The position numbers and the translations under genes are program-made. DNA of 64,000 nt from Planctomycetota bacterium (GTDB taxonomy: Bacteria > Planctomycetota > MHYJ01 > WSZJ01): the NCBI GenBank assembly GCA_038060895.1, contig JBBTCT010000002.1, positions 1-64,000 of the forward strand. The letters are read 5' to 3'. The notes under the pieces were generated by a model. The model searched no databases. It was not told the origin of the DNA and saw nothing but the letters and a program-made list of their open reading frames with translations. Shown piece after piece: positions 1 to 64,000 of this stretch (its first letter is position 1; each line of letters starts with the position of its first letter).

Positions 1-784
1 CGCCCGCATCCTCGAAGACCACGAAGTCGCGCACGAGGTCGAGGAACCGCCGCGGATCGAACAGCCCCTCGATCGTGACCTGCAACTCGGGCATGTGCGC
101 GTTGGCGAGCTTCTCGCCCCTTATCGTCCGCCACGGTTTCATCCACTCCCGCCCGGCCGTCAGCGTCCCAACCCGTGCCTCGACGCCGTCCGAGACCAGC
201 AGCACTTCGTTGAACGCGAAGAGCGTGGGCAGCTCGTCCTTGTAGGTCTGGAGCTGCTGAAACGCCGTCCAGATGGTCGCGTCCTCATCGGCTGCGTTCT
301 TGAGCTCGACCACCGCCAGCGGCAGCCCGTTGACGAACAGCACCACGTCCGGCCGCCGGTTGTGCTTGTTCTCGATGACCGTGAACTGGTTCACCGCGAG
401 CCAGTCGTTGTTTTTCGGATCGTCGAAGTCGAGCACGCGGGCCTGCGCCCCGCGGATCGTGCCATCGGGCGCGCGGTACTCCACCGTCACGCCCTCGACC
501 AGCAGGCGATGCACGACCCGATTGCGCGCAGATAACTCCGCGTCCTCGAGGCGCGTCAGGCGCCGTAAGGCATCCTCCAGCGCCTCGGGGGGTAGAACGG
601 GGTTGAGCCGTGCCAGCGCGTCGCGGAGACGCGCTTCCAAAACCACTCGTGCGTAGTTCGCTCGTTCGGCTCCGACCTCCCCCGGCGCGATCTCGAGGCC
701 CTGCGTGACGCGCCAGTCGAGGCCTTCGAGCCAAGCCAGCGCGGCTTCCTCCACGACGGTCTCCGAGAACCGATCATCGTTCAT
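1..784 (-). CDS. hsdR: Type I restriction endonuclease subunit R, 5' part (runs off window start)
   Basis: Not in the ORF track because it is open-ended. Manual translation from ATG 784 gives [19 protein letters not shown]...[32 protein letters not shown]...AFQQLQTYK, with the HsdR N-terminal nuclease motif PD..ExK..Q...Y. ATGA overlap with the upstream gene. Confidence 0.95.
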
Positions 785-1446
785 GGCTCGTTTTGCCCCC
801 CAGTCTCCCACGTCGATTTGTCCGCCGGGCTGCACAACCGCCCCCCAAGATCACGGTAGGCGGCGTGGTCGACAGCGAAAAGCAACTCACTGGCGTAGTA
901 ACTCTGCTCACCGACTTCGATGATCCCGTAGCGCGCATCGATGGCGATGTCGAGAGTCTTCTCCGGAGCGGGGGGTGCTGGAGAATTCTTGGCGACAATC
1001 GCCTTGTCGAGCGCGCTCTCGGCATCGCTGACGTCAAACAAAACTGAGAACACCCAGAGCGCAGCATCTCGAATGATCTTGAGGACGGCCTTCTCGGGCG
1101 TGCCCTTGAGTCCTCCGTGATATTGCTCATTTCGATGATCGTGCGCCCAAATGATCTCTGCCTTGGCGACGACCCACGTGAGGGAGCGTGACGCCAGCTC
1201 GGCTTCGAGGAAGTCAAGTTTCGTGTGGTAGTTATTCAGCCACTTCTCAGCATCGACCTGCGGATAGGACCGCTTGCCGCGTTGGATCGGGTTCAGCGTG
1301 AGGTAAGTCGCGACAGCGACTTCAATGGCGTTGTCGAAACTGATGAGGGCAATTCGCCGGTCGAAGTCGTCCCCGACGCGAAGGTGCCCCTCCGCGTGAA
1401 CAAGCAGTTCAAATGGACCATTTGCCCATGGCGGAAGAGGGCTCAT
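781..1446 (-). CDS. HEPN-like domain protein (putative RNase toxin)
   Basis: 221 aa helical ORF with '[10 protein letters not shown]' and an Rx4H motif (RNEQYH). Translationally coupled to hsdR. Confidence 0.6.
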
Positions 1447-1535
1447 CGTCCCCCCTCGGAGATGAGCTCGGGGAACAACCTGTTACCGAGGGTGAACAGA
1501 AGCCGGGTTTCGAAATGCGACATTGGCTCAGGGCC

Positions 1536-2447
1536 TCATGAATCCAGTTTTCGCCGGCTCGCGGCCCGGAAGAGCTCCGGCGAGCCCTTCACCAGGTCAA
1601 GCCCGTACCTACGTCGATCCAAGATTTCGAGAAAGTCCATGATGCGATCGCTTTCCACAATGAGCTTTCCCTTGGACTCTTTGACCTCGACGCCTGTCTT
1701 CTTACAGAGCCGCTTGAGGGCACTCTTGTCGATGTTCTTCGCCTCGTCCTGTCCTCGAATCGATGCCAGGTATCGCGCAGCGCGCGGATGCGCGCTGGCG
1801 AAGACCTGGACCGCCGCGAAATCCACGAATGCCAGATCCTTCTCGATTGCGGCAATGTTCAGGGGGACGGCCTTGAGGATCGCCTCCTGAAGATGACAGG
1901 CGAACTCGAAGCCGCTCGGTCGAAGAATGTGGACGTTCTTGGCATCCACTAGTAGGTCGAAGTCGTTGTCTAGCCTGAACACCCGTTCCTCGATGAGCTG
2001 GAGTGCGTCCGTCACAATTCGCATTAGGCGATGACGGCTCTTCAAAACTCCCTTGAATTGGGTTGACCTGCGCAAGGCGGTGAGGCGACGGCCCTCCTTG
2101 TCCTTCATGCGCACGAAGTAACAGAAGACCGTGTCCGGGTTGGCGAGTGCTTTGGCATCGAGAGGTAGGTTGACCGCCTCATGAAGTTCTCGGATCGATG
2201 CTGCCAAACTGTCGTTCAGAGGCAGGTGCAAGTACTCGGTGCTGCCGTGCTTGTCGGACGGCTCGTACCTCGGCGGATCTTTTGTGTCCCGCTGCATTTC
2301 CTCCCAGGTCGTTGCTACGATTTCGCGCAGGGCCTTCTTCACATCTGGGCCAACGGTCAAGGAGACAAACGTCTGCTTATCTTCCTCATCCCGCCCGACG
2401 CCGAACTCGGTCATGGTCACGTTCTCGAAGTCGAAGTCCAGCTTCAT
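1536..2447 (-). CDS. kwaB: Kiwa anti-phage protein KwaB (DUF4868-like)
   Basis: 303 aa soluble protein ending 'FLEILDRRRY...AASRR', with 'FRLDNDFD...ILRPSGFE'. Directly follows a small multi-TM gene with an ATGA overlap, the Kiwa arrangement. Confidence 0.8.
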   Translation of the reverse strand: MKLDFDFENVTMTEFGVGRDEEDKQTFVSLTVGPDVKKALREIVATTWEEMQRDTKDPPRYEPSDKHGSTEYLHLPLNDSLAASIRELHEAVNLPLDAKALANPDTVFCYFVRMKDKEGRRLTALRRSTQFKGVLKSRHRLMRIVTDALQLIEERVFRLDNDFDLLVDAKNVHILRPSGFEFACHLQEAILKAVPLNIAAIEKDLAFVDFAAVQVFASAHPRAARYLASIRGQDEAKNIDKSALKRLCKKTGVEVKESKGKLIVESDRIMDFLEILDRRRYGLDLVKGSPELFRAASRRKLDS

Positions 2448-3019
2448 TTGTCGATCTCCAAGTACACCGTGTCGCTCAGCCGGTAGGCGGTGATGAGTTC
2501 TCCGGATGTCAGGCTCGCTCGGTGGGTGATGAGCGCGAACCTCGCTCTTCCGCTGAGCGGATTGCCGTCACTTGGTGGATACACGGTGAACACTCGGTAG
2601 CCGCGCACAGCGAAAAGCAGGTTCATGTAGTGGAGGTTGAGATGCCAGAACAGGAAGACAATGAACGCCAGAGCTGCCACCGTGGCGCCGAAGTAGCGCC
2701 AGCTCGCGACGTCTTGGCGGTAGAACGGAAGGAGAATGGCGAAGAGGTATGCCAGGATGTGGTCGCGGTGATCATCCGCCTTTCCGACCGTAAGTTCCCG
2801 GGTCTCTTGAAGCTTTCTCGCGATGCAAAGACGCAGCCACAGGAACCCGTTGGGCGCGACGACCATCAGCGCGCAGGCCGAAATTAGGTAGCGGTCAGGG
2901 ATGAGGTTGTTTCCACGAATTGCCCAAAGGATGAAGAGCGGTGAAATGCTGCTCAACACCATCAGAAGGCGCGCGATCTTGAGCCCTTCGTGAGGGCGTC
3001 CCGCAGGAGCGTGCGCCAT
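2444..3019 (-). CDS. kwaA: Kiwa anti-phage membrane protein KwaA
   Basis: About 4 TM segments with 'LSSISPLFIL', 'LAYLFAILLPF' and 'YMNLLFAVRGYRVF'. ATG 3019 overlaps the hsdS stop; GTG 3022 is an alternative start. Confidence 0.8.
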   Translation of the reverse strand: MAHAPAGRPHEGLKIARLLMVLSSISPLFILWAIRGNNLIPDRYLISACALMVVAPNGFLWLRLCIARKLQETRELTVGKADDHRDHILAYLFAILLPFYRQDVASWRYFGATVAALAFIVFLFWHLNLHYMNLLFAVRGYRVFTVYPPSDGNPLSGRARFALITHRASLTSGELITAYRLSDTVYLEIDK

Positions 3020-4372
3020 CACGCAGGCCCTCCGAGAAACGCTGCGGAGTTCTTCACGTGCAGTTGGCCGGAGACAAGCTTGGGAAGCAGCGCATCGCGC
3101 AGGGCCGCGAGACTGAGGGTGCTAAGGCAGCAGGTTTTGATGCGATCGAATATCGGGCGCGCCACAGCAAGGTAAGACGCAATCGCATTCGCAGTTGGAC
3201 AAAGTAGGGGCAGGTCGTTGACGTTGTTCTTATTGATGTGCTGTTGAGCGCCGCCTGTCTGCCCCGCGATCAAGGGAGTAATGTTTTCCTTCACCCAGAA
3301 GTAAACGTACTCGTTCGGTAATGTGTCGGAACCAATGACCCCGACAACCGACTGATTCGCACAGGTCTCGATCTCAGTGAGACTGACCTGCCCGAGGGTG
3401 GCGCCGGTAATGGCGATGACCGTTGTGCGCAAAGGAAGCGATTTCGTGGCTGAGCACTCGAGGCCTTTCCGGGTGATGAATTCGCTCGGTTCGACGATGC
3501 GAAATTCATTCGCTTTTCCGGAGTTGATCCAGGGAATGTCACCCCCCCAGTAAGACGGCTCGTCGCGAGATGGGGTTCCGCCGAGTAGCGTCATGGCTTC
3601 TCGCCCAATCGTCGATTTTCTCCACCCCCGCGGAATGTCGCCCAACTCCGAGTCCTCGAAGGAATCCGGGAACAGGTCGGCGATGGGCTGGGGCAGGCCG
3701 GGGTTGCGGCCTTCGGCCTTGGCACGGACGGGGTCGAAGTCCACGAACCACGACTTGAAGAGCGCCCGCGCCATCGCCTCCAGCGTCTCGTTCATCCGCC
3801 GGTTCAGTTCGATCTTGTCGTCCAGCGTGCCGAGGATGTGGGCGATGGCGCGTTGTTCGAGAAGTGGCGGGAGGAGAACTGGAAGTGCACGAATCGTCGG
3901 GAGATTGAGTCGTTCAGCTACGGTCCCGTCCCGGTAGCCGTGAATGTGCGACGCCATGATCGGCGAGTTAAGCCAACGACTAAGGAATCGAAAGTCAACC
4001 ACCCCGGGCTTCGGCCGGATCAAGACCATCCTCTGACCGAGACATAGCCGAGTCTGCTCCGGCACCTCCGCCGCAATTCCGAAGTAAGTGCCCTCGCGGC
4101 TGTACAGGAGGTCACCCCGCGCGGGAACGACTCTCGACGTACGTTCCTTGTACGTCTCCTCGGAGACGCGTGCCGCCTTCTCCGTTCGAAATACACCCGT
4201 GATGATGTCCTGACTACGAACGACGAATGGGCCGGCATCAACCAGGCATGGCGTGGAGTGGGGGCAATCGAACACGCCGTCACATGCGTCATCTAGCCTC
4301 CGCCACGTCCACCCAGGCGGCAGGTTGGCGAATCTCGACGGCAGGTGCAGCGGCTTGTTTTCGAGAACAGCG

Positions 4373-4383
<11 letters not shown>
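3019..4383 (-). CDS. hsdS: Type I R-M specificity subunit S
   Basis: Two TRDs joined by the conserved '[43 protein letters not shown]' spacer. C-terminal '[12 protein letters not shown]'. Confidence 0.95.
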
Positions 4384-5977
<1,594 letters not shown>

Positions 5978-6065
5978 GACCTGCCTCCTGTGACCAGCAC
6001 ACTCGTTCCGATTTCACGGGGCATTTGTGTACGCACAGGACTCCGCGTCGCCCCAAAGCACGATC

Positions 6066-6539
6066 TCAGAGAATCCTTCCGCCGCGGGGAGCAATTTGTG
6101 CCTTGGCAATGTTTGCCGAGGTGTCCGGCTTCTTGTGTGCAAGCACCTTGATCCAGTATGGGCTCCGGCCCTCGGTCAGGTAGGCGGTGACCTTGTAGAC
6201 CAATCCACCCACGATGATGTCGGTCTGGCCCTCTCTCGTCGGATACCCCTTTTGCGACGGGCGCGTCTTGCTCATCGGGATGATTGCGCCTTCGATTCGA
6301 ATAAACGTAGCGAGCCCGTCTGGTAGCGGAACCCCGTTCTGCGCGTAGTCGTAGAACGCGTTTCCTGCTTTGCTTTCCTTGATCTCCACGGCCACCCGAA
6401 ACGGTCGCTGAATGTTGGAGGAAGCGAGGCCGGTCGAGGTGAGAAACGCGGTGCCAAGGTCGACTAGTCGTACCGGACTTCCGTCCGCTCTCAAGAACTC
6501 AACCGTGATCGATTCGGGCGCAGCAGACTGCTTGGGCAT
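6066..6539 (-). CDS. Hypothetical beta-rich protein upstream of hsdM
   Basis: Clean ORF with a GAGGAG RBS before ATG 6539; no family recognised. Confidence 0.6.
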   Translation of the reverse strand: MPKQSAAPESITVEFLRADGSPVRLVDLGTAFLTSTGLASSNIQRPFRVAVEIKESKAGNAFYDYAQNGVPLPDGLATFIRIEGAIIPMSKTRPSQKGYPTREGQTDIIVGGLVYKVTAYLTEGRSPYWIKVLAHKKPDTSANIAKAQIAPRGGRIL

Positions 6540-6850
6540 TACAAAGCTCCTCACTCGAAACTCATCGCCCTCACTAACGCCACACCTACCCGGTCCGACA
6601 GACTACCAGACTCGGGGTGGAAACGAAGCAGGCCAGCACTCGCATACCGGCCGATCGAATTCTCTTCACGGAGTCCAGGCGAGCTCCCGACCTCCCCGAG
6701 GATCGCCGCCCCGTGCCTCCACACCACCCGCGCTTCTCCCCCCCCTCCCCGATTCCGCCAGCAGCAGTCCCCACCCGCACGTCCGGAGCCCCTCGGCGCC
6801 GCGGCCGCGCACGTCGCGGAGCTCCGCTTCCGCCGGCCGGCCCGCGCGAA

Positions 6851-7810
6851 CTACTCCTTCAGCCACCGCATCCGGGTCACCACGGCCCCGGCGACATCGT
6901 TGTCGAGGTCCCAGGGTTGAAGCTCTTGCGCCCATGAATCTTCGGGGGCGAGGGTCGAGTCCTCGGGCCTGCCTGGCTGGGCGATGCGGTAGGTGCGGAC
7001 CGCGACGCGCAGGGGCGGGGCGTCGTCCGGCCAGGGCGGCGGCGGCGGGGGGTCGATGCCGAACCCGGCGTCGGCATCTTTGACGGCGCGGCGCAACCAG
7101 TCGGGGCCGAAGCGACCGAAGAGGTCGTTGCCGAAGAGGGTCCAGCCGTCCGCTTCCGGCTTGAAGATGTGCCAGCGGGCGATGCCCTTGATGCCGGCGA
7201 TCCGGCGCCACTCGCCGAAGAGGGCGCGCTCGCTGGGCCTGGCGCCAAGGGAGGCGAGGGCGAGGGGGACGTTCGCGGGGTCGGGCGGCGGCAGGGGGGC
7301 GTCTCCCGCCGGCATGCGAAGCACCCGGGCGCCCATGGCCGCGGCTTCCTCGTCGGTCATGGTGAGCGGCGCTTCCTCCCTCGGCAGCCAGGGGCGGACG
7401 CGGTGGACCTCGGCCAGGCAGGCGGCGAGCGCTTCCTCGCGCGTCGATCCTCCCGCCGCGGCTTCGCCGGAGAGGGCATCCGCCGCCGCGAACCAGGCGT
7501 CCGCGGGGATCCGGTTCTCAAAGAGGGCCCGGCCGAGGTGCCGGCGGCCGAGGAACCAGAGCCACTCGAGCAGCGGCCACGGCGCGACCCGCTCCGCGGC
7601 GTCCGCGTCCCTTCGGAACAGCTTGAGCCGGCTGCCGCCCCCGGGCTCCCCTGAGCGAGCGGAGCGAGTCGAAGTGGCGCGCTCGACCCAGGCGGCGCTT
7701 CCCATGAGGTCCGCCACCTGCTCGAACAGCATCTCCGCGTGCAGGCGCGTCGGCAGCGCGTCGCGGATGGCGTGGACGATGCGGAAGCGGGCGGCTTCTT
7801 CGGGGAGCAT
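6851..7810 (-). CDS. Hypothetical protein
   Basis: 319 aa ORF with plausible composition, collinear with flanking minus-strand genes. Confidence 0.55.
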   Translation of the reverse strand: MLPEEAARFRIVHAIRDALPTRLHAEMLFEQVADLMGSAAWVERATSTRSARSGEPGGGSRLKLFRRDADAAERVAPWPLLEWLWFLGRRHLGRALFENRIPADAWFAAADALSGEAAAGGSTREEALAACLAEVHRVRPWLPREEAPLTMTDEEAAAMGARVLRMPAGDAPLPPPDPANVPLALASLGARPSERALFGEWRRIAGIKGIARWHIFKPEADGWTLFGNDLFGRFGPDWLRRAVKDADAGFGIDPPPPPPWPDDAPPLRVAVRTYRIAQPGRPEDSTLAPEDSWAQELQPWDLDNDVAGAVVTRMRWLKE

Positions 7811-7851
7811 GGTCTTACCCTACCACCGTGCCAGTGGGCTCCTGTTCTTGC

Positions 7852-8169
7852 TCACGAGCCGTCCGCCCAGTATCGGTACGCCTCGACCCATTCCCACCCT
7901 TCGGGGACCGGGGACGGCCTCGGGAGGTCCATGACGCGCACGCGCAGTCGCTCGCGGCCGCGGAGGCAGACAAACACGAGGTCGGGGCGCTCGGCGACTT
8001 CCACGTCGATGACGGCGGCCGGGGCGCCGAGGAGAATCGCGCGGAACGGATAGGCCAGGTCGTTGCCGAGGATCGTGAAAAACTCCGCGAGCTGCTCGAT
8101 CTCGTCATGGGCGCCGGCGGTGGCTTTCGCGACGAGGCGTTTCAGGTCGGATTTCGAGAGGCGCTTCAC
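7852..8169 (-). CDS. CcbP-like 'calcium-binding' family small protein
   Basis: GTG 8169 overlaps the macro gene stop. Pattern 'ATAGAHDEIEQ..F...L...LAYPF....LG...EWVEAYRYW'. Confidence 0.6.
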   Translation of the reverse strand: MKRLSKSDLKRLVAKATAGAHDEIEQLAEFFTILGNDLAYPFRAILLGAPAAVIDVEVAERPDLVFVCLRGRERLRVRVMDLPRPSPVPEGWEWVEAYRYWADGS

Positions 8170-8627
8170 GGGGGCATCGTAGCGAACACCATGACTCGAA
8201 CATCGGGCAAGTCCTTCAGGGCGCCCTGGACGAGCGGCTGGACCTCCGACCAGTTCAACCCGCCGTTGCCGCACCCGAGTTGGGGAATGGCGATCGACCG
8301 GATTTCGAGGCGGCGGATCGTCGCGACAAGATCGGCGAGACCGGATTCGATGTCGGCGAGCCGGCTGGGGTCGCGCCAGTGCCCCTTCGTCGGGAAGTGG
8401 ACGATCCAGCGGGGACCATCGACGTGGCGTGGCAATTCGCAAACGAAGACTCGGCCCAGGTGGAGTTCGCCCGCCTTGCAGGCGCTTTCGTAGGCCTTGA
8501 AGACGTCGGGGTACGCATTCTTGAATTGGAGGGCGATTCCCTTGCCCATGACGCCGACGATGTTGACGGCATTCACGAGAGCTTCGGCTTTCGCAGCGAG
8601 CAGGTCGCCGTACACGTACTCCAGCAT
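8166..8627 (-). CDS. Stand-alone macro domain protein (DarG N-terminal-like ADP-ribose hydrolase)
   Basis: GDLL...LVNAVN..GVMGKGIALQFK...FPTK.HW...SIAIPQLGCGNGGLNW. Confidence 0.9.
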   Translation of the reverse strand: MLEYVYGDLLAAKAEALVNAVNIVGVMGKGIALQFKNAYPDVFKAYESACKAGELHLGRVFVCELPRHVDGPRWIVHFPTKGHWRDPSRLADIESGLADLVATIRRLEIRSIAIPQLGCGNGGLNWSEVQPLVQGALKDLPDVRVMVFATMPP

Positions 8628-8674
8628 GGTTCCTCATTGCAGCCGGGGAATACAAACATAATACTGAAATTAAC

Positions 8675-8702
8675 TTGACATAGCACTAACATAGCGTATG
8701 AT
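8675..8702 (+). promoter_or_regulatory. sigma70-type promoter with overlapping direct repeat
   Basis: TTGACA (8675-8680), 16 nt, TATGAT (8697-8702) in an AT-rich divergent gap. ACATAGC occurs twice, 11 bp apart. Confidence 0.6.
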
Positions 8703-8869
8703 TCAAGGGTTGCCCGCAGGCACCTGTTCGCGAGGCTTACTGCTGAAATTCTCCTGCGGGTTCTCGCGCCTTCCGATTCGCAGCCGCTCGCCTCGATCGT
8801 TTTCCGTCAGCGGCCTGCCACTCTTCGACCCGTCTTGCGCAGGCGGGAACTCGCACCGCGAGCGCTTCC

Positions 8870-10345
8870 ATGCCTCCAAGTCCCCACTCACTGACGATTC
8901 CGAATCTTCAGGCGCTTGTCGCGAAGGGAGAAGGGCCGACCCTCGAGTTCAAGAAGTCGACGGGAGAAATGAAGGAAGCCATGCAGTCGCTTTGCGCCTT
9001 CCTGAACGGACAGGGCGGGGCTGCGCTGTTCGGCGTTGCGCCCGATGGAACGCTTCGCGGCCAGCAGGTCTCCGACGGCACCCTCCGAGACATCGCGCAG
9101 GCGCTGGACCGGTTCGAACCGCCGGCGAGCATCCCGATCGAGCGAGTCACGCTGCTTTCGGGGGCTGAGGTTGTCGCCCTCGTCGCGCCCGCACTCGCGG
9201 ATTCGATTCCGTTCACGTGGGACGACCGACCCTACGAGCGGGTGGCCAGCACGACGCGCCGGATGCCGCAGGAATCCTACGAACGACTCCTGCTCGCGCG
9301 CGCACACAGCCGGCGGCGGTGGGAGAACCAGCTCGCCGACGAACTCACCACCAAGGACATCGACCGCGACGAACTGTTCCGCATCGTCGGGATCGCCCGC
9401 TCTCACGGCCGGCTCTCGGGTCCCGTGGGTCGCAGCACGGCCGAAATTCTGTCCCGTCTGGGTCTCTACCAGGACCGACATCCTCTTCGCGCGGCCGTCG
9501 TCCTCTTCGGCAAGAAATTCCTCCCGGAGTATCCGCAGTGCGAATTGCGCATGGCGCGGTTTCGCGGAACGGACAAGACCGAATTCCTCGACCAGCGCCA
9601 GCTCCGCGGCCCGGCTTTCAAGCTGTTGGAGGAAGCAGAGATTTTCTGCCAGCGGCACTTCCCGATGCCCGCGAAGATCGTCCCGACCCAGATGCGCCGC
9701 GTCGAAAAGCCGCTCATCCCGCCGGACGCGATGCGGGAAATCCTGGTCAACGCGCTGATCCACCGCGACTACACCATCGCGGGCGGTGCGGTCTCGCTGG
9801 CCATCTTCGACGATCGAGTCGAGATCTGGAGCGCGGGAGAATTCCCGAAGGGGATCACGGCCGATGCGCTGTCGAGGAATCATCCTTCGGTTCAACGCAA
9901 TCCCCTGATCGCGGAGGTCTTTCATCGCAGCGGACTGATTGAGAAATGGGGTCGAGGGACCAATCGCGTCATTTCCATGTGCCGGGAAGCCGGGATCGCG
10001 CCGCCGCAATTTGAGGAGATTGCCGGGGCCGCCGTGGTGACGTTCGTGGTTCCGGTTGGCGAGACCCAGCAAGTCACTCCCCAAGTCACCCCCCAAGTCA
10101 CCCCCCAAGTCGCAGCACTGCTGGAAGCCGCATCTTCTGTGGAGTCCTCCCGTGAACACCTTCAGCGCGCTGCCGCCATTCGGGACCGCAAACACTTCCG
10201 CAAGGCCTGGCTGGAACCTCTTCTCCACGCCTGCTGGCTGGAACGGACGATTCCCGACAAGCCGAACAGCCGGCTCCAGAAGTATCGGCTTACTTCCCTT
10301 GGCCGGGCAGCCTTGGAGGAGTGGAGGCGGGGGCGGTCGTCGTGA
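8870..10345 (+). CDS. AlbA_2 (Schlafen-like) + HATPase_c_4 + HTH protein
   Basis: N-terminal 'GEGPTLEFK...LCAFLNGQGG..LFGV', central 'REILVNALIHRDY...RNPLIAEVF...IEKWGRG', C-terminal 'IPDKPNSRLQKYRLT'. Confidence 0.9.
   Translation: MPPSPHSLTIPNLQALVAKGEGPTLEFKKSTGEMKEAMQSLCAFLNGQGGAALFGVAPDGTLRGQQVSDGTLRDIAQALDRFEPPASIPIERVTLLSGAEVVALVAPALADSIPFTWDDRPYERVASTTRRMPQESYERLLLARAHSRRRWENQLADELTTKDIDRDELFRIVGIARSHGRLSGPVGRSTAEILSRLGLYQDRHPLRAAVVLFGKKFLPEYPQCELRMARFRGTDKTEFLDQRQLRGPAFKLLEEAEIFCQRHFPMPAKIVPTQMRRVEKPLIPPDAMREILVNALIHRDYTIAGGAVSLAIFDDRVEIWSAGEFPKGITADALSRNHPSVQRNPLIAEVFHRSGLIEKWGRGTNRVISMCREAGIAPPQFEEIAGAAVVTFVVPVGETQQVTPQVTPQVTPQVAALLEAASSVESSREHLQRAAAIRDRKHFRKAWLEPLLHACWLERTIPDKPNSRLQKYRLTSLGRAALEEWRRGRSS
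10070..10111 (+). repeat. 12-bp in-frame tandem repeat (QVTP x3.5)
   Basis: CAAGTCACYCCC repeated 3.5 times in the linker before the HTH. Confidence 0.9.
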
Positions 10346-10471
10346 TGTTCGGGGTTGAGGGCTGCGCGCTCCAGCTTCCCCAGCCTCGCGTCCTCCACCC
10401 CCGCCCTCCTTTGGCTTGCCCCCGCCCACCCCCGACGCTGAAATGACCGAGTCCCTTTCGCGGAGCCGCCC

Positions 10472-13159
10472 ATGCGCAGGACCCTCGCCGTCCTTTTCGC
10501 CGCCGCCCTCGTCTCCTGCTCCTCGTCCGCTTCGAAGCCGGGCCCGGCGCCGGCGAACGCCGCTTCCGGCGTCGAATCGCTCTGCCCGGCGATGAAGGGT
10601 GGGACGGCGCTGGGAGGGGGGGTCGAAGTGGTGGACGTCCGGCGCGACGACGCGCGCGGGGGGACGCACGTGGTGCTGAAGGCGGGGCGGGGGATGAAAG
10701 CATATTTCGCGGCGCGGTGGTTCTCGGACGGGAAGCTGGCGCGGGAATTCCGGACGGAGGACGGGTGGACGGAGGTGATGCTGGAGGCGGGGAAGGAGAA
10801 GCGGCTGTGGATCCCGGCGCCGTATCCGTTCGCGCCGGTGCTGGGGCTGGACGTGGCGGCGAAGAAACCTGCGGGGCTGGCAGGGGAGGGGAAGGCGCTT
10901 CCCGGCAGGATCGTCGTGACGCCCGAGCAGGCGGCGAAGCTGGCGTTCTACCAGTACCCGGACCTGGAGCTGTCGATCGTGCAGAGCCGGAAGCACGCGA
11001 AGGCGCCGAAGCTGGCGGTGTGGCGGGACGGGAAGGGGAAGGTCGTGGCGGCGCTGGAAATTCACGTGAAGGAGGGCGCGAAGGCGGACGCGGGGATCTC
11101 GTTCCTCCACACGAACGGCAAGCGCCAGATGGGGACGTCCCTGGCGTACGCGAATACCTCGAAAGGCGCGCCGTCGGGGGACGGGTGGGAGTTCATGATC
11201 TTCCGGCAGGGGGACGGGCGTGAAGTGGCGGTGCCGTGGAAGCCGCTGGTGCGCAACGCGTCGTTCCTGGGCGTGTGCGCGGGCGGCGCGGCTGGGCTCG
11301 ACGCGGCGCTTCTCGGCGACACGGCGCAGATCGGGACGTTCCTCGAGGACGGCACGTCGGACCTCGAGACCGCGCCGTTGCGCGCGCCGTCCTGGTCGAT
11401 GGCGAACCCGACCGGCGGCAGCCTGTCGAGCGGCGCGCCCGTGACGTGCGAATACTCCGGGGCGCGCTCGCAACTCTGGACCGTCTCGCTCCAGGATGAC
11501 ATGACCTTCACGCCCGCCGCCGGCGGCGGCGCGGCGAAGACGTGCAGCGGGACGCTTCCCGCCGGCACCGGCGCCGTCGATCTCGGGACGCTGCGCGCCG
11601 TCCGCCCCGGCTTGCACCAGTTCTTCTACAGCGCGCAGGACCTGGAAGAGGACCCCGCGTGCGAGGACCGGCTTCTCGCTTCCGACGGCCCGGTCTGCCC
11701 CGGGGAGGCTTCCTCGGCCCCCGCCGAGATCCTGACCGAAGCGGGCCACGGCTGCACGGCCGAAGTCCCGGGAAGCGCTTCGACGCCCGCGGGCGCGTTC
11801 GAGAAGCTGACGATCCCGTGCTCGGCGGCGGGCGGGACGGCGCTCATCGCGGTGAACCAGAAAGACGAAGAGCCCGGTTTCGTGGCGGTGGCGTGCGACG
11901 GCGAAGAGATGGACGAGGACCTGGAGTTCACCGCGGTCCCGACCGAGACGATCCCGATGGGCCACGTGTACATCCAGATCGACAACGGCGGCGGCGTCAT
12001 CAAGGACGAGGGCGGCCCGGAGGTGTTCGGCGAAGTTGTGGACGACACGTGCGACTGCAAGCACTGCCGGCTGATCGTCATCTACGGCCAGCCCCGCCGC
12101 GGCATCGGCGACCGGAACTGGACGGCGACGCGCGATGAACTCGACGAAATCGCGGAGGTCTCCTTCGGGAGGCTCAGCCACCGCCGCCTGGACAACACCC
12201 CGGCGATGAGCGCCCGGCGCCAGCACATGCTGGCGGGCCCCGAGCCCTTCTACGACCCGCACGGTACGTGGACGCTCGACGTGCCGATCTTCGTCGCCCA
12301 GAACTTCGCGCGCGAGATGGCCAGCGCGCACCCCGACGCCCGGTACCACGTCATGCTCGTCCCGGGCGCGGACGGATTCGAGGACCCCTGCACCGTCCTC
12401 AAGCTCGGCCGCAACAACCGCCGCACGGACGACAGAACCATGCGACTCCACCGGCCCGGCACCGGGGACTCCCTCGTGCGGCACTTTGCCCACTGCCACA
12501 GGTGGGAAGAGGTCCTCTTCATTTATCACGGCAGCGCGACCGCCTTCACCTCGGTGGTGGACGCGTTCATCGCGATGGTCCGCACGCCGGTCAAGCGGAT
12601 CGTCTTCTGGTCCTGCTGGGGCGCCGACCGGATCGACAAGGACGGCGACGATTTCGACCGGCTCAAAGCCCACCTGCTCTCATCGAAGTGCAACTGCCCG
12701 CCGCGCGGCGCCCCGCCCGCGGACGACACGGACACGCCGGCAGCGCATCCCGCTTCCACCGCATGCTCCGCCTGCCCGCTCGACCCGGAGCACTGCCCCT
12801 ACGAGGGAACCGTCATCATCACCGCCGCCACGATCCCCGTGGACGCGCGCGTCCGCGACACCGACCCTCCCCGGTTGATCGACGTCTCGACGCCCCTCAG
12901 CATCGACTTCCGCGGTGGCCAATGGGTCCTCACCTCCGCCGACGGCCGGGTCCGCAAGATCACCATCTCGAAGGAAGGCCGTGTCACGGAAGAGACGGTC
13001 AGGGGCGACACCGCCATCGAAGGGGTGCCCGTCGGCACCGACGACAGCCTTCGCCGCCGCGCCATCCTGCGCAACATGCGGCGGCTCGCCGAAGGCCTCG
13101 GAAACGAGGCCGCGCAGCGGATGGCCAACAGGATTCTGCCGAAGTTCGAGCAGAGGTGA
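10472..13159 (+). CDS. Large Cys-rich lipoprotein, possible C-terminal caspase-fold (His/Cys) domain
   Basis: Lipobox LVSC at about residue 16, many Cys residues, and 'VLFIYHGS' plus 'IVFWSCWG' near the C-terminus. Confidence 0.65.
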   Translation: MRRTLAVLFAAALVSCSSSASKPGPAPANAASGVESLCPAMKGGTALGGGVEVVDVRRDDARGGTHVVLKAGRGMKAYFAARWFSDGKLAREFRTEDGWTEVMLEAGKEKRLWIPAPYPFAPVLGLDVAAKKPAGLAGEGKALPGRIVVTPEQAAKLAFYQYPDLELSIVQSRKHAKAPKLAVWRDGKGKVVAALEIHVKEGAKADAGISFLHTNGKRQMGTSLAYANTSKGAPSGDGWEFMIFRQGDGREVAVPWKPLVRNASFLGVCAGGAAGLDAALLGDTAQIGTFLEDGTSDLETAPLRAPSWSMANPTGGSLSSGAPVTCEYSGARSQLWTVSLQDDMTFTPAAGGGAAKTCSGTLPAGTGAVDLGTLRAVRPGLHQFFYSAQDLEEDPACEDRLLASDGPVCPGEASSAPAEILTEAGHGCTAEVPGSASTPAGAFEKLTIPCSAAGGTALIAVNQKDEEPGFVAVACDGEEMDEDLEFTAVPTETIPMGHVYIQIDNGGGVIKDEGGPEVFGEVVDDTCDCKHCRLIVIYGQPRRGIGDRNWTATRDELDEIAEVSFGRLSHRRLDNTPAMSARRQHMLAGPEPFYDPHGTWTLDVPIFVAQNFAREMASAHPDARYHVMLVPGADGFEDPCTVLKLGRNNRRTDDRTMRLHRPGTGDSLVRHFAHCHRWEEVLFIYHGSATAFTSVVDAFIAMVRTPVKRIVFWSCWGADRIDKDGDDFDRLKAHLLSSKCNCPPRGAPPADDTDTPAAHPASTACSACPLDPEHCPYEGTVIITAATIPVDARVRDTDPPRLIDVSTPLSIDFRGGQWVLTSADGRVRKITISKEGRVTEETVRGDTAIEGVPVGTDDSLRRRAILRNMRRLAEGLGNEAAQRMANRILPKFEQR

Positions 13160-13249
13160 AGCCGGAGCCGGCGGACGGCCTCGGCACTCCATCTCGCGGA
13201 ATTGTGTCTCACGTCGCTTCCCGATGCCTGAGGCGTGGATCAACGTGCG

Positions 13250-14419
13250 CTACGTCCTCTTCCCACCCCCGAATCCCTGCGGACCCTTAAGATCGTCCTC
13301 CGCGCTCTCGCGGATCGGCCCGCCGCCCGATTTCGCGTACAGCTCCGCAAGCGAAGTCTGTTCGGTGACTCCGTCCGCTCCCTTCCCCTTCGCTCGCAAC
13401 CACGCTTCCGCCGCTTCACGCTCAAACAGCGGAAACCGGATGTTTGCGACGCACCGCCCCGGCCGCACGAACGCCGGGTCGATCCGCTCGACCTCCTCGT
13501 TGAACGTCACCAGGAACAGGTCTTCCCTTCCCTGCCCGATCAGCCCGTCCGTCATGTTGAGCAGCCGGCCGAGCACGTCGGAGCCCTTGCGGTCGTCGCG
13601 GACCAGGAGCGGCGCGGAGTCCTCGAGGATGAACAACCTCCGCCGCGGGGGCTCCTTGCCGCCCTTGCCGAGCGCTTCCTCGAACTCTCCCGGCAGGTCC
13701 GGATCGTTCATCGCCTCGTCCCGCGAGTCGCTGGCGAGATCGAAGTAGTAGTCGGGCTTCTCGGCAAAGGTTCCGGGGTCGGCGAGGACGGTGGGGAGGA
13801 AGCGGTCTCGCCAGGCGAGCATGGCGGCGCGCAGGGCGAAGGTCTTGCCGGTGCCGGTGGGGCCGTGCCAGAGGATGAGCTGGCCGTGGCGGCCGAGGTC
13901 GGGGAGGGCGATGAGGGCGTCGAGGGCGGCGCGGGTGGCGTCGGGGTAGTTGTCGCGGATGGAGGGCCAGGCGGGGCAGCGGATGAACTGCGAGCGGCTC
14001 TCCGTGCCGTGGCGGCCGGAGACGCAGAAGTCGGTCCAGACGCCGTCGTTGCGCTCGGGGTCGTCGGGGCGGGCCCGGGCGCCGAGGGCTTTGAGAGTTT
14101 CGGCGAGGAGGGCTTCGGCGCCGAGGCCGGTGTCGAGCGCCTCGACGCGCGTGCGGCCGCGCTGGCAGTCGATGCCCACGACGTGCGGGCCGCGCCTGAG
14201 GATCAGGAGCCAGCGCGGGTTGTCGTTGGCGACCTTGACGACCTCGAAGCCCGGGAGAAGCGTCGTGATGTCCTGCCATGTCGCGGCCGGGTCGAGGTCG
14301 ATTCGGCCCTGGGCGCTCGAGCGGGGGACGAAGTCGCCGAGGAACTCGACATACGCGCGATTGCGGAGGAGGTCGGACCAGTGTTCGGCGGTGAGGGTGA
14401 GGCGGTCGGGGGTGGGCAT
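13250..14419 (-). CDS. AAA+ ATPase (DUF5925-associated type)
   Basis: Walker A GPTGTGKT, Walker B LFILED, 'LLNMTDGLIGQG', arginine finger 'DPAFVRPGRC'. Confidence 0.85.
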   Translation of the reverse strand: MPTPDRLTLTAEHWSDLLRNRAYVEFLGDFVPRSSAQGRIDLDPAATWQDITTLLPGFEVVKVANDNPRWLLILRRGPHVVGIDCQRGRTRVEALDTGLGAEALLAETLKALGARARPDDPERNDGVWTDFCVSGRHGTESRSQFIRCPAWPSIRDNYPDATRAALDALIALPDLGRHGQLILWHGPTGTGKTFALRAAMLAWRDRFLPTVLADPGTFAEKPDYYFDLASDSRDEAMNDPDLPGEFEEALGKGGKEPPRRRLFILEDSAPLLVRDDRKGSDVLGRLLNMTDGLIGQGREDLFLVTFNEEVERIDPAFVRPGRCVANIRFPLFEREAAEAWLRAKGKGADGVTEQTSLAELYAKSGGGPIRESAEDDLKGPQGFGGGKRT

Positions 14420-14640
14420 CGGCGAATGGTACGAGATCGTGGGCGGAGACTTCGTGGTTACAACGGCCAGGGAAAGCAAATCACCGAGGCACAGAGGCAC
14501 AGAGAACGACTTGACCGCCCTTGAATCTCCCCCGCCGCCCTCGCGTCCGTTGCGTCCTCGACAAACGAGAGTGTCCAACCGCCGGTACTTGATTCCGCCT
14601 TACGGGCTTGGTTGAGTGAAGTGCAACGCGGGAGAGAACC

Positions 14641-15069
14641 ATGGGAAAACCGACGCCGTCCCTTGCGGCCGAGACCGAGGCACTTCGCCAGGCGTACGCC
14701 GCCCTCAACCTGAACGACATTCCGGGGTTCGTGGCGGCCTTCGACCCCGGGATCGAGTGGATCGAACTGGCCGAGTACCAGGGAGGCGGGACCTATCGCG
14801 GGCTCGCTGCGGTAGAAGCGCACGCTTCGCAGGCGCGCGCGACCTGGGCGGAGGGACGTTGCGAGCCGGAGCGGTTCGTGGTCGAGGGCGACAAGGTCAT
14901 CGTGTTCGTCCACGTGCGCGTGAGGCTGAAAGTCGAGACGGAATGGCGCGAAGGTCGCCTGGCGGATGTCTACACCTTCCGCAACGGGAAGGCCATCCAG
15001 TTCCGCTCGTTCCTCGACAGGAAGCAGGCGCTCGAGTGGGCTGGAGTCAAAGACGCAGACGGAATCTAG
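14641..15069 (+). CDS. SnoaL-like / NTF2 family protein
   Basis: 'AYAALN..D......FDPGIEW......GGTYRG...GDKVIV...VYTFRNGKA...RKQALEWAG'. Confidence 0.9.
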   Translation: MGKPTPSLAAETEALRQAYAALNLNDIPGFVAAFDPGIEWIELAEYQGGGTYRGLAAVEAHASQARATWAEGRCEPERFVVEGDKVIVFVHVRVRLKVETEWREGRLADVYTFRNGKAIQFRSFLDRKQALEWAGVKDADGI

Positions 15070-15109
15070 CCCTCGCCCCGCGGAGGAAGGTCCGACTTCA
15101 GGAAGCGCT

Positions 15110-15368
15110 TCAAGACGACTCCCCGTTCAGCGGTTCGACCCCCGCCTTCGCGCAATTCTCCCGCATCAACTTCGTCGCACCTGTGAGGAGGGACTGCTCG
15201 CGCTTCCGAGTCGAGCGGCGATAGCCCGGGCGGGCGCCCACCGGACAGCGCTTCGATCAGCTCGAACGCAATCCCGTGCAGCCGCGCGCGGTCGCCCGGC
15301 AGCTGAAGTTGATAAGCAGCGTCCCGGAGAAGCGCGTGGCGGAACAGGTAAGCGGACTCTGCGAGCAC
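15110..15368 (-). pseudogene. Internally deleted copy of the TPR gene family at 60009-61550
   Basis: 5' part ESAYLFRHALLRDAAYQLQLPGDRARLHGIAFELIEALSGGRP matches the full gene's N-terminus. In another frame the 3' part reads MRENCAKAGVEPLNGESS*, matching its C-terminus MRASCAKSGVPPFDEEPA*. Confidence 0.8.
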
Positions 15369-15412
15369 GCGGCCTACTCCAGCGCTTGAAGCAGAGATCG
15401 TAGAATCCCCGG

Positions 15413-15588
15413 ATCGACGCCGAGACCCATTACGTCTTCCGACATGCCCTGCTGAGAGATGCGGCCTATCAACTTCAGTTGCCGGGCTGGCGCTTCTCCG
15501 CGCAACGGGGCTCGGTCCGGAGCTGGCGAAGCGCCGCGCGGAGCTGGAGGCGGCGTTCGCGAAGGCGAGCCTCCCCGCGCTTCCTTGA
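15413..15588 (+). pseudogene. Second internally deleted TPR-family remnant (divergent to the first)
   Basis: ETHYVFRHALLRDAAYQLQLPG, then a frameshift into LALLRATGLGPELAKRRAELEAAFAKASLPALP*, which resembles the family C-terminus. No canonical start codon (ATC at 15413). Confidence 0.7.
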
Positions 15589-15625
15589 GGTTAGAATGCC
15601 CGTTCACGAGTTTCGAGGATCGCTC

Positions 15626-16924
15626 ATGGCCCGGCTCCTCTCCTGTTTGGCGGCGTTCTGGCTCCTTCTCTCCGCCGCGGCGCACGCTGAGTCCGCTTCC
15701 GGCGTTCCCGACGGATACGTGCCGGTGTTCAAGACCGGAAAGATCTCCGTCTACGCCGCTTCGAAAACGGCCCTCACGACCGAGCAGCAGAACAGAATCC
15801 TGAAGGCGCTGAAGGGCCTGCAGGACCGCTACACCTCGCAGTACGGCCTCGACAAGGAGACGTACGCGCCGGGGTCGCTGAAGTCGTTTGACATCCCGAA
15901 GGACACGGTGGACCTCGTGATTTTTCCCGACCTGGAGAAGTTTCAGGAGTGGTGCGGCCACAAGGGGGCCGGCGGACTCACGGCGCACGTCGGCCGGCAC
16001 GAGAACGTCGTGGGAGTTCCGCTGGAGAACGGGGACATCTCGGCCGGGTTCTGGTGGGTGCTGGCCCACGAGTTCTCGCACGTGTTCTTTGCGCACACGC
16101 TCCGACTTTGCGGGCCGATCTGGCTCAACGAAGGCCTGGCGGAGTACTTCGCTTCCACCAGCAAGCTCTACGTCGCAACGGACCACGCGAACTTCAAGGA
16201 GATGCTCGACAGGCTCGATGTCGGCCGAAAGAAGCTCGGAACGGCGAACAGGGTTTCAGAGATGATCCGGAAGGCGCAGGACGAATTCGGGCGGCAGGAG
16301 TACGACGAAGCGTGGCTGCTGACGCATCTGCTGGTCACGGAGTGCTCGACGCTTCTCAACGACCTCGTGACGGCCACGCGGGAGATCGAAGCGAACGCGG
16401 CGGCGAACCTGGCCGGGTTGCAGTCAGACCTGAGGAAGTACGCGGCGGGGATTCTCGAACTGGCGTTCGGCGGGCCCGACAAGCTCCAGGCGGCCGTTGA
16501 TGCGCACCTGGACGAGATGCTCAAGAATCCGGTCGAGCCGGCGAAGATCAAGCTCCGGCCCGTGGGGATCGTCCGGAACCCGGACGATCCCGAGATCGAG
16601 CTGAGAGTGCACTCGACGGAAGACCTGGTCCAGGACGACGACGGCAAGATCTACAAGGCGCGCGTGTCGACCGGCAGCCTGAAGCACCGCGCTCCGTGGC
16701 CCGCGACCGTCACGATCACCATCGCCGTCGGGGACGAAAAGGGCAAGTGGTCCGAGGAGTACCTTGTGAAAAAGCCAGCCGAGATGAAGGCCGGGGACAA
16801 GCAATCGTGGGAAAAAGAGATCCTTCCCAAGTTCAAGGGAAGGCGGGTGGCGCGGATCACGGCCGAATGGGTTGTCGAGGGGGGCGGCACCTACCGCGCT
16901 TCAAAGGTGTTTCAGGACAAGTAG
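15626..16924 (+). CDS. Secreted gluzincin-like metallopeptidase (DUF1570/peptidase MA-like)
   Basis: Signal peptide, HEFSH zinc motif and downstream WLNEGLAEYF; GAGGA RBS. Confidence 0.8.
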   Translation: MARLLSCLAAFWLLLSAAAHAESASGVPDGYVPVFKTGKISVYAASKTALTTEQQNRILKALKGLQDRYTSQYGLDKETYAPGSLKSFDIPKDTVDLVIFPDLEKFQEWCGHKGAGGLTAHVGRHENVVGVPLENGDISAGFWWVLAHEFSHVFFAHTLRLCGPIWLNEGLAEYFASTSKLYVATDHANFKEMLDRLDVGRKKLGTANRVSEMIRKAQDEFGRQEYDEAWLLTHLLVTECSTLLNDLVTATREIEANAAANLAGLQSDLRKYAAGILELAFGGPDKLQAAVDAHLDEMLKNPVEPAKIKLRPVGIVRNPDDPEIELRVHSTEDLVQDDDGKIYKARVSTGSLKHRAPWPATVTITIAVGDEKGKWSEEYLVKKPAEMKAGDKQSWEKEILPKFKGRRVARITAEWVVEGGGTYRASKVFQDK

Positions 16925-17130
16925 GGGGTAGTCGCGGCGAGACTTCTGCGTGTCACGAAGTCGCTGGACTGAGCCCCGTCATGGCCGAGTCGGCACGCAT
17001 CTCACTCATTGCGTCATGAGCACTACGGCCGGTTGATGAACGATCCCGACGGGGCCGCCCGTTCTCAGAAGGGCTTCGAGGGAATTGTCTGTACACTCCT
17101 CTCCTGGATTTCGAGGACAAAGGAGGCGTG

Positions 17131-18420
17131 GTGGCTCGCTGGTGCGCCCTGCTTTGCGCGGCTCTTATCACAATAGCTACGACCGCTCTGGCTGAAGAAG
17201 CGGCGGGAGTACCCGACGGATATGTGTCTGCCTTCAAAGTTGGCAAGATCACTGTCTACGCGAAGTCGGCCCTCTCTTCCGACCAGCAGATCGAATTCCG
17301 GAAGTCGTTGACCTCCCTTTACAGCAGGTACAACGCCCAGTTCGGCCTGGACAAGGAGTTCTACAAGGCCGACGCCCTCGACGCATTCCCCAAGCCGAAG
17401 GACAGCGTCGACCTCGTGATTTTCGACTCCCTCGAAAGTTACCAGGGATGGAGCGGGGGCACCGACGCCGCGGGAGTCACAATCCACACGGGACTCCACG
17501 AAAACGTCATCGGTGTTCCCCTCAATGAAGGCGCCATTTCGCCGGAATCCTGGTGGACGCTGACACACCTGATGTCGGACGTCTTCTACGCGCATATCCT
17601 GGTGCTGGGCAACCCGGAATGGCTCAAGGAGGGCTTGTCGGAGTATTTTGCTTCGACAAGTAAGCTGTACGTCCCGACTCAGCAGGCCGCCTTCAAGGAC
17701 AAGCTCAAACGCCTGGATGACCGCAGGAAGGCTGAGAAGCCGATCAAGGTGACAGCGCTCCTGCGCATGGATTCGCGGGAGTTCGGGAGCGAAGAATGCG
17801 ACCAGGCCTGGCTCCTGACGCACCTGCTGGTGACGGAGCACGCTTCCCTGCTCAACGACCTGGTCGGGGCGACGCGGGCATTCGAGTCCGACGCCTCAGC
17901 AGACCTGCCAGGCGTGCAGTCGGACATTCGAAAGTACTCGGCGAAATTGTTGGAAGACTCCTTTGGCGGCGCCTCCAAAGTCCAGGCGGCAATGTTGTCG
18001 CATCTGGAGGAGTTGATCGCGAATCCCGCGGATCCCGCAAGGCTCAAGCTTCGGCCGACCGCGATTGCCGCGGGCTCGATCGCTCCTGAGGTCGATTGCA
18101 AGATCGTCAATTCCGTCAGCACAGTTGTCGACAGCGATGGAACGGTCTCCCAGGCACGCGCTTCCAACGGAACCCTTCGTTACCGCGCACCGTGGCCCGC
18201 GACCGTCCGCATCCTCATCACCGTGGGCGACGACAAGGGGCATTGGTCCGAGGAACTCCTCCTGCGCAACGCCGGGTCAATGAAGGCGGGCGGCAAGGAA
18301 GCCTGGGCGGACGAGCTTCTGCCGAAATTCAAGAATGCGCGCCAGGCAAGGATCACGATCGAGTGGAAGGTCGACGGCGGCGGAACCTATCGGACGGTCA
18401 AGGTGATCCGGGACAAGTAG
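17131..18420 (+). CDS. Tandem paralog of preceding peptidase with degenerate zinc motif
   Basis: Full-length similarity to 15626-16924. HEFSH is replaced by HLMSD while WLKEGLSEYF is retained; AAGGAGG RBS. Confidence 0.8.
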   Translation: MARWCALLCAALITIATTALAEEAAGVPDGYVSAFKVGKITVYAKSALSSDQQIEFRKSLTSLYSRYNAQFGLDKEFYKADALDAFPKPKDSVDLVIFDSLESYQGWSGGTDAAGVTIHTGLHENVIGVPLNEGAISPESWWTLTHLMSDVFYAHILVLGNPEWLKEGLSEYFASTSKLYVPTQQAAFKDKLKRLDDRRKAEKPIKVTALLRMDSREFGSEECDQAWLLTHLLVTEHASLLNDLVGATRAFESDASADLPGVQSDIRKYSAKLLEDSFGGASKVQAAMLSHLEELIANPADPARLKLRPTAIAAGSIAPEVDCKIVNSVSTVVDSDGTVSQARASNGTLRYRAPWPATVRILITVGDDKGHWSEELLLRNAGSMKAGGKEAWADELLPKFKNARQARITIEWKVDGGGTYRTVKVIRDK

Positions 18421-18467
18421 AGCTCGAAGCCACACGCGTCCAAAGCATCTGCTACGATCCGCCGCTC

Positions 18468-19607
18468 ATGCGCTCCGTCGCGATTCTCGGCTCCACGGGT
18501 TCCATCGGCAAGAGCACGCTCAAGGTGCTCGAAGAGCTGCCGGAATTCCGCGTGCAGTCGCTGGCCGCCAACGGCGACTGGAAGACGATGAAGCAGCAGG
18601 TCGAGCGCTGGAAGCCGGCGCGGGTGGCCTTGGCGGACGAAGCGGCGGCGGCGGAGTTGCGCAAGGTGGTGAAGGTCGAGGTGGCCAGCGGTGCGGCGGC
18701 GATCAAGGACCTCGCGGCCGATCCGGGAGCGGACACGGTGGTCGCGGCGATCACGGGCGCGGCCGGATTGCCGGCGTCGGTCGCGGCAGTGTCCGCGGGC
18801 AAACGCCTCTGCCTCGCGAACAAGGAAGCCATGGTGATGGCCGGTCCGCTTCTCACGGCCGGCGCGATGGAGACCGGCGCGACGATCCTGCCGATCGACA
18901 GCGAGCACTCGGCCGTATTCCAGGCGATGCGCGCCGGCGGGCAGGACGAAATCCGGCGCGTCATCCTCACGGCCAGCGGCGGGCCGTTCCGGGAATGGAC
19001 GAGAGAACAGATCGCGAAGGCGACGCCCGAACAGGCCCTGAAGCACCCGACGTGGCAGATGGGCGCCAAGATCACCATCGACAGCGCCACCATGATGAAC
19101 AAGGCCCTCGAGGTCATCGAAGCGCGGTGGCTCTTCTCGCTCCCCGTCGAAAAAATCGCCGTCGTGATTCACCCTCAATCCATCGTGCACTCGATGGTGG
19201 AATTCCAGGACGCTTCGACGATCGCGCAGCTCGGCTACCCCGACATGTGCATCCCGATCCGGTATGCACTGACCTTCCCGAAGCGCGCGCCGACGTCGTT
19301 CGGGTTCTTCGACCTCACGAAGGCGCACCGGCTCGATTTCCTGCCGCCGGACGCCGAGCGTTTCCCCGCTCTCGCCCACGGTTTCGAAGCTGCGCGCCGC
19401 GGAGGCACGGCGGGCGCGGCGCTGAATGGCGCCAATGAAGCGGCCGTGGCGCTCTTCCTCGACGGCAGGATCGCCTTCCCGAGGATCACCGACCTTGTTG
19501 CCCGCGCACTCCTGGCGCACTCGTTTCTCCCGTCGCCCTCGCTGGACGATCTCCTGGCGACCGACGCGTGGGCGAGGGGGTACGTGGCGGCGGAAGCGGT
19601 GAAGTAA
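18468..19607 (+). CDS. dxr: 1-deoxy-D-xylulose-5-phosphate reductoisomerase
   Basis: ILGSTGSIG, LANKE, PIDSEHSA, LTASGGPFR, HPTWQMGAKITIDSATMMNKALE. Confidence 0.98.
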   Translation: MRSVAILGSTGSIGKSTLKVLEELPEFRVQSLAANGDWKTMKQQVERWKPARVALADEAAAAELRKVVKVEVASGAAAIKDLAADPGADTVVAAITGAAGLPASVAAVSAGKRLCLANKEAMVMAGPLLTAGAMETGATILPIDSEHSAVFQAMRAGGQDEIRRVILTASGGPFREWTREQIAKATPEQALKHPTWQMGAKITIDSATMMNKALEVIEARWLFSLPVEKIAVVIHPQSIVHSMVEFQDASTIAQLGYPDMCIPIRYALTFPKRAPTSFGFFDLTKAHRLDFLPPDAERFPALAHGFEAARRGGTAGAALNGANEAAVALFLDGRIAFPRITDLVARALLAHSFLPSPSLDDLLATDAWARGYVAAEAVK

Positions 19608-19610
19608 GAA

Positions 19611-19708
19611 GTCCTTATCCGCGTCCGTTTCCGCGTATTCCTTTCTGAATTTCGAAAACTGCATACGCGGATAAAACCGGATTTGGCGGAAACGGCCGCG
19701 GATAGGAC
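19611..19708. repeat. Palindromic intergenic element family B, copy 1
   Basis: GTCCTTATCCGCG...CCGCGTATTCCTTTCT...AAAACTGCATACGCGGAT...CCGCGGATAGGAC; same core as 22055-22170. Confidence 0.85.
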
Positions 19709-19784
19709 CCTCCCATATCGCCGGTTCCCCCCGGCTCTGAAATTCGGTTACGATCCGCCCCTCACATCACCCTCCGGAGGCCCG

Positions 19785-21614
19785 ATGGACGTGCTGGCCC
19801 GCATCTGGTTTTCGCTCGAGATCCTGCTCGGCATCAACTTCATCATCTTCGTCCACGAGCTCGGACATTTCATGTTCGCAAAGTGGCACGGGGTACGCTG
19901 CCCGGTCTTCTCGATCTGGATGGGGCCGCGGATCTGGGGTGTGAAGCGCGGCGAGACGGACTACCGGATCAGCCTGCTGCCGCTGGGCGGGTACGTGATG
20001 ATGGCGGGAGAGAACCCGGACGAGCGGACGGGTGCGCCGGACGAGCTGACGTCGAAGGGCGTCTTTGCGCGCTTCCAGATTTTCGTCGCCGGCACGGCGA
20101 TGAATTTCATCTGGGCGTTTCCGATCATGATCCTGTCGTTCCTGGTGGGGAAAGAGGTGGCGGCGCCTGTGGTGGGGGACGTGCGGCCGGACACGAGCAC
20201 GTGGGAGAGCGAGCTGCAGGCCGGGGACGAGCTGGTGTCGATCGGGGGGACGCCGGTGCGGGCGTTTGAGGATTACGTGAAGGAGATCGTGCGGCGGCCG
20301 AAGGGGGAGAAGCTGGAAGTGGAGTTCCGGCGCGCCGGGACCGCGATGAAGACGAGCGTGACGGTCGGGACGGCGATGACGATCGGGATGTCGCCGGTTT
20401 CGACGGTGGTGGCGGAGGTGGAGAAGGACAAGGCCGGGGCGAATTCCGGTCTGCGCAAGGGGGACGAGTTCGTGACGATCGACGGGATTCCGGTGTTCGA
20501 CGCGAACGAGATCTCGGACCTGATCGACCGGAACGCAGGCAAGGGCCTCGCGGTGGTCGTGCGCGACAAGGCCGGCGCGAGCCGCAACCTGACGATCACG
20601 CCCGCGCTGGGCGAGGAGAAATGGGTCCTCGGGATCGGGCGGGAGACGACGCCGGCGGTGATCGGCGTGGTCCGCCCGAATTCGCCGGGCGCGAAGGCGG
20701 GGCTCAAAGCCGGGGATGAAATCGCCACGATCGCGGGCGAGGCCGTGACCAGCTTCGGCGTGCTGACGCAGATCGTGCGGCCCCGCGGCGGCCAGACGGT
20801 GACGGTGACCTGGAAGCGCGGCACGGAGGCGATGTCCGCGGAGATCCTCATCGGGAGCCAGGGTGGCCGCGGCTTCCTCGGCGTCATGCCCGAGCCCTCG
20901 AACCGGCTCGCAATCGTTCCGGCGGACTCGTCGCTCGCCAGGGCGGGCCTCCAGCCCGGCGACCGCGTCCTCACGGTGAACGGCAAGGAACTCAAGATCG
21001 TCGCCATTCCCTCGGCGGACGACCGCAAGCGCGCGGTGAAGAGCGAGATCTACCTCAGCCTCGACCAGGTCGAAATGGAAGCGCGGGCCGGCAAGGGCGA
21101 GCCGTTCAAATTCTCCGTGAAGCGCGGCGACCAGTCGCTCGCGGTGGACGTGACGCCCCTCAAGAAGGCCGACGGCGACCTGAGCATCCGGCTCCAGCAC
21201 AAGACCATCATGCTGCGCTCGGGCTTCGGCGAGGCGATCCAGCGCGGTTCTGCCGAGGCGATCGACGTCTTCGTCCTGACCGGGCAGATGCTGAGGAAAC
21301 TGGTCGTGAGGGAAGAAGAAGCCTCGAACCTGTCCGGCCCTGTCGGCATCGTCTCGGCCGCCTACAAGAGCGCCACCGAGGGATTCGGCAACCTCCTCTG
21401 GCTCCTCGGCATGATCAGCATGAACCTCGCCGTGATCAATCTGCTCCCCATCCCCGTCCTCGACGGCGGCCACATCTTCTTTCTTCTCATCGAAAAGGTC
21501 CGTGGGAAGCCGGTGCCCCCGAGGGTCCAGGGCTACGCCGCCGCCGGAGGCGCCCTCCTCCTCCTGTCCCTGATGCTCTTCGTCACCTGGCACGACATCG
21601 CGAGGATGTTTTAA
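19785..21614 (+). CDS. rseP: RIP metalloprotease RseP with multiple PDZ domains
   Basis: HELGH, LLPLGGYV and NLLPIPVLDGGH; four PDZ-like repeats (GL..GD.I..I.G); follows dxr. Confidence 0.95.
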   Translation: MDVLARIWFSLEILLGINFIIFVHELGHFMFAKWHGVRCPVFSIWMGPRIWGVKRGETDYRISLLPLGGYVMMAGENPDERTGAPDELTSKGVFARFQIFVAGTAMNFIWAFPIMILSFLVGKEVAAPVVGDVRPDTSTWESELQAGDELVSIGGTPVRAFEDYVKEIVRRPKGEKLEVEFRRAGTAMKTSVTVGTAMTIGMSPVSTVVAEVEKDKAGANSGLRKGDEFVTIDGIPVFDANEISDLIDRNAGKGLAVVVRDKAGASRNLTITPALGEEKWVLGIGRETTPAVIGVVRPNSPGAKAGLKAGDEIATIAGEAVTSFGVLTQIVRPRGGQTVTVTWKRGTEAMSAEILIGSQGGRGFLGVMPEPSNRLAIVPADSSLARAGLQPGDRVLTVNGKELKIVAIPSADDRKRAVKSEIYLSLDQVEMEARAGKGEPFKFSVKRGDQSLAVDVTPLKKADGDLSIRLQHKTIMLRSGFGEAIQRGSAEAIDVFVLTGQMLRKLVVREEEASNLSGPVGIVSAAYKSATEGFGNLLWLLGMISMNLAVINLLPIPVLDGGHIFFLLIEKVRGKPVPPRVQGYAAAGGALLLLSLMLFVTWHDIARMF

Positions 21615-21776
21615 GCAGCTCCAGGTTGATTCTGTGCCATTCAGCCGCCGCGAATTTCGGCGTCCTGCAAGGAGGAGACCGGAACTGGAGCGGAACGGAG
21701 CTCCAGCGAGGATCGACGACGACGCAGGACGCCGAAAGGTGCGCGGATGGATGGCACAGAATCAACGTGGAGCTAC
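21615..21776. mobile_element. MITE-like palindromic element family A, long copy
   Basis: About 26-bp terminal inverted repeats (consensus GTAGCTCCACGTTGATTCTGTGCCAT), internal hairpins, flanked by TTAA on both sides. Confidence 0.8.
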
Positions 21777-21779
21777 TTA

Positions 21780-22055
21780 ATGAGCGGCGAGGCGTTCCAG
21801 GCGTTCGTCGGCGTCGACGTCGTAGTCGACACGACTTCGAGCTACGTCTTCATCGGCCGGCTGAAGGAAGTCACGGCGCTCGCGATGACGCTCAGCGAAG
21901 TCGACGTGCACGACCGCGCGGAGACCTCCTCGACGAAGGAGCGCTACATCATGGAAGCGAAGAAGTTCGGGATCAAGTCGAACCGGAAGGCGGTGACGGT
22001 GAGGCTGGAGACGGTGTTGTGCGTTTCGAAGCTTGAAGATGTGATCGAGTACTAG
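21780..22055 (+). CDS. Small hypothetical protein, Sm/LSM-like fold possible
   Basis: 'FVGVDVVVDT..SYVFIGRL......MTLSEVD' beta pattern. The ORF-track extension upstream comes from the repeat element. Confidence 0.7.
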   Translation: MSGEAFQAFVGVDVVVDTTSSYVFIGRLKEVTALAMTLSEVDVHDRAETSSTKERYIMEAKKFGIKSNRKAVTVRLETVLCVSKLEDVIEY

Positions 22056-22170
22056 TCCTTATCCGCGGCTGTTTCCGCGAGATCCGCCTTTATCCGCGTA
22101 TTCCTTTCTCTGCCGAAAAACTGCATACGCGGATGCAGGCGAATTTCGCGGAAACAGCCGCGGATAAAAC
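22055..22170. repeat. Palindromic intergenic element family B, copy 2
   Basis: TTATCCGCGGCTGTTTCCGCGA...TCGCGGAAACAGCCGCGGATAA long inverted repeat. Confidence 0.85.
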
Positions 22171-22184
22171 GACTCCCTCCACCA

Positions 22185-23060
22185 ATGCCCCCCCCAAACC
22201 GCCTCCTCGCCCTCGCCCGCCTCCTCCGCGTCCAGAACGTCTTCACCGCGGCCGCGGACGCGTTCGCCGGCTACGGCTGCACGGGCACCTGGGACTGGAA
22301 GGGCGCCTGCGTCGCCGCCGCAGCGTCCGCGTGTCTGTATTCCGGCGGCCTCGTCCTCAATGACGTGTGCGACGCCGACCGCGACCGGACGCTTCACCCG
22401 AACCGCCCGATTCCGTCCGGCGCCGTCCCGCGAGGGTTCGCGCTCGCCCTTGCCGCGGTTCTTCTTGGCACGGGCATCCTGGTCGCCGCCTGGATCGGGC
22501 CGCGCGCCGCCGCGATCGCGGCCCAGATCGCGCTTCTTGCCGTCGCGTACGACGCCTTCCTGAAGCGCTGGCGGATTCCCGGGGCGCTGGCCATGGGAAG
22601 CGCGCGCGGCCTGAACGTCGCGCTGGGCATGGCCGCCGGAGGCGCGATGTTCCAGAGTCCCCACGTGTTCCTCGCCCCCGCCGGGAACGCCGTGTTCATC
22701 TTCCTGGTGACCCTGCTCAGCACCTTCGAAGAAGGCCGGCGCACGCGCGGCGCTGTCACGGGGCTCGTGATCCTCGCCGTGGCGGCGCTGCTCGCCCCGC
22801 TCGCCTGGCTGCGGCTCACTCTTCGCGCAGCCGTCCCCCTCGGAGCCGCGGCCGCCATCCTCCTGCTCGTCGGCCTGCGCGCCGCGCAGAAGGACCCGGA
22901 ACGCTTCCTCCCCATCGTCGTCCGCACCGGCGTGCGAAGCCTGATCCCGCTCGACGCCGCGCTCCTGCTGGGCACGCTCGACGATCCTGCTCCAGGGCTT
23001 GCCGTCCTCGCCTTCCTGTTTCCCACCTGGGGACTGGGTGCGTTTCTGGCGGGAAGCTAA
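22185..23060 (+). CDS. UbiA family prenyltransferase (EboC-like)
   Basis: NDVCDADRD....PNRPIPSG, YDAFLK and 'MGSARGLNV'; multiple TM segments. Confidence 0.9.
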   Translation: MPPPNRLLALARLLRVQNVFTAAADAFAGYGCTGTWDWKGACVAAAASACLYSGGLVLNDVCDADRDRTLHPNRPIPSGAVPRGFALALAAVLLGTGILVAAWIGPRAAAIAAQIALLAVAYDAFLKRWRIPGALAMGSARGLNVALGMAAGGAMFQSPHVFLAPAGNAVFIFLVTLLSTFEEGRRTRGAVTGLVILAVAALLAPLAWLRLTLRAAVPLGAAAAILLLVGLRAAQKDPERFLPIVVRTGVRSLIPLDAALLLGTLDDPAPGLAVLAFLFPTWGLGAFLAGS

Positions 23061-23146
23061 GTAACTCCACGTTGATTCTGTGCCATCCATCCGCGGGCCG
23101 CCGAAATTCGCGGCGGCTGAATGGCACAGAATCAACGTGGAGCTAC
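23061..23146. mobile_element. MITE-like family A, short copy (inverted relative to 21615 copy)
   Basis: Same TIRs with the interior deleted. Starts right after the UbiA TAA and supplies the MFS stop codon. Confidence 0.8.
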
Positions 23147-24463
23147 CTGAACGGCCGCCGCTTCCGGCTTGCGCTCCCGGGCTTTCGTCGTCGATGCTTC
23201 GTCAAGCCGCCGGTGGAGCCGCGCCATGGCGACGGAAGCGAGGCCGAAGAGGAGCGCGGCCAGGATGTAGACGGTGGGGATGCCGTAACCGGTCAGGCCG
23301 ATGCGGGGGTGGTCCATCGCGAGGACGATGACGGAACCGATGGCGGGGCCGAAGAGCCCGCGGATGCCGACGCAGGCGACGTGGGCGCCCATGTAGGCGG
23401 AGGCGTCGCGTTCGCCGGCGAAGCGCATGGCGCCGAGGGACCAGGCGGCGTTGACGCCGGCCATGCCGAGGCCGAAGAAGGCGAAGCCGGCGAAGGCGAG
23501 GAACGTGGAATGGAACACCGCCGCGGCCGCGAGCGTGGCCGCGTAGAACACGAGGGCCGCGAACGAGAACGACGCCAGGCGCGTCGCGCCGATCCGATCC
23601 ATCAGGCGGCCTGAGAAGCGCGACGCCACGCCGATGAGGATCTGCACGAGGACGAGCTGACACGCGGTGTACGTCCAGTAGTCCATGCGCAACTCGTCCA
23701 CGAGCAGGAACACGTGCACGGGCTGAACGATCATGAACGCCATGCCGTAAAACATGAAGTTGCGCTCGAACCGGTCGAAGTCGCGGTCGTTGCGCAGGAT
23801 TCTGAAGAACTCGCGCACGGCGCCCACGGCGGCGGCCTTTGGGACGGCTGCCGCGGGCGTTTCGCGACGCCGGATCCGGATCGCCGCGTACTGGAAGTAG
23901 GCTAGCGTCCCGATCACTCCCGCGGCCGGGAACATCCACAGGTACGAGTCAGGCCGCCACTTCAGCATCAACCCCCCGCCGATCGCCGCCGCCAGAAACG
24001 CCAGCTTAGACAGCCCCGTAATGGCTCCGAACACGCGGCCGCGGATCGAATGGTCGTAGTTCGCCTGGAGAAGCGCGTTCTGGGCGGGGATGAACAGCGG
24101 TTCGGACAGCGCGTAGAGAACGCACAGCGCGATGAAAAGCGGCGGCGACGTGGCGAACGCCATGAGCAGAAGCGTGGCGCGCCCGACCAGCGCCGACGCG
24201 ATGATGAATGGGCGCTTCGGACGGCCTTCCATCACGTGCGACCAGAAGATGGCGGTCAGGTTCGAGGCGGCGCCGGCGGTCACCAGGATCGTGATCCCGA
24301 TTTCTCCCGTGCCGAGGCCTTTCCGCGCGACGACCCCGGCCAGCCCGATGATGGCCGCGAAGACGTTATTGAGCAGCTCGGCGCGGAGGTGGAGAGTCCG
24401 GGTGTAGCGCGCGACTATCGGGAGCTCCGCGCGATCGGCGGGCGGAGCAGAGGCTGGCGTCAT
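23132..24463 (-). CDS. MFS transporter
   Basis: About 12 hydrophobic segments and 'GRLMDRIG' motif; ATG 24463 with TACAAT upstream. Confidence 0.9.
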   Translation of the reverse strand: MTPASAPPADRAELPIVARYTRTLHLRAELLNNVFAAIIGLAGVVARKGLGTGEIGITILVTAGAASNLTAIFWSHVMEGRPKRPFIIASALVGRATLLLMAFATSPPLFIALCVLYALSEPLFIPAQNALLQANYDHSIRGRVFGAITGLSKLAFLAAAIGGGLMLKWRPDSYLWMFPAAGVIGTLAYFQYAAIRIRRRETPAAAVPKAAAVGAVREFFRILRNDRDFDRFERNFMFYGMAFMIVQPVHVFLLVDELRMDYWTYTACQLVLVQILIGVASRFSGRLMDRIGATRLASFSFAALVFYAATLAAAAVFHSTFLAFAGFAFFGLGMAGVNAAWSLGAMRFAGERDASAYMGAHVACVGIRGLFGPAIGSVIVLAMDHPRIGLTGYGIPTVYILAALLFGLASVAMARLHRRLDEASTTKARERKPEAAAVQVAPR

Positions 24464-24606
24464 GGGGGCGCGGATTGTACTCCCTGAGCCCGAGCAAAAA
24501 TTCTGCGAGGCAAGCTGCGTCGGCCCAGTGATGGTTTGAGATTGGCTTTCCTTTTGAGGGCCGCCTCCGCCCGCCTCGCAGAATTCTTGCTCGGCCTCCC
24601 TGAAGC

Positions 24607-24703
24607 AAATCCCAACTCCAACCCCAACTCCAACTCCAACCCAAAACCCCACCCGGAACTCTGAACCCGGAACACAACCTCCGGAACTCCAAACTCCCAA
24701 CTC
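24607..24703. repeat. Short-unit (CCAACT/GGAACTC) tandem repeat tract, family C
   Basis: AAATCCCAACTCCAACCCCAACTCCAACTCCAACC...; related tracts at 37951-38027 and 57668-57696. Confidence 0.8.
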
Positions 24704-24776
24704 ATGATCATCTAGTTCTTGACCTGCCCCCCCGCTCCCGGCGCACCATACGGGCGATCGACATGGAGGAACGCGC

Positions 24777-25532
24777 ATGAAGGCCACGATCGTTCTTGCG
24801 GACGGCGGCGAAGGCGACCGCAAGATGTTCATGGAAGCCATCAAAGGGACGCCGTACGAGGTGGTGGGCGAGGCGGCGCACGGCGACGGGATGATCGAAG
24901 CGGTCGAGTTGCTCAAGCCGTGGTGCGTCGCGATCGACCTCAAGCTTCCCGGGCATGCGGCCAAGCCGGGCGACGGCGGTTCCAACGCGGTCCGCCACCT
25001 GGTGGACAAGTACCCGAAGGTCAAGGTGCTCATCCTCCACAACGCCGACACCGTGCACCTTGTCATGGGGGCCGTGCACTCAAGCCACGGCGTCCGCGTC
25101 CGCAAGCCGATCAAGCGCGAGTCCCTTCTTGAAGCCCTCACCAAGCTCGCTTCCGGCCAGGAAGGCGAGCTCGGCATCAAGCAGATCGGCGTGAAGCTGA
25201 AGAAGACGATGCTGATGACTTACAAGCTGACCTCGGACGGATTTTTCACCAAGAAACGCGAGTGCCTTACCGTCGAAGTCGGCGACGCGGGCTTCCAGGT
25301 CCAGCTCCAGGAGAAACTCGCCAAGGGATCCGTGCTCGTGGTCGAACTCGATCTTCCCAACGAGCAGCCCGTCAAGGCGAAGTGCCAGGTGACGAAAATT
25401 GACCCCGAGCCGACGACGACGCGCTTCAACGCCGAGTTGAGTTTCGTGGAGATCGCGCAGCCGGAACGGGACCGGCTGAAGGGGTTCCTGCGGCGGCTGA
25501 TGGAGCGCGGGACCGGCATCATCAAGGCTTGA
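24777..25532 (+). CDS. Receiver domain + degenerate PilZ-like domain protein
   Basis: VLAD...EVVGEA..G...IDLKLPG...RKPI receiver pattern; PilZ-like beta-barrel C-terminus ending 'ERDRLKGFL'. Confidence 0.75.
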   Translation: MKATIVLADGGEGDRKMFMEAIKGTPYEVVGEAAHGDGMIEAVELLKPWCVAIDLKLPGHAAKPGDGGSNAVRHLVDKYPKVKVLILHNADTVHLVMGAVHSSHGVRVRKPIKRESLLEALTKLASGQEGELGIKQIGVKLKKTMLMTYKLTSDGFFTKKRECLTVEVGDAGFQVQLQEKLAKGSVLVVELDLPNEQPVKAKCQVTKIDPEPTTTRFNAELSFVEIAQPERDRLKGFLRRLMERGTGIIKA

Positions 25533-26037
25533 AGGTGCGCGCGGACGTTCGGTCAATCCAGGCCAGGAAGGCGCGCCCGGCGGCGGCGTGGATCGGGAGC
25601 TGCGTCCAGCGGTAGAGCAGCATTGCGAGGCGCGGGCGGAAGCCGCGGAGTTCGACGCGGATGCGGCCTCCTTTCCGGACGAAGGACAGCGTGCCGCCGT
25701 GACGCGAAAAAAGGGCGTTGCCGATCGTGAGGGACTCGCGCCCTTCCTCGCGCCGGAGGGCGCCGAAGCGGATGAGGGGGACGAAGAGAAAGCGCACCGA
25801 GGCGGCGTGTTCGGAGAACGTCGTCTGCACTGCCAGGTATCCGCCGAGGCGCGCGAGGCGACGGAAATAAAGGGCGGCCAGCTCTTCGGGAGGGTTCGCG
25901 CAGGGTCCCTCCTGGATCGACACGACCGCGCCGCCGTGGATTTCCGTGTGGTTCGTGGTCGCGCCGCGCCGCAGCCAGGGCGCCGCCGTCCAGAGGAACC
26001 ACAGCGCGAGCGCACCGGCGCCGATCGGCCACGGCAC
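25522..26037 (-). CDS. Hypothetical membrane-anchored protein
   Basis: 171 aa ORF with an N-terminal hydrophobic segment, starting 3 nt after the upstream stop. Confidence 0.6.
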   Translation of the reverse strand: MPWPIGAGALALWFLWTAAPWLRRGATTNHTEIHGGAVVSIQEGPCANPPEELAALYFRRLARLGGYLAVQTTFSEHAASVRFLFVPLIRFGALRREEGRESLTIGNALFSRHGGTLSFVRKGGRIRVELRGFRPRLAMLLYRWTQLPIHAAAGRAFLAWIDRTSARTFKP

Positions 26038-26040
26038 GGG

Positions 26041-27087
26041 CTACTTCGTCCAGCCCTTCACGGTCTCGGTGACATCGGTGGACTCCGCCGACTCCAGGTC
26101 CACTCTCTCGAATCGCCGGGTCTCCGTTTCCCCGAGCGGCACGAGGGCACGTCCATTCCCGAGCCACGCCGGGACCAGGGGCCCGCTCTTCTCGTACGCC
26201 GACTTGTCCTTGAGCATCCTCACGGTCTTGCCGGTTGCGTCGGCAAGGTCGAGGTGCGCTTTAATGTCGCCGCCGCCCTCAGGCCGCTCGACGACCAGCG
26301 ACAGCATCCGCTTCCGGTCCGGCGACAGCGTGAACCAGGCGATTTCCGAAGTGCCGAGCTGCTCGACGGCGCCTGTGGATTTGGAAGCGCGGAAGAGACC
26401 GAAGCGCATGGACTTGAACGGATCGCCCTGGGGGGCGGCGGGAAGCTTCGCGATCGCGGAGGTAAAAAGGACCTCGTCCTCGGAGAGCGCTTCTACGAAC
26501 GCCATCTCCGCCACGTGGGCGAGGACGACCGGGTTTTCGCCGTCAGTCCAGCGGACGAGGCGGCCGAAGTGCGTTTCTCCTTCGGACTGGAGGCCGTAGA
26601 GCTGGACGGCGAAGAGGGCGTCGCCGGAGGGTGTCCAGCCATAAGCGGGGGACGAATCCTCCAGGGCCGTGAACGTCTCGCCGGTCTTCACGTTGTAGAT
26701 GCGCAGCAGGCCGGCCATCGGCCCGTCCTTCCGCGACTTCTCCACGAACGCCAGGCGGTTCGAATCCGGGGACCACGCGTTGTAGAGGAACTCACCGGCG
26801 TTCGCGGCAATCTTCTTCTGTGTTTTCGTGGCGCGGTCGATGAGCCAGATTTCGTCGCTCTTTTCCGTGTTGTAGACGACCCACTTTCCGTCGGGCGAGA
26901 TCTCGACGATGGCCGGTTGCTCCGCCGATTCGTACTTCTCCAGCGCCTTCAGGTCGGCATCCGCTACGACGACCGTCTTGCCGCAGTAACCGGCCAGGAG
27001 TTTTCCATCGGGAGTGGCGGTCCAGTGATGGACGAGGCAGCCGGGGCAGACCGCGAGGGCGAACAGCAGGAACGCGAAGCGACGCAT
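26041..27087 (-). CDS. TolB-like beta-propeller lipoprotein
   Basis: Lipobox-like CPGC and repeated (W/I)SPDG motifs; GGAG RBS. Confidence 0.8.
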   Translation of the reverse strand: MRRFAFLLFALAVCPGCLVHHWTATPDGKLLAGYCGKTVVVADADLKALEKYESAEQPAIVEISPDGKWVVYNTEKSDEIWLIDRATKTQKKIAANAGEFLYNAWSPDSNRLAFVEKSRKDGPMAGLLRIYNVKTGETFTALEDSSPAYGWTPSGDALFAVQLYGLQSEGETHFGRLVRWTDGENPVVLAHVAEMAFVEALSEDEVLFTSAIAKLPAAPQGDPFKSMRFGLFRASKSTGAVEQLGTSEIAWFTLSPDRKRMLSLVVERPEGGGDIKAHLDLADATGKTVRMLKDKSAYEKSGPLVPAWLGNGRALVPLGETETRRFERVDLESAESTDVTETVKGWTK

Positions 27088-27118
27088 GGCAGGAGCCTCC
27101 AGGAGATGGGTCGCGACT

Positions 27119-27742
27119 CTACCGGGAACTCGACCCCGGGCCGGGCGGAATTCCCGGATAGCCGACCCGGCCGCCGGCCTTGCGAGCAATCTCGGCGCGG
27201 CGCGCCGCTTCTTCGGCGGAAAAACCAAGCTGGCGCAGCATCTCCGCTTCGGAGACCGCCCAGTCGTCGTCCATCACCGCCGCGATCCAGGCGCGTGGAG
27301 TCCGGACTTCTTCGGACGAAGCGACGACAACCCATTCGCCGGACGGAAGGCGCAAGCCGACCTCGGCGCGCCACGAAGCGTCCGGCTCGACCGTGAAGTA
27401 ATGCGTTCCCAGCGGATGCGACGCCACGATTTCCGCGACGGGCGTGCTTCCATGGAAAAGACGCACCCGCCACTTCCCCGTCGCGAACACCCCGGGGCCG
27501 TACCGCTCGGGGACCCACTTCGCGTGCGGCCCGGTCAACTCCCAGTACGCGAACGCGCACCAGGGGTCGCGGACCATCAGCCGGAGGCGATCCTGTGCGT
27601 ACTCGTCCGGCACCGGCGGACCCCAGTCGAGCCAGACGCCGCCGGGCTGGGGAACGGGCTCGAGCCGGCGCTCCTCGTGAGCGGGTTCGAGGGAGGTGGG
27701 CAGAGTGAAGTGCGGCTCGGGGGAGGGGGACACGGGAGGCAT
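27119..27742 (-). CDS. DUF4912 domain protein
   Basis: 'P..Y.QDRLRLMVRDPW.AFAYWE...AEVG......W...ASSEEVRTPR'; lies in the glycogen cluster. Confidence 0.85.
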   Translation of the reverse strand: MPPVSPSPEPHFTLPTSLEPAHEERRLEPVPQPGGVWLDWGPPVPDEYAQDRLRLMVRDPWCAFAYWELTGPHAKWVPERYGPGVFATGKWRVRLFHGSTPVAEIVASHPLGTHYFTVEPDASWRAEVGLRLPSGEWVVVASSEEVRTPRAWIAAVMDDDWAVSEAEMLRQLGFSAEEAARRAEIARKAGGRVGYPGIPPGPGSSSR

Positions 27743-27759
27743 CGTATGGGGAAAAGGAG

Positions 27760-27881
27760 AACTTCAACTTTCAATTTTCAAGCAAACTGAGAACTACAAA
27801 CGGCGACCTCAATCGCACGGGGGTGTCCTTGAAGTTGCCGTTTGTAGTTCTCAGTTCGCTTGAAAATTGAAAGTTGAAGTT
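27760..27881. repeat. AT-rich inverted repeat element, family D
   Basis: AACTTCAACTTTCAATTTTCAAGC.AACTGAGAACTACAAACGGC ... reverse complement arm; related sequence at 54256-54399 and a half copy at 30494-30537. Confidence 0.85.
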
Positions 27882-27894
27882 CGCCGTTTCTCCG

Positions 27895-29325
27895 TCAAGG
27901 CCGTGGATTGACCATCACCTTCTCATAAAGCGCCGCGTATTCCTTCGCGCTCCGTCCCCACGACCAGTCCAGCTTCATCGCCGCCTGCATCATCACTCCC
28001 CACTTTTCAGGGCTCCGCCACGCCTCGATCGCCCGCCGGACCCCCCGCACCACCCCCGCCATCGCCGCTTCCTCGAACACGAACCCCGTCGCCCCGTCCT
28101 CGACCGAATCCGCGAGCCCGCCGGTGCGCCGCACGACCGGGAGCGTCCCATAGAGCTGCGCGTACATCTGCGACAGGCCGCAGGGCTCCCAGCGGGAGGG
28201 CATGAGAAGCGCGTCGGCGCCCGCGGTGATCTCGTGCGCGAGCCGGTCGTCGAAGCCGATCTGCACGGCGACCTGGCGCGGCCAGCGCTGGGCCGAGGCG
28301 ACGATCGCGCGCTGGAGTGTGTCATCGCCCTGCCCGAGGATCACGACCTGCGCTTCCATCGCCACGATTTCCGCGAGCGACTCGACGAGCAGGTCGATCC
28401 CTTTCTGGGCGACGAGGCGGGACACGACGCCGAAGAGCGGCGCGGGAGATTCCGGGAGCCCGCGGCGGCGCCGAAGGTGCGCGCGGCAGGCGGCTTTGCC
28501 CTTGAGGTCCGCGGCGGTGAAGCGCGCCGGGATGAGCTTGTCCTTCGCGGGATTCCACTCTTCCGTGTCCACGCCGTTCAGGATGCCGGACACGTTTGCT
28601 CCTCGGTCTTTCAGGACGCCTTCCAGCCCGCACCCCAGCTCGCGCGACTGGATTTCGCGCGCGTATTGCGGGGAAACCGTCGTGATCCGGTCGGCGAAGA
28701 CGAGCCCGCCCTTCATGAAGTTGATCGATCCCCAGAACTCGAGGTGTTTCCAGTTGAAGAGCGACCAGTCGAGGGCGGCGACGTGCATGAAGTGGGATGG
28801 GAAGACGCCCTGGTAGGCGAGGTTGTGGATGGTGAACAGGGTGCGGATGCGCGAAAGCGCGGCGTTCTGTGCGTGCGTGGTCTTGAGGTAGACGGGGATC
28901 AGCGCGGCCTGCCAGTCGTGGGCGTGGATGACATCGACGGGGAGCTGGAGGGCCGTGACGGTCTGGAGTACGGCACGGCAGAAGAGCGAGAAGCGTTCCG
29001 CGTTGTCCGGGTAGTCGCCCATCCCGCCCCCGTAGAGTCCTTCACGATCGAAGAGCTCGTTCTGCTCGACGAAGAAGAACTCCCCGTCCGGGATGTCGGT
29101 GCGCCAGACGCGCACCCGGCGGTTCGTTTCGCCGCACTTGACGTCGAATTCGCACGCGACCTTCATGGACCGGCGCGCGTCGCGCACCTTGCGGTAGAGC
29201 GGCATGATCGCCGCGACGCGGTGGCCCAGCTTCTCGAGCGGTTTTGCGATTCCGCCGACGACGTCGCCGAGTCCGCCGGTCTTGGCGAACGGCGCGATTT
29301 CAGAAGAGGCGTGGAGGATGAACAT
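27895..29325 (-). CDS. glgA: Glycogen synthase
   Basis: KTGGLGDV, HAHDWQ, TIHNLAYQG, PSRWEPCGLSQM. Confidence 0.97.
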   Translation of the reverse strand: MFILHASSEIAPFAKTGGLGDVVGGIAKPLEKLGHRVAAIMPLYRKVRDARRSMKVACEFDVKCGETNRRVRVWRTDIPDGEFFFVEQNELFDREGLYGGGMGDYPDNAERFSLFCRAVLQTVTALQLPVDVIHAHDWQAALIPVYLKTTHAQNAALSRIRTLFTIHNLAYQGVFPSHFMHVAALDWSLFNWKHLEFWGSINFMKGGLVFADRITTVSPQYAREIQSRELGCGLEGVLKDRGANVSGILNGVDTEEWNPAKDKLIPARFTAADLKGKAACRAHLRRRRGLPESPAPLFGVVSRLVAQKGIDLLVESLAEIVAMEAQVVILGQGDDTLQRAIVASAQRWPRQVAVQIGFDDRLAHEITAGADALLMPSRWEPCGLSQMYAQLYGTLPVVRRTGGLADSVEDGATGFVFEEAAMAGVVRGVRRAIEAWRSPEKWGVMMQAAMKLDWSWGRSAKEYAALYEKVMVNPRP

Positions 29326-29328
29326 GCG

Positions 29329-29398
29329 GGTCGAAAGTCGAAGGTCCAAGGTTGAAGGCATCCTGAACCTTCGACCTTCGACCTTAGACCTTAGACCC
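29329..29398. repeat. Heptamer (ACCTTCG) inverted tandem repeat
   Basis: GTCGAAAGTCGAAGGTCCAAGGTTGAAGG...ACCTTCGACCTTCGACCTTAGACCTTAGACC. Confidence 0.8.
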
Positions 29399-29423
29399 CC
29401 GTGTTCGCGCGCCGACGTCCGTC

Positions 29424-30425
29424 CTACCCTTCCTGCACTTCCCGCAAAAACTTCGCCGCTTCTTCCGGCGGCACCGAATTAATGTAAAACCCGCTTCCCC
29501 ACTCAAACCCCGCCACCTTTGTCACCCGGGGAATGATCTCGATGTGCCAGTGGTAGTACGGCGCGCTGGCCGTCGAGAACGGCGTGGTGTGGATTACCAT
29601 ATTGTACGCGGGACCGGCGAGCGCGGACTCGATCCGGCGGAGCGTCGCGCGGAGGACCTGCGCGAGTTCGCCGAGGAGGTCGTCGGGGGTTTCCTCGAAG
29701 CGGCCGAGGTGCGGACGCGGGAGGATCCACGTCTCGAAAGCAAACCTGCTCGCGAAGGGCTCGATCGCGACGAAGTTCTTGTCCTCGAGGACCAGGCGCT
29801 CCTGCAGCCGGACTTCCTGCTCGACGATGTCGCAGAAGATGCAGCGGTCGCGGAACTCGTGGTACTTCTTCGCGCCACGCATTTCCTCTTCGACGAGGAG
29901 CGGGACGATCGGCGTCACGATGATCTGCGAGTGTGAATGCTCCATCGTCGCGCCCGCCGCTTCCCCCTGGTTCTTGAAGACCATGGCGTAGGCGAAGCGC
30001 TGGTCGCGTTTGAGGTCGGCCATGCGTTCGCGGAAGAGCCAGAGGACGTTGCGGACGCCGCTGACGGGGAGTTCGGTGATGGAGAGGAGGTGTTGCGGGG
30101 CCTCGATGACGACCTCGTGCGCGCCGACGCCGTTCATGACGTCGTAGAGGCCCTGGCCGCGCTTGTCGAGTTCGCCTTCGATCCGCAGCGCCGGGAATTT
30201 GTTAGGGACGACTCGCGCCTGCCAGCCCTTGCTGTCCCTCGGCCCGCCCTTGGGCCGGATCGCAAGGATCTCGCGGGGCGTCGCGCTCTCGTGCCCCTCG
30301 CAGAACGCGCAGGGTGCGCTTCGCGCGGCCGGCGAGGCGGGCTTGAAGTCGTTGGGGCGCTGGGCGCGCTCGGAAGCGACGATCACCCAGCGGCCGACGA
30401 CGGGATCCTTGCGGAGCTCAGGCAT
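29424..30425 (-). CDS. galT: GalT family nucleotidyltransferase (HIT superfamily)
   Basis: ELRKDP....WV, CAFC, VVPNKFPAL, AGATMEHSHSQ, HWHIEI.PR. Confidence 0.93.
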   Translation of the reverse strand: MPELRKDPVVGRWVIVASERAQRPNDFKPASPAARSAPCAFCEGHESATPREILAIRPKGGPRDSKGWQARVVPNKFPALRIEGELDKRGQGLYDVMNGVGAHEVVIEAPQHLLSITELPVSGVRNVLWLFRERMADLKRDQRFAYAMVFKNQGEAAGATMEHSHSQIIVTPIVPLLVEEEMRGAKKYHEFRDRCIFCDIVEQEVRLQERLVLEDKNFVAIEPFASRFAFETWILPRPHLGRFEETPDDLLGELAQVLRATLRRIESALAGPAYNMVIHTTPFSTASAPYYHWHIEIIPRVTKVAGFEWGSGFYINSVPPEEAAKFLREVQEG

Positions 30426-30548
30426 GGTGAGCCCGCGATGCTAACCGTAGCTTGTGAGGGGGAGAAGAGGGAGTGCTCGCATCGCGGGAAAGAGCAACTT
30501 CAAAACCGCGAAATTCAAGCAAGCGACAACTTCAAGCGGCAATACTGG

Positions 30549-31742
30549 TTATTCGGTGGCCAGCCGGTAAATCTTGCCGTCGAAACAGGTGACGTAGAGT
30601 TCGCCGTCCCAGTCCTCGCCGAAGCTCGCGATGTTCTTGGGCTGGTGAAGGACTTCCTTCCAGGCCGTGACCTGCTTGCCGTCGTAGCGGAGCGCCCAGA
30701 TCGTGCCGAGGACGTAGTCGGCGTAGAGGTAGGCGCCGACGAGGTCCTTCATCGCCTTGCCGCGGTAGACGTAGCCACCTGTGATGGAAGCGCCGTCCTT
30801 CCGCCCGTACTCGATCACGGGGTCGATCAGCGGTCCCCTGGCCGTCTCGTTTCCGAATCCGTGCAGCCCTTCGCGGATCCGCCAGCCGTAATTGCCGCCC
30901 TTCACGATCAGATCGACTTCCTCGTACTTGTCCTGCCCGACGTCGCCGCCCCAGAGCTCCCCCGTCTGACGGTCGAACGACATGCGCCAGATGTTGCGCA
31001 GCCCGTATGCCCACGTCTCGGGTTTCGCGCCGGCCGTCTGCGCGAAAGGATTGTCTTTCGGGATCGAGTACGGCTTTTTCCCGTCCGGCTTGTCCACGTC
31101 GATCCTGTGGACCTTCGCCAGCCACGAGCCGAGGTTCTGCCCGTTCTTCTGCGGATCGCCGCCGGCGCCGCCGTCGCCGACGGAGAAGTAGAGAAAACCG
31201 TCGGGGCCGAACAGGACCGTGGAGCCGTTGTGGTTGCCGTACGGTTTTTCAATCTCGCAAAACACCGTCTCGGAAGCGGGGTCGGCTTTGCCGGCGTCGG
31301 CGGCGGAGACCTTGAAGCGAGAGAGGACGTGGCGGCGCGGCTTGTTCCGGGTGTACCAGACGTAGAAGTAGCCGTTCTCCTTGTACTTCGGGTGGAACGC
31401 GAGGGCGAGAAGGCCTTCTTCATTGTGGCCGGTGAACGTCTTCGAAGCGATGTCGAGGAAGAGTGTCGCCTTCGACGGCGCCGGCTCCGGATGGAACCAG
31501 GAGACCCGGCCGTCCTGTTCGACAACGAAGAGCCGTTTTGTCCCGTCCGGCGGCGTCGTCAGCCAGACGGGCTTGTCGAACTCGAGCTTCGGGAAGGCGT
31601 CGAGCATCCTGACCCGGGGGAGTTCGGCGGTCTTCTCTGCGGCGGGCGGTTTGTCGCGGAAGCCGTCGTGCGAAGAGCCGTCGCCCTTGGAGTCACAGGC
31701 GACCAAAGCGGAGATGAGCAGGGCGGCGAGGAGGCGGCGCAT
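30549..31742 (-). CDS. PQQ-dependent glucose/sorbosone dehydrogenase family lipoprotein
   Basis: EEGLLALAFHP, NHNG..VLFGPDGFLY..GDGG, AYGLRNIWR, GDVGQ; lipobox LVAC. Confidence 0.92.
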   Translation of the reverse strand: MRRLLAALLISALVACDSKGDGSSHDGFRDKPPAAEKTAELPRVRMLDAFPKLEFDKPVWLTTPPDGTKRLFVVEQDGRVSWFHPEPAPSKATLFLDIASKTFTGHNEEGLLALAFHPKYKENGYFYVWYTRNKPRRHVLSRFKVSAADAGKADPASETVFCEIEKPYGNHNGSTVLFGPDGFLYFSVGDGGAGGDPQKNGQNLGSWLAKVHRIDVDKPDGKKPYSIPKDNPFAQTAGAKPETWAYGLRNIWRMSFDRQTGELWGGDVGQDKYEEVDLIVKGGNYGWRIREGLHGFGNETARGPLIDPVIEYGRKDGASITGGYVYRGKAMKDLVGAYLYADYVLGTIWALRYDGKQVTAWKEVLHQPKNIASFGEDWDGELYVTCFDGKIYRLATE

Positions 31743-31843
31743 GGGTGAGATGATACGGAATGCAGGGGTTAAGGGGCGCTCCGCGCACGCGGAAACGCGC
31801 TGGAAGGGCCGCTGAGAGGCGCTGTCAGGCCCCTGCCTGGGCG

Positions 31844-33976
31844 CTAGACCAGCCAATGCACCCGCTCGTCCTCCTCCGCGGGGACCTTGACCGAGATGGG
31901 CAGCCTCGCCGGCACGCGCTGGGACGCGGGGCCCGCCGCGGCCTCGACGAAGAACTCGAGATTTTCGCCGGCGACGACGTCGAGTTCGCGCAGGGGGATT
32001 GAGATCTCGAGAATGTCGCCTGCGGATGCGGTCGCGCCGCAGCCCGAGGCCTTTCCGCCGGCGACCACGGTGACGGTCTGGCGGTCGGTGTTCATGAAGA
32101 TCAGATTGACGCAGCGCGTCAAGAGCCCTTCCTTCGCTGAGCCGGAAGCGTCGATCCGGACGAGGAGGTGCTTGCGGTCGAATCCAAAGAACACGTCGCG
32201 GATCCAGGCCGAGGAGCGGTCCATGACGTCGGTGTCCTTCGCGGCGTCGTAGTGGCCCGCGCTGATCCACTCGTAGTAGTCGGAGCGGCGGCCGTCGATC
32301 TTCACGTCGAGAAGCGCCCACGGCTGGGTCCACGACGGCGCGGGGGCGACGGCGCCCTTGATCGGGCGCAGGAGCGCGGAAGGGACCGGGAGCCCCAGCG
32401 CGGAGTACACGTTCTGGAGATGCGTTCGAAAGAGAGCGTCAAAGATCCCCGCGACGGGGCTGTAGTGCTCTTCCCCGAACCACCAGAACCAGTCGCTTCC
32501 CTCGGCGGCGAACATCGATTCCCACGCGGCGTCGAGACCGTCCTTCGGGATGGAAGCGAGCGATGCAGGCGGCGGTGCTTCCCGCGGATCGCGGCCGGCG
32601 GCCTTCGTCGCTGCCAGGAGCGAAGCGCGCGCCTGTCCGAGCAGTTCCCAACCCGCGTTGTCCTCGGGGTGGCCGACCCAGATCTGGAAGTTGCGGTGGA
32701 TCCACGAACCCGACCAGAGGCGCTCGATGCGGCGCTTCGGCGGGTGCTTCTCAAGCTCCTCGCCGAGCAGCACGGTCCGGATGTCCTTTGCGTCTTCCAG
32801 CCTCCGGTAGAACGCGCGCAGGAACGGGACGCCGAGCCCGGGAAAATGTTCCCACGCGTTTTCTCCGTCGAGTGCGAGGGTGATGAGGGTGTCGTGCCCG
32901 CCCGCCCTGCCCGCGGCGCGGATCCGCGCGACGAGGTCGTCGGCGGCCTCCTCCGCGTTCGCGCGCTTGTACTCGAACCCCACGAGGTCGGAGACCGCGT
33001 GGTCGCGGAACACCATGGCGAGTTTTCCGCCGGTCTGCCACGGCGCGTAGAGGCCGCGCGCGTCGCGGTGGAAATCTGAACCGAGCGACGCCTCGAGCAC
33101 GCCTTCGTCCGACGCCATCCACCGGAACCCCGCTTCCTCTACCAGCGGCACGATGTCCGGCGAGACCGAGCCCTCGCTCGGCCAGAGCCCACGCGGGTCG
33201 CGGCCGAAGCGGTCGCGGTAGAGCGCCACGGCGCGCGCGAGGTGGGCGCGCGCGTCGTCTTCCATGTTGAGCGCGGGGGCTTTCGGGAGCACGACGTTGG
33301 CCATCGCGACGCGCGCGCTCTCCATCCGGCACAGGAGCGGCAGGATCGGATGCCAGTACGGCGTCGTCGTGACCTCGATCTGCCCGGCGTCCTGCATTGC
33401 GCGGTGCGCGGGGACCACCCCGGCGAGAACCTCGCGCTGCGCGGCCAGCACCTTCTCCTTGTCGGCTTCCGAGAAACCGCGCTGCTTCGCAAACAGTCCC
33501 TTCACCACCGTCATTTCCTCGCGCAGAAGCGGATGAAACCACGCGAGGTTGTGCCACACCTGCAGATCGCGCCAGTCCTCCGCAGAGAGCGCTTCCGGCC
33601 GCCATCGCGCCGCGCCGCGCGCCTTCGCGAGAAGCTCCCCGTAGCGCTCGTTGGCCCGCACGAGGTTGTCTTCGTGAGCCATGAAAAAGGTCTCGAGGAT
33701 CGACTTCTGGTCTTCCGGCCGCAGGTCCTCCGCGGGAATCCGCGCGAGCCGGAGCCAGGGGTCCGGCATCCCCGAAGCGGCCGCTTCGATCTGGAGGATC
33801 AGCCCGGGAACCAGGTTGACGTGGGCCTTCACGCCGGGGAATTCGCGCAACAGCGCCGGCATCCCCCAGTAGTCCTTGATTCCGTGCAGCCGCACCCACG
33901 GCATCGCCGCCTCGCCGCGCCTCAGGTCCGCGTAGCAGGGCTGGTGCTGGTGCCAGAGGAGCGCGAGCCGCGTCAC
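31844..33976 (-). CDS. Glycoside hydrolase family 57 (amylopullulanase-like)
   Basis: WHQHQP, HPILPLL, GLWPSEG, ALDGENAWE, AEGSDWFWW. GTG start overlaps the upstream stop. Confidence 0.95.
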   Translation of the reverse strand: MTRLALLWHQHQPCYADLRRGEAAMPWVRLHGIKDYWGMPALLREFPGVKAHVNLVPGLILQIEAAASGMPDPWLRLARIPAEDLRPEDQKSILETFFMAHEDNLVRANERYGELLAKARGAARWRPEALSAEDWRDLQVWHNLAWFHPLLREEMTVVKGLFAKQRGFSEADKEKVLAAQREVLAGVVPAHRAMQDAGQIEVTTTPYWHPILPLLCRMESARVAMANVVLPKAPALNMEDDARAHLARAVALYRDRFGRDPRGLWPSEGSVSPDIVPLVEEAGFRWMASDEGVLEASLGSDFHRDARGLYAPWQTGGKLAMVFRDHAVSDLVGFEYKRANAEEAADDLVARIRAAGRAGGHDTLITLALDGENAWEHFPGLGVPFLRAFYRRLEDAKDIRTVLLGEELEKHPPKRRIERLWSGSWIHRNFQIWVGHPEDNAGWELLGQARASLLAATKAAGRDPREAPPPASLASIPKDGLDAAWESMFAAEGSDWFWWFGEEHYSPVAGIFDALFRTHLQNVYSALGLPVPSALLRPIKGAVAPAPSWTQPWALLDVKIDGRRSDYYEWISAGHYDAAKDTDVMDRSSAWIRDVFFGFDRKHLLVRIDASGSAKEGLLTRCVNLIFMNTDRQTVTVVAGGKASGCGATASAGDILEISIPLRELDVVAGENLEFFVEAAAGPASQRVPARLPISVKVPAEEDERVHWLV

Positions 33977-36084
33977 CTCTGGCGTCGCTCCACCATTTCC
34001 TCCCACTTGCGCAGGTCTGACTCCGACGGGTCCAGCACCGACGGCACAATCCCGACGAGGCTCTGGAACGAATGAAGCGCGGACTGTTGCGCGATCTGGC
34101 TCTGGTCGTGGAAGAAGCTTGCGAGCGGACGCACGGCGGCTTTCGTTCCGCAGCGGCCCAGCAGCTGGACGCACGATACCCGGTAGTCGGCGTCCGCCGA
34201 CTTCAGCCCTTCGAGCAGGTCCGGCTCAACCGAACGGTTCTTCAGGTCCGCGAGCGAGTCCCGGGCCGCGTCGCGCACGTCGCCGGTGCGGTCCCTGAGA
34301 AGCGGCAGCAGCGGCTTGGCGGCCCGTTGCTCGGAGAGCCTGCCGAGGGACCGTGCGGCCTCGCGCCGGACCGCCGCTTCCTGTGACGAGAGGCTTTCGA
34401 GAAGCGCGTCGGCCGAAGCGACGTCGCCGCGAATCCCGAGCAGGCGGGCGGCGCGCCATTGTTCGCGAGGCGTTCCGCTCAGGAGCCGGCCGCGGATCAT
34501 CTCGTTCCCGGAAGGCGACAGCTTCGAGGACAGGGCTTCCTGCAGCCGGCCCCAGACCTGTTCTTCGGGGTCGTCCAGAAGCGGCACGAGCCGGGCCTCG
34601 AGATCCGCCGGTGCGAGCCTGGCGATTCTTGCGACGGCCATGGCGCGATCCGAGGCGCGCGGCGAACGCAGTCCCTCTTCGGCCTCCTGCTGGGCCGAGG
34701 CGCGCCATTCATCGGGCTCTTTCGTCTTGTTCAGGCCCCACCAGAACGCCCAGTCCTTGTGGAGTGCCGCCCTTTCTCTCTCGATGTCCTCCCTCGTCCG
34801 GAACGCGCCGACCCTTCGCGACAGGTGGCCCGTCAGGAGGCGCAGCTCCGCGTCGATCCAGGGAAGTTCGTTCGGCGGCGTGGTCAGGAGATCGTCGATG
34901 AGCGCGGGTATGCCGGCCTTCGGGTCCCGGGCGACGACGCTGTGAAGCGTTTCGTGAAGCGTCGGGGAGTCGATCTTGTGGATCAGCGCGATCAGCCGGG
35001 TCGCAAGCGCTCCGTCGCCGGAGGCCGCGATGGCGCGCAGCAGGGCTTCCCGGCCCTCGAGGTCCACTTCGCCGCGCTCGATCTGTGACAGCCAGCGAGA
35101 CGCATCTTTTCCTGACGCCGTCTTCCCGAGCGCGTCTGCCGCTGCAGTGCGGATTTCCCGGCGCTCCTTCCGGACGAGGGCTTCCAGCGCCGCAATCGCG
35201 CGAGGATCCTGGCGCCCACCCAGACTCTCGATCGCCAGAAGCCGGATGGCGCTCGACCGGTTGGTGGCGGCCGCCACTTCGCACAGCGCCTTCAACGCCT
35301 CCGGTCCCGACAGCGCGGCCAGCACTTCGATGGCCAGCAACTGGGCGCCGGGTTCGAAGCGCGGGAGGGCCGTGACGATGCTCTGGGCGAGGGAGGCTTC
35401 CCGGCCGGCGCCCGGGGGAAACTGCGGAAAGGTGGCGCGGGCGAGGTAGAGCGCGTTGTAGATGCGAATCGGTTCTCCGCTGCGGAGCCCCGCCGAGACG
35501 GGCGCGACTGCGGCGGCCACGAGGCCTTCATCGACGAGCACCGCTGCGATAAAGTCCGGCGCGAAGGACGCCGCCCCCATCGCATCGGTGACGGCGGCGC
35601 TGAAGATGCTCTCAGGGTGGCCTCGAAGCGCTTCACGCGCGGCGTTACGGACTTCGGGCGACGGATCCGCGAGGGCGGGCCCCGCCGCGCGCGCCGCCGC
35701 CTCGGTGTGAATCCGGGCGAGAGCGCCGAGCGCATCCTTTCGGCGCCCTTCCGTGGTTCCCACGACGCTGGCCGACAGGAGATCGATCTCCTCTTCACCC
35801 GCCGAGGCCGCGAGGATGGAAAAGAGTTCGTCGGGGATGGGTGCTTCCCTGGCGCGGGACGCGATGGCGGGCGCGGCGCGGCGTCCGAATTTCTTCAGGA
35901 ACGCGAGCGCGTCTTCGGGCAGCTTGTCGGGCGGCGAGAGCACGATCTCGAAAACCGCGGCCCGCGCGTACAGGTCCGGTCCGCGCTTCGCCACATGCGC
36001 CGCCGCCGCGACCCCGAACGAGGCGAACGTGATGGCGGCGACCGCGACGAGCGGGCGCATGCGCCGGGGAAAGCGCTGCCTCAT
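33973..36084 (-). CDS. HEAT-repeat protein with N-terminal TM/signal segment
   Basis: Repeated 'L.D....VR.AA..AL' units; ATGA overlap with a small upstream ORF. Confidence 0.88.
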   Translation of the reverse strand: MRQRFPRRMRPLVAVAAITFASFGVAAAAHVAKRGPDLYARAAVFEIVLSPPDKLPEDALAFLKKFGRRAAPAIASRAREAPIPDELFSILAASAGEEEIDLLSASVVGTTEGRRKDALGALARIHTEAAARAAGPALADPSPEVRNAAREALRGHPESIFSAAVTDAMGAASFAPDFIAAVLVDEGLVAAAVAPVSAGLRSGEPIRIYNALYLARATFPQFPPGAGREASLAQSIVTALPRFEPGAQLLAIEVLAALSGPEALKALCEVAAATNRSSAIRLLAIESLGGRQDPRAIAALEALVRKERREIRTAAADALGKTASGKDASRWLSQIERGEVDLEGREALLRAIAASGDGALATRLIALIHKIDSPTLHETLHSVVARDPKAGIPALIDDLLTTPPNELPWIDAELRLLTGHLSRRVGAFRTREDIERERAALHKDWAFWWGLNKTKEPDEWRASAQQEAEEGLRSPRASDRAMAVARIARLAPADLEARLVPLLDDPEEQVWGRLQEALSSKLSPSGNEMIRGRLLSGTPREQWRAARLLGIRGDVASADALLESLSSQEAAVRREAARSLGRLSEQRAAKPLLPLLRDRTGDVRDAARDSLADLKNRSVEPDLLEGLKSADADYRVSCVQLLGRCGTKAAVRPLASFFHDQSQIAQQSALHSFQSLVGIVPSVLDPSESDLRKWEEMVERRQR

Positions 36085-36257
36085 CGCGCCGGGGCGTCCT
36101 GACGCGCCTGCCTGATCTTCGCGTTCAGGCGCTCGATTTCGATGGTGAGCTTGTAGATCTGGTCGTTGGTCTTCTCGACCAGGTCCTGAAGCTCCAGGAA
36201 GCGCGCGATCAGGGCGGCTTTTTCTTTCTCGAGGCGTTCCGGGGAGGGGTCGCTCAT
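36081..36257 (-). CDS. 58-aa coiled-coil protein (missed by ORF track)
   Basis: MSDPSPERLEKEKAALIARFLELQDLVEKTNDQIYKLTIEIERLNAKIRQARQDAPAR; GGAG RBS and TACAAT upstream; coupled to the HEAT gene. Confidence 0.75.
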   Translation of the reverse strand: MSDPSPERLEKEKAALIARFLELQDLVEKTNDQIYKLTIEIERLNAKIRQARQDAPAR

Positions 36258-36344
36258 GGGGTTCTCCGGAAGGCCATTGTACGACCGCGCAGGGGGGAGG
36301 GGTGAGTATTGAGAATACAGATCTCGAGGGGGGCGCGCGTGCCG

Positions 36345-37073
36345 CTACTGAGGCACCATAAAGACGCTGATATTCCAAAGGGTGTGCGCAACGACGCAAG
36401 TCCAAAGGCTCTTCGAAAAACGGAAGAGCAGCGCCAAGATCAGGCCGAAGGCCGCCGCGTGCGCCACGCCCCCTGCGCCCTGGTAAAGGTGGAAGGACGT
36501 GAAGAGGGCAATGGACGCCGGGATGCCGATCCAGGGCCCGAGCAGGTCCCCGAGCCGGGTCTGAAGGTGTGCCCGGCAGGTCAGTTCCTGCCCAAAGCAA
36601 CTGATGAAGGTGCAAATGACGCAGAAAAACGCCTCGGAGGCATCCTGGACGGGAAGAATGAAGCCCCCGCGTTCCTGCCATCCGACTTTCACCAGGAGCG
36701 GATTGAGCCCATGATAGGCGGCGAGGCACAAGAGCATCCCGATGACCCCGAGCCCCAGGTCGGATTTCCAGCGCGGCTTCCGGACTCCGAAGTGCGGGGG
36801 CCCCTCCGGGGCCACGAGGATCAGCACTCCCGCAGGGAGGATCCAAAGCAAGCTGAGGACAAGTTCCAGGCACAGGAACGCATAGTCGAATCGCCAGTAG
36901 TCCGCCTCCGTCATCTCTTCTGGCGCGGGCAGGAAGCAAAGTCGAACCGCAGGGAAGATCGCAAGGAGGACAACGATCGCGATTTCGATCCATTTGCGGC
37001 GGCGCGACGAGACGGCCGGCGCCTCAGTCGGAGCACTTTCCCCTGGATCATCTGGCACCGCTCGCTCCGGCAT
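36345..37073 (-). CDS. CPBP (CAAX/Abi) intramembrane protease family
   Basis: QELTCR (EExxxR-like), FTSFH and HTLWN motifs; multiple TM segments. Confidence 0.85.
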   Translation of the reverse strand: MPERAVPDDPGESAPTEAPAVSSRRRKWIEIAIVVLLAIFPAVRLCFLPAPEEMTEADYWRFDYAFLCLELVLSLLWILPAGVLILVAPEGPPHFGVRKPRWKSDLGLGVIGMLLCLAAYHGLNPLLVKVGWQERGGFILPVQDASEAFFCVICTFISCFGQELTCRAHLQTRLGDLLGPWIGIPASIALFTSFHLYQGAGGVAHAAAFGLILALLFRFSKSLWTCVVAHTLWNISVFMVPQ

Positions 37074-37119
37074 CGGCGACTCTCCCGGGGGGTGGTCGCC
37101 TCAGTCTAACCGCGCCTGC

Positions 37120-37815
37120 TCAGGCAGGACCTGCAACCGGGACGGCCGCCTCCGGCGTCGCAACCACCAGCCTGTCGAACCACTCATGGTCCGAGTCAAA
37201 GATCAGGCCGACGTGGCGCAGCTTGAGGTCGGGGGTCTGTTCGCTGTACACGGCGCGCGCGTGGAATTTTTCCTCTCCGGTCGGGAAGTTGATGCGGCCA
37301 TCGAATTCGCGGTCGAGTTTGGAGTGGAAGAACTCGTGGAAGCGGCGCATCGCCTCGAAGTCGTGTTTCGGGGCCGCGAGGACGCCGTGGCGGGAGAGGG
37401 CGGAAACGCGGATCTCGGTGAACTCGGCGCCGATCTGGACCAGCGCCGGGACGTCGATGTTGTGGCGGTTCCAGGCGGCGGGCGAGCGGCCGAGGGCCTG
37501 GCGCAGGGCGTCGGACATGGATCCGACGCGAATCGGTTTCCGAAGCGCGATGAAGGGGCCGGAGGCGGGCTCTTCGCGGAACAGGGCGACCATCGGGAAT
37601 CCAGGGAGGAGATGCTGGACCTCGTCGATGAGCGGCATTTCCTGCTCCGGCTCGCCGACGTCGAGGACGAGCGCGTCGAAAAGGCCCGTGTGCAGCTTCG
37701 CACGGGCATCTTTCAGTGTCGGGCTGATCGAGACGTTGCAGCCTCTCCCCAGGAGGATGGACTTGATCAGGAAGCCGGAAGTGCGCTCGCGGTCGAGGAT
37801 GAGGATGTTGTCCAT
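37120..37815 (-). CDS. Atypical receiver domain + degenerate PilZ-like domain
   Basis: ILILD...FDALVLD...LRKPI; C-terminal 'ALSRHG...HARAVY...HVGLIF'; AAGGAG RBS. Confidence 0.7.
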   Translation of the reverse strand: MDNILILDRERTSGFLIKSILLGRGCNVSISPTLKDARAKLHTGLFDALVLDVGEPEQEMPLIDEVQHLLPGFPMVALFREEPASGPFIALRKPIRVGSMSDALRQALGRSPAAWNRHNIDVPALVQIGAEFTEIRVSALSRHGVLAAPKHDFEAMRRFHEFFHSKLDREFDGRINFPTGEEKFHARAVYSEQTPDLKLRHVGLIFDSDHEWFDRLVVATPEAAVPVAGPA

Positions 37816-37950
37816 GGAAACGCTCCTTGGAGGGTGAAAGCGACGAAAGTCCGCTTCTATCCTCGGCTTCTGGCGGTCACCACCTTGACTTAACTTTTGT
37901 ATGTGCTAAAATTAGGCGAAGATTCTCGCGGCCCGGGGGCGACCAACAGC

Positions 37951-38027
37951 AAATCCCAACTCGAACTCCAACCCCAAACGAGAAGGCATGATTTGGGATT
38001 TGGAGTTGGGGTTGGAGTTGGGATTTG
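37951..38027. repeat. Family C palindromic repeat
   Basis: AAATCCCAACTCGAACTCCAACCCCAAA...TTTGGAGTTGGGGTTGGAGTTGGGATTT. Confidence 0.8.
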
Positions 38028-38072
38028 TCGTTCGTCGTATTTCACCCGGCCTCCCTTGAGAGGGGAATCCTC

Positions 38073-38873
38073 GTGCGCACGATCGCGATCACGAACCAGA
38101 AGGGCGGCGTCGGCAAAACCACCACCGCCGTCAACCTCGCTGCCTCCCTCGCTCATTTCGGCCGCCGAGTGCTCGTCGTCGACTGCGACGCGCAGACCAA
38201 CGCGACGCTGTCATTCGGGATCAACCACGCGAAACTCGACGCGACCGTTTATGACATCTTCACGGGCGAAGCGAGCGCCCAGGAAGTGATCGTGCGCTAC
38301 TCCGACCGGCTCCACGTCATCCCGGCGACGCCGGACCTGGCGGGGGGCGAAGCGGAAAAGTCGCCGGCCGCATCGCGGGGCCAGGCGCTCAAGCAGGCGT
38401 TGTCGGGGCTGACAGGCTACGACTTCGTCATCGTGGACTGCCCGCCGACGCTCGGCCTGATCAACGTAAACGTCCTCGTCTTCGTGGAAGAAATCATCAT
38501 CCCGATGCAGTGCCAGTTCTTCGCCCTGCAGGGGATTTCGCTGCTGCTCAAGACGATCGACCTCGTCCAGAAGCGCGTCAACCCGCGGCTGAAAATCACC
38601 GGCGTCCTGCCCTGCATGTTCGACGGGCGCACAACGCTCTCGAAGGAAGTCCTCGAGGAGATCAAGGGGCACTTCGGCGACAAGGTCTACAAGACCCGCA
38701 TCCGCTCCAACGTGCGCCTCGCCGAGGCGCCGTCCTTCGGTAAGCCCGTGATCGAGTACGACCCCGGTTGCAACGGCGCGCACGACTACCTCGCGCTGGC
38801 CCGCGAGGTCCTCGGTCTGGCGGAAGACGCCAAGCCGCCCGTCGCGGAAATGCCGAAGCAAGAAACGGCGTAG
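38073..38873 (+). CDS. parA: ParA/Soj family ATPase
   Basis: NQKGGVGKTTTAVNLA, DCDAQTNAT, DCPPTLG, LAEAPSFGKP. Confidence 0.95.
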   Translation: MRTIAITNQKGGVGKTTTAVNLAASLAHFGRRVLVVDCDAQTNATLSFGINHAKLDATVYDIFTGEASAQEVIVRYSDRLHVIPATPDLAGGEAEKSPAASRGQALKQALSGLTGYDFVIVDCPPTLGLINVNVLVFVEEIIIPMQCQFFALQGISLLLKTIDLVQKRVNPRLKITGVLPCMFDGRTTLSKEVLEEIKGHFGDKVYKTRIRSNVRLAEAPSFGKPVIEYDPGCNGAHDYLALAREVLGLAEDAKPPVAEMPKQETA

Positions 38874-39012
38874 AGCGCGGGAAGAGGGTGTCGGTTCAGG
38901 CTGCGTCGGCCTGGCCTCTCCTGAAGCGCGGCCATTTGTTACACGGGCCGACTCCGCCCGACCCGCCTCCCTTTTCCCGCGCCCTAAGCATGTTCAGACC
39001 AGGACGAGCGAA

Positions 39013-39042
39013 TTGACAGCCCCCCCGCCTCCCGACTACGAT
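39013..39042 (+). promoter_or_regulatory. sigma70-type promoter
   Basis: TTGACA, 18 nt, TACGAT upstream of 39101. Confidence 0.55.
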
Positions 39043-39100
39043 TCCCCGTTCGCGATCCCGGGTCGAGCGTCCTTTCCCGCTTCCCATTCGGAGATCCTGC

Positions 39101-39352
39101 ATGAATCAACCCCAAAGTGCCGTCAGAAGGTCGGGCAAGGCGAAGGCGAAGAGTCATGCGGTGCATGCGGGTTCGGCGCACACGCATCCGGAGGTGGTGG
39201 ACGCGCTGATTGACCGCGCGAAGAGCCATCCGCTCGGGACGGAGTTCCTGTCGCAGGGGGCGCTCGACAGCGTTTCCGCCGCGTTCCAGGCGCACGCGTT
39301 CACGGTTGAGGCTGCGCGGGAGAGGCTGCAGGGCGAAGGAATCGCCGAGTGA
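39101..39352 (+). CDS. Small hypothetical protein
   Basis: GGAG RBS; GTGA overlap with the next gene. Confidence 0.7.
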   Translation: MNQPQSAVRRSGKAKAKSHAVHAGSAHTHPEVVDALIDRAKSHPLGTEFLSQGALDSVSAAFQAHAFTVEAARERLQGEGIAE

Positions 39353-40365
39353 GCTGGAAAAAGGTCCCGAAGAAAGTCGAACTCGCCGACATCACGGTGA
39401 GGGACGGGTTTCAGCATGAAGAGAAGCGGATCCCCACGAACGCGAAGCTGTGGATCTGCGAGGAGCTGCTGAAGGCGGGGTACAAGCGCCTCGAGGTCAC
39501 GAACCTCGGCAGCAAGCGCGCGATGCCGCAGTTCGACGACGCGGAGGAGGTGCTCAAGGACCTGCGCACCGCGAAGCGCTTCCAGGACAAGATGAAAGGC
39601 GTCGAGCTGACCGCGGTGACGATCCGCGAAAAGGCGGTGGACCAGGCGATTGAGCTGAGCCAGAAGGGCCACGGGCCGGACCGCATTCTCATGATGGTGT
39701 CGACGTCTCCGTCGCACATGAGGAAGAACTCGGGGCTCGAGCACGACGGTTACTGGGATGAAGCGGCGCGCTGCATCAAGAAGGCGCACGCGGCGGGTCT
39801 GAAATTCAACGGGACGGTGAGCACGATCTGGGGCTGCCCGATCGAGGGACCGACGAAGCTCGAGGACGCAGTGACGTTTACGAAGCGGTGGTTCGAGCTG
39901 GGCGCCGACGACGTCGAGCACGCGGACCACGACGGCTCGGCCCCCCCGAACAAGGTGTTCGACTACTTCTCCATGGTGCTCGAGGCCGTGCCGGGCCCGC
40001 AGAAGCACGTCGCCCATTTCCACGTCACCCGCGGCTGGGGCCTCGCGAACGTCGTCGCCGCTCTTCAGGCCGGAATCGTCCGCTACGAGAGCACGCTGGG
40101 CGGCATCGGCGGCCAGCCCGCCAATTTTTTCGAGGGCTCGCCCATCAGCGGGACGGGGAGCTACTACTACCAGGACCCCAACCACGTCGGCCTCATCTCC
40201 ACCGAGGACCTCGTCGTCATGCTCGACGAGATGGGCATCGAGCACGGCCTCGACGTCGACCGCGTCCTCGCCACCGGCAGGATGGTCGAGCGAATTGTTG
40301 GCCGCAAGCTGCGCAGCGAGTCGATCAAGGCCGGCCGGGTGCCGAAGAAGCCGACGAGTTTCTGA
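39349..40365 (+). CDS. HMG-CoA lyase-like (DRE-TIM metallolyase) protein
   Basis: TVRDGFQHE, HFHVTRG.GLAN, STLGGIGG, STEDLV.ML. Confidence 0.9.
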   Translation: MSWKKVPKKVELADITVRDGFQHEEKRIPTNAKLWICEELLKAGYKRLEVTNLGSKRAMPQFDDAEEVLKDLRTAKRFQDKMKGVELTAVTIREKAVDQAIELSQKGHGPDRILMMVSTSPSHMRKNSGLEHDGYWDEAARCIKKAHAAGLKFNGTVSTIWGCPIEGPTKLEDAVTFTKRWFELGADDVEHADHDGSAPPNKVFDYFSMVLEAVPGPQKHVAHFHVTRGWGLANVVAALQAGIVRYESTLGGIGGQPANFFEGSPISGTGSYYYQDPNHVGLISTEDLVVMLDEMGIEHGLDVDRVLATGRMVERIVGRKLRSESIKAGRVPKKPTSF

Positions 40366-40416
40366 GCCGGGCCTGAACGCGCCGGAATCCCGGTCCCCGG
40401 CATAGAATCACCCGCG

Positions 40417-43365
40417 ATGCCCACCGAGACCCGACACCGCAAGTCCGACCTTCTCTTCGCGCTCCTCGCCCAGCAGATGGCGCTCATCTCGCGCGACCAG
40501 CTCCTGGAGGCCGCCAATCTCTGGATCGAGGACCCCGTCCGGCCGATGGGCGACCTCATGCAGGACCTGGGCCACCTCGGCCCCGACGAGGTCGCGCTTC
40601 TCGCCGAAGCCGTCGAGATGCACAAGACGCCCGGGGGAAGCGACACCGCGATGGAGCGCGCGACGTCGATCGACCCCGAAGTCCGCCAGGCCCTCATGGC
40701 GCTTCGCCCACCGATGGAAATCCGCCAGTGGCTGAACCGCCTGCGCGAACGCCGCCCGGCCGGCCCTGCCGTGCCGAAGGCCGCTTCACGCGAAGGCCGT
40801 TACGAGCTCGGCGCCGAGATCGCGCGCGGCGGGCTGGGGATGGTGCTGGAAGCGCGGGACAAGGATCTCGAGCGGGATGTGGCGGTAAAGCTGGTGCTGG
40901 ACGACGTGGCGCCGGAGGCGGCGGCGCGGTTCGCGCGTGAAGCGAAGCTGACGGCGCGGCTGGACCATCCGGCGGTGGTGCCGATCCACGATTTCGGGAG
41001 TCTTCCAGGGGCAGACGGGAAGGCGCGGCTGTTCTTGTGCATGAAGCGGATCCGGGGGCGTGACCTCGGGGCGATCCTGCAGGGGCTGGCGGACGGGGAC
41101 GCGGAGCTGCGGAAGAAATGGACGCGCGCGCGGCTGCTCGGCGTCTTCCAGGACATCTGCCTCGGGATGGCGTATTCGCACTCGAAGGGCGTCATCCACC
41201 GCGACCTCAAGCCCGCGAACATCATGATCGGGGACTTCGGCGAAACGCTGATCGTGGACTGGGGGCTCGCGAAGGAAATCGGCGGCCCGCCGGACGGCGG
41301 CGAGACGAAGCGGATGGTGCGCAAACCGAAACCCGACACGCGAAGCGGGAGAATCACGCTGGACGGCGACGTCGTCGGGACGCCCGCCTACATGGCGCCC
41401 GAGCAGGCCGAGGGGCGCACCGCCGAGATCGACGAGCGAAGCGACATCTTCGCGCTCGGTGCGATCCTCTACGCGATGCTGACGCTTCAGCCGCCATGGG
41501 AAGGCGAAACCGCGACCGCCGTCCTCGAAAACGTCCGCGCCGGACGAATCACTTCCCCGTCCACCCGAATCGCCCCGTCGTTCCCGCTGAACGCACCGCC
41601 GGCCGCCCCCTCCGTGCGCGCGACCGATCCGATCCCGCCGGAACTCGACGCCATCTGCGTCCGGGCCCTCGCGATCAACCCCGCGGATCGTTTCAAGTCC
41701 GCACTCGAGTTTCACCACGAAATCCAGCTCTTCCTCGAAGGCGTCAAGGAGCGTGAGCGCAAGGCGCGTGAGGCGGCGGAACGGCTGGCGGAGGGAAGGA
41801 AGTGGCAGCTGCGCCGTGCGGAACTTGCGAAGGAAATTGAGGCGCAGTCGGCCCGCGTCGAGGTCTTGCTCGACACGATCGATACGTGGCAGGGCGTGGA
41901 GGAAAAGAAGCCGCTCTGGGAAGCCGAGGCCCGCCTCCTTGCAATGCAGGACGAGCGCGTCGAGCGGGAGGCCCAGGCGCTGGCCGCCTATGGCCACGCC
42001 CTCGCGGCGGACCCGGCCTGCGATGCGGCGGCGGACGGGACATGTGAATTGCTCTGCGAGAGGTTCGTGGAGGCGGAGACGGCCCGGGACCGGAAGGGAA
42101 TGCTCATGGCCCGCAAGACGCTGGCGGAGCATGACCGGCGCGGCGAGTTCACGGCGCGACTGGACGCGCCGGGAACGCTGAACTTGGGGGCGCACACTTA
42201 CGATTGCGATTGCCTGCGTCCCGTGGCCGTCCCGGGCTGGAGGGTGGAGTTCGGCGGGCAGGCCGAGATGCCGTGGGAAAACGGCGGCCCCGCGCGCGGA
42301 CGGCCGCTCGCCGACAAAGACCGGGCCATCCCGAGACTGGCGACGTTTCCCGACGGCGCGCACTTCGGCCACGCAGCGGACTGCCCGCGGCGTGCAGCGA
42401 CGGGCGTCCCCGTTTTCCTGGCGCGCTACGAAGAGAAGGAGAAGCGCCTCGTCCTCGGGCCTGAGCGGGAGCTGGGCACGACGCCGGTCACGGGCGTCGT
42501 CCTTCCCATCGGGTCCTACCGGTGCGTCCTGCGACCGGCGGACCGGCCCGAAGTGCTTGTTCCGGTGAGGATCGAGCGCGGCAGCCGGTGGGAACAGGAT
42601 GTCCATCTCCCCGCCGCCGCCGACATTCCCCCGGGATTCCGCTTCGTCGCCGGCGGGCCATTCACATTCGGCGGCGCGCACGCCGGCGGTTCGACAATCG
42701 AAAAGCTCACCAGTCAGGATTTCTTCTACGGCGAGTTCCCCGTCACCTGCGCCGAGTACCTCGAATTTCTCCGGTCGCTTCCTCGCGAGGAATCCATCGC
42801 CCGGTCGCCCCGCGAGGGCGACAAGCGCTTCTGGATCCAGGACGACGCAGGCGTTCGCCTCCCGAGGCCGGGCGAGGACGCGCGTTTCGACTGGGACCCG
42901 CGTTGGCCGATCCTCGGCGTCTCGTGGCTGGACGCACTGGCTTACTGCACCTGGCGGTCGGCTCGGGAGGGGCGGCTCTTCACCCTGGCCCACGAAGAGC
43001 AGTTCGAGAAATCGATCCGCGGTGTGGACGAGCGGGCCTTTGCCTTCGGCGACGAGCACGACGCCGCGTACGCTCACTGCAACGGGTCCCTCCACGGGAA
43101 GCTCACGCCGCTTCCCGTCGGCTCGTTCCCCACGGACGAGTCCCCGTACGGCATCCGCGACCTGACCGGCGGCGTCGGGACCTGGTGTCTCAATTCCGCG
43201 CCCGCGCCCTATCGCGAGTGGCGGTCGCTCCGCGGCGGCTCGTGGTCCACGACTGGCGCCGGCGGCCGCGCGGGGCTGCGCATCGGAAACGTCGTCGCGC
43301 GGACGTCGTGGGCGCTCGGATTCAGGCTCTGCGTGAACGCGTTTCGCTGGCCGGAAGGCCAGTAG
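40417..43365 (+). CDS. Ser/Thr protein kinase fused to FGE-sulfatase (SUMF1) domain
   Basis: GGLG.V, VAVK, HRDLKPANI, DWGLAK, GTPAYMAPEQ; C-terminal 'PVGSFP.DESPYGIRDLTG...RGGSW...GFR'. Confidence 0.95.
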   Translation: MPTETRHRKSDLLFALLAQQMALISRDQLLEAANLWIEDPVRPMGDLMQDLGHLGPDEVALLAEAVEMHKTPGGSDTAMERATSIDPEVRQALMALRPPMEIRQWLNRLRERRPAGPAVPKAASREGRYELGAEIARGGLGMVLEARDKDLERDVAVKLVLDDVAPEAAARFAREAKLTARLDHPAVVPIHDFGSLPGADGKARLFLCMKRIRGRDLGAILQGLADGDAELRKKWTRARLLGVFQDICLGMAYSHSKGVIHRDLKPANIMIGDFGETLIVDWGLAKEIGGPPDGGETKRMVRKPKPDTRSGRITLDGDVVGTPAYMAPEQAEGRTAEIDERSDIFALGAILYAMLTLQPPWEGETATAVLENVRAGRITSPSTRIAPSFPLNAPPAAPSVRATDPIPPELDAICVRALAINPADRFKSALEFHHEIQLFLEGVKERERKAREAAERLAEGRKWQLRRAELAKEIEAQSARVEVLLDTIDTWQGVEEKKPLWEAEARLLAMQDERVEREAQALAAYGHALAADPACDAAADGTCELLCERFVEAETARDRKGMLMARKTLAEHDRRGEFTARLDAPGTLNLGAHTYDCDCLRPVAVPGWRVEFGGQAEMPWENGGPARGRPLADKDRAIPRLATFPDGAHFGHAADCPRRAATGVPVFLARYEEKEKRLVLGPERELGTTPVTGVVLPIGSYRCVLRPADRPEVLVPVRIERGSRWEQDVHLPAAADIPPGFRFVAGGPFTFGGAHAGGSTIEKLTSQDFFYGEFPVTCAEYLEFLRSLPREESIARSPREGDKRFWIQDDAGVRLPRPGEDARFDWDPRWPILGVSWLDALAYCTWRSAREGRLFTLAHEEQFEKSIRGVDERAFAFGDEHDAAYAHCNGSLHGKLTPLPVGSFPTDESPYGIRDLTGGVGTWCLNSAPAPYREWRSLRGGSWSTTGAGGRAGLRIGNVVARTSWALGFRLCVNAFRWPEGQ

Positions 43366-43438
43366 GTAGGGTGTAGTTGGTAGGGGGTAGGAAATGCCCC
43401 TGTCCGGTCCGTCTTTCCTACCCACTACCTACTACCCC
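43361..43438. repeat. GTAG/CTAC short-unit inverted repeat between convergent genes
   Basis: GTAGGTAGGGTGTAGTTGGTAGGGGGTAGGAAA...TTTCCTACCCACTACCTACTACCCC. Confidence 0.65.
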
Positions 43439-43492
43439 CTGCCGCGCTTCGGCGACTCACCTCTCGAAAACGCCAGCGCCTGAACGCGGCAA

Positions 43493-43936
43493 CTACATGT
43501 CCGGCGACACGCCCTTCACAAGCCGCTGAATCAGCTCCATGTGCTCCGTCTCGTCGGTGATCAGCTCTTCGAGTTTCACCTGAAGCGCCGTCTCGCCGAG
43601 CTCGTTCGCTTCATCGACGCGTTCGGTATAGGCATTCACGGCGTCGCGTTCGATCTGCAACGCGTACTCGAGCATCTCGCGGAGCTTGGTGGGGCGCTTC
43701 CAGGGTGGAACTTCGAACGACGGCGTTCCGCCGAGGGCGATGATCTTGTCGGCTAGGAACTCGACGTGCTTGATCTCGCCGTGGATTTCCGGCTCGAGGA
43801 TTTCGCGCAGTTCGTGTCCGCGGATCCCGAAAGCCATCGAGCGGATCCACAGGTAGAGCATGATGGCCTGGAGTTCGCGGCCGAGGTCCTGGTCGAGGTG
43901 CTCAAGGAGTTTGGACTTGGTGATGGCACGGCGCAT
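43493..43936 (-). CDS. Ferritin-like (bacterioferritin-type) protein
   Basis: Di-iron ligands: RELQAI..Y, EIKH, IERDA...Y, DETEH. Confidence 0.9.
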   Translation of the reverse strand: MRRAITKSKLLEHLDQDLGRELQAIMLYLWIRSMAFGIRGHELREILEPEIHGEIKHVEFLADKIIALGGTPSFEVPPWKRPTKLREMLEYALQIERDAVNAYTERVDEANELGETALQVKLEELITDETEHMELIQRLVKGVSPDM

Positions 43937-44035
43937 CCGTCGGTCTCCGAGTGAAAAGGGGGGCGGACATCATACCGGGGAGTGACACGGTGAGAAGATG
44001 GGACGGGTGTTCGGAGTCGGGAGCGACTCGCCGGC

Positions 44036-44839
44036 TCAGCGGGCGGAGCGAACGACCGAGGGTCCTGCGTCGGAGACCGCGCGCCTTGTGTCGGCCGACA
44101 CCGTTGGATCGCCCGCCAGGACGCGGCCGATGAATCCTTTCAGGCGGGTGCGGTTAGGGTCGTCCATCTCGAAGAGGGCCACGCCGTAGTCGAAGGCGGC
44201 GCCCGGGGAAGCGCCCGCTTCGCGGACGACCTGCCCGCGACCGCGGATCGTTGAGTGATCGGGCAGCTCGATGTCCACGTGGACGACGCTTCTCATCGGG
44301 AGCTTTTCCGGAACGCTTGCCAGGAGACCTGTTTCGCTCAGGTTTCGTGACAGGCCGACGCGGGCCACGGAGGTATTCGACCCGCTTGACGTCCGGTACC
44401 GGAGGGCGAGGGAGCGCGGGATTCGGCGGGAGCGCGCGTGAAAGCGTTGCGGGGGGAGGTCGGAGGCCGCGTGCCGGAGCGCGGCCAGGATTTCCTCGCG
44501 GAGGTACGGTTTTTCGGCGAAGGATCGGACGCCGGCGCGAAGCGTGCCGGGTACGAGGCCGACGAGTTCGGTGCGGAAGGTGACGATCGTGCGGAGCTGC
44601 GGCGCGATCTCGAGCAGTTGCGGCGCCGTCGAGGCCCAGCCCACGTTGGGAGCGGCGGGGTGGTCGGGAAGCGAGAGGTCGAGCGCCACCGCCCAGGGCG
44701 AATACGTGAAGAGCGCGTCGAGGAGGGCCTTGCCGTGGGAGACGCTTCCCGCGAATGCGAACTCAGTCCCGCGAAGGGCGCTTCCGAAGGCGACAGCAGC
44801 GCGGTCGTCGGGATCGGCGACCAGGACGCTGAGGGGCAT
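44036..44839 (-). CDS. Receiver + PilZ domain protein
   Basis: VLVAD, LDLSLP, EKPY; PilZ motifs R(R)xxR (SRRIPR) and NLSETG. Confidence 0.85.
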   Translation of the reverse strand: MPLSVLVADPDDRAAVAFGSALRGTEFAFAGSVSHGKALLDALFTYSPWAVALDLSLPDHPAAPNVGWASTAPQLLEIAPQLRTIVTFRTELVGLVPGTLRAGVRSFAEKPYLREEILAALRHAASDLPPQRFHARSRRIPRSLALRYRTSSGSNTSVARVGLSRNLSETGLLASVPEKLPMRSVVHVDIELPDHSTIRGRGQVVREAGASPGAAFDYGVALFEMDDPNRTRLKGFIGRVLAGDPTVSADTRRAVSDAGPSVVRSAR

Positions 44840-44852
44840 GCGCGGGGCCGGC

Positions 44853-45602
44853 CTAGCTCACGGCCGTCGAATACTGTTCGGAGGCCAGGGCGCGCGCGAT
44901 GAACTGCTTGAGGCGGTCGCGGGCGGGGCCGTCGAGATCGACGAACGCGAGGCCGTGCTCGGTCTGGCCGTCATTGTGGCGCGACGCGCGGACGATCTGG
45001 GCGCGGCCGCGGATGGCGACGCGGTCCGGGAGATCGATCTCGAGCGCGACGACGCTGCGCACGGGCATCTCTTCGGCGCTCTTGAGGCAGACTCCGGTTT
45101 CGCTCAGGTTCTGGACGAAGCCGACGTGGCGCGTGGGAGGGTTCTGGTTGGAAGCGCTGTAGCGGGCGGGGAGTTTACGGCTGAGGCGGCGGGCGCGGAC
45201 GTAGAAGGTCATGGGCGGCGCGTCGGCGTGGAGGTGATTGAGGGCCTGGAGGATTTCGCCGCGTGCGAACGGTTTCTCGATGTAAGCGCAGGCGCCGGCG
45301 GCGAGGGCGGCCGGGACGAGGTTGCGCGTTTCGGGCGTGCAGGTGACGGCGATTTTGAGCCAGGGAGCGATTTCGCGGAGGTGAGCGGTGGCGGCGACCC
45401 AGCCGACGCCGGGTGTGTCGGGATGATCAGGAAGCGAGAGATCGAGGGCGACGGCCCAGGGAGTCAGGCGCCAGACGGCATCGACGAGCGCCTTTCCGTG
45501 GGCGACGGAGCCCTGGAAAGAATAAGGCGTGCCGCGAAGCAGGGTCGCGAAGGAAACGGCTGCGACCGAATTTGGATCAGCGACGAGGACGGTTCTGGCC
45601 AT
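44853..45602 (-). CDS. Receiver + PilZ domain protein (tandem paralog)
   Basis: VLVAD, LDLSLP, EKPF; RARRLSR and NLSETG; GGGAG RBS. Confidence 0.85.
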   Translation of the reverse strand: MARTVLVADPNSVAAVSFATLLRGTPYSFQGSVAHGKALVDAVWRLTPWAVALDLSLPDHPDTPGVGWVAATAHLREIAPWLKIAVTCTPETRNLVPAALAAGACAYIEKPFARGEILQALNHLHADAPPMTFYVRARRLSRKLPARYSASNQNPPTRHVGFVQNLSETGVCLKSAEEMPVRSVVALEIDLPDRVAIRGRAQIVRASRHNDGQTEHGLAFVDLDGPARDRLKQFIARALASEQYSTAVS

Positions 45603-46014
45603 GTCGGCACTCCCTGTTCCGGTAATTAAGCGGAGAATGTTGGCAATCCGAGGGACAAAACACCATAAGAATCTTGAAGTTATGGGCCGAAATTCCTGAA
45701 AAATCACTGACGACATAAAGTATTGATACAGAACGACTTACGATTTTCTGATTTTTAAGCTTGTGCAGCATTGCACTTTTGAGCGGGTTCTTGACGCCGC
45801 TGACTGCAAATCGAGCCGAAATCCCCGTTCTCTTGACCGCCGTCCGATAACCATCAACTCCTGGGCCTGAGCGAAATTCCTGCGGGCATGCTGCGTCGGC
45901 CCGAAGAAGGAAATCTGATCCCAAACCAATACCGGGCTGACGCAGGCTGGGCACGCGGGACTTTCTCTCGCCCTCTCCTGTCTTTTTCCTCCCCGGCGCG
46001 TAGAGTTCCTCTTC

Positions 46015-46491
46015 GTGAGCCATGACCTCGCCAACCGATACACCCGCGTCCATCTTCTGATCTCCAACGCCATCCCCGCGGGTGCCGACCTGCACGCGCG
46101 GATGAAAATCGTTTCCGACGAAATCTGGTCCGAGTTTGGAAACCACTGCCCCGTCTCCTGGGTGGGCTTCTATTTTCTCGGCGAAGGCGAAATGACGCTC
46201 GGCCCGCGACGTGACAAACCTGCTTGCTCGCCGATCGGTCTTCACGGCGCGTGCGGCCGGGCCGCGCTCTCCGGGAAGTCCCTCGTCGTCCGCGACGTCA
46301 AGGACCTCGGCGAGAACTACGTCGCCTGCGATCCGCGCGATCGCTCGGAAATCGTTGTCCCGGTCCGGGGAAGAAACCGCAAGGTCGTCGGCGTGCTCGA
46401 CCTCGACTCCCACTCCATCGGCGCGTTCGGCGCCATGGATCGCAAGTCCCTTGAGAATATCGTCGCCGAGTACCTGAACGGGGTCGACTAA
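46015..46491 (+). CDS. msrC: GAF-domain free methionine-R-sulfoxide reductase
   Basis: WVGFY, PAC, GACG, YVACD, SEIVVP, GVLDLDS. Confidence 0.85.
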   Translation: MSHDLANRYTRVHLLISNAIPAGADLHARMKIVSDEIWSEFGNHCPVSWVGFYFLGEGEMTLGPRRDKPACSPIGLHGACGRAALSGKSLVVRDVKDLGENYVACDPRDRSEIVVPVRGRNRKVVGVLDLDSHSIGAFGAMDRKSLENIVAEYLNGVD

Positions 46492-46570
46492 GTAGCTCCA
46501 CGTTGATTCTGTGCCATGCAGCCGCGCGCCTTTCGCGGCGGCTGCTGGCACAGAATCAACGTGGAGCTAC
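46492..46570. mobile_element. MITE-like family A, short copy
   Basis: TIRs GTAGCTCCACGTTGATTCTGTGCCA / TGGCACAGAATCAACGTGGAGCTAC, immediately after the msrC TAA. Confidence 0.8.
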
Positions 46571-46578
46571 TTCGCGGT

Positions 46579-47370
46579 TCAGGACGTCGAAGCCGCGAGC
46601 TTCGTTTCTTCCGCCGCGGCCGCACGGGCATGAGTCTTCTTCAGCCACGGCCACAGCGCCACGGCCACGGTTGCGACCCCGATCGCCACCCACTGGGAGG
46701 TCGAAAACGGGCCAAGCCCTCCCCGGTCCGGGTCGCCACGCGAAATCTCGATGAGAAAACGCGAACCCGCGTAGAGGAGAAGGTACGAGAGAATCCCCTG
46801 GCCGTTGAACCGTCGTCGCGGGTGCAGCCAGAGCGCGAAAACGAAAATGAGGATCCCCGCCGCGGACTCGTACAGCTGGCTCGGTTGCCGCGCGAGCGCA
46901 TCGACCTCCGGCATCACAATTCCCCACTTCGCAGGCTTCCCGTAACAGCAGCCGTTCAGGAAGCAGCCGAAGCGGACGATCCCGTGGCCGATCGCGACTG
47001 ACGGGGCGAAGCAGTCGATGACGGGCCAGAAAGGCATCTTGTGATGTCGGAACACGAAGGGGATGGTGATGAAGCAGCCGATGAGTCCTCCGTAGAACGT
47101 CAGGCCCCCTTCCCAGATCTTCACGATGTCGAGCGGGTGGCGACTGTAATGCGCAGCCCACTCGTCAGGCTGAAACACGAAAAACAGCCGCGCCCCGATC
47201 ACCGCCGAGAGCATCGCGACAATCGCGGCGTCGATCACCCCTTCGCCTTTCAGCCCCTCCTTCACCGCGAGTTTCCGGATGTGCCAGGCCGAGAACGCAA
47301 AGGCGATCGCGATCGCAACGCCGAACGCGTAGACGGGGAGGCCGAAGAAGTGGAAGAGGATGGATCGCAT
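46579..47370 (-). CDS. lgt: Prolipoprotein diacylglyceryl transferase
   Basis: IGARLF, IWEGGLTFYGG, RFGCFLNGCCYG, PSQLYES, RFLIE. Confidence 0.95.
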   Translation of the reverse strand: MRSILFHFFGLPVYAFGVAIAIAFAFSAWHIRKLAVKEGLKGEGVIDAAIVAMLSAVIGARLFFVFQPDEWAAHYSRHPLDIVKIWEGGLTFYGGLIGCFITIPFVFRHHKMPFWPVIDCFAPSVAIGHGIVRFGCFLNGCCYGKPAKWGIVMPEVDALARQPSQLYESAAGILIFVFALWLHPRRRFNGQGILSYLLLYAGSRFLIEISRGDPDRGGLGPFSTSQWVAIGVATVAVALWPWLKKTHARAAAAEETKLAASTS

Positions 47371-47415
47371 CGCGGCGCGATTATGTCCAAACCGGACAAA
47401 GCGCGCGCGGTGGAA

Positions 47416-48483
47416 TCACCGCGCGCGAACGCCGTAGCGCCGGCCATCCCCGAGCTTCATGCGCTCCCACCGGCCGAAAATGGGGTATCCACAGTCCGCG
47501 CATTTCGAATCGCGGATCCTTATCCGCGAGATCGCATACCCAGACCGGTCGACCAGCGTCGCATTGCATTTCGGGCAGTACGTGTTCTCCAGCGGATGGC
47601 CGTGCACATTCCCGATGTAGACGTACTCCAGGCCGTGCTTCTTCCCGATCGCGTGCGCTTCCTCGAGCCGCTTCACGGACGTCGCCGGCAGATGCGCGAG
47701 GTCGAGGTACGGGATGAAGCGCGTGACGTGCCACGGGGTCTCGCGCCCGAGCTTCGTCGCGATCCAGTTAGCCATCCCGTTGAGCTGTTCGTCGTCGTCG
47801 TTCACGGTCGGAGTGACGTTGGTCACGACCTCGACATGCATCCGGTACCGGAACTTCGCCATCTCGGCGACGGAAAGGATTTCATCAAAGCGCGCCAGTC
47901 CGCCGCTGATCTTGTGGTAGGCCTTGCGGTTGAACGCCTTGAGATCGAGCCGGTAGATGTCGAGGAAGGGGGCGATGATCTTCAGCGCCTCGGGCGTGAT
48001 GTAACCGTTGGTGATGTACGCGGTGTAGAGCCCGCGCTTCTTCGCTTCCTGCGCCGCTTCCAGCGTGTGTTCGAACCAGATCGTCGGCTCGTTGTAGGTC
48101 CAGCAGATCCCTTCGCAACCTTCCCGGACGGCCATCTCGACGGACTCGAGCGGCGACATCTTCTCGAGGTTCGAGCCGTCCTCGCTCGGTTTGTCGTGCG
48201 AGATCTCCCAGTTCTGGCAGCCGGGGCAGTGGAAGTTGCACCCGCGCGTCCCGGCCGAGAGGATTTTTGTCCCGGGGTAGGCGTGGTTGATCGGTTTCTT
48301 CTCGATCGGATCCACCGCGATCGAGCTCGTCACGCCGTAGATGAGCGACCAGAGCTTCCCTTCGCGATTCAGCCGGGTGTTGCAGAACCCCGCCTTGCCG
48401 GGGCGCACCGTGCAGCGCACCTGGCAGAGGTTGCATTTGATGTTCCCCTGGGGAAGGGGCTCGTAGAGGACGCACTCTTTCAT
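47416..48483 (-). CDS. amrS: AmmeMemoRadiSam system radical SAM enzyme
   Basis: CNLC...C, DPIEKKP, GCNFHCPGCQNWEIS (CxxxCxxC), TYNEPTIW, YVYIGNV, TYCPKC. Confidence 0.93.
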   Translation of the reverse strand: MKECVLYEPLPQGNIKCNLCQVRCTVRPGKAGFCNTRLNREGKLWSLIYGVTSSIAVDPIEKKPINHAYPGTKILSAGTRGCNFHCPGCQNWEISHDKPSEDGSNLEKMSPLESVEMAVREGCEGICWTYNEPTIWFEHTLEAAQEAKKRGLYTAYITNGYITPEALKIIAPFLDIYRLDLKAFNRKAYHKISGGLARFDEILSVAEMAKFRYRMHVEVVTNVTPTVNDDDEQLNGMANWIATKLGRETPWHVTRFIPYLDLAHLPATSVKRLEEAHAIGKKHGLEYVYIGNVHGHPLENTYCPKCNATLVDRSGYAISRIRIRDSKCADCGYPIFGRWERMKLGDGRRYGVRAR

Positions 48484-48516
48484 GGGGATACTCTCTCAAC
48501 GTCCGGCGTGAAGCGC

Positions 48517-49575
48517 TTAATCCACGAACTCGATCAGCCGCTCCGATTTCACGCGGACTTCGCCCACGATCGCCGAGTGCGGAAACCCGTTTTTCACGAG
48601 GTCGCGCACGAGCGCGTCGGCGTGGACGGCCTTGACGCTGAAGAGCAGTCCCCCGGAGGTCTGCGGGTCGAACATGATGTCTTCGAGCGGCTTGCGGACG
48701 CCGGCGGCCGTCCGGTACTTCGGGCCCAGCCATTCGCGGTTCGAGACGTCACCGCGCGTCTTCTGGCCCTTGGCCGCGAATTTCTCCGCTTCCGGCAGAA
48801 TCGGGACCTTCGAAGTCCGGATCACGATCGTCACACCCGAGGCTTCCGCCATCCCGGCGCCGTGACCCGCCAGCGCAAAACCGGTGATGTCCGTCGCCGC
48901 GTGGATTTCCTTCCCCTCCGCGGCCGCGACGCCGCCGGCGTTCAGCTGCTCCATCTGCGCAATGACTTCCTTCGCGTCCTCCTCGCTCATCTTCCGCGCC
49001 TTCAGCGCCGTCGTCAGGATCCCCGTTCCCAGCCGCTTCGACAGCACGAGCACGTCCCCCGCCTTTGCCGCCGCGTTCGTCCAGATCCTGTCCGGGTGCA
49101 CCAGCCCCGTCACCGCCGCCCCGAACTTCAGCTCCTGGTCCGTGACGCTATGCCCGCCCAGAAGCGCGCACTTGGCCTCCACGTACTTGTCATTCCCGCC
49201 CTGGAGGATGTCATGAAGCACTTCGTGCCCCAGCACGTCCATCGGGTAGCACAGGATGTTCAGCGCATTGATCGGCCGTCCGCCCATCGCGTAGACGTCC
49301 GACAGCGCGTTAGCGATCGCGATCCGCCCGTACGACCGCGGGTCATCGACGATCGGCGTGAAAAAATCCACCGTCTGCACGAGCGCCGTCTGCGCGTCCA
49401 GTCGATACACGCCCGCATCGTCGAACGTCCCCGCGTTCACGAGGACGTTCGCGTCGGTCGGCGCCGTCAGCCCTTCCAGGGCTTTGTGCAGGTCCGCCGG
49501 ACCCAGTTTCGACGCTCAGCCGGCGCAGCTGGACATGTCTGTCAGCCGCGGGCGGGCCTTGCTGAAAAGGGCCAT
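48517..49575 (-). CDS. selD: Selenophosphate synthetase, selenocysteine-containing (UGA codon 20)
   Basis: AAGGAGG RBS, then MALFSKARPRLTDMSSCAG-U-ASKLGP in frame with DDAGVY, TVDFFTP, ANALSDVYAMGG, TDITGF, DPQTSGGLL. TGA at 49516-49518 sits at the catalytic Cys/Sec position. Confidence 0.95.
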
Positions 49576-49689
49576 GGTCAATCCTCCTTGGTTGCGAACA
49601 TCCGGACTGTAGCCCTTGGAGCTTCGGTGCGGAAGTGGCGACCGGCGGAAACCACGGGAGGCGAAGGCGTCAGGAAACCTCCTGGTGAC

Positions 49690-49745
49690 TAACAATGATC
49701 AAACTTTAACAATCTACTAACTGGACCTGAACTTTGTGTAAACTC
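49690..49745 (+). promoter_or_regulatory. Pho-box-like direct repeats upstream of phosphate porin
   Basis: TAACA (49707), TAACT (49718), GAACT (49729) and AAACT (49740) at 11-bp spacing in an AT-rich patch. Confidence 0.45.
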
Positions 49746-49880
49746 CGCGCCGACGTGGGGTCGATACAGGAAAAGGACGGTATGGGGAAGAGAGACTCCG
49801 TTCCAATCCCGGGGTCTCTGCGCGGCATCGGCCGCACGCCGTCCTTTCGGACAAGCGGATTGGTTTTTCGGGAGGAGTCC

Positions 49881-51212
49881 ATGCGACTTCTGACCTGGCC
49901 TGCCGCGGCGCTAGCTGTTCTGCTCGCCGCCTCACAGGCCCCCGCCCAGACGGGCAGTCTCGAGGACCGCGTCAAAGCGCTCGAGATGAAAGAAGAAGAG
50001 AAGGCCAAACCAGGGGGAGGCGGCGACGCGGTCGGCGCCTACTTTGACGACGGCTTTCGCTTCAAGACCGATAACGGTTCCTTCGAGGGCCGGATCGGGG
50101 CGTACGCGATCGTGCATTACACGAGTTTCCCCCGATTTAATGAGGGGGACGGGTACACGGAGAACTTCTCGATTCGTGAAGCCGGGGCCGAGCTGTACGG
50201 CCGGCTGTGGGGCGCGTGGGAAGTGTACGTTCGGCCGAGAGTCATGCCGGGCGGCACGGACCTGTACTACGGCTGGGTGGAGTTCAACAAGTGGGACTGC
50301 CTCAAGGTCCGCGCGGGGCTCTTCAAGGAGCCGTATTCGCGGGAGCGGCTTGAGGACGTGAAGTGGATGGACATGCCCGAGGACTCGATTCTCAGCATCA
50401 TGACGCCGGGGCGGGACCTGGGCGTGATGATTCACGGGTCGCCGCTGGACGGCGTCGTGAACTACGCGGTCGGCGTCTTCAACGGCAACGGAGTCGGCGG
50501 TGACGAGAACAGCGACAAGGACATCGCCGCACGGGTGTCCATCCGGCCGGGTGCGAAGATGGAAAGCGACATCATCAAGCACCTGTCGATCGGCGGCAGC
50601 CTGACCTGGGGCAAGGCGGAGAGCGACAACGTGACGCCCTTCGAATTCCGTTCGCCCGGGACGGGCACGATCTGGAACGGCAACACGGGTTCGGCGGTCA
50701 TTTCCTCCTGGGAGAACAACGACACCGTGCAGCGGCTGGGAGCGGACCTGTCGTGGAACGTCGGCCCGGTGTCCTTGAAGGCAGAGATGTCCGCCTTCAA
50801 GAACAAGGTCGAGTTCAACGACTCGGATCACGAGACGTTCCGCGCGAAGGCGTGGTACGGGCAGGTCGGGTTCTGGCTGCTCGGCAGCACGCGTCTTGAC
50901 GGCCATCGGCCGGACATCAAGAAGCCGCTGTTCGGCGACAAGGGCGGATTCGGCGACGTCCAGCTGATCGGGCGCTACGCGTCGCTCCGTATGGGCGACA
51001 CGTATGAAGAGCACGCCGGCCTGGGCGGAAGCCGGAGCGTGACGGAGTGGTCGGTCGGAGTGAACTACTACCCGAACGCCTACGTCCGCGTTTCCGTGAT
51101 GTACGTGAACTACCGGTACGATCGCGAGGATTCGCGCAGACTCTTCACGGCCAACGGCCATCGCCTTGACCGGGAAGACGCCTTGATCGTCCGTGCCCAG
51201 ATCGATTTCTAG
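49881..51212 (+). CDS. Phosphate-selective porin OprO/OprP family
   Basis: Signal peptide, 'G.FKEPYS.E.L', 'RDLGV', 'GVFNGNG', 'GVNYY', C-terminal 'RAQIDF'; GGAGG RBS. Confidence 0.85.
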   Translation: MRLLTWPAAALAVLLAASQAPAQTGSLEDRVKALEMKEEEKAKPGGGGDAVGAYFDDGFRFKTDNGSFEGRIGAYAIVHYTSFPRFNEGDGYTENFSIREAGAELYGRLWGAWEVYVRPRVMPGGTDLYYGWVEFNKWDCLKVRAGLFKEPYSRERLEDVKWMDMPEDSILSIMTPGRDLGVMIHGSPLDGVVNYAVGVFNGNGVGGDENSDKDIAARVSIRPGAKMESDIIKHLSIGGSLTWGKAESDNVTPFEFRSPGTGTIWNGNTGSAVISSWENNDTVQRLGADLSWNVGPVSLKAEMSAFKNKVEFNDSDHETFRAKAWYGQVGFWLLGSTRLDGHRPDIKKPLFGDKGGFGDVQLIGRYASLRMGDTYEEHAGLGGSRSVTEWSVGVNYYPNAYVRVSVMYVNYRYDREDSRRLFTANGHRLDREDALIVRAQIDF

Positions 51213-51227
51213 ACGGAACCTGAAATG

Positions 51228-51260
51228 AAGGGGCCGCCCTCCGGGGCGGCCTTTTTTTTT
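51228..51260 (+). terminator. Rho-independent terminator
   Basis: GGGCCGCCC-TCCG-GGGCGGCCT hairpin followed by a T run, just after the porin stop. Confidence 0.9.
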
Positions 51261-51282
51261 GGGATTTGCGGGACCCGGGGAC

Positions 51283-51777
51283 TCATTTTCCGAGCCGGCG
51301 AAGCGCCCCGGGCGACAGAAGCAAAAGCAGGTTGCCCTTGGGCTGAGGGGTGAGCACGTCCAGTTTTACGAAAGCCATCCCGGCTTTTTTCAGCCGGATC
51401 GCGGCGGAATCCACTCCCGACACCAGGAACGACACGGCCGCTGAAAGCACCGGCTCGTGCCCCACGAGGACCGGCGCCTTCTCCTTCAGGTCTTTCAACA
51501 CTCCCAGCAACTCCGCCGCCGAGGTTCCCGGGAGAAGCTGGTCTACCTGCCGCGGGCGCGGAAGCTCCAGCACCTGCGCGAGGATCTCAGCAGTTTCAAA
51601 TGCGCGAGGAAGCGGGCTGCTCAGGACGGAGTCCAGTCCCAGATTGAGCTTCTTCAGCCCCCGGGCCGCCTGGCGCGTTTTCCGGCGACCGTCATCCGTC
51701 AGCGTCCGGGACTCCTCGGCAACTCCGGGCGAGCCGGGCTCCACTGCGATTCCATGCCGGAAGAAGCACACGTTCAC
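51283..51777 (-). CDS. sixA: Phosphohistidine phosphatase SixA family
   Basis: RHG, R.LT..G, SSPL.RA.ETA, LVGHEP. Confidence 0.92.
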   Translation of the reverse strand: MNVCFFRHGIAVEPGSPGVAEESRTLTDDGRRKTRQAARGLKKLNLGLDSVLSSPLPRAFETAEILAQVLELPRPRQVDQLLPGTSAAELLGVLKDLKEKAPVLVGHEPVLSAAVSFLVSGVDSAAIRLKKAGMAFVKLDVLTPQPKGNLLLLLSPGALRRLGK

Positions 51778-52625
51778 AGGCGCCTCCGAGACTTTCCGAG
51801 CAGGACGGTCTTAAGGCGGACCAGTTCCGCCATGGCCTCCAGGAATCGCTCGGTATCCGCCCGCATCTCTCCGGCCAACCGGCGACGAAGCGCGCCTGCG
51901 GCGATGCGTAGTTTCGGCCGGCGCTGAAGGGCGGCGGCGAGGCGGTCGATCTGGTAGCGGTCGTGCCAGCCGCCGGCGGAGTCCTGCAGGCGCATGAAGA
52001 CATCGCGCAGGGCCTCCGCGTCAAATTCGGTGTACGCGGGGGCGATGGACTCCTGCTGGTACCTGAGGTTGCGGATTTCGCGCCTGAGCTCGTGCGCCTC
52101 CCGGGGGTCCGCCATCGGGGCCGCGCGCCGCGGAAGCCGCAGGATGGCACGAAGCGTTCGGTCGAGAGCGCCCGGTCCGGGAGGCTCCGCGTCCCCGCGG
52201 GCTTCCGAAAGAGCCTTCGACAGCGCGGCCTTCACGCGCTTCACACGCCCCGCCGTCAGCCATTCCGCCAGTTTCTTCCGTCGCGACTTTGACTCCCGGC
52301 GCAGTTCTTTCGTGAGCGCCTGGCGTGCCGGCGATTCCTCGTCCGTGCCGCCGGCGAGGAAGGCCGCCGCAACATCCGCGTTCCTCACGCGGCCGAGACG
52401 GCGGACGCACTTTTCAAGCCGGCCGCGCAGCTTCTCGCGCGGCTTGCCGGTCTCGAGCCAGATCTCCGAAGCGGCGGCCAGTCGCCTCGCGGCAACCCGG
52501 GCGTCGTGAATCGCTTCGACATCGGCCGGATCCTTGCGGATCTTCCGCAGTTCCTCCAGCAGCCGGGCCGCGGCCGGCGCCAGCGCCGCACGAGGACTCG
52601 GAGGAATCCGGGGTGTCGCGCTCAT
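51774..52625 (-). CDS. CHAD domain (polyphosphate-binding) protein
   Basis: IHDARVAARRL, LGRVRNADV, HELRREIRNLRY, LQDSAG.WHD. Confidence 0.9.
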   Translation of the reverse strand: MSATPRIPPSPRAALAPAAARLLEELRKIRKDPADVEAIHDARVAARRLAAASEIWLETGKPREKLRGRLEKCVRRLGRVRNADVAAAFLAGGTDEESPARQALTKELRRESKSRRKKLAEWLTAGRVKRVKAALSKALSEARGDAEPPGPGALDRTLRAILRLPRRAAPMADPREAHELRREIRNLRYQQESIAPAYTEFDAEALRDVFMRLQDSAGGWHDRYQIDRLAAALQRRPKLRIAAGALRRRLAGEMRADTERFLEAMAELVRLKTVLLGKSRRRL

Positions 52626-52643
52626 CGCTGGCTCACCCGCGCC

Positions 52644-54155
52644 TCATCGCTCTTCCCGCTTCGCCACCCGCAGCTTCAGGTCGCGGCCGAAGGCCTTGCG
52701 GAAGAGATCGGCCCGCCGTGCGGCGGTGTAGACCTCCAGTTCGGGATCGGAGGTCGCCCGGATCTCGAGCGTGACGTCTCCTCCCTCGGGAATCAGCCGG
52801 ATGTCGTCAATGAGCGCCGCATGGCTCCTGTCGAGGCCATCAGCCACCCGCAGAATGGCGCTCAGCAGATCGACGCGCCGGCGCTGCCCCTTTCCGAGCC
52901 TGGAATAACCCTCGTGGTCGGGGCGGGGAAGCGATCCCCGGTGGTAGCGCGCGACGAGCGCGATCAGGAGGCGGTCTTCATCGGAGAATCCCTCGATCGC
53001 GCCGTTCATGATCAGGTAATAGGCGTGCTTGTGGTGTTTCTCGGCGCTGATCCAGTACCCGGCGTCATGCAGCAGCGAAGCGTATTCGAGGATCTCGCGG
53101 TCGCCGGGGCTGAGGCGGTGAAGCGGCGCGAGGTCGTCGAACATGCGGAGCGAGAGGCGGGTCGTGTGGGTTGCGTGGAGGTCGAGCGCGCCGAGTCGGC
53201 GGGCGAGGACGTGGACGCTTCGGCGGCGGGGGTCGGCGATTTCGTCCTCGCGGATCGAGAGCCGTGCGGAATTGCGCGCCGCGTAGTCGGCGACGACGCC
53301 CTCGCGGAGCGCGCGGTCGCACGGAATGAGTTCCTCGAGGTCTGCCTCTTCCATGAAGACGCGGACGACCAGCGATCCGGGGCCGATCGTGTCGGCCCGC
53401 GCTTCTCCCACGGGGCCGAGCCCTGCCAGTTCCTTGCGCGGCGAGGCGAGCAGGCGGTGAGACAGGTCTTCGAGCGGCTCGCGACGGATGGTCTCTCCCT
53501 CGCCACGCACGCCGAGGAGCTTGGCGAGGGTCAGGATTGTCCCGCTGGTACCGAACACGGACGTCGGCGCGCGGCGCTTCACGTCCCTGGCGACCGGCTT
53601 GAGTTCCCCGCGGACGTGGTCTTCCATGTCTCCGCGGTCCTTCGGCCGCGGAAATTTTTCCGCGAGCCGCAGCACGCCGAGTTTCAGGCTCTTCACGAAC
53701 GCAGGTTTTTCCCCCTCCCCGACGATCACTTCCGCGCTTCCGCCGCCAATGTCGATGACGCCGATCCGGCCGGAATCCGGCGGCAGCCCTTCGCGCACGC
53801 CGGCATAAATCAGCCGCCCCTCTTCCTCTCCCGACACGACTCGCACCGCAAGCCGCGCCTCTTTCTCGACCCGTTTCACGAACTCCCCGCGGTTCCGCGC
53901 GTCCCGGACCGCTGACGTCGCCACCGCCAGCACCGCTTCCACCCCCTGCGCTTCGGCGATCGCGCGAAATCGCCGCAGGACCGCGATGGCGCGATCCATG
54001 TCGGCGACGGGGATCGATCCGCTGCGAAAGGTCGCGCGGCCGAGCTGGAGCATTTCCTTCGAGCGGTCCAGCACTTCGCGGATGCCGGGCGCGAAGAGCC
54101 GCGAGACGACGAGGTGGACGCTGTTGGCGCCGATGTCGATGGCAGCGACTTTCAT
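52644..54155 (-). CDS. ppx: Exopolyphosphatase Ppx/GppA
   Basis: AAIDIGANS, ATSAVRDA.N, DIGGGSAE, LREG, C-terminal HD domain (LLHDAG...HHKH). Confidence 0.95.
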   Translation of the reverse strand: MKVAAIDIGANSVHLVVSRLFAPGIREVLDRSKEMLQLGRATFRSGSIPVADMDRAIAVLRRFRAIAEAQGVEAVLAVATSAVRDARNRGEFVKRVEKEARLAVRVVSGEEEGRLIYAGVREGLPPDSGRIGVIDIGGGSAEVIVGEGEKPAFVKSLKLGVLRLAEKFPRPKDRGDMEDHVRGELKPVARDVKRRAPTSVFGTSGTILTLAKLLGVRGEGETIRREPLEDLSHRLLASPRKELAGLGPVGEARADTIGPGSLVVRVFMEEADLEELIPCDRALREGVVADYAARNSARLSIREDEIADPRRRSVHVLARRLGALDLHATHTTRLSLRMFDDLAPLHRLSPGDREILEYASLLHDAGYWISAEKHHKHAYYLIMNGAIEGFSDEDRLLIALVARYHRGSLPRPDHEGYSRLGKGQRRRVDLLSAILRVADGLDRSHAALIDDIRLIPEGGDVTLEIRATSDPELEVYTAARRADLFRKAFGRDLKLRVAKREER

Positions 54156-54255
54156 GGGGGTGGAGAGGGTATCCGGGGAGTGTTGGGGTTGGGTAAAGAA
54201 CAGGGAAAGTCGGGGCGAAGAGCGCACATTCTAGGAAGGGACTGCCCGAAACCGG

Positions 54256-54399
54256 CAACTACAAGACCGCGAACTTTCAAGCAAAGTGAGAACTACAAGA
54301 CGACGACTTCAAGGCGACAGGAAAGGGTGCTGCTCGCTGTTGTGCTTGTAGTTATCCGTTTGAAATTGCCGCTTGCTTGAGAGTTGAAAGTTGAAGTTG
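54256..54399. repeat. Family D AT-rich inverted repeat element
   Basis: ACTTTCAAGCAAAGTGAGAACTACAAG...CTTGTAGTT...GCTTGAGAGTTGAAAGTTGAAGTT. Confidence 0.75.
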
Positions 54400-54469
54400 T
54401 CGGTTCCATGGAGGGGGTCGCGCCGCCCGCCCAGTCCTTCCTCGCACACCGCCGCAATCGCCCCCCGTC

Positions 54470-55693
54470 CTATCTCCAGCCATACCCCCATATCGACGCC
54501 GGCGCCACGCGCTCCGCCGGCGTCTCCCCCGCGAGCCGCAGCAGATGCGCCATCGGCGCTTCCCCGAGGTCGTCCGGACGGGCGTTGTACTGCGTGCCGC
54601 CCCAGCGCGTCCCTGCCGCGATCATCTCGAACTCGACGAAGCGTTCTTTTGCGAAATCCCACGTCGCGGTCCCGAGAATCCGCGCGTCGAACCCGCGCTT
54701 CTGGTCGTTCGCGGTCGGGTCGAAGCCGTTTACGCGCCACTTGCCGACGGCGGTCGCTTTCGTTTTCCCGGCGAAGCGAATCCGCGCGCGGCCATCCTTC
54801 ACTTCGTCCACGATTGCCGCCATTTCCGCCGTCGCGATCTCCGCTTCCTGCCACGGGTAGGTCTGGCCGCGGACGTTGTCGACGAAATGAAAACGTGCGA
54901 GGCGGAGGACGAGGTCGCGGGGGACGTCGTAAAGCGCGCCCTCCTCGATCGACTCCGGGAGAAAGCGGCGCGCTTCCTCCCTGCGGAACCACGCATAGTC
55001 CAGGTTCCACGCGTCGCGAACGGGTTCGTTGCGGGGGAGGTCCCGGGACCAGTCCTTGAGCACGAGCCCGTCGGCCGGATAGAGGCGTTCCCAGCGAGTG
55101 CGTCCGCCGGGATCGGCAGCCAGCGCTTCTTTGCTGAGCCGCTCTTCAGGCTTGAGTTCTTTCCACCGCGTCAGCGCCTTCTCCATCATTCCGGACATTG
55201 CCCCTGCGTTCGTGGTGTTGATCGACGCGAGGAGCACGCCATTGGGGGCGCAGGCGTAGATTCCCTGCCGCGTGCTCGTCGGTTTCGTGCGTCCCGCGTA
55301 GTGCCCCTGCTCGGCGACCTTCCGGAACAGGTCGGCCTCGGGTCCTTTGACCATTTGCAGGTGACCAACCTCGTCCGCACACGCCACGAACTCCTTCGCC
55401 AGCTCCTGCACTCTCGCATCGCCCCAGACGGACCGCCGGGCGGCAACGCCGTTGTTTCAGGTGCAGGCGAGCGGGTGGCCGTTCATCGCCCAGAGTAGCA
55501 CGGGCTTGTCCGCTTTCTGCGCCTCGACGACAGCGTCCCAGAACGAGGCCCGCCAGTCGACCGCCGTCCAGCGGAGCTCGTCGGGCGCCGGCAGGACGTG
55601 GTCGCGGATCTTCGCAAAGGTCTCGTCGGTGAGTTCCTGCGCCCCGAGCGGCGCGGCAAGCAGCAGGGTCAGGGCGATGGATGCGCGGCGCAT
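54470..55693 (-). CDS. Secreted thioredoxin-fold selenoprotein, CxU motif (SelN-like)
   Basis: ORFs 55457-55753 and 54470-55411 share a frame and are joined across one TGA (55457-55459): KPVLLWAMNGHPLACT-U-NNGVAARRSVWGDARVQELAKEFV. Signal peptide and SECIS-like hairpin present. Confidence 0.8.
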
Positions 55694-55718
55694 TTGTCCC
55701 ATGATAGCCGCCGCTCGC

Positions 55719-57599
55719 TCACTTTCCCGCTTCGAGCTGTTTCCACTCTTCATACAAGTCCTCGCTCTTCTTCTTGAGCCCCACCTTCTCCTTCTCGAGC
55801 TCGTTCAGCTTCCGACGGTTCGTCGCGATCTCCGGCTCGCATTGCTTCTTCGTCACGTCCTCGACCTGGCGCTCGAGCAGCGTGATCTCCTCCTGGATGC
55901 GCTCGATCCGCCGCCAGCGCCGCCGCGCGTCCTTGTGTTCCTCCTGCGCGACCGCCTGCGGCGGCGGAGGAGGCGGCTTCGACGGCTGCGAGGAAGCGGC
56001 GCCCGCGCGCTGCGCCCGCTTCTCCATCACGCCCGTGTAGTCCGTAGGGTAACTCACGACGTGCCCGTCCTCGATCGCGAGGATCCGGTCGCACACGCGG
56101 TCGAGGAAGTAGCGGTCGTGCGAAATCGTGATGATCGTGCCGGGGTACCCGTCGAGCGCTTCCTCCACGGCCTGGCGCGAAGGAATGTCGAGGTGGTTGG
56201 TGGGTTCGTCGAGGAAGAGCGTGTTGGGCCGGTTCAGGAGAAGCTTGGCGAGCACGACGCGCGACTTTTCGCCGCCGGAGAGCGTTCCCACGATCCGGTG
56301 CACGTCGTCGGCCGGGAAGAGGAAGAGCGCGAGCCAGGACTGCATCTGGCCGCGGGTCATGGTGAGGTCGACGGACCAGATCTCGTCCATGACCGACTTC
56401 GAGAGGTTCAACTCGCCCAGGTTCTGGTCGTAGTAGCCCGGCTCGACGGAAGCGCCCAGGATCGCTTCGCCGCTGTCCGGCTTCTCGCGCCCCAGCAGGA
56501 TCTTGAAGAGCGTCGTCTTGCCGGACCCATTGGGCCCGATGAGGCCGACGCGCTCGCCGCGTTCGATCGTGAAGGAGACATCGCTGAAGAGTTTGTGGTC
56601 GCCGTAGGCCTTCGAGACCCGCTTGGTGACGATGGCCGACATCGCGCTCTTGTGCACCGGCCCGAACCGGACGCGCAGCGCATGCGCGGGTCCGCCGGGG
56701 CGGTCGAGCCGCTCGAGCCTCTCGAGTCGCCGCTTGCGCCCCTTCGCCTGCCGCGCGCGCTGGCCGGCGCCGAAGCGACGGATGTACTCCTCGGTCTTTG
56801 CGATGTGGTCCTGCTGCTTCGCGAACGCGACGCGCGCCGCCTCGGCGCGCTCTTCCTTGAGCTCGACGAAATCGCTGTAGCTCCCGACGTACGCCGCGCA
56901 CTTCCCGTTCTCGACCTCGACGGTGTGCGTGGTGACGCGGTCGAGGAAGTACCGGTCGTGCGAGACGACGATGACGGCGCCCGGGAATCCGTTCAGGTAG
57001 TCCTCGAGCCACTCGATCCCGACGATGTCGATGTGGTTCGTGGGCTCGTCGAGAAGCAGGAGGCTCGGCTTCACCAGCAGTTCGCGCGCCAGCGCCGCGC
57101 GGCTCCGCTCGCCGCCGCTCATCGTCGCGACGCTCTTGTGCAGGTCGTCGTCGTCGAACCCGAGCCCGTGCGCCACGACCTTGAGCTCCGTCTCGTACTC
57201 GTACCCGCCGCCCGACTCGTACTCGTGCTGCAGGTTTCCCCACTCTTCCAGCAGCTCCGGCGTCGACGCCGACTCCATCTCGTGCGCCACCCGCTCCATC
57301 TCGCTGTGCAGCCGCAGCAGATTCTCGAACGGCTCCAGCAGCGCTTCCTCCAGCGTCGCCGCCCCGCCGAGCTGGTCCGTCTGCCGCACGTAACCGAGCC
57401 GCGAGCCCCGCGCGAGCTGGATGTCGCCCCAGTCGGCTTCGATTTCCCGGGCGAGGATTTTCAGAAGCGTCGTCTTCCCCGCGCCGTTAGCGCCGACGAG
57501 GCCGACACGCTGGCCCGCGTCGACCTGGAAGTCGACGTTGTCGAGGACCACCTTTCCGGGGTAGGCCTTGGTGACTCCGTTGAGGACGGCTACGGGCAT
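55719..57599 (-). CDS. ABC-F family ATPase
   Basis: Two ABC cassettes (GANGAGKTT/MSGGE/LDEPTNH and GPNGSGKTT/LSGGE), no TM segments, C-terminal coiled coil. Confidence 0.96.
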   Translation of the reverse strand: MPVAVLNGVTKAYPGKVVLDNVDFQVDAGQRVGLVGANGAGKTTLLKILAREIEADWGDIQLARGSRLGYVRQTDQLGGAATLEEALLEPFENLLRLHSEMERVAHEMESASTPELLEEWGNLQHEYESGGGYEYETELKVVAHGLGFDDDDLHKSVATMSGGERSRAALARELLVKPSLLLLDEPTNHIDIVGIEWLEDYLNGFPGAVIVVSHDRYFLDRVTTHTVEVENGKCAAYVGSYSDFVELKEERAEAARVAFAKQQDHIAKTEEYIRRFGAGQRARQAKGRKRRLERLERLDRPGGPAHALRVRFGPVHKSAMSAIVTKRVSKAYGDHKLFSDVSFTIERGERVGLIGPNGSGKTTLFKILLGREKPDSGEAILGASVEPGYYDQNLGELNLSKSVMDEIWSVDLTMTRGQMQSWLALFLFPADDVHRIVGTLSGGEKSRVVLAKLLLNRPNTLFLDEPTNHLDIPSRQAVEEALDGYPGTIITISHDRYFLDRVCDRILAIEDGHVVSYPTDYTGVMEKRAQRAGAASSQPSKPPPPPPQAVAQEEHKDARRRWRRIERIQEEITLLERQVEDVTKKQCEPEIATNRRKLNELEKEKVGLKKKSEDLYEEWKQLEAGK

Positions 57600-57709
57600 G
57601 GGGGGCGGATTATAGTGCGGGGAGAGGTTGACGGGGGGTTGTGGACGGTAAAGGCCAGGACAAATGCAAAATCCCAACTCAAACTCCAAATTCCAAGGGG
57701 TCATCGCCC

Positions 57710-58141
57710 ATGACGGATGTCCGCGTAAATCTGGAGCACGAGTTGCCGCAAAGCGGGCAGGACCAAATCTGGAAGGGCCTGCGCGAGTTCACGGAGTCGA
57801 TCGCGGGGCCGAAGAACAACCAACCCCTTCATGTCGTCGCTCGCGCACCCGACGGCGCCATTCTCGGCGGCCTCATCGGTGCTTCCGCCTGGGGATGGCT
57901 CTTCATCGACGGCCTCTGGGTCGAGGCGCCGCATCGCAACGCGGGCCTCGGCAGTCGACTCATGGCGCTCGCAGAAGAAGAAGGGCGGAAGCGCGGCTGT
58001 TACGGTGCGATGCTGGAGACGTTCAGCTTCGAAGCGCGGCCGTTCTACGAGAAACTCGGGTACCAGGTGCACTCCGTGCTCCAGAATCAGCCGCCGGGTC
58101 ACCAGCGCCTCGGGCTCCACAAGGTCTTTCCAGGAACCTGA
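57710..58141 (+). CDS. GNAT acetyltransferase
   Basis: LWV...RNAGLGSRLM..AE, TFSFEARPFYEKLGY. Confidence 0.92.
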   Translation: MTDVRVNLEHELPQSGQDQIWKGLREFTESIAGPKNNQPLHVVARAPDGAILGGLIGASAWGWLFIDGLWVEAPHRNAGLGSRLMALAEEEGRKRGCYGAMLETFSFEARPFYEKLGYQVHSVLQNQPPGHQRLGLHKVFPGT

Positions 58142-58171
58142 TCTGCCTGGTATTTCCGAAGGAGTTCTTCC

Positions 58172-58636
58172 ATGCCGCTCGCCCTCTCCTCACCCGCCTT
58201 CAAGTCCGGCGGCGAAATCCCCGCGAAGCACACCAGCGAGGACAAAAGCCTCCCGCCCCTGCTGGATTTCCGCGGCGCGCCCCCGGGGACCGCTTCGCTC
58301 GTGCTGACCGTGACCGATCAATCCGCGGCCAGAGGCGAGCCGGTCGCCCATTGGATTGTCTACGACATCCCCGCAACAGCCGGCGGCATCGGCCCCAGCG
58401 GCCTCCCGCCGCCGGGCTCTTCCGAGGGCCTGAACGACTTCGGCAAGACGTGCTACACCGGCCCGATGCCGACCGAGACCGAGCACCGCTACCAGTTCAA
58501 GCTCTACGCCCTCGACATCGCGCTCAAGGGCCTCCGCCAGCCGCCGCTCGCGCAGGTCGAAGCGGCGATGAAAGGCCACGTGCTTGCTCACGCGCTGCTG
58601 ATCGGGACGTACACGAAGAAGCGTAAGCTGCTCTGA
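58172..58636 (+). CDS. YbhB/YbcL (PEBP) family protein, divergent copy
   Basis: LSSPAF..G..IP, HWIVYDIP, GLNDFG, HRYQFKLYALD; lacks DPD. Confidence 0.9.
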   Translation: MPLALSSPAFKSGGEIPAKHTSEDKSLPPLLDFRGAPPGTASLVLTVTDQSAARGEPVAHWIVYDIPATAGGIGPSGLPPPGSSEGLNDFGKTCYTGPMPTETEHRYQFKLYALDIALKGLRQPPLAQVEAAMKGHVLAHALLIGTYTKKRKLL

Positions 58637-58698
58637 CGTAGAGCCATGGCGTGGGAGGTCTGCTCGGCCCGCTGACGCTCCTTGGTAGGATCCAGGTC

Positions 58699-59223
58699 AT
58701 GGCGCGTTTCCTGCTCGTCGCCGTGATCCTCGTCGCTTGTGCGGCCCTGCTGGCTGCGGCGCTCCTGGGTCGCAGGAAACCTGTCGTGTCACTTACGCAG
58801 CCGGCTCCAGTCTCGCTGGTCGAGAAGGAAAGCGCGCCGCGACCCCTTCCGCCGGATCCGCCTGCAGCGGAGACGTCGAGAGGGACTCCGGTTTCACAGG
58901 AGCAGGCTCCCGCGGATCCTTTCTCCGACTACCTCGCGGTCCGCGACCGGACCCTGCGCCGCTGGCGCGACACCCGCGTGGACATGCGATCCGGGACGCT
59001 CGCGGAGATACTGGCGGACCTGGCGTCGAGATTTCGCCTGGAGGCCCGGGCGCAGGAAGCGATTGCCGCGGACCCCGAACGCTGGCAGAGCGGCGCATGC
59101 TTCGATTTCCAGGACGGAACCATGGAGGCCGCCGCGCTTCTGCAGGTGCTGAACGATCGCGTCCCGGTCACTCTCTCCTGTCGCTTCGGGAAACTCTGGG
59201 CGCGCCTGACTCCTGATCATTAG
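58699..59223 (+). CDS. Hypothetical membrane-anchored protein
   Basis: N-terminal hydrophobic segment and Pro-rich linker; TAGGAT 7 nt before ATG. Confidence 0.6.
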   Translation: MARFLLVAVILVACAALLAAALLGRRKPVVSLTQPAPVSLVEKESAPRPLPPDPPAAETSRGTPVSQEQAPADPFSDYLAVRDRTLRRWRDTRVDMRSGTLAEILADLASRFRLEARAQEAIAADPERWQSGACFDFQDGTMEAAALLQVLNDRVPVTLSCRFGKLWARLTPDH

Positions 59224-59293
59224 CGAGTTCCCCTGCAGGCCCCCCTCGCCTCTTCAAGCGTAAGATGGCAGCGTCCCCCTCAGGAGCCCCCGC

Positions 59294-59758
59294 ATGCCCC
59301 TCTCCCTCTCCTCCCCCGCCTTCCTGAACGGCGCTTCCATCCCGCGCCAGCACACCTGCGAAGGCCCCGACCTCTCCCCCGCCCTCGCCTGGTCCTGCGT
59401 CCCCGCTTCGGCGAAGTCCCTCGCCCTCATCGTTGACGACCCCGACGCGCCCGACCCCAGGGCCCCCAAGATGACCTGGGTCCACTGGGTCCTCTACAAC
59501 ATCCCCCCGGGCACCGCCGGCATCCCCGAAGCCAGCTCCCCCGCCGGCGCACTCCCCGGCCTCAACGACTGGAAACGCACCGGCTGGGGCGGCCCCTGCC
59601 CCCCCATCGGCCGCCACCGCTACTTCTTCAAGCTCTTCGCCCTCGACGCCGCCCTCCCCGATCTCAAGAAGCCGACGAAGGCGGAGCTGGAAGCGGCGAT
59701 GAAGGGGCATGTGGTGGAGAAGGTGGAGATGGTGGGGACTTATGAGAAGGGGAAGTAG
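59294..59758 (+). CDS. YbhB/YbcL (PEBP) family protein
   Basis: DDPDAPDP, WVHWVLYNIP, GPCPPIGRHRYFFKLFALD. Confidence 0.95.
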   Translation: MPLSLSSPAFLNGASIPRQHTCEGPDLSPALAWSCVPASAKSLALIVDDPDAPDPRAPKMTWVHWVLYNIPPGTAGIPEASSPAGALPGLNDWKRTGWGGPCPPIGRHRYFFKLFALDAALPDLKKPTKAELEAAMKGHVVEKVEMVGTYEKGK

Positions 59759-59764
59759 GGGCGC

Positions 59765-59991
59765 GCGTCCGCGCCAGGAGCCGCGCCGAATTCAGGATGA
59801 AGGCCAGCTCCGAGCCGACGTGGACGAGTGAAGCGAGGATGGGGGTGAGGACGCCGAAGGCGGCGAAGGCCATGGCGGCGGCGTCGACGGCGAGGGTGCC
59901 GGCGAAGTTGAAGTGGATGATGCGGAGGCAGCGGCGGGCGGTCGCCGGGGAGTTGATAGGCGGCGTCGCGGAGGAGGGCGCGGCGCGACAT
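59765..59991 (-). pseudogene. Chimeric remnant: TPR-family 5' end fused to the 3' tail of a heavy-metal P1B-type ATPase
   Basis: MSRRALLRDAAYQLPGDR, then in a shifted frame TARRCLRIIHFNFAGTLAVD...GVLTPILASLVHVGSELAFILNSARLL (last two TMs of a P1B ATPase). Confidence 0.75.
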
Positions 59992-60008
59992 CCGCGAATG
60001 TTCAGCCT

Positions 60009-61550
60009 TTACGCGGGCTCCTCGTCGAACGGCGGCACACCGGACTTCGCGCATGAGGCGCGCATGTCCACGGTGGAAGATTGAAGGGTCCGGTTGTCGT
60101 GGAGTTGCCGCAGGATGTTTGCGGCCTGCTGCCAGGTCTGGCGCGCCCGAGCGATCTTTCCCAGGGCGAGCAGGAGAAGCGCAAAGTCCCCGAGGCGCGT
60201 CCCCTCGGTCTGGCGGTCGCCGACTGCCCGGAGGATCTTGAGCGACTGCTCATACGTTCGCTTGGCCAGCTCGACGCGGCCGGTCTCGCGGAAGATGCTG
60301 GCCAGATCGGCCAGGGCGATGCCTTCGAATCGTCGATCGCCGACCCCTCTGTGAATCGCGAGCGCCTGACCGTGCGTCCGCTCGGCAAGTTCGAGGCGGT
60401 GAGTATCCCGGTAGACAAGGGCCAGGTTTCCCAACGCGATGCCCTCGCTTCGCTGGTTGCCGACCTCGCGGTGGATCGCGAGCGCCTCCTCGTAAGACTG
60501 CTCTGCAAGTTCGAGCCGGTGAGTTTCCTGGTAAACGAGAGCCAGGTTTCCCAGTGCTACGCCCTCGCTTCGCCGGTTGCCGACCTGGCGGTTGATTTCA
60601 AGCGCCCGCAGGTACGTCCGCTCTGCCAGTTCGGCGCGGTGGGTCTCGCGGTAGAGACTGGCCAGGTTTCCCAGAGCGACTCCCTCAAACCATTGATTTC
60701 CAGACCTCTTGTGGATCGCAAGCGCTCGGCCGAGCGCCAGCTCACCCATCTCAACACGGCCAGTCTCCCTGTACAGGTTGGCCAAATTCATCAGCGCGAC
60801 ACCCTCACTTCTTCGGTCGCGGCGCTCAAGATGGATCGCCAGCGCCTGGTCGTACATCTGCTCTGCCAACTCGACGCGGCCGGTCTCGTGGTACACACTG
60901 GCCAGGTTCAGCATTTCGGAGCTTTCGGCCCGGCGGTCGCCAAACTCGCGGTAGATCTCCAGCGCCTGGCCGAATGTCCGCTCCGCCAACTTGACCCGGC
61001 CGATCTCCTGATAAAGGCTGGCAAGGTTCCCCGACGCCGCACCCTCCAGGCGGCGCGCCCGGACTTCACGCGTGAGCTCGAGCGCATCTCTCAGCAGTCC
61101 TTCGGCCACGACGGTTTGCCCTCGTTTCCATGCGACCACACCCGCACGACGGACCGCTTCCGCACGATGAGCGCCTACCAGCAGACCTGACAGCTTCTGC
61201 CAGCACTCCTGCGCAGATTCAAGGCGGAACTCCTGCTCTGCAACTTCCGCGGCACGACGGAGATACAGCACGTGAGCGCTTCTGAGCGAGCGGGACTCGT
61301 CCAGGGAGGCAGCGCGACTCGCGTGGTCGGCGAGTTCGTGCGCGACCGCATCCGTCGCGTGCGCGACGAAGGTCCTTTTTCCTGCCGCGTCAAACGGAGG
61401 CGGCTCAAGCGGGCGTCCACCCGACAGACCTTCGATCAGCTCGAATGCCAACCCGTGCAGCCTCGCGCGATCACCGGGAAGTTGGAGCTGGTAGGCGGCG
61501 TCCCGCAGAAGTGCGTGTCTGAACACATAGACCGATTCCGTGGAGGTCAT
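60009..61550 (-). CDS. Tetratricopeptide repeat protein (about 8-9 x 40-aa repeats)
   Basis: 120-bp periodicity visible in the DNA (GCCAGGTT at 60421, 60541, 60661, 60901); repeat consensus EG.ALGNLA..Y.ETGR.ELAE..Y..AL.I.R.VG. Confidence 0.93.
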   Translation of the reverse strand: MTSTESVYVFRHALLRDAAYQLQLPGDRARLHGLAFELIEGLSGGRPLEPPPFDAAGKRTFVAHATDAVAHELADHASRAASLDESRSLRSAHVLYLRRAAEVAEQEFRLESAQECWQKLSGLLVGAHRAEAVRRAGVVAWKRGQTVVAEGLLRDALELTREVRARRLEGAASGNLASLYQEIGRVKLAERTFGQALEIYREFGDRRAESSEMLNLASVYHETGRVELAEQMYDQALAIHLERRDRRSEGVALMNLANLYRETGRVEMGELALGRALAIHKRSGNQWFEGVALGNLASLYRETHRAELAERTYLRALEINRQVGNRRSEGVALGNLALVYQETHRLELAEQSYEEALAIHREVGNQRSEGIALGNLALVYRDTHRLELAERTHGQALAIHRGVGDRRFEGIALADLASIFRETGRVELAKRTYEQSLKILRAVGDRQTEGTRLGDFALLLLALGKIARARQTWQQAANILRQLHDNRTLQSSTVDMRASCAKSGVPPFDEEPA

Positions 61551-61699
61551 GGTCCGATGCTATGTCAGGCGTCGCCCTGAGCGAAGCCTGACGGCCGCCG
61601 GAGCCGCGCTTACGGCCCGAGTCGAAGAGTCTGCGTCGTAGCGGTGTCTGCCGTTGCGGAAGTCGCCAGCGATCCGGGCGTTCGGGTGCAGGAGTGCGT

Positions 61700-62257
61700 C
61701 TACGTCACCAGCCACCTCGCCCGCGTCGCCCACGCCGATCGCGGCCACTTGTCCGACAGCTCTTTCCACGCAACCTTCGCCGCTTCGATCCCGCCGGTGC
61801 GGCGGAACTCGCTGACCCCGAGCCAGTACATGGCCTCGGGGGCGCGGTCGTGCTGCGGGGCGCGGCCGACGGAGTCGCGGAGGAGGCGGCTGGCGTTGTC
61901 GAAGTCGCGGGCTTCGAGGGCGGCGCGGGCGAGGCCGTAGGCGAACTCGGCGAGGAAGTCGGCGGGGGGGAGCCAGCCGATGGTCTGGTGGAGGATGGAG
62001 CCGTCGGGAAGCGCGGCGAAGACCGTGGGCGTCCAGATGACGCGCAGCTTCTTCGCGAGGTCGCGCTGCTCCTTGACGTTCACCTTGAGCGCGACGTAGT
62101 TCTCTTCCACGAACGCCGCGACTTCCGCCGTTGGATACGTATCCGCATCCAGTTTCGCGCAGGCGGGTCAGTTGGGGGAGAAGGCGTCGATGAGAAGCGG
62201 CCGCTTCAGGGTCTGCGCTTCCTTCACGGCTTCGTCGTAGGATGCGGCCCACTTCAT
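61700..62257 (-). CDS. Thioredoxin-like + TPR selenoprotein, UxxC motif
   Basis: GGAGG RBS, MKWAASYDEAVKEAQTLKRPLLIDAFSPN-U-PACAKLDADTYP; TGA 62168-62170 is in frame with ORF 61700-62110; WTP cis-Pro loop; SECIS-like hairpin 62132-62151. Confidence 0.88.
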
Positions 62258-62341
62258 GGAAATCCTCCGAAACTTGAGGGGGCGGGTCGGGTTTCTTCTG
62301 AGCCCTTCGTATCAGACCCTTCCACAATAAGGAAGCTGCCG

Positions 62342-63973
62342 ATGCGGACCCTTGCCCTTGCCCTCGCCCTTGCCCTGCCGGTCGCTGCGGAAGGCTGGAC
62401 CGCCGAGCAGAAGGACGTGCAGATCCCGATGCGCGATGGCAAGTGGCTGGCGGCGGACCTGTTCCTGCCGGCGAAGGAGGGCGAGTATCCCTGCGTCCTG
62501 GTGCAGACGCCCTACAACAAGAAGCACATGGGGACGGTGATGACGCTCGCGAACGTTCCCGCCGGCGAGACGGGGCGCGGTTCGACGAACGACATGAAGG
62601 TGCTGATGGACCGCGAGCACTACGCGTACGTGTTCGTGGACTGGCGCGGGTTCTACGGGTCGAAGGCGGCGACGAAGGCGATGGCGAAGCGCGGGCTGGA
62701 CGGCTACGACTGCGTCGAGTGGATCGCGAAGCAGGCGTGGAGCGACGGGAAGGTGGGGACGTGGGGCGGAAGCGCGCTCGGGAAACAGCAGCTGGACACG
62801 GCGGTGGAGCATCCGCCGCACCTGGTGTGCTGCGCGCCGCTGATCGCCGCGATGGGGCAGGACTACGAGTCGTACTACGAGGGCGGCGTGCTGCTGGAGG
62901 GGCACGTGAAGCGGCTCGACCAGCTCGGGTTCGGGGTGAGCGAGAAGGTGATCGGGGCGCCGCTGTCGGGGACGCCGCTCTGGAAGTTCGCGGAGAAGGC
63001 GACGTATCACCCGGAGGCGATCGATGTGCCGTGCCTGATGATCACGGGGTGGTGGGACAACTACCCGGACGCGATCGTGAGGACGTTCGAGGACATCGTG
63101 GCGAAGGGCGGCGACGCGGCACGGTCGGGGTCGAAGCTGCTGATCGGGCCGTGGGACCACGTGAGCATCGGCGTCACGGAGCAGGGCGCGCTGAAGTTCG
63201 AGAAGGCGTCGCTCGAGTCGGCGCGCGCCGCGAAGGTGTTCTTCGACTTCTGGCTGCGCGGGATGAAAGACAACGGCTGGGACAAGGTGGCGCGCGTGCG
63301 GTACTGGCCGGTGAACGAGGAGGAGTGGAAGAGTTGCGAGGCGTGGAGCGGCGTCAAACGCGAGACGAAGTCATTCTGGCTCACCGCCGAGGGCAGGCTC
63401 GCGACGGAAAAGCCGCAGCAGGACGCCACAAAGTCGTGGACGTTTGACCCGGTCGATCCCTCCCCGACCCTCGGCGGTGCGAATCTCCCGCCGATGAAGC
63501 ACGGGCCTACCGATCAATCCGAGCTCTCGAGTCGCAAGGACGGAATGTGGTTCACGACGGGAAAACTCGAGAAGGCCCTTCGCGTGAACGGCAACGTCGA
63601 GCTCACGATTTCCTTCGAAGCCAACGCTCCTGACTGCGACTTCACCGCGCGCCTCTGCGACGCGGGCCCGGACGGAAGACCCGTCCTGATCGGCGACGCC
63701 GTCGGCCGCGGAAAGCTGCGCGATGGAACGGCCGCGGCGAAACTTCTCCAGCAGGGTCAGACGTACGCGCTCACACTGCGCTTCCCCGCGACGGCCGCGA
63801 CGTTTCCGGAGGGCCACGAGTTGCGCGTCTATCTCTCCAACACGAACTGGCCGCGCTACGAGCGCAACACGGGGACCGGCGCGGATCACTGGGATGAGAA
63901 GACCGCGCAGCCGGTGAAGGTCACCCTGCACCTGGGGGCTTGCGAGATGCGGTTGCCAGTGGTTGCGGAATGA
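62342..63973 (+). CDS. CocE/NonD family secreted hydrolase
   Basis: IPMRDG..LAADL, QTPYNK, DWRG..GS, WSDGKVGTWGGSALG nucleophile elbow, GPWDH. Confidence 0.93.
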   Translation: MRTLALALALALPVAAEGWTAEQKDVQIPMRDGKWLAADLFLPAKEGEYPCVLVQTPYNKKHMGTVMTLANVPAGETGRGSTNDMKVLMDREHYAYVFVDWRGFYGSKAATKAMAKRGLDGYDCVEWIAKQAWSDGKVGTWGGSALGKQQLDTAVEHPPHLVCCAPLIAAMGQDYESYYEGGVLLEGHVKRLDQLGFGVSEKVIGAPLSGTPLWKFAEKATYHPEAIDVPCLMITGWWDNYPDAIVRTFEDIVAKGGDAARSGSKLLIGPWDHVSIGVTEQGALKFEKASLESARAAKVFFDFWLRGMKDNGWDKVARVRYWPVNEEEWKSCEAWSGVKRETKSFWLTAEGRLATEKPQQDATKSWTFDPVDPSPTLGGANLPPMKHGPTDQSELSSRKDGMWFTTGKLEKALRVNGNVELTISFEANAPDCDFTARLCDAGPDGRPVLIGDAVGRGKLRDGTAAAKLLQQGQTYALTLRFPATAATFPEGHELRVYLSNTNWPRYERNTGTGADHWDEKTAQPVKVTLHLGACEMRLPVVAE

Positions 63974-64000
63974 CCATTGGTTCCAGTAGCCGTATCCGAG

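Follow-up and report, generated by a model that had tools for sequence, protein, structure and literature searches.

The locus at 54470-55753, on the minus strand of the window (the whole 64,000-nt stretch of planctomycetotal DNA that we analyzed), raises the question of whether two adjoining open reading frames are two genes, or a single gene in which UGA is read as selenocysteine (Sec).

One reading frame with a single internal UGA

Translated with table 11, this region is a single open frame whose sole internal stop is the TGA at 55457-55459, and the table 11 ORFs in this frame are one of 98 aa (55457-55753) and one of 313 aa (54470-55411). The product read from the ATG at 55693 has 407 aa, begins with MRRASIALTLLLAAPLGA followed by QE, and has its U at position 79, or 61 once the signal peptide is removed. 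These coordinates and this length agree with an earlier reading of the locus, made from the sequence alone (hereafter the sequence-only reading), which described two same-frame ORFs joined by one TGA into about 407 aa; the segment that it quoted, ...SFWDAVVEAQKADKPVLLWAMNGHPLACT-U-NNGVAARRSVW, occurs letter for letter in the translation.

54470-55693, minus strand: complete coding sequence of the predicted selenoprotein, 407 codons plus a TAG stop, with one in-frame TGA
55640-55693, minus strand: signal peptide MRRASIALTLLLAAPLGA, read from the translation; Sec-type, without a lipobox, with predicted cleavage before QELTD
55457-55459, minus strand: UGA very probably read as Sec, U79 in the precursor and U61 in the mature protein, based on the conserved TGA column, natural Cys homologues and the Sec machinery

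The closest orthologue likewise begins MRR..., with a hydrophobic stretch right after, and a comparable N-terminal segment was found in 96 of 110 relatives' loci by a crude script combining hydrophobicity and start codons, a heuristic count made over locus sets that overlap. An alternative start for the gene, an ATG, lies at 55702, and the upstream ABC-F gene terminates in TGA at 55719-55721. Given that the apparent stop almost certainly encodes selenocysteine, as argued below, the split ORFs become one exported protein: 54470-55693 probably encodes an exported two-domain selenoprotein, for which a redox mechanism is proposed below.

Conservation across the UGA codon

We compared the column homologous to the UGA codon among relatives. 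It holds TGA in 30 of 30 loci taken from a sample of about 400 genomes in this phylum and in all of the best 80 loci obtained when species genomes were scanned, the two sets overlapping. Of 150 matches listed for a sample of 401 genomes in the phylum, 141 have an in-frame TGA. Two observations had been set beforehand as refutations of the selenoprotein reading, namely TAA or TAG in homologues at this site, and halves that occur separately. Neither TAA nor TAG was found at the column among the 30 and 80 loci, and the halves are never apart in the loci examined. In natural homologues the column is occupied by Cys (P0009, P0028, P0042, P0070 and P0097), as it is in L131 and L132; P0171 and P0234 both read C-T-C, again with a Cys aligned to Sec.

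Conservation extends to both sides of the codon. In the alignment of relatives, mean column identity is 66% over the 76 residues flanking the TGA and 46% over the C-terminal 220 residues, and the residues N, N, G and R that follow the TGA (listed as N60, N61, G62 and R66) are invariant and precede the first possible restart codon. These data bear on the reading adopted in public annotation, in which the TGA is a true stop and the locus consists of two genes or a pseudogene, with the downstream ORF starting from the GTG at 55411. This is already contradicted here and hardly credible: the column is always TGA in both locus sets, four invariant residues lie among the 15 codons from the TGA to the first restart codon, full-length Cys forms exist, and the thioredoxin fold modeled by AlphaFold2 requires both parts.

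A metatranscriptome contig of 183 nt crosses the TGA with zero mismatches (55408-55590), a weak hint of expression since RNA libraries can contain DNA. DNA contigs from other sequencing runs cover the gene piecemeal, and none crosses the TGA with at least 31 nt on each side. The conserved TGA, the Cys homologues, the two conserved and contiguous halves and the Sec machinery described below together uphold the sequence-only reading in its central claim of a hidden selenoprotein, and we conclude with high confidence that the selenoprotein is genuine and that its TGA specifies selenocysteine.

Selenocysteine machinery and a SECIS-like hairpin

The same genome encodes a full Sec system, composed of selA (541 bits), selB (344 bits, above cut-off), selD (364 bits) and a tRNA-Sec (71.7 bits) with anticodon tca (UCA). 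The selD gene lies in the window, 6 kb from the selenoprotein gene, and carries one TGA of its own, which is followed by a comparable stem with a loop starting GG.

55416-55449, minus strand: intragenic SECIS-like hairpin, its stem of 14 pairs broken by two 1x1 mismatches and capped by the apical loop G-GUC-C

The sequence-only reading had placed a hairpin at 55418-55447, with its loop at about +23; refolding extends it to 55416-55449 and puts the start of the GUC loop 23 nt past the UGA. The SECIS of E. coli fdhF is a hairpin within the coding sequence about 10 nt past the UGA, with a small apical loop that starts with G, 23 nt away, while SELENON of animals relies on a eukaryotic SECIS in the 3′ UTR. 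The hairpin here shares the placement of the fdhF type, about 10 nt past the UGA, inside the coding sequence and with a small G-initial loop at 23 nt, but differs in its sequence and in a stem broken by two 1x1 mismatches.

The statistics of this hairpin are mixed. RNAalifold retained just 3 pairs in a consensus of 29 relatives, and we thus counted explicit structures instead. Across the 29 relatives, pairing is kept in 65.3% of cells, versus 36-44% after sliding of the 3′ partners, and changes on both sides of a pair occur in 29 cells versus 18.6 ± 3.0 in shuffles, a count biased in favor of the hairpin because the structure counted was derived from the window's own sequence. The innermost pair switches from G-C (12 relatives) to A-U (5). 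The folding energy is no better than that of shuffled sequence (z of -0.86 and -1.10), an Rfam scan of 55200-55700 gave no SECIS match, and much of the conservation of the hairpin could be explained by constraint on the encoded peptide, A-R-R-S-V-W, which is itself conserved. A match to the Pseudomonas sRNA P37 (27.7 bits versus a gathering score of 50), located inside the coding sequence, was taken as chance.

The presence of this machinery also addresses whether the UGA could be decoded as something other than Sec, with Trp, Cys or Arg inserted by near-cognate read-through, or with the codon locally reassigned. The database translations P0007, P0130 and P0128 do have W or R there, which probably reflects gene callers using another code. 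Such decoding is very unlikely given that TGA still acts as a stop in family-bearing genomes, where 10 of 30 family genes themselves terminate in TGA, as does the upstream ABC-F gene in the window, that the Sec system is complete and is required by selD itself, that the natural substitute at the column is Cys, a hallmark of Sec sites, and that the hairpin lies at the expected distance.

A predicted thioredoxin fold completed across the UGA and a beta-rich partner domain

Selenocysteine as the reading of the UGA places the residue in the motif A-C-T-U-N-N-G, that is, C-x-U-x-x-G. We modeled the protein with AlphaFold2 (pLDDT 94.7). In the model, a single thioredoxin fold is completed only with parts from both sides of the TGA, with the beta-alpha-beta plus beta-beta-alpha core of that fold and the redox residue at the N-terminal end of the first helix, and a beta-rich second domain is tightly packed. 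The signal peptide, thioredoxin-like N-terminal domain and large uncharacterized C-terminal domain announced by the sequence-only reading are therefore all present.

55145-55576, minus strand: thioredoxin-fold domain, mature residues 22-165, with Sec between the strand 47-52 and the helix 62-70
55463-55465, minus strand: Cys59 of the mature protein, at -2 relative to Sec, a candidate for the Cys that resolves a C-x-U selenenylsulfide
54524-55072, minus strand: C-terminal beta-rich domain of about 200 residues, mature residues ~190-372, with long antiparallel strands

Judging by the order of secondary-structure elements alone, U61 would occupy the position of the attacking Cys of thioredoxin. 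The Cys at -2 is found in 28 of 30 and 75 of 80 loci and is replaced elsewhere by H, A, Q or R, and in some Cys forms it becomes S or T (S/T-T-C); a C-x-U selenenylsulfide thus cannot be obligatory. The nearest solved folds of the thioredoxin domain include the ER-resident AGR2, AGR3 and ERp19 as well as UAS domains. The beta-rich domain carries the invariant polar motifs RD, N-x-D, D-N-V-R-G-Q, G-x-R-W-G and N-x-R.

Foldseek searches with the whole model and with the C-terminal domain alone returned nothing at E ≤ 0.001 among solved structures, and a search of the ESM Atlas with the C-terminal part of the Cys form P0009 alone had nothing but bacterial clusters of hypothetical proteins in the three highest ranks. 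Two candidate relatives were rejected: LmcA, for the beta domain, as too weak (Foldseek probability 0.6, TM-score ~0.25), and Nef, the sole PDB match to the family alignment A3 in a sequence-profile search, as spurious (E 0.026).

Relation to known thioredoxin-like proteins and selenoproteins

Members of the Thioredoxin_7/DsbD-gamma/DsbH/AGR-ERp19 class (PDB 3f9u, 1vrs, 2ju5, 3ph9 and 1sen) are likewise exported or luminal and, as here, hold their redox residue after the first strand and ahead of the first helix. They differ in having C-x-x-C where this family has C-x-U-x-x-G, with Sec replacing Cys, whereas this family adds an N-terminal helical segment and the fused beta domain of 200 residues. 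Relatives score 12.9-13.4 bits against Thioredoxin_7 (PF13899; E ~0.1), below the gathering threshold of 27 bits.

Sec in a thioredoxin-like fold is also a feature of the VPGUxxT (NF041382/NF041383), Trx7/PDZ (NF041199), DsbG-like and thiol:disulfide interchange selenoproteins (PMC13188914, Table 1). These catalogued families share with the present one the in-frame UGA and an intragenic hairpin, and many of them are exported (PMC13188914). Their motifs are U-x-x-T/C or C-x-x-U, none has the C-terminal beta domain found here, and the best scores of relatives against the NCBIfam selenoprotein models are 11-14 bits, versus cut-offs of 275-350 bits. The family was not found among the 119 families of this 2026 selenoprotein catalogue (PMC13188914).

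Proposed function and mechanism

As to function, we favor with moderate confidence a role in the periplasm, either as a selenol/thiol oxidoreductase or as a redox-sensing module. In the proposed mechanism, SelB carrying Sec-tRNA would bind the hairpin and insert Sec at the UGA, and the protein would then exit the cytoplasm via the Sec pathway. In the periplasm, the U61 selenolate would attack an oxidized substrate, which may be a disulfide, a sulfenic acid or a peroxide, and Cys59, two residues upstream, would usually resolve the adduct as a C-x-U selenenylsulfide, while the beta domain may bind a substrate or partner through its conserved polar face. The gene neighborhoods of the 30 loci gave no hint of the substrate.

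The family also points to uses beyond catalysis. In some relatives, the Cys form of the module is the outer domain of membrane Ser/Thr kinases, as in P0139 and P0171, which consist of a Pkinase domain, a membrane helix and then the two-domain module. Since the Cys form is here the extracytoplasmic part of kinases, the module can also serve in sensing redox state or a ligand; and given that some paralogues carry D, S or V at the Sec site, the scaffold also has non-redox uses. The family thereby adds an exported Sec protein, putatively an enzyme, whose C-x-U-x-x-G site is unusual and whose partner domain is unassigned, and its module is reused as the outer part of sensor kinases.

The C-x-U site, together with the invariant Met, Asn, Gly and His of M-N-G-H-P just upstream, could instead bind or sense a metal or metalloid (copper, mercury, arsenic or a selenium species), in the manner of the Sco-type copper proteins with a thioredoxin fold, and not catalyze disulfide or peroxide reduction. 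Soft metals are typically bound by Met, His, Cys and Sec, and within ten residues the protein holds the invariant M52, G54 and H55 and the nearly invariant C59 and U61, of which all except G54 are putative ligands. The use of the module as the outer domain of sensor kinases would suit such a site, and the 2026 catalogue includes several metal-linked selenoproteins with C-U or C-x-U (PMC13188914, Table 1). In Pfam and NCBIfam scans, however, nothing resembling the Sco, HMA or MerP families came up, the genes next to this one in the window include none for metal transport or resistance, and there is no conserved neighborhood among the 30 loci (the closest relative aside), which makes metal binding an improbable alternative to a redox role.

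A possible relationship to selenoprotein N

The sequence-only reading had likened the protein to selenoprotein N (SELENON/SEPN1) of animals, and this claim was only partly sustained: the ESM Atlas ranking and the C-U paralogues speak for it, while motif and architecture differ. The hypothesis is that the family is a specific bacterial relative of SELENON, sharing ancestry beyond the generic thioredoxin fold as well as the same mode of action, in which a luminal or periplasmic Sec reductase repairs over-oxidized cysteines in a membrane partner. When the Atlas was queried with the Cys form P0009, the "Selenoprotein N" cluster (98% Eukaryota) came first of 7.7 million clusters, with a score of 0.91 and 194 of 256 features in common, ahead of the family's own Planctomycetota clusters. 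This match comes without an alignment or E-value, and 4-10 per 100 shuffled proteins reach 0.9; with the C-terminal domain alone, selenoprotein N is not in the top three. The ER-resident proteins and UAS domains among the nearest folds of the thioredoxin domain are consistent with a relationship, as is the adjacent C-U in two distant paralogues of the same genome, an arrangement that selenoprotein N also has. In both proteins, Sec stands by a Cys in a thioredoxin-like domain located outside the cytosol (PMC12839072 and PMC8148124 for selenoprotein N). A reductase role is proposed for selenoprotein N as well.

Other features separate the two. SELENON has an S-C-U-G motif and a Sec near the C terminus, at residue 458 of ~590 (PMC12839072), as well as an N-terminal membrane anchor and an EF-hand. 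The bacterial protein instead reads C-T-U-N, has a cleavable signal peptide with no membrane anchor and no EF-hand (Pfam scan), and carries Sec at mature residue 61 of 389. Word-based searches of longer proteins with the N-terminal 76-aa profile and with the C-terminal profile gave 6 matches each, without selenoprotein N, and these negatives are weak evidence because long proteins crowded the candidate lists. In literature searches, combining SelN with Planctomycet* met selenoprotein N only inside a cited title, and SelenoN with bacterial homolog returned nothing relevant.

Taken together, these observations leave it doubtful, though worth entertaining, that the family and its C-U-type paralogues are bacterial kin of animal selenoprotein N with shared ancestry and a shared reductase or redox-sensing mechanism. 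If this were true, a periplasmic Sec-thioredoxin plus beta module would be related to the ER enzyme mutated in SEPN1-related myopathies, and a soluble, confidently modeled bacterial protein would offer a tractable stand-in for a protein that is involved in human disease and still poorly defined in chemistry and structure.

Distribution and annotation of the family

The family comprises at least 562 confirmed stretches in species-representative genomes. It has a match in 126 of the 401 genomes sampled from the phylum and also includes members from Armatimonadota and Verrucomicrobiota. Scans of the selenoprotein gave no Pfam match even at E ≤ 1 and 0 NCBIfam families. As the sequence-only reading had anticipated, the family is routinely annotated as two genes, public calls being split at the TGA: 113 of 120 listed database relatives span only the part after the TGA, and in an exhaustive HMMER search 138 of the best 150 clusters consist of short ORFs ending immediately ahead of U. 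Because a large family without a Pfam or NCBIfam model is split in this way, counts of selenoproteins in these phyla come out too low, and annotation passes on two fragments where there is a single protein. Among the matches of the word-based profile searches, P0281 has the look of a frameshifted translation, whereas P0277 and P0280 consist of the 3′ ORF run on into an adjoining PQQ-propeller or M28-peptidase gene.

A single TGA divides a gene for an exported protein

On the minus strand, two open reading frames (translation table 11) lie in one frame and are separated by nothing but a TGA and 15 more sense codons, which confirms the observation, made in the sequence-only reading, of one frame split by a single TGA. 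The features of this region are as follows.

52647-54227, minus strand, Ppx/GppA phosphatase, downstream neighbour
54470-55411, minus strand, second ORF, 313 aa
55457-55753, minus strand, first ORF, 98 aa
55457-55459, minus strand, in-frame TGA
55722-57704, minus strand, ABC-F ATPase, upstream neighbour, with TGA as its stop codon

The read-through frame encodes ...KPVLLWAMNGHPLACT-U-NNGVAARRSVW..., an exact match to the segment claimed earlier. The start codon is likely the ATG at 55693, giving the N terminus MRRASIALTLLLAAPLGA followed by QELTD; an MRR start just ahead of the hydrophobic stretch is also present in the closest orthologue. From this ATG the product is 407 aa long, with the selenocysteine (Sec) at precursor position 79, which is position 61 (U61) in the mature protein. 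The two flanking genes look unrelated to this gene, and no conserved gene neighbourhood was found among 30 family loci.

A 183-nt contig from the aquifer metatranscriptome run X8 covers 55408-55590 and spans the TGA with zero mismatches, and two more RNA-library contigs lie on the gene (54627-54833 and 54786-54936). These contigs hint at expression but fall short of proof, because such libraries can contain DNA. Within the coding sequence, an Rfam match to the Pseudomonas sRNA P37 (55541-55598, minus strand; 27.7 bits, below the gathering score of 50; E = 0.0027) is most likely a chance G+C-rich hairpin.

The TGA is very probably decoded as selenocysteine

The genome carries selA (541 bits), selB (344 bits including the neighbouring stretch, above the cut-off), a tRNA-Sec (71.7 bits; anticodon tca according to ARAGORN) and selD (364 bits), the last of which lies in the window.

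48517-49575, minus strand, selD
49516-49518, minus strand, in-frame TGA of selD

This selD, a selenophosphate synthetase gene only 6 kb from the family gene, is itself a selenoprotein gene with the motif S-S-C-A-G-U-A-S-K, and a Shine-Dalgarno-like AAGGAGG precedes its ATG.

The read-through protein was searched against 401 genomes, made up of the window's own and 400 others drawn evenly from the same phylum, and 126 of the 401 contain a match. Among the 150 matches listed, 141 have an in-frame TGA (136 exactly one, two with two, and three with one TGA and one TAG) and nine have no internal stop; 41 further matches lie beyond those listed. The TGA falls in the same column of LLWAMNGHPL(A/G)C(T/V)-U-NNG in all 30 loci fetched from this search, 29 being placed by pattern and one (L030, A-A-G-U-D-N) by inspection. 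A scan of species-representative genomes matched at least 598 stretches, of which at least 562 were confirmed, and TGA occupies the site in every one of the best 80 (76 assigned by pattern, four by inspection). This set overlaps with the 30 loci, at least two being shared. Neither TAA nor TAG was seen at the Sec site in the 30 and 80 loci. TGA is still a stop in these genomes, as it terminates 10 of the 30 family genes.

Several natural proteins that lack the TGA have Cys in the Sec column, as S/T-T-C in P0009, P0028, P0042, P0070 and P0097, as C-T-C in P0171 and P0234, and as Q-A-C and C-N-C at loci L131 and L132. At five of the seven no-TGA loci examined, which are paralogues, the residue is lost and D, S/P or V stands instead. 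N60, N61, G62 and R66, which lie ahead of the first possible restart codon after the TGA, are invariant, and in the AlphaFold2 model both gene halves are needed for one thioredoxin fold. The Sec machinery, the conserved TGA, the Cys homologues and the conservation across the TGA are the standard comparative criteria for selenoproteins; on this comparative evidence the protein is very probably a genuine selenoprotein with UGA encoding Sec, in support of the earlier claim of a hidden selenoprotein.

A probably conserved hairpin follows the UGA

The RNA 3′ of the UGA can form a 14-pair stem (55416-55449, minus strand) with two 1x1 interruptions and a G-GUC-C loop beginning 23 nt past the UGA, close to the hairpin described from the sequence. 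Its energy is unexceptional for G+C-rich sequence (z = -0.86 and -1.10), and the RNAalifold consensus of the region keeps only three pairs, which led us to count explicit structures across 29 relatives. In the inner 7-pair helix 71.9% of cells are paired, versus 32-51% with the 3′ side slid, and in the full 14-pair structure 65.3%, versus 36-44%. In the full structure 29 cells are changed on both sides; shuffling gives 18.6 +/- 3.0, and none of 500 shuffles was as high. The innermost pair of the inner helix switches between G-C (12) and A-U (5), and an Arg CGG to Gln CAG change goes with a U-ending codon opposite. These counts lend moderate support to a conserved hairpin, with the caveats that the structure was taken from the window's sequence, that the relatives are kin and that the region overlaps the conserved peptide A-R-R-S-V-W. 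The window's selD has a comparable stem about 12-27 nt past its own UGA, and its loop likewise starts with G, here as GG.

A thioredoxin fold and a beta domain are predicted

AlphaFold2, run with a 33-sequence alignment, modelled the mature protein with a pLDDT of 94.7 and a pTM of 0.92. Residues 22-165 are predicted to form an N-terminal thioredoxin fold.

Solved structures matching the N-terminal domain, with match scores
DsbD-like exported domain, 3f9u_B: 12.5 (best match; rmsd 2.4, 118 aligned)
AGR3, 3ph9: 11.3
Thermus thioredoxin, 2lst: 11.1
3ira: 10.2
DsbH, 2ju5: 9.7
UAS domains: 8.6 and 8.2

In the model U61 falls after strand 47-52 and before helix 62-70, an order of secondary-structure elements that would put it in the place of the thioredoxin attacking cysteine. 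Most relatives keep Cys59 (28 of 30 in one set, 75 of 80 in the other). The C-terminal domain (residues ~190-372), predicted to consist of long antiparallel strands, reaches a pLDDT of 90.1 when modelled alone, has no Foldseek match at E <= 0.001, and harbors the invariant polar motifs R-D, N-x-D, D-N-V-R-G-Q, G-x-R-W-G and N-x-R. Pfam and NCBIfam scans of the protein returned zero families; its relatives score only faintly against Thioredoxin_7 (E about 0.1), and reach 11-14 bits with the VPGUxxT and Trx7/PDZ selenoprotein models, against cut-offs of 275-350. We class the family among the thioredoxin-fold bacterial selenoproteins with an intragenic SECIS, where it stands out by its size, its C-x-U-x-x-G site and a second domain without family assignment.

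The sequence and model show an export signal, a thioredoxin fold whose predicted active-site position is taken by Sec, a Cys close to it, natural Cys forms and a second domain that is also packed. We propose that SelB would recognize the hairpin for Sec to be inserted at the UGA, that the protein would leave via the Sec pathway, and that the U61 selenolate may attack an oxidized substrate, the adduct usually being resolved by Cys59, while the beta domain may bind the substrate or a partner. Because some relatives lack Cys59, a one-residue mechanism, in which Sec alone works together with an external thiol, must likewise be possible. The main functional alternative, a less likely one, is that the Sec region may be a metal site, with Met, His, Cys and Sec all within ten residues.

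The same two-domain module forms the C-terminal extracytoplasmic part of two membrane Ser/Thr protein kinases, P0139 (1541 aa; Kelch repeats, Asp at the Sec site) and P0171 (840 aa; C-T-C at the Sec site), where the kinase domain and then a membrane helix come before it. From this arrangement we conclude that the module acts on the outer side of the membrane and can take on a sensor role. Genome G305 has a kinase-fusion gene of this type (locus L130), and ~4 kb away a family member with the TGA is likewise fused to Kelch-like repeats.

Paralogues and the relation to selenoprotein N

The window's genome holds, on another contig, a second full-length family copy (G000:C9:294792-296015, minus strand; 48% identity), which reads A-C-T-TGA-N-N-G at the site and shares the hairpin core. 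Two remoter exported proteins, each with a signal peptide and the same N-terminal layout, have the TGA in the same column with Cys directly ahead (C-U).

G000:C36:74334-75815 (L138:1335-2816), plus strand, 494 aa, ...DERC-U-VFAG
G000:C20 (L139:2367-3503), minus strand, 379 aa, ...GHC-U-ATAT

Against the family profile, hhalign gave a probability of 96.8 for the first (E = 2.7e-10, 269 columns) and 57.9 for the second (E = 1e-4). A search of 200 sampled genomes gave two orthologues of the 494-aa protein, both with the TGA. Judged by sequence, these C-U proteins likely represent more uncatalogued selenoprotein families of one superfamily.

Their C-U pair resembles the adjacent Cys-Sec pair of animal selenoprotein N (SelN), and specific kinship with SelN was considered, a likeness to SelN having been suggested in the sequence-only reading. 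With the natural Cys form P0009 as query, the ESM Atlas put a "Selenoprotein N" cluster (98% Eukaryota, mostly Chordata) at the top of its ranking, with a score of 0.91 and 194 of 256 features, ahead of the family's own clusters, although by the tool's notes such scores are leads, not proof. In contrast, the SCUG motif, membrane anchor, EF-hand and Sec toward the C terminus that PMC12839072 and PMC8148124 describe for SelN are all missing from the family protein, and SelN is not among the top three when the C-terminal domain alone is the query. We regard specific kinship with SelN as possible but less likely than not.

The literature searched yielded no description of the family or of bacterial SelN relatives. 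Table 1 of a 2026 review (PMC13188914) covers 119 families and subfamilies of prokaryotic selenoproteins together with their models; no entry matches the family's motif and architecture, and the words Planctomycetes and exported selenoproteins are absent from the review. The one paper retrieved for selenoprotein N together with planctomycetes, PMC4807772, has SelN in a cited title only, and its supplement tabulates candidate selenoproteins from two planctomycetes.

Distribution and annotation of the family

By record titles, several classes of Planctomycetota are represented among the 80 best loci, alongside Armatimonadota (Fimbriimonadia, Chthonomonas) and two single MAGs, one from Verrucomicrobiota and the other labelled Glaciecola. 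A crude script-based check gave a signal-peptide-like start for 96 of the 110 loci in the overlapping sets. Four Armatimonadota loci (L055, L056, L068, L115) keep the TGA and have no clear signal peptide in this check, their starts being mis-set or the forms cytoplasmic.

Routine mis-annotation as two genes, as proposed from the sequence, is borne out by the databases: 113 of the 120 best relatives span only the 67-76% of the protein past the TGA, and seven span at least 87%. With a query of the 76 residues surrounding the TGA, exhaustive searching by HMMER gave 1475 clusters at E <= 0.001, and among the best 150 of these, 138 are short ORFs ending at profile positions 56-58, just before U, and 12 continue through. 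In P0277 (720 aa) and P0280 (728 aa), the part past the TGA runs into a PQQ-like beta-propeller or M20/M28 peptidase domain within one called protein; these composites are either real fusions or gene-calling run-ons.
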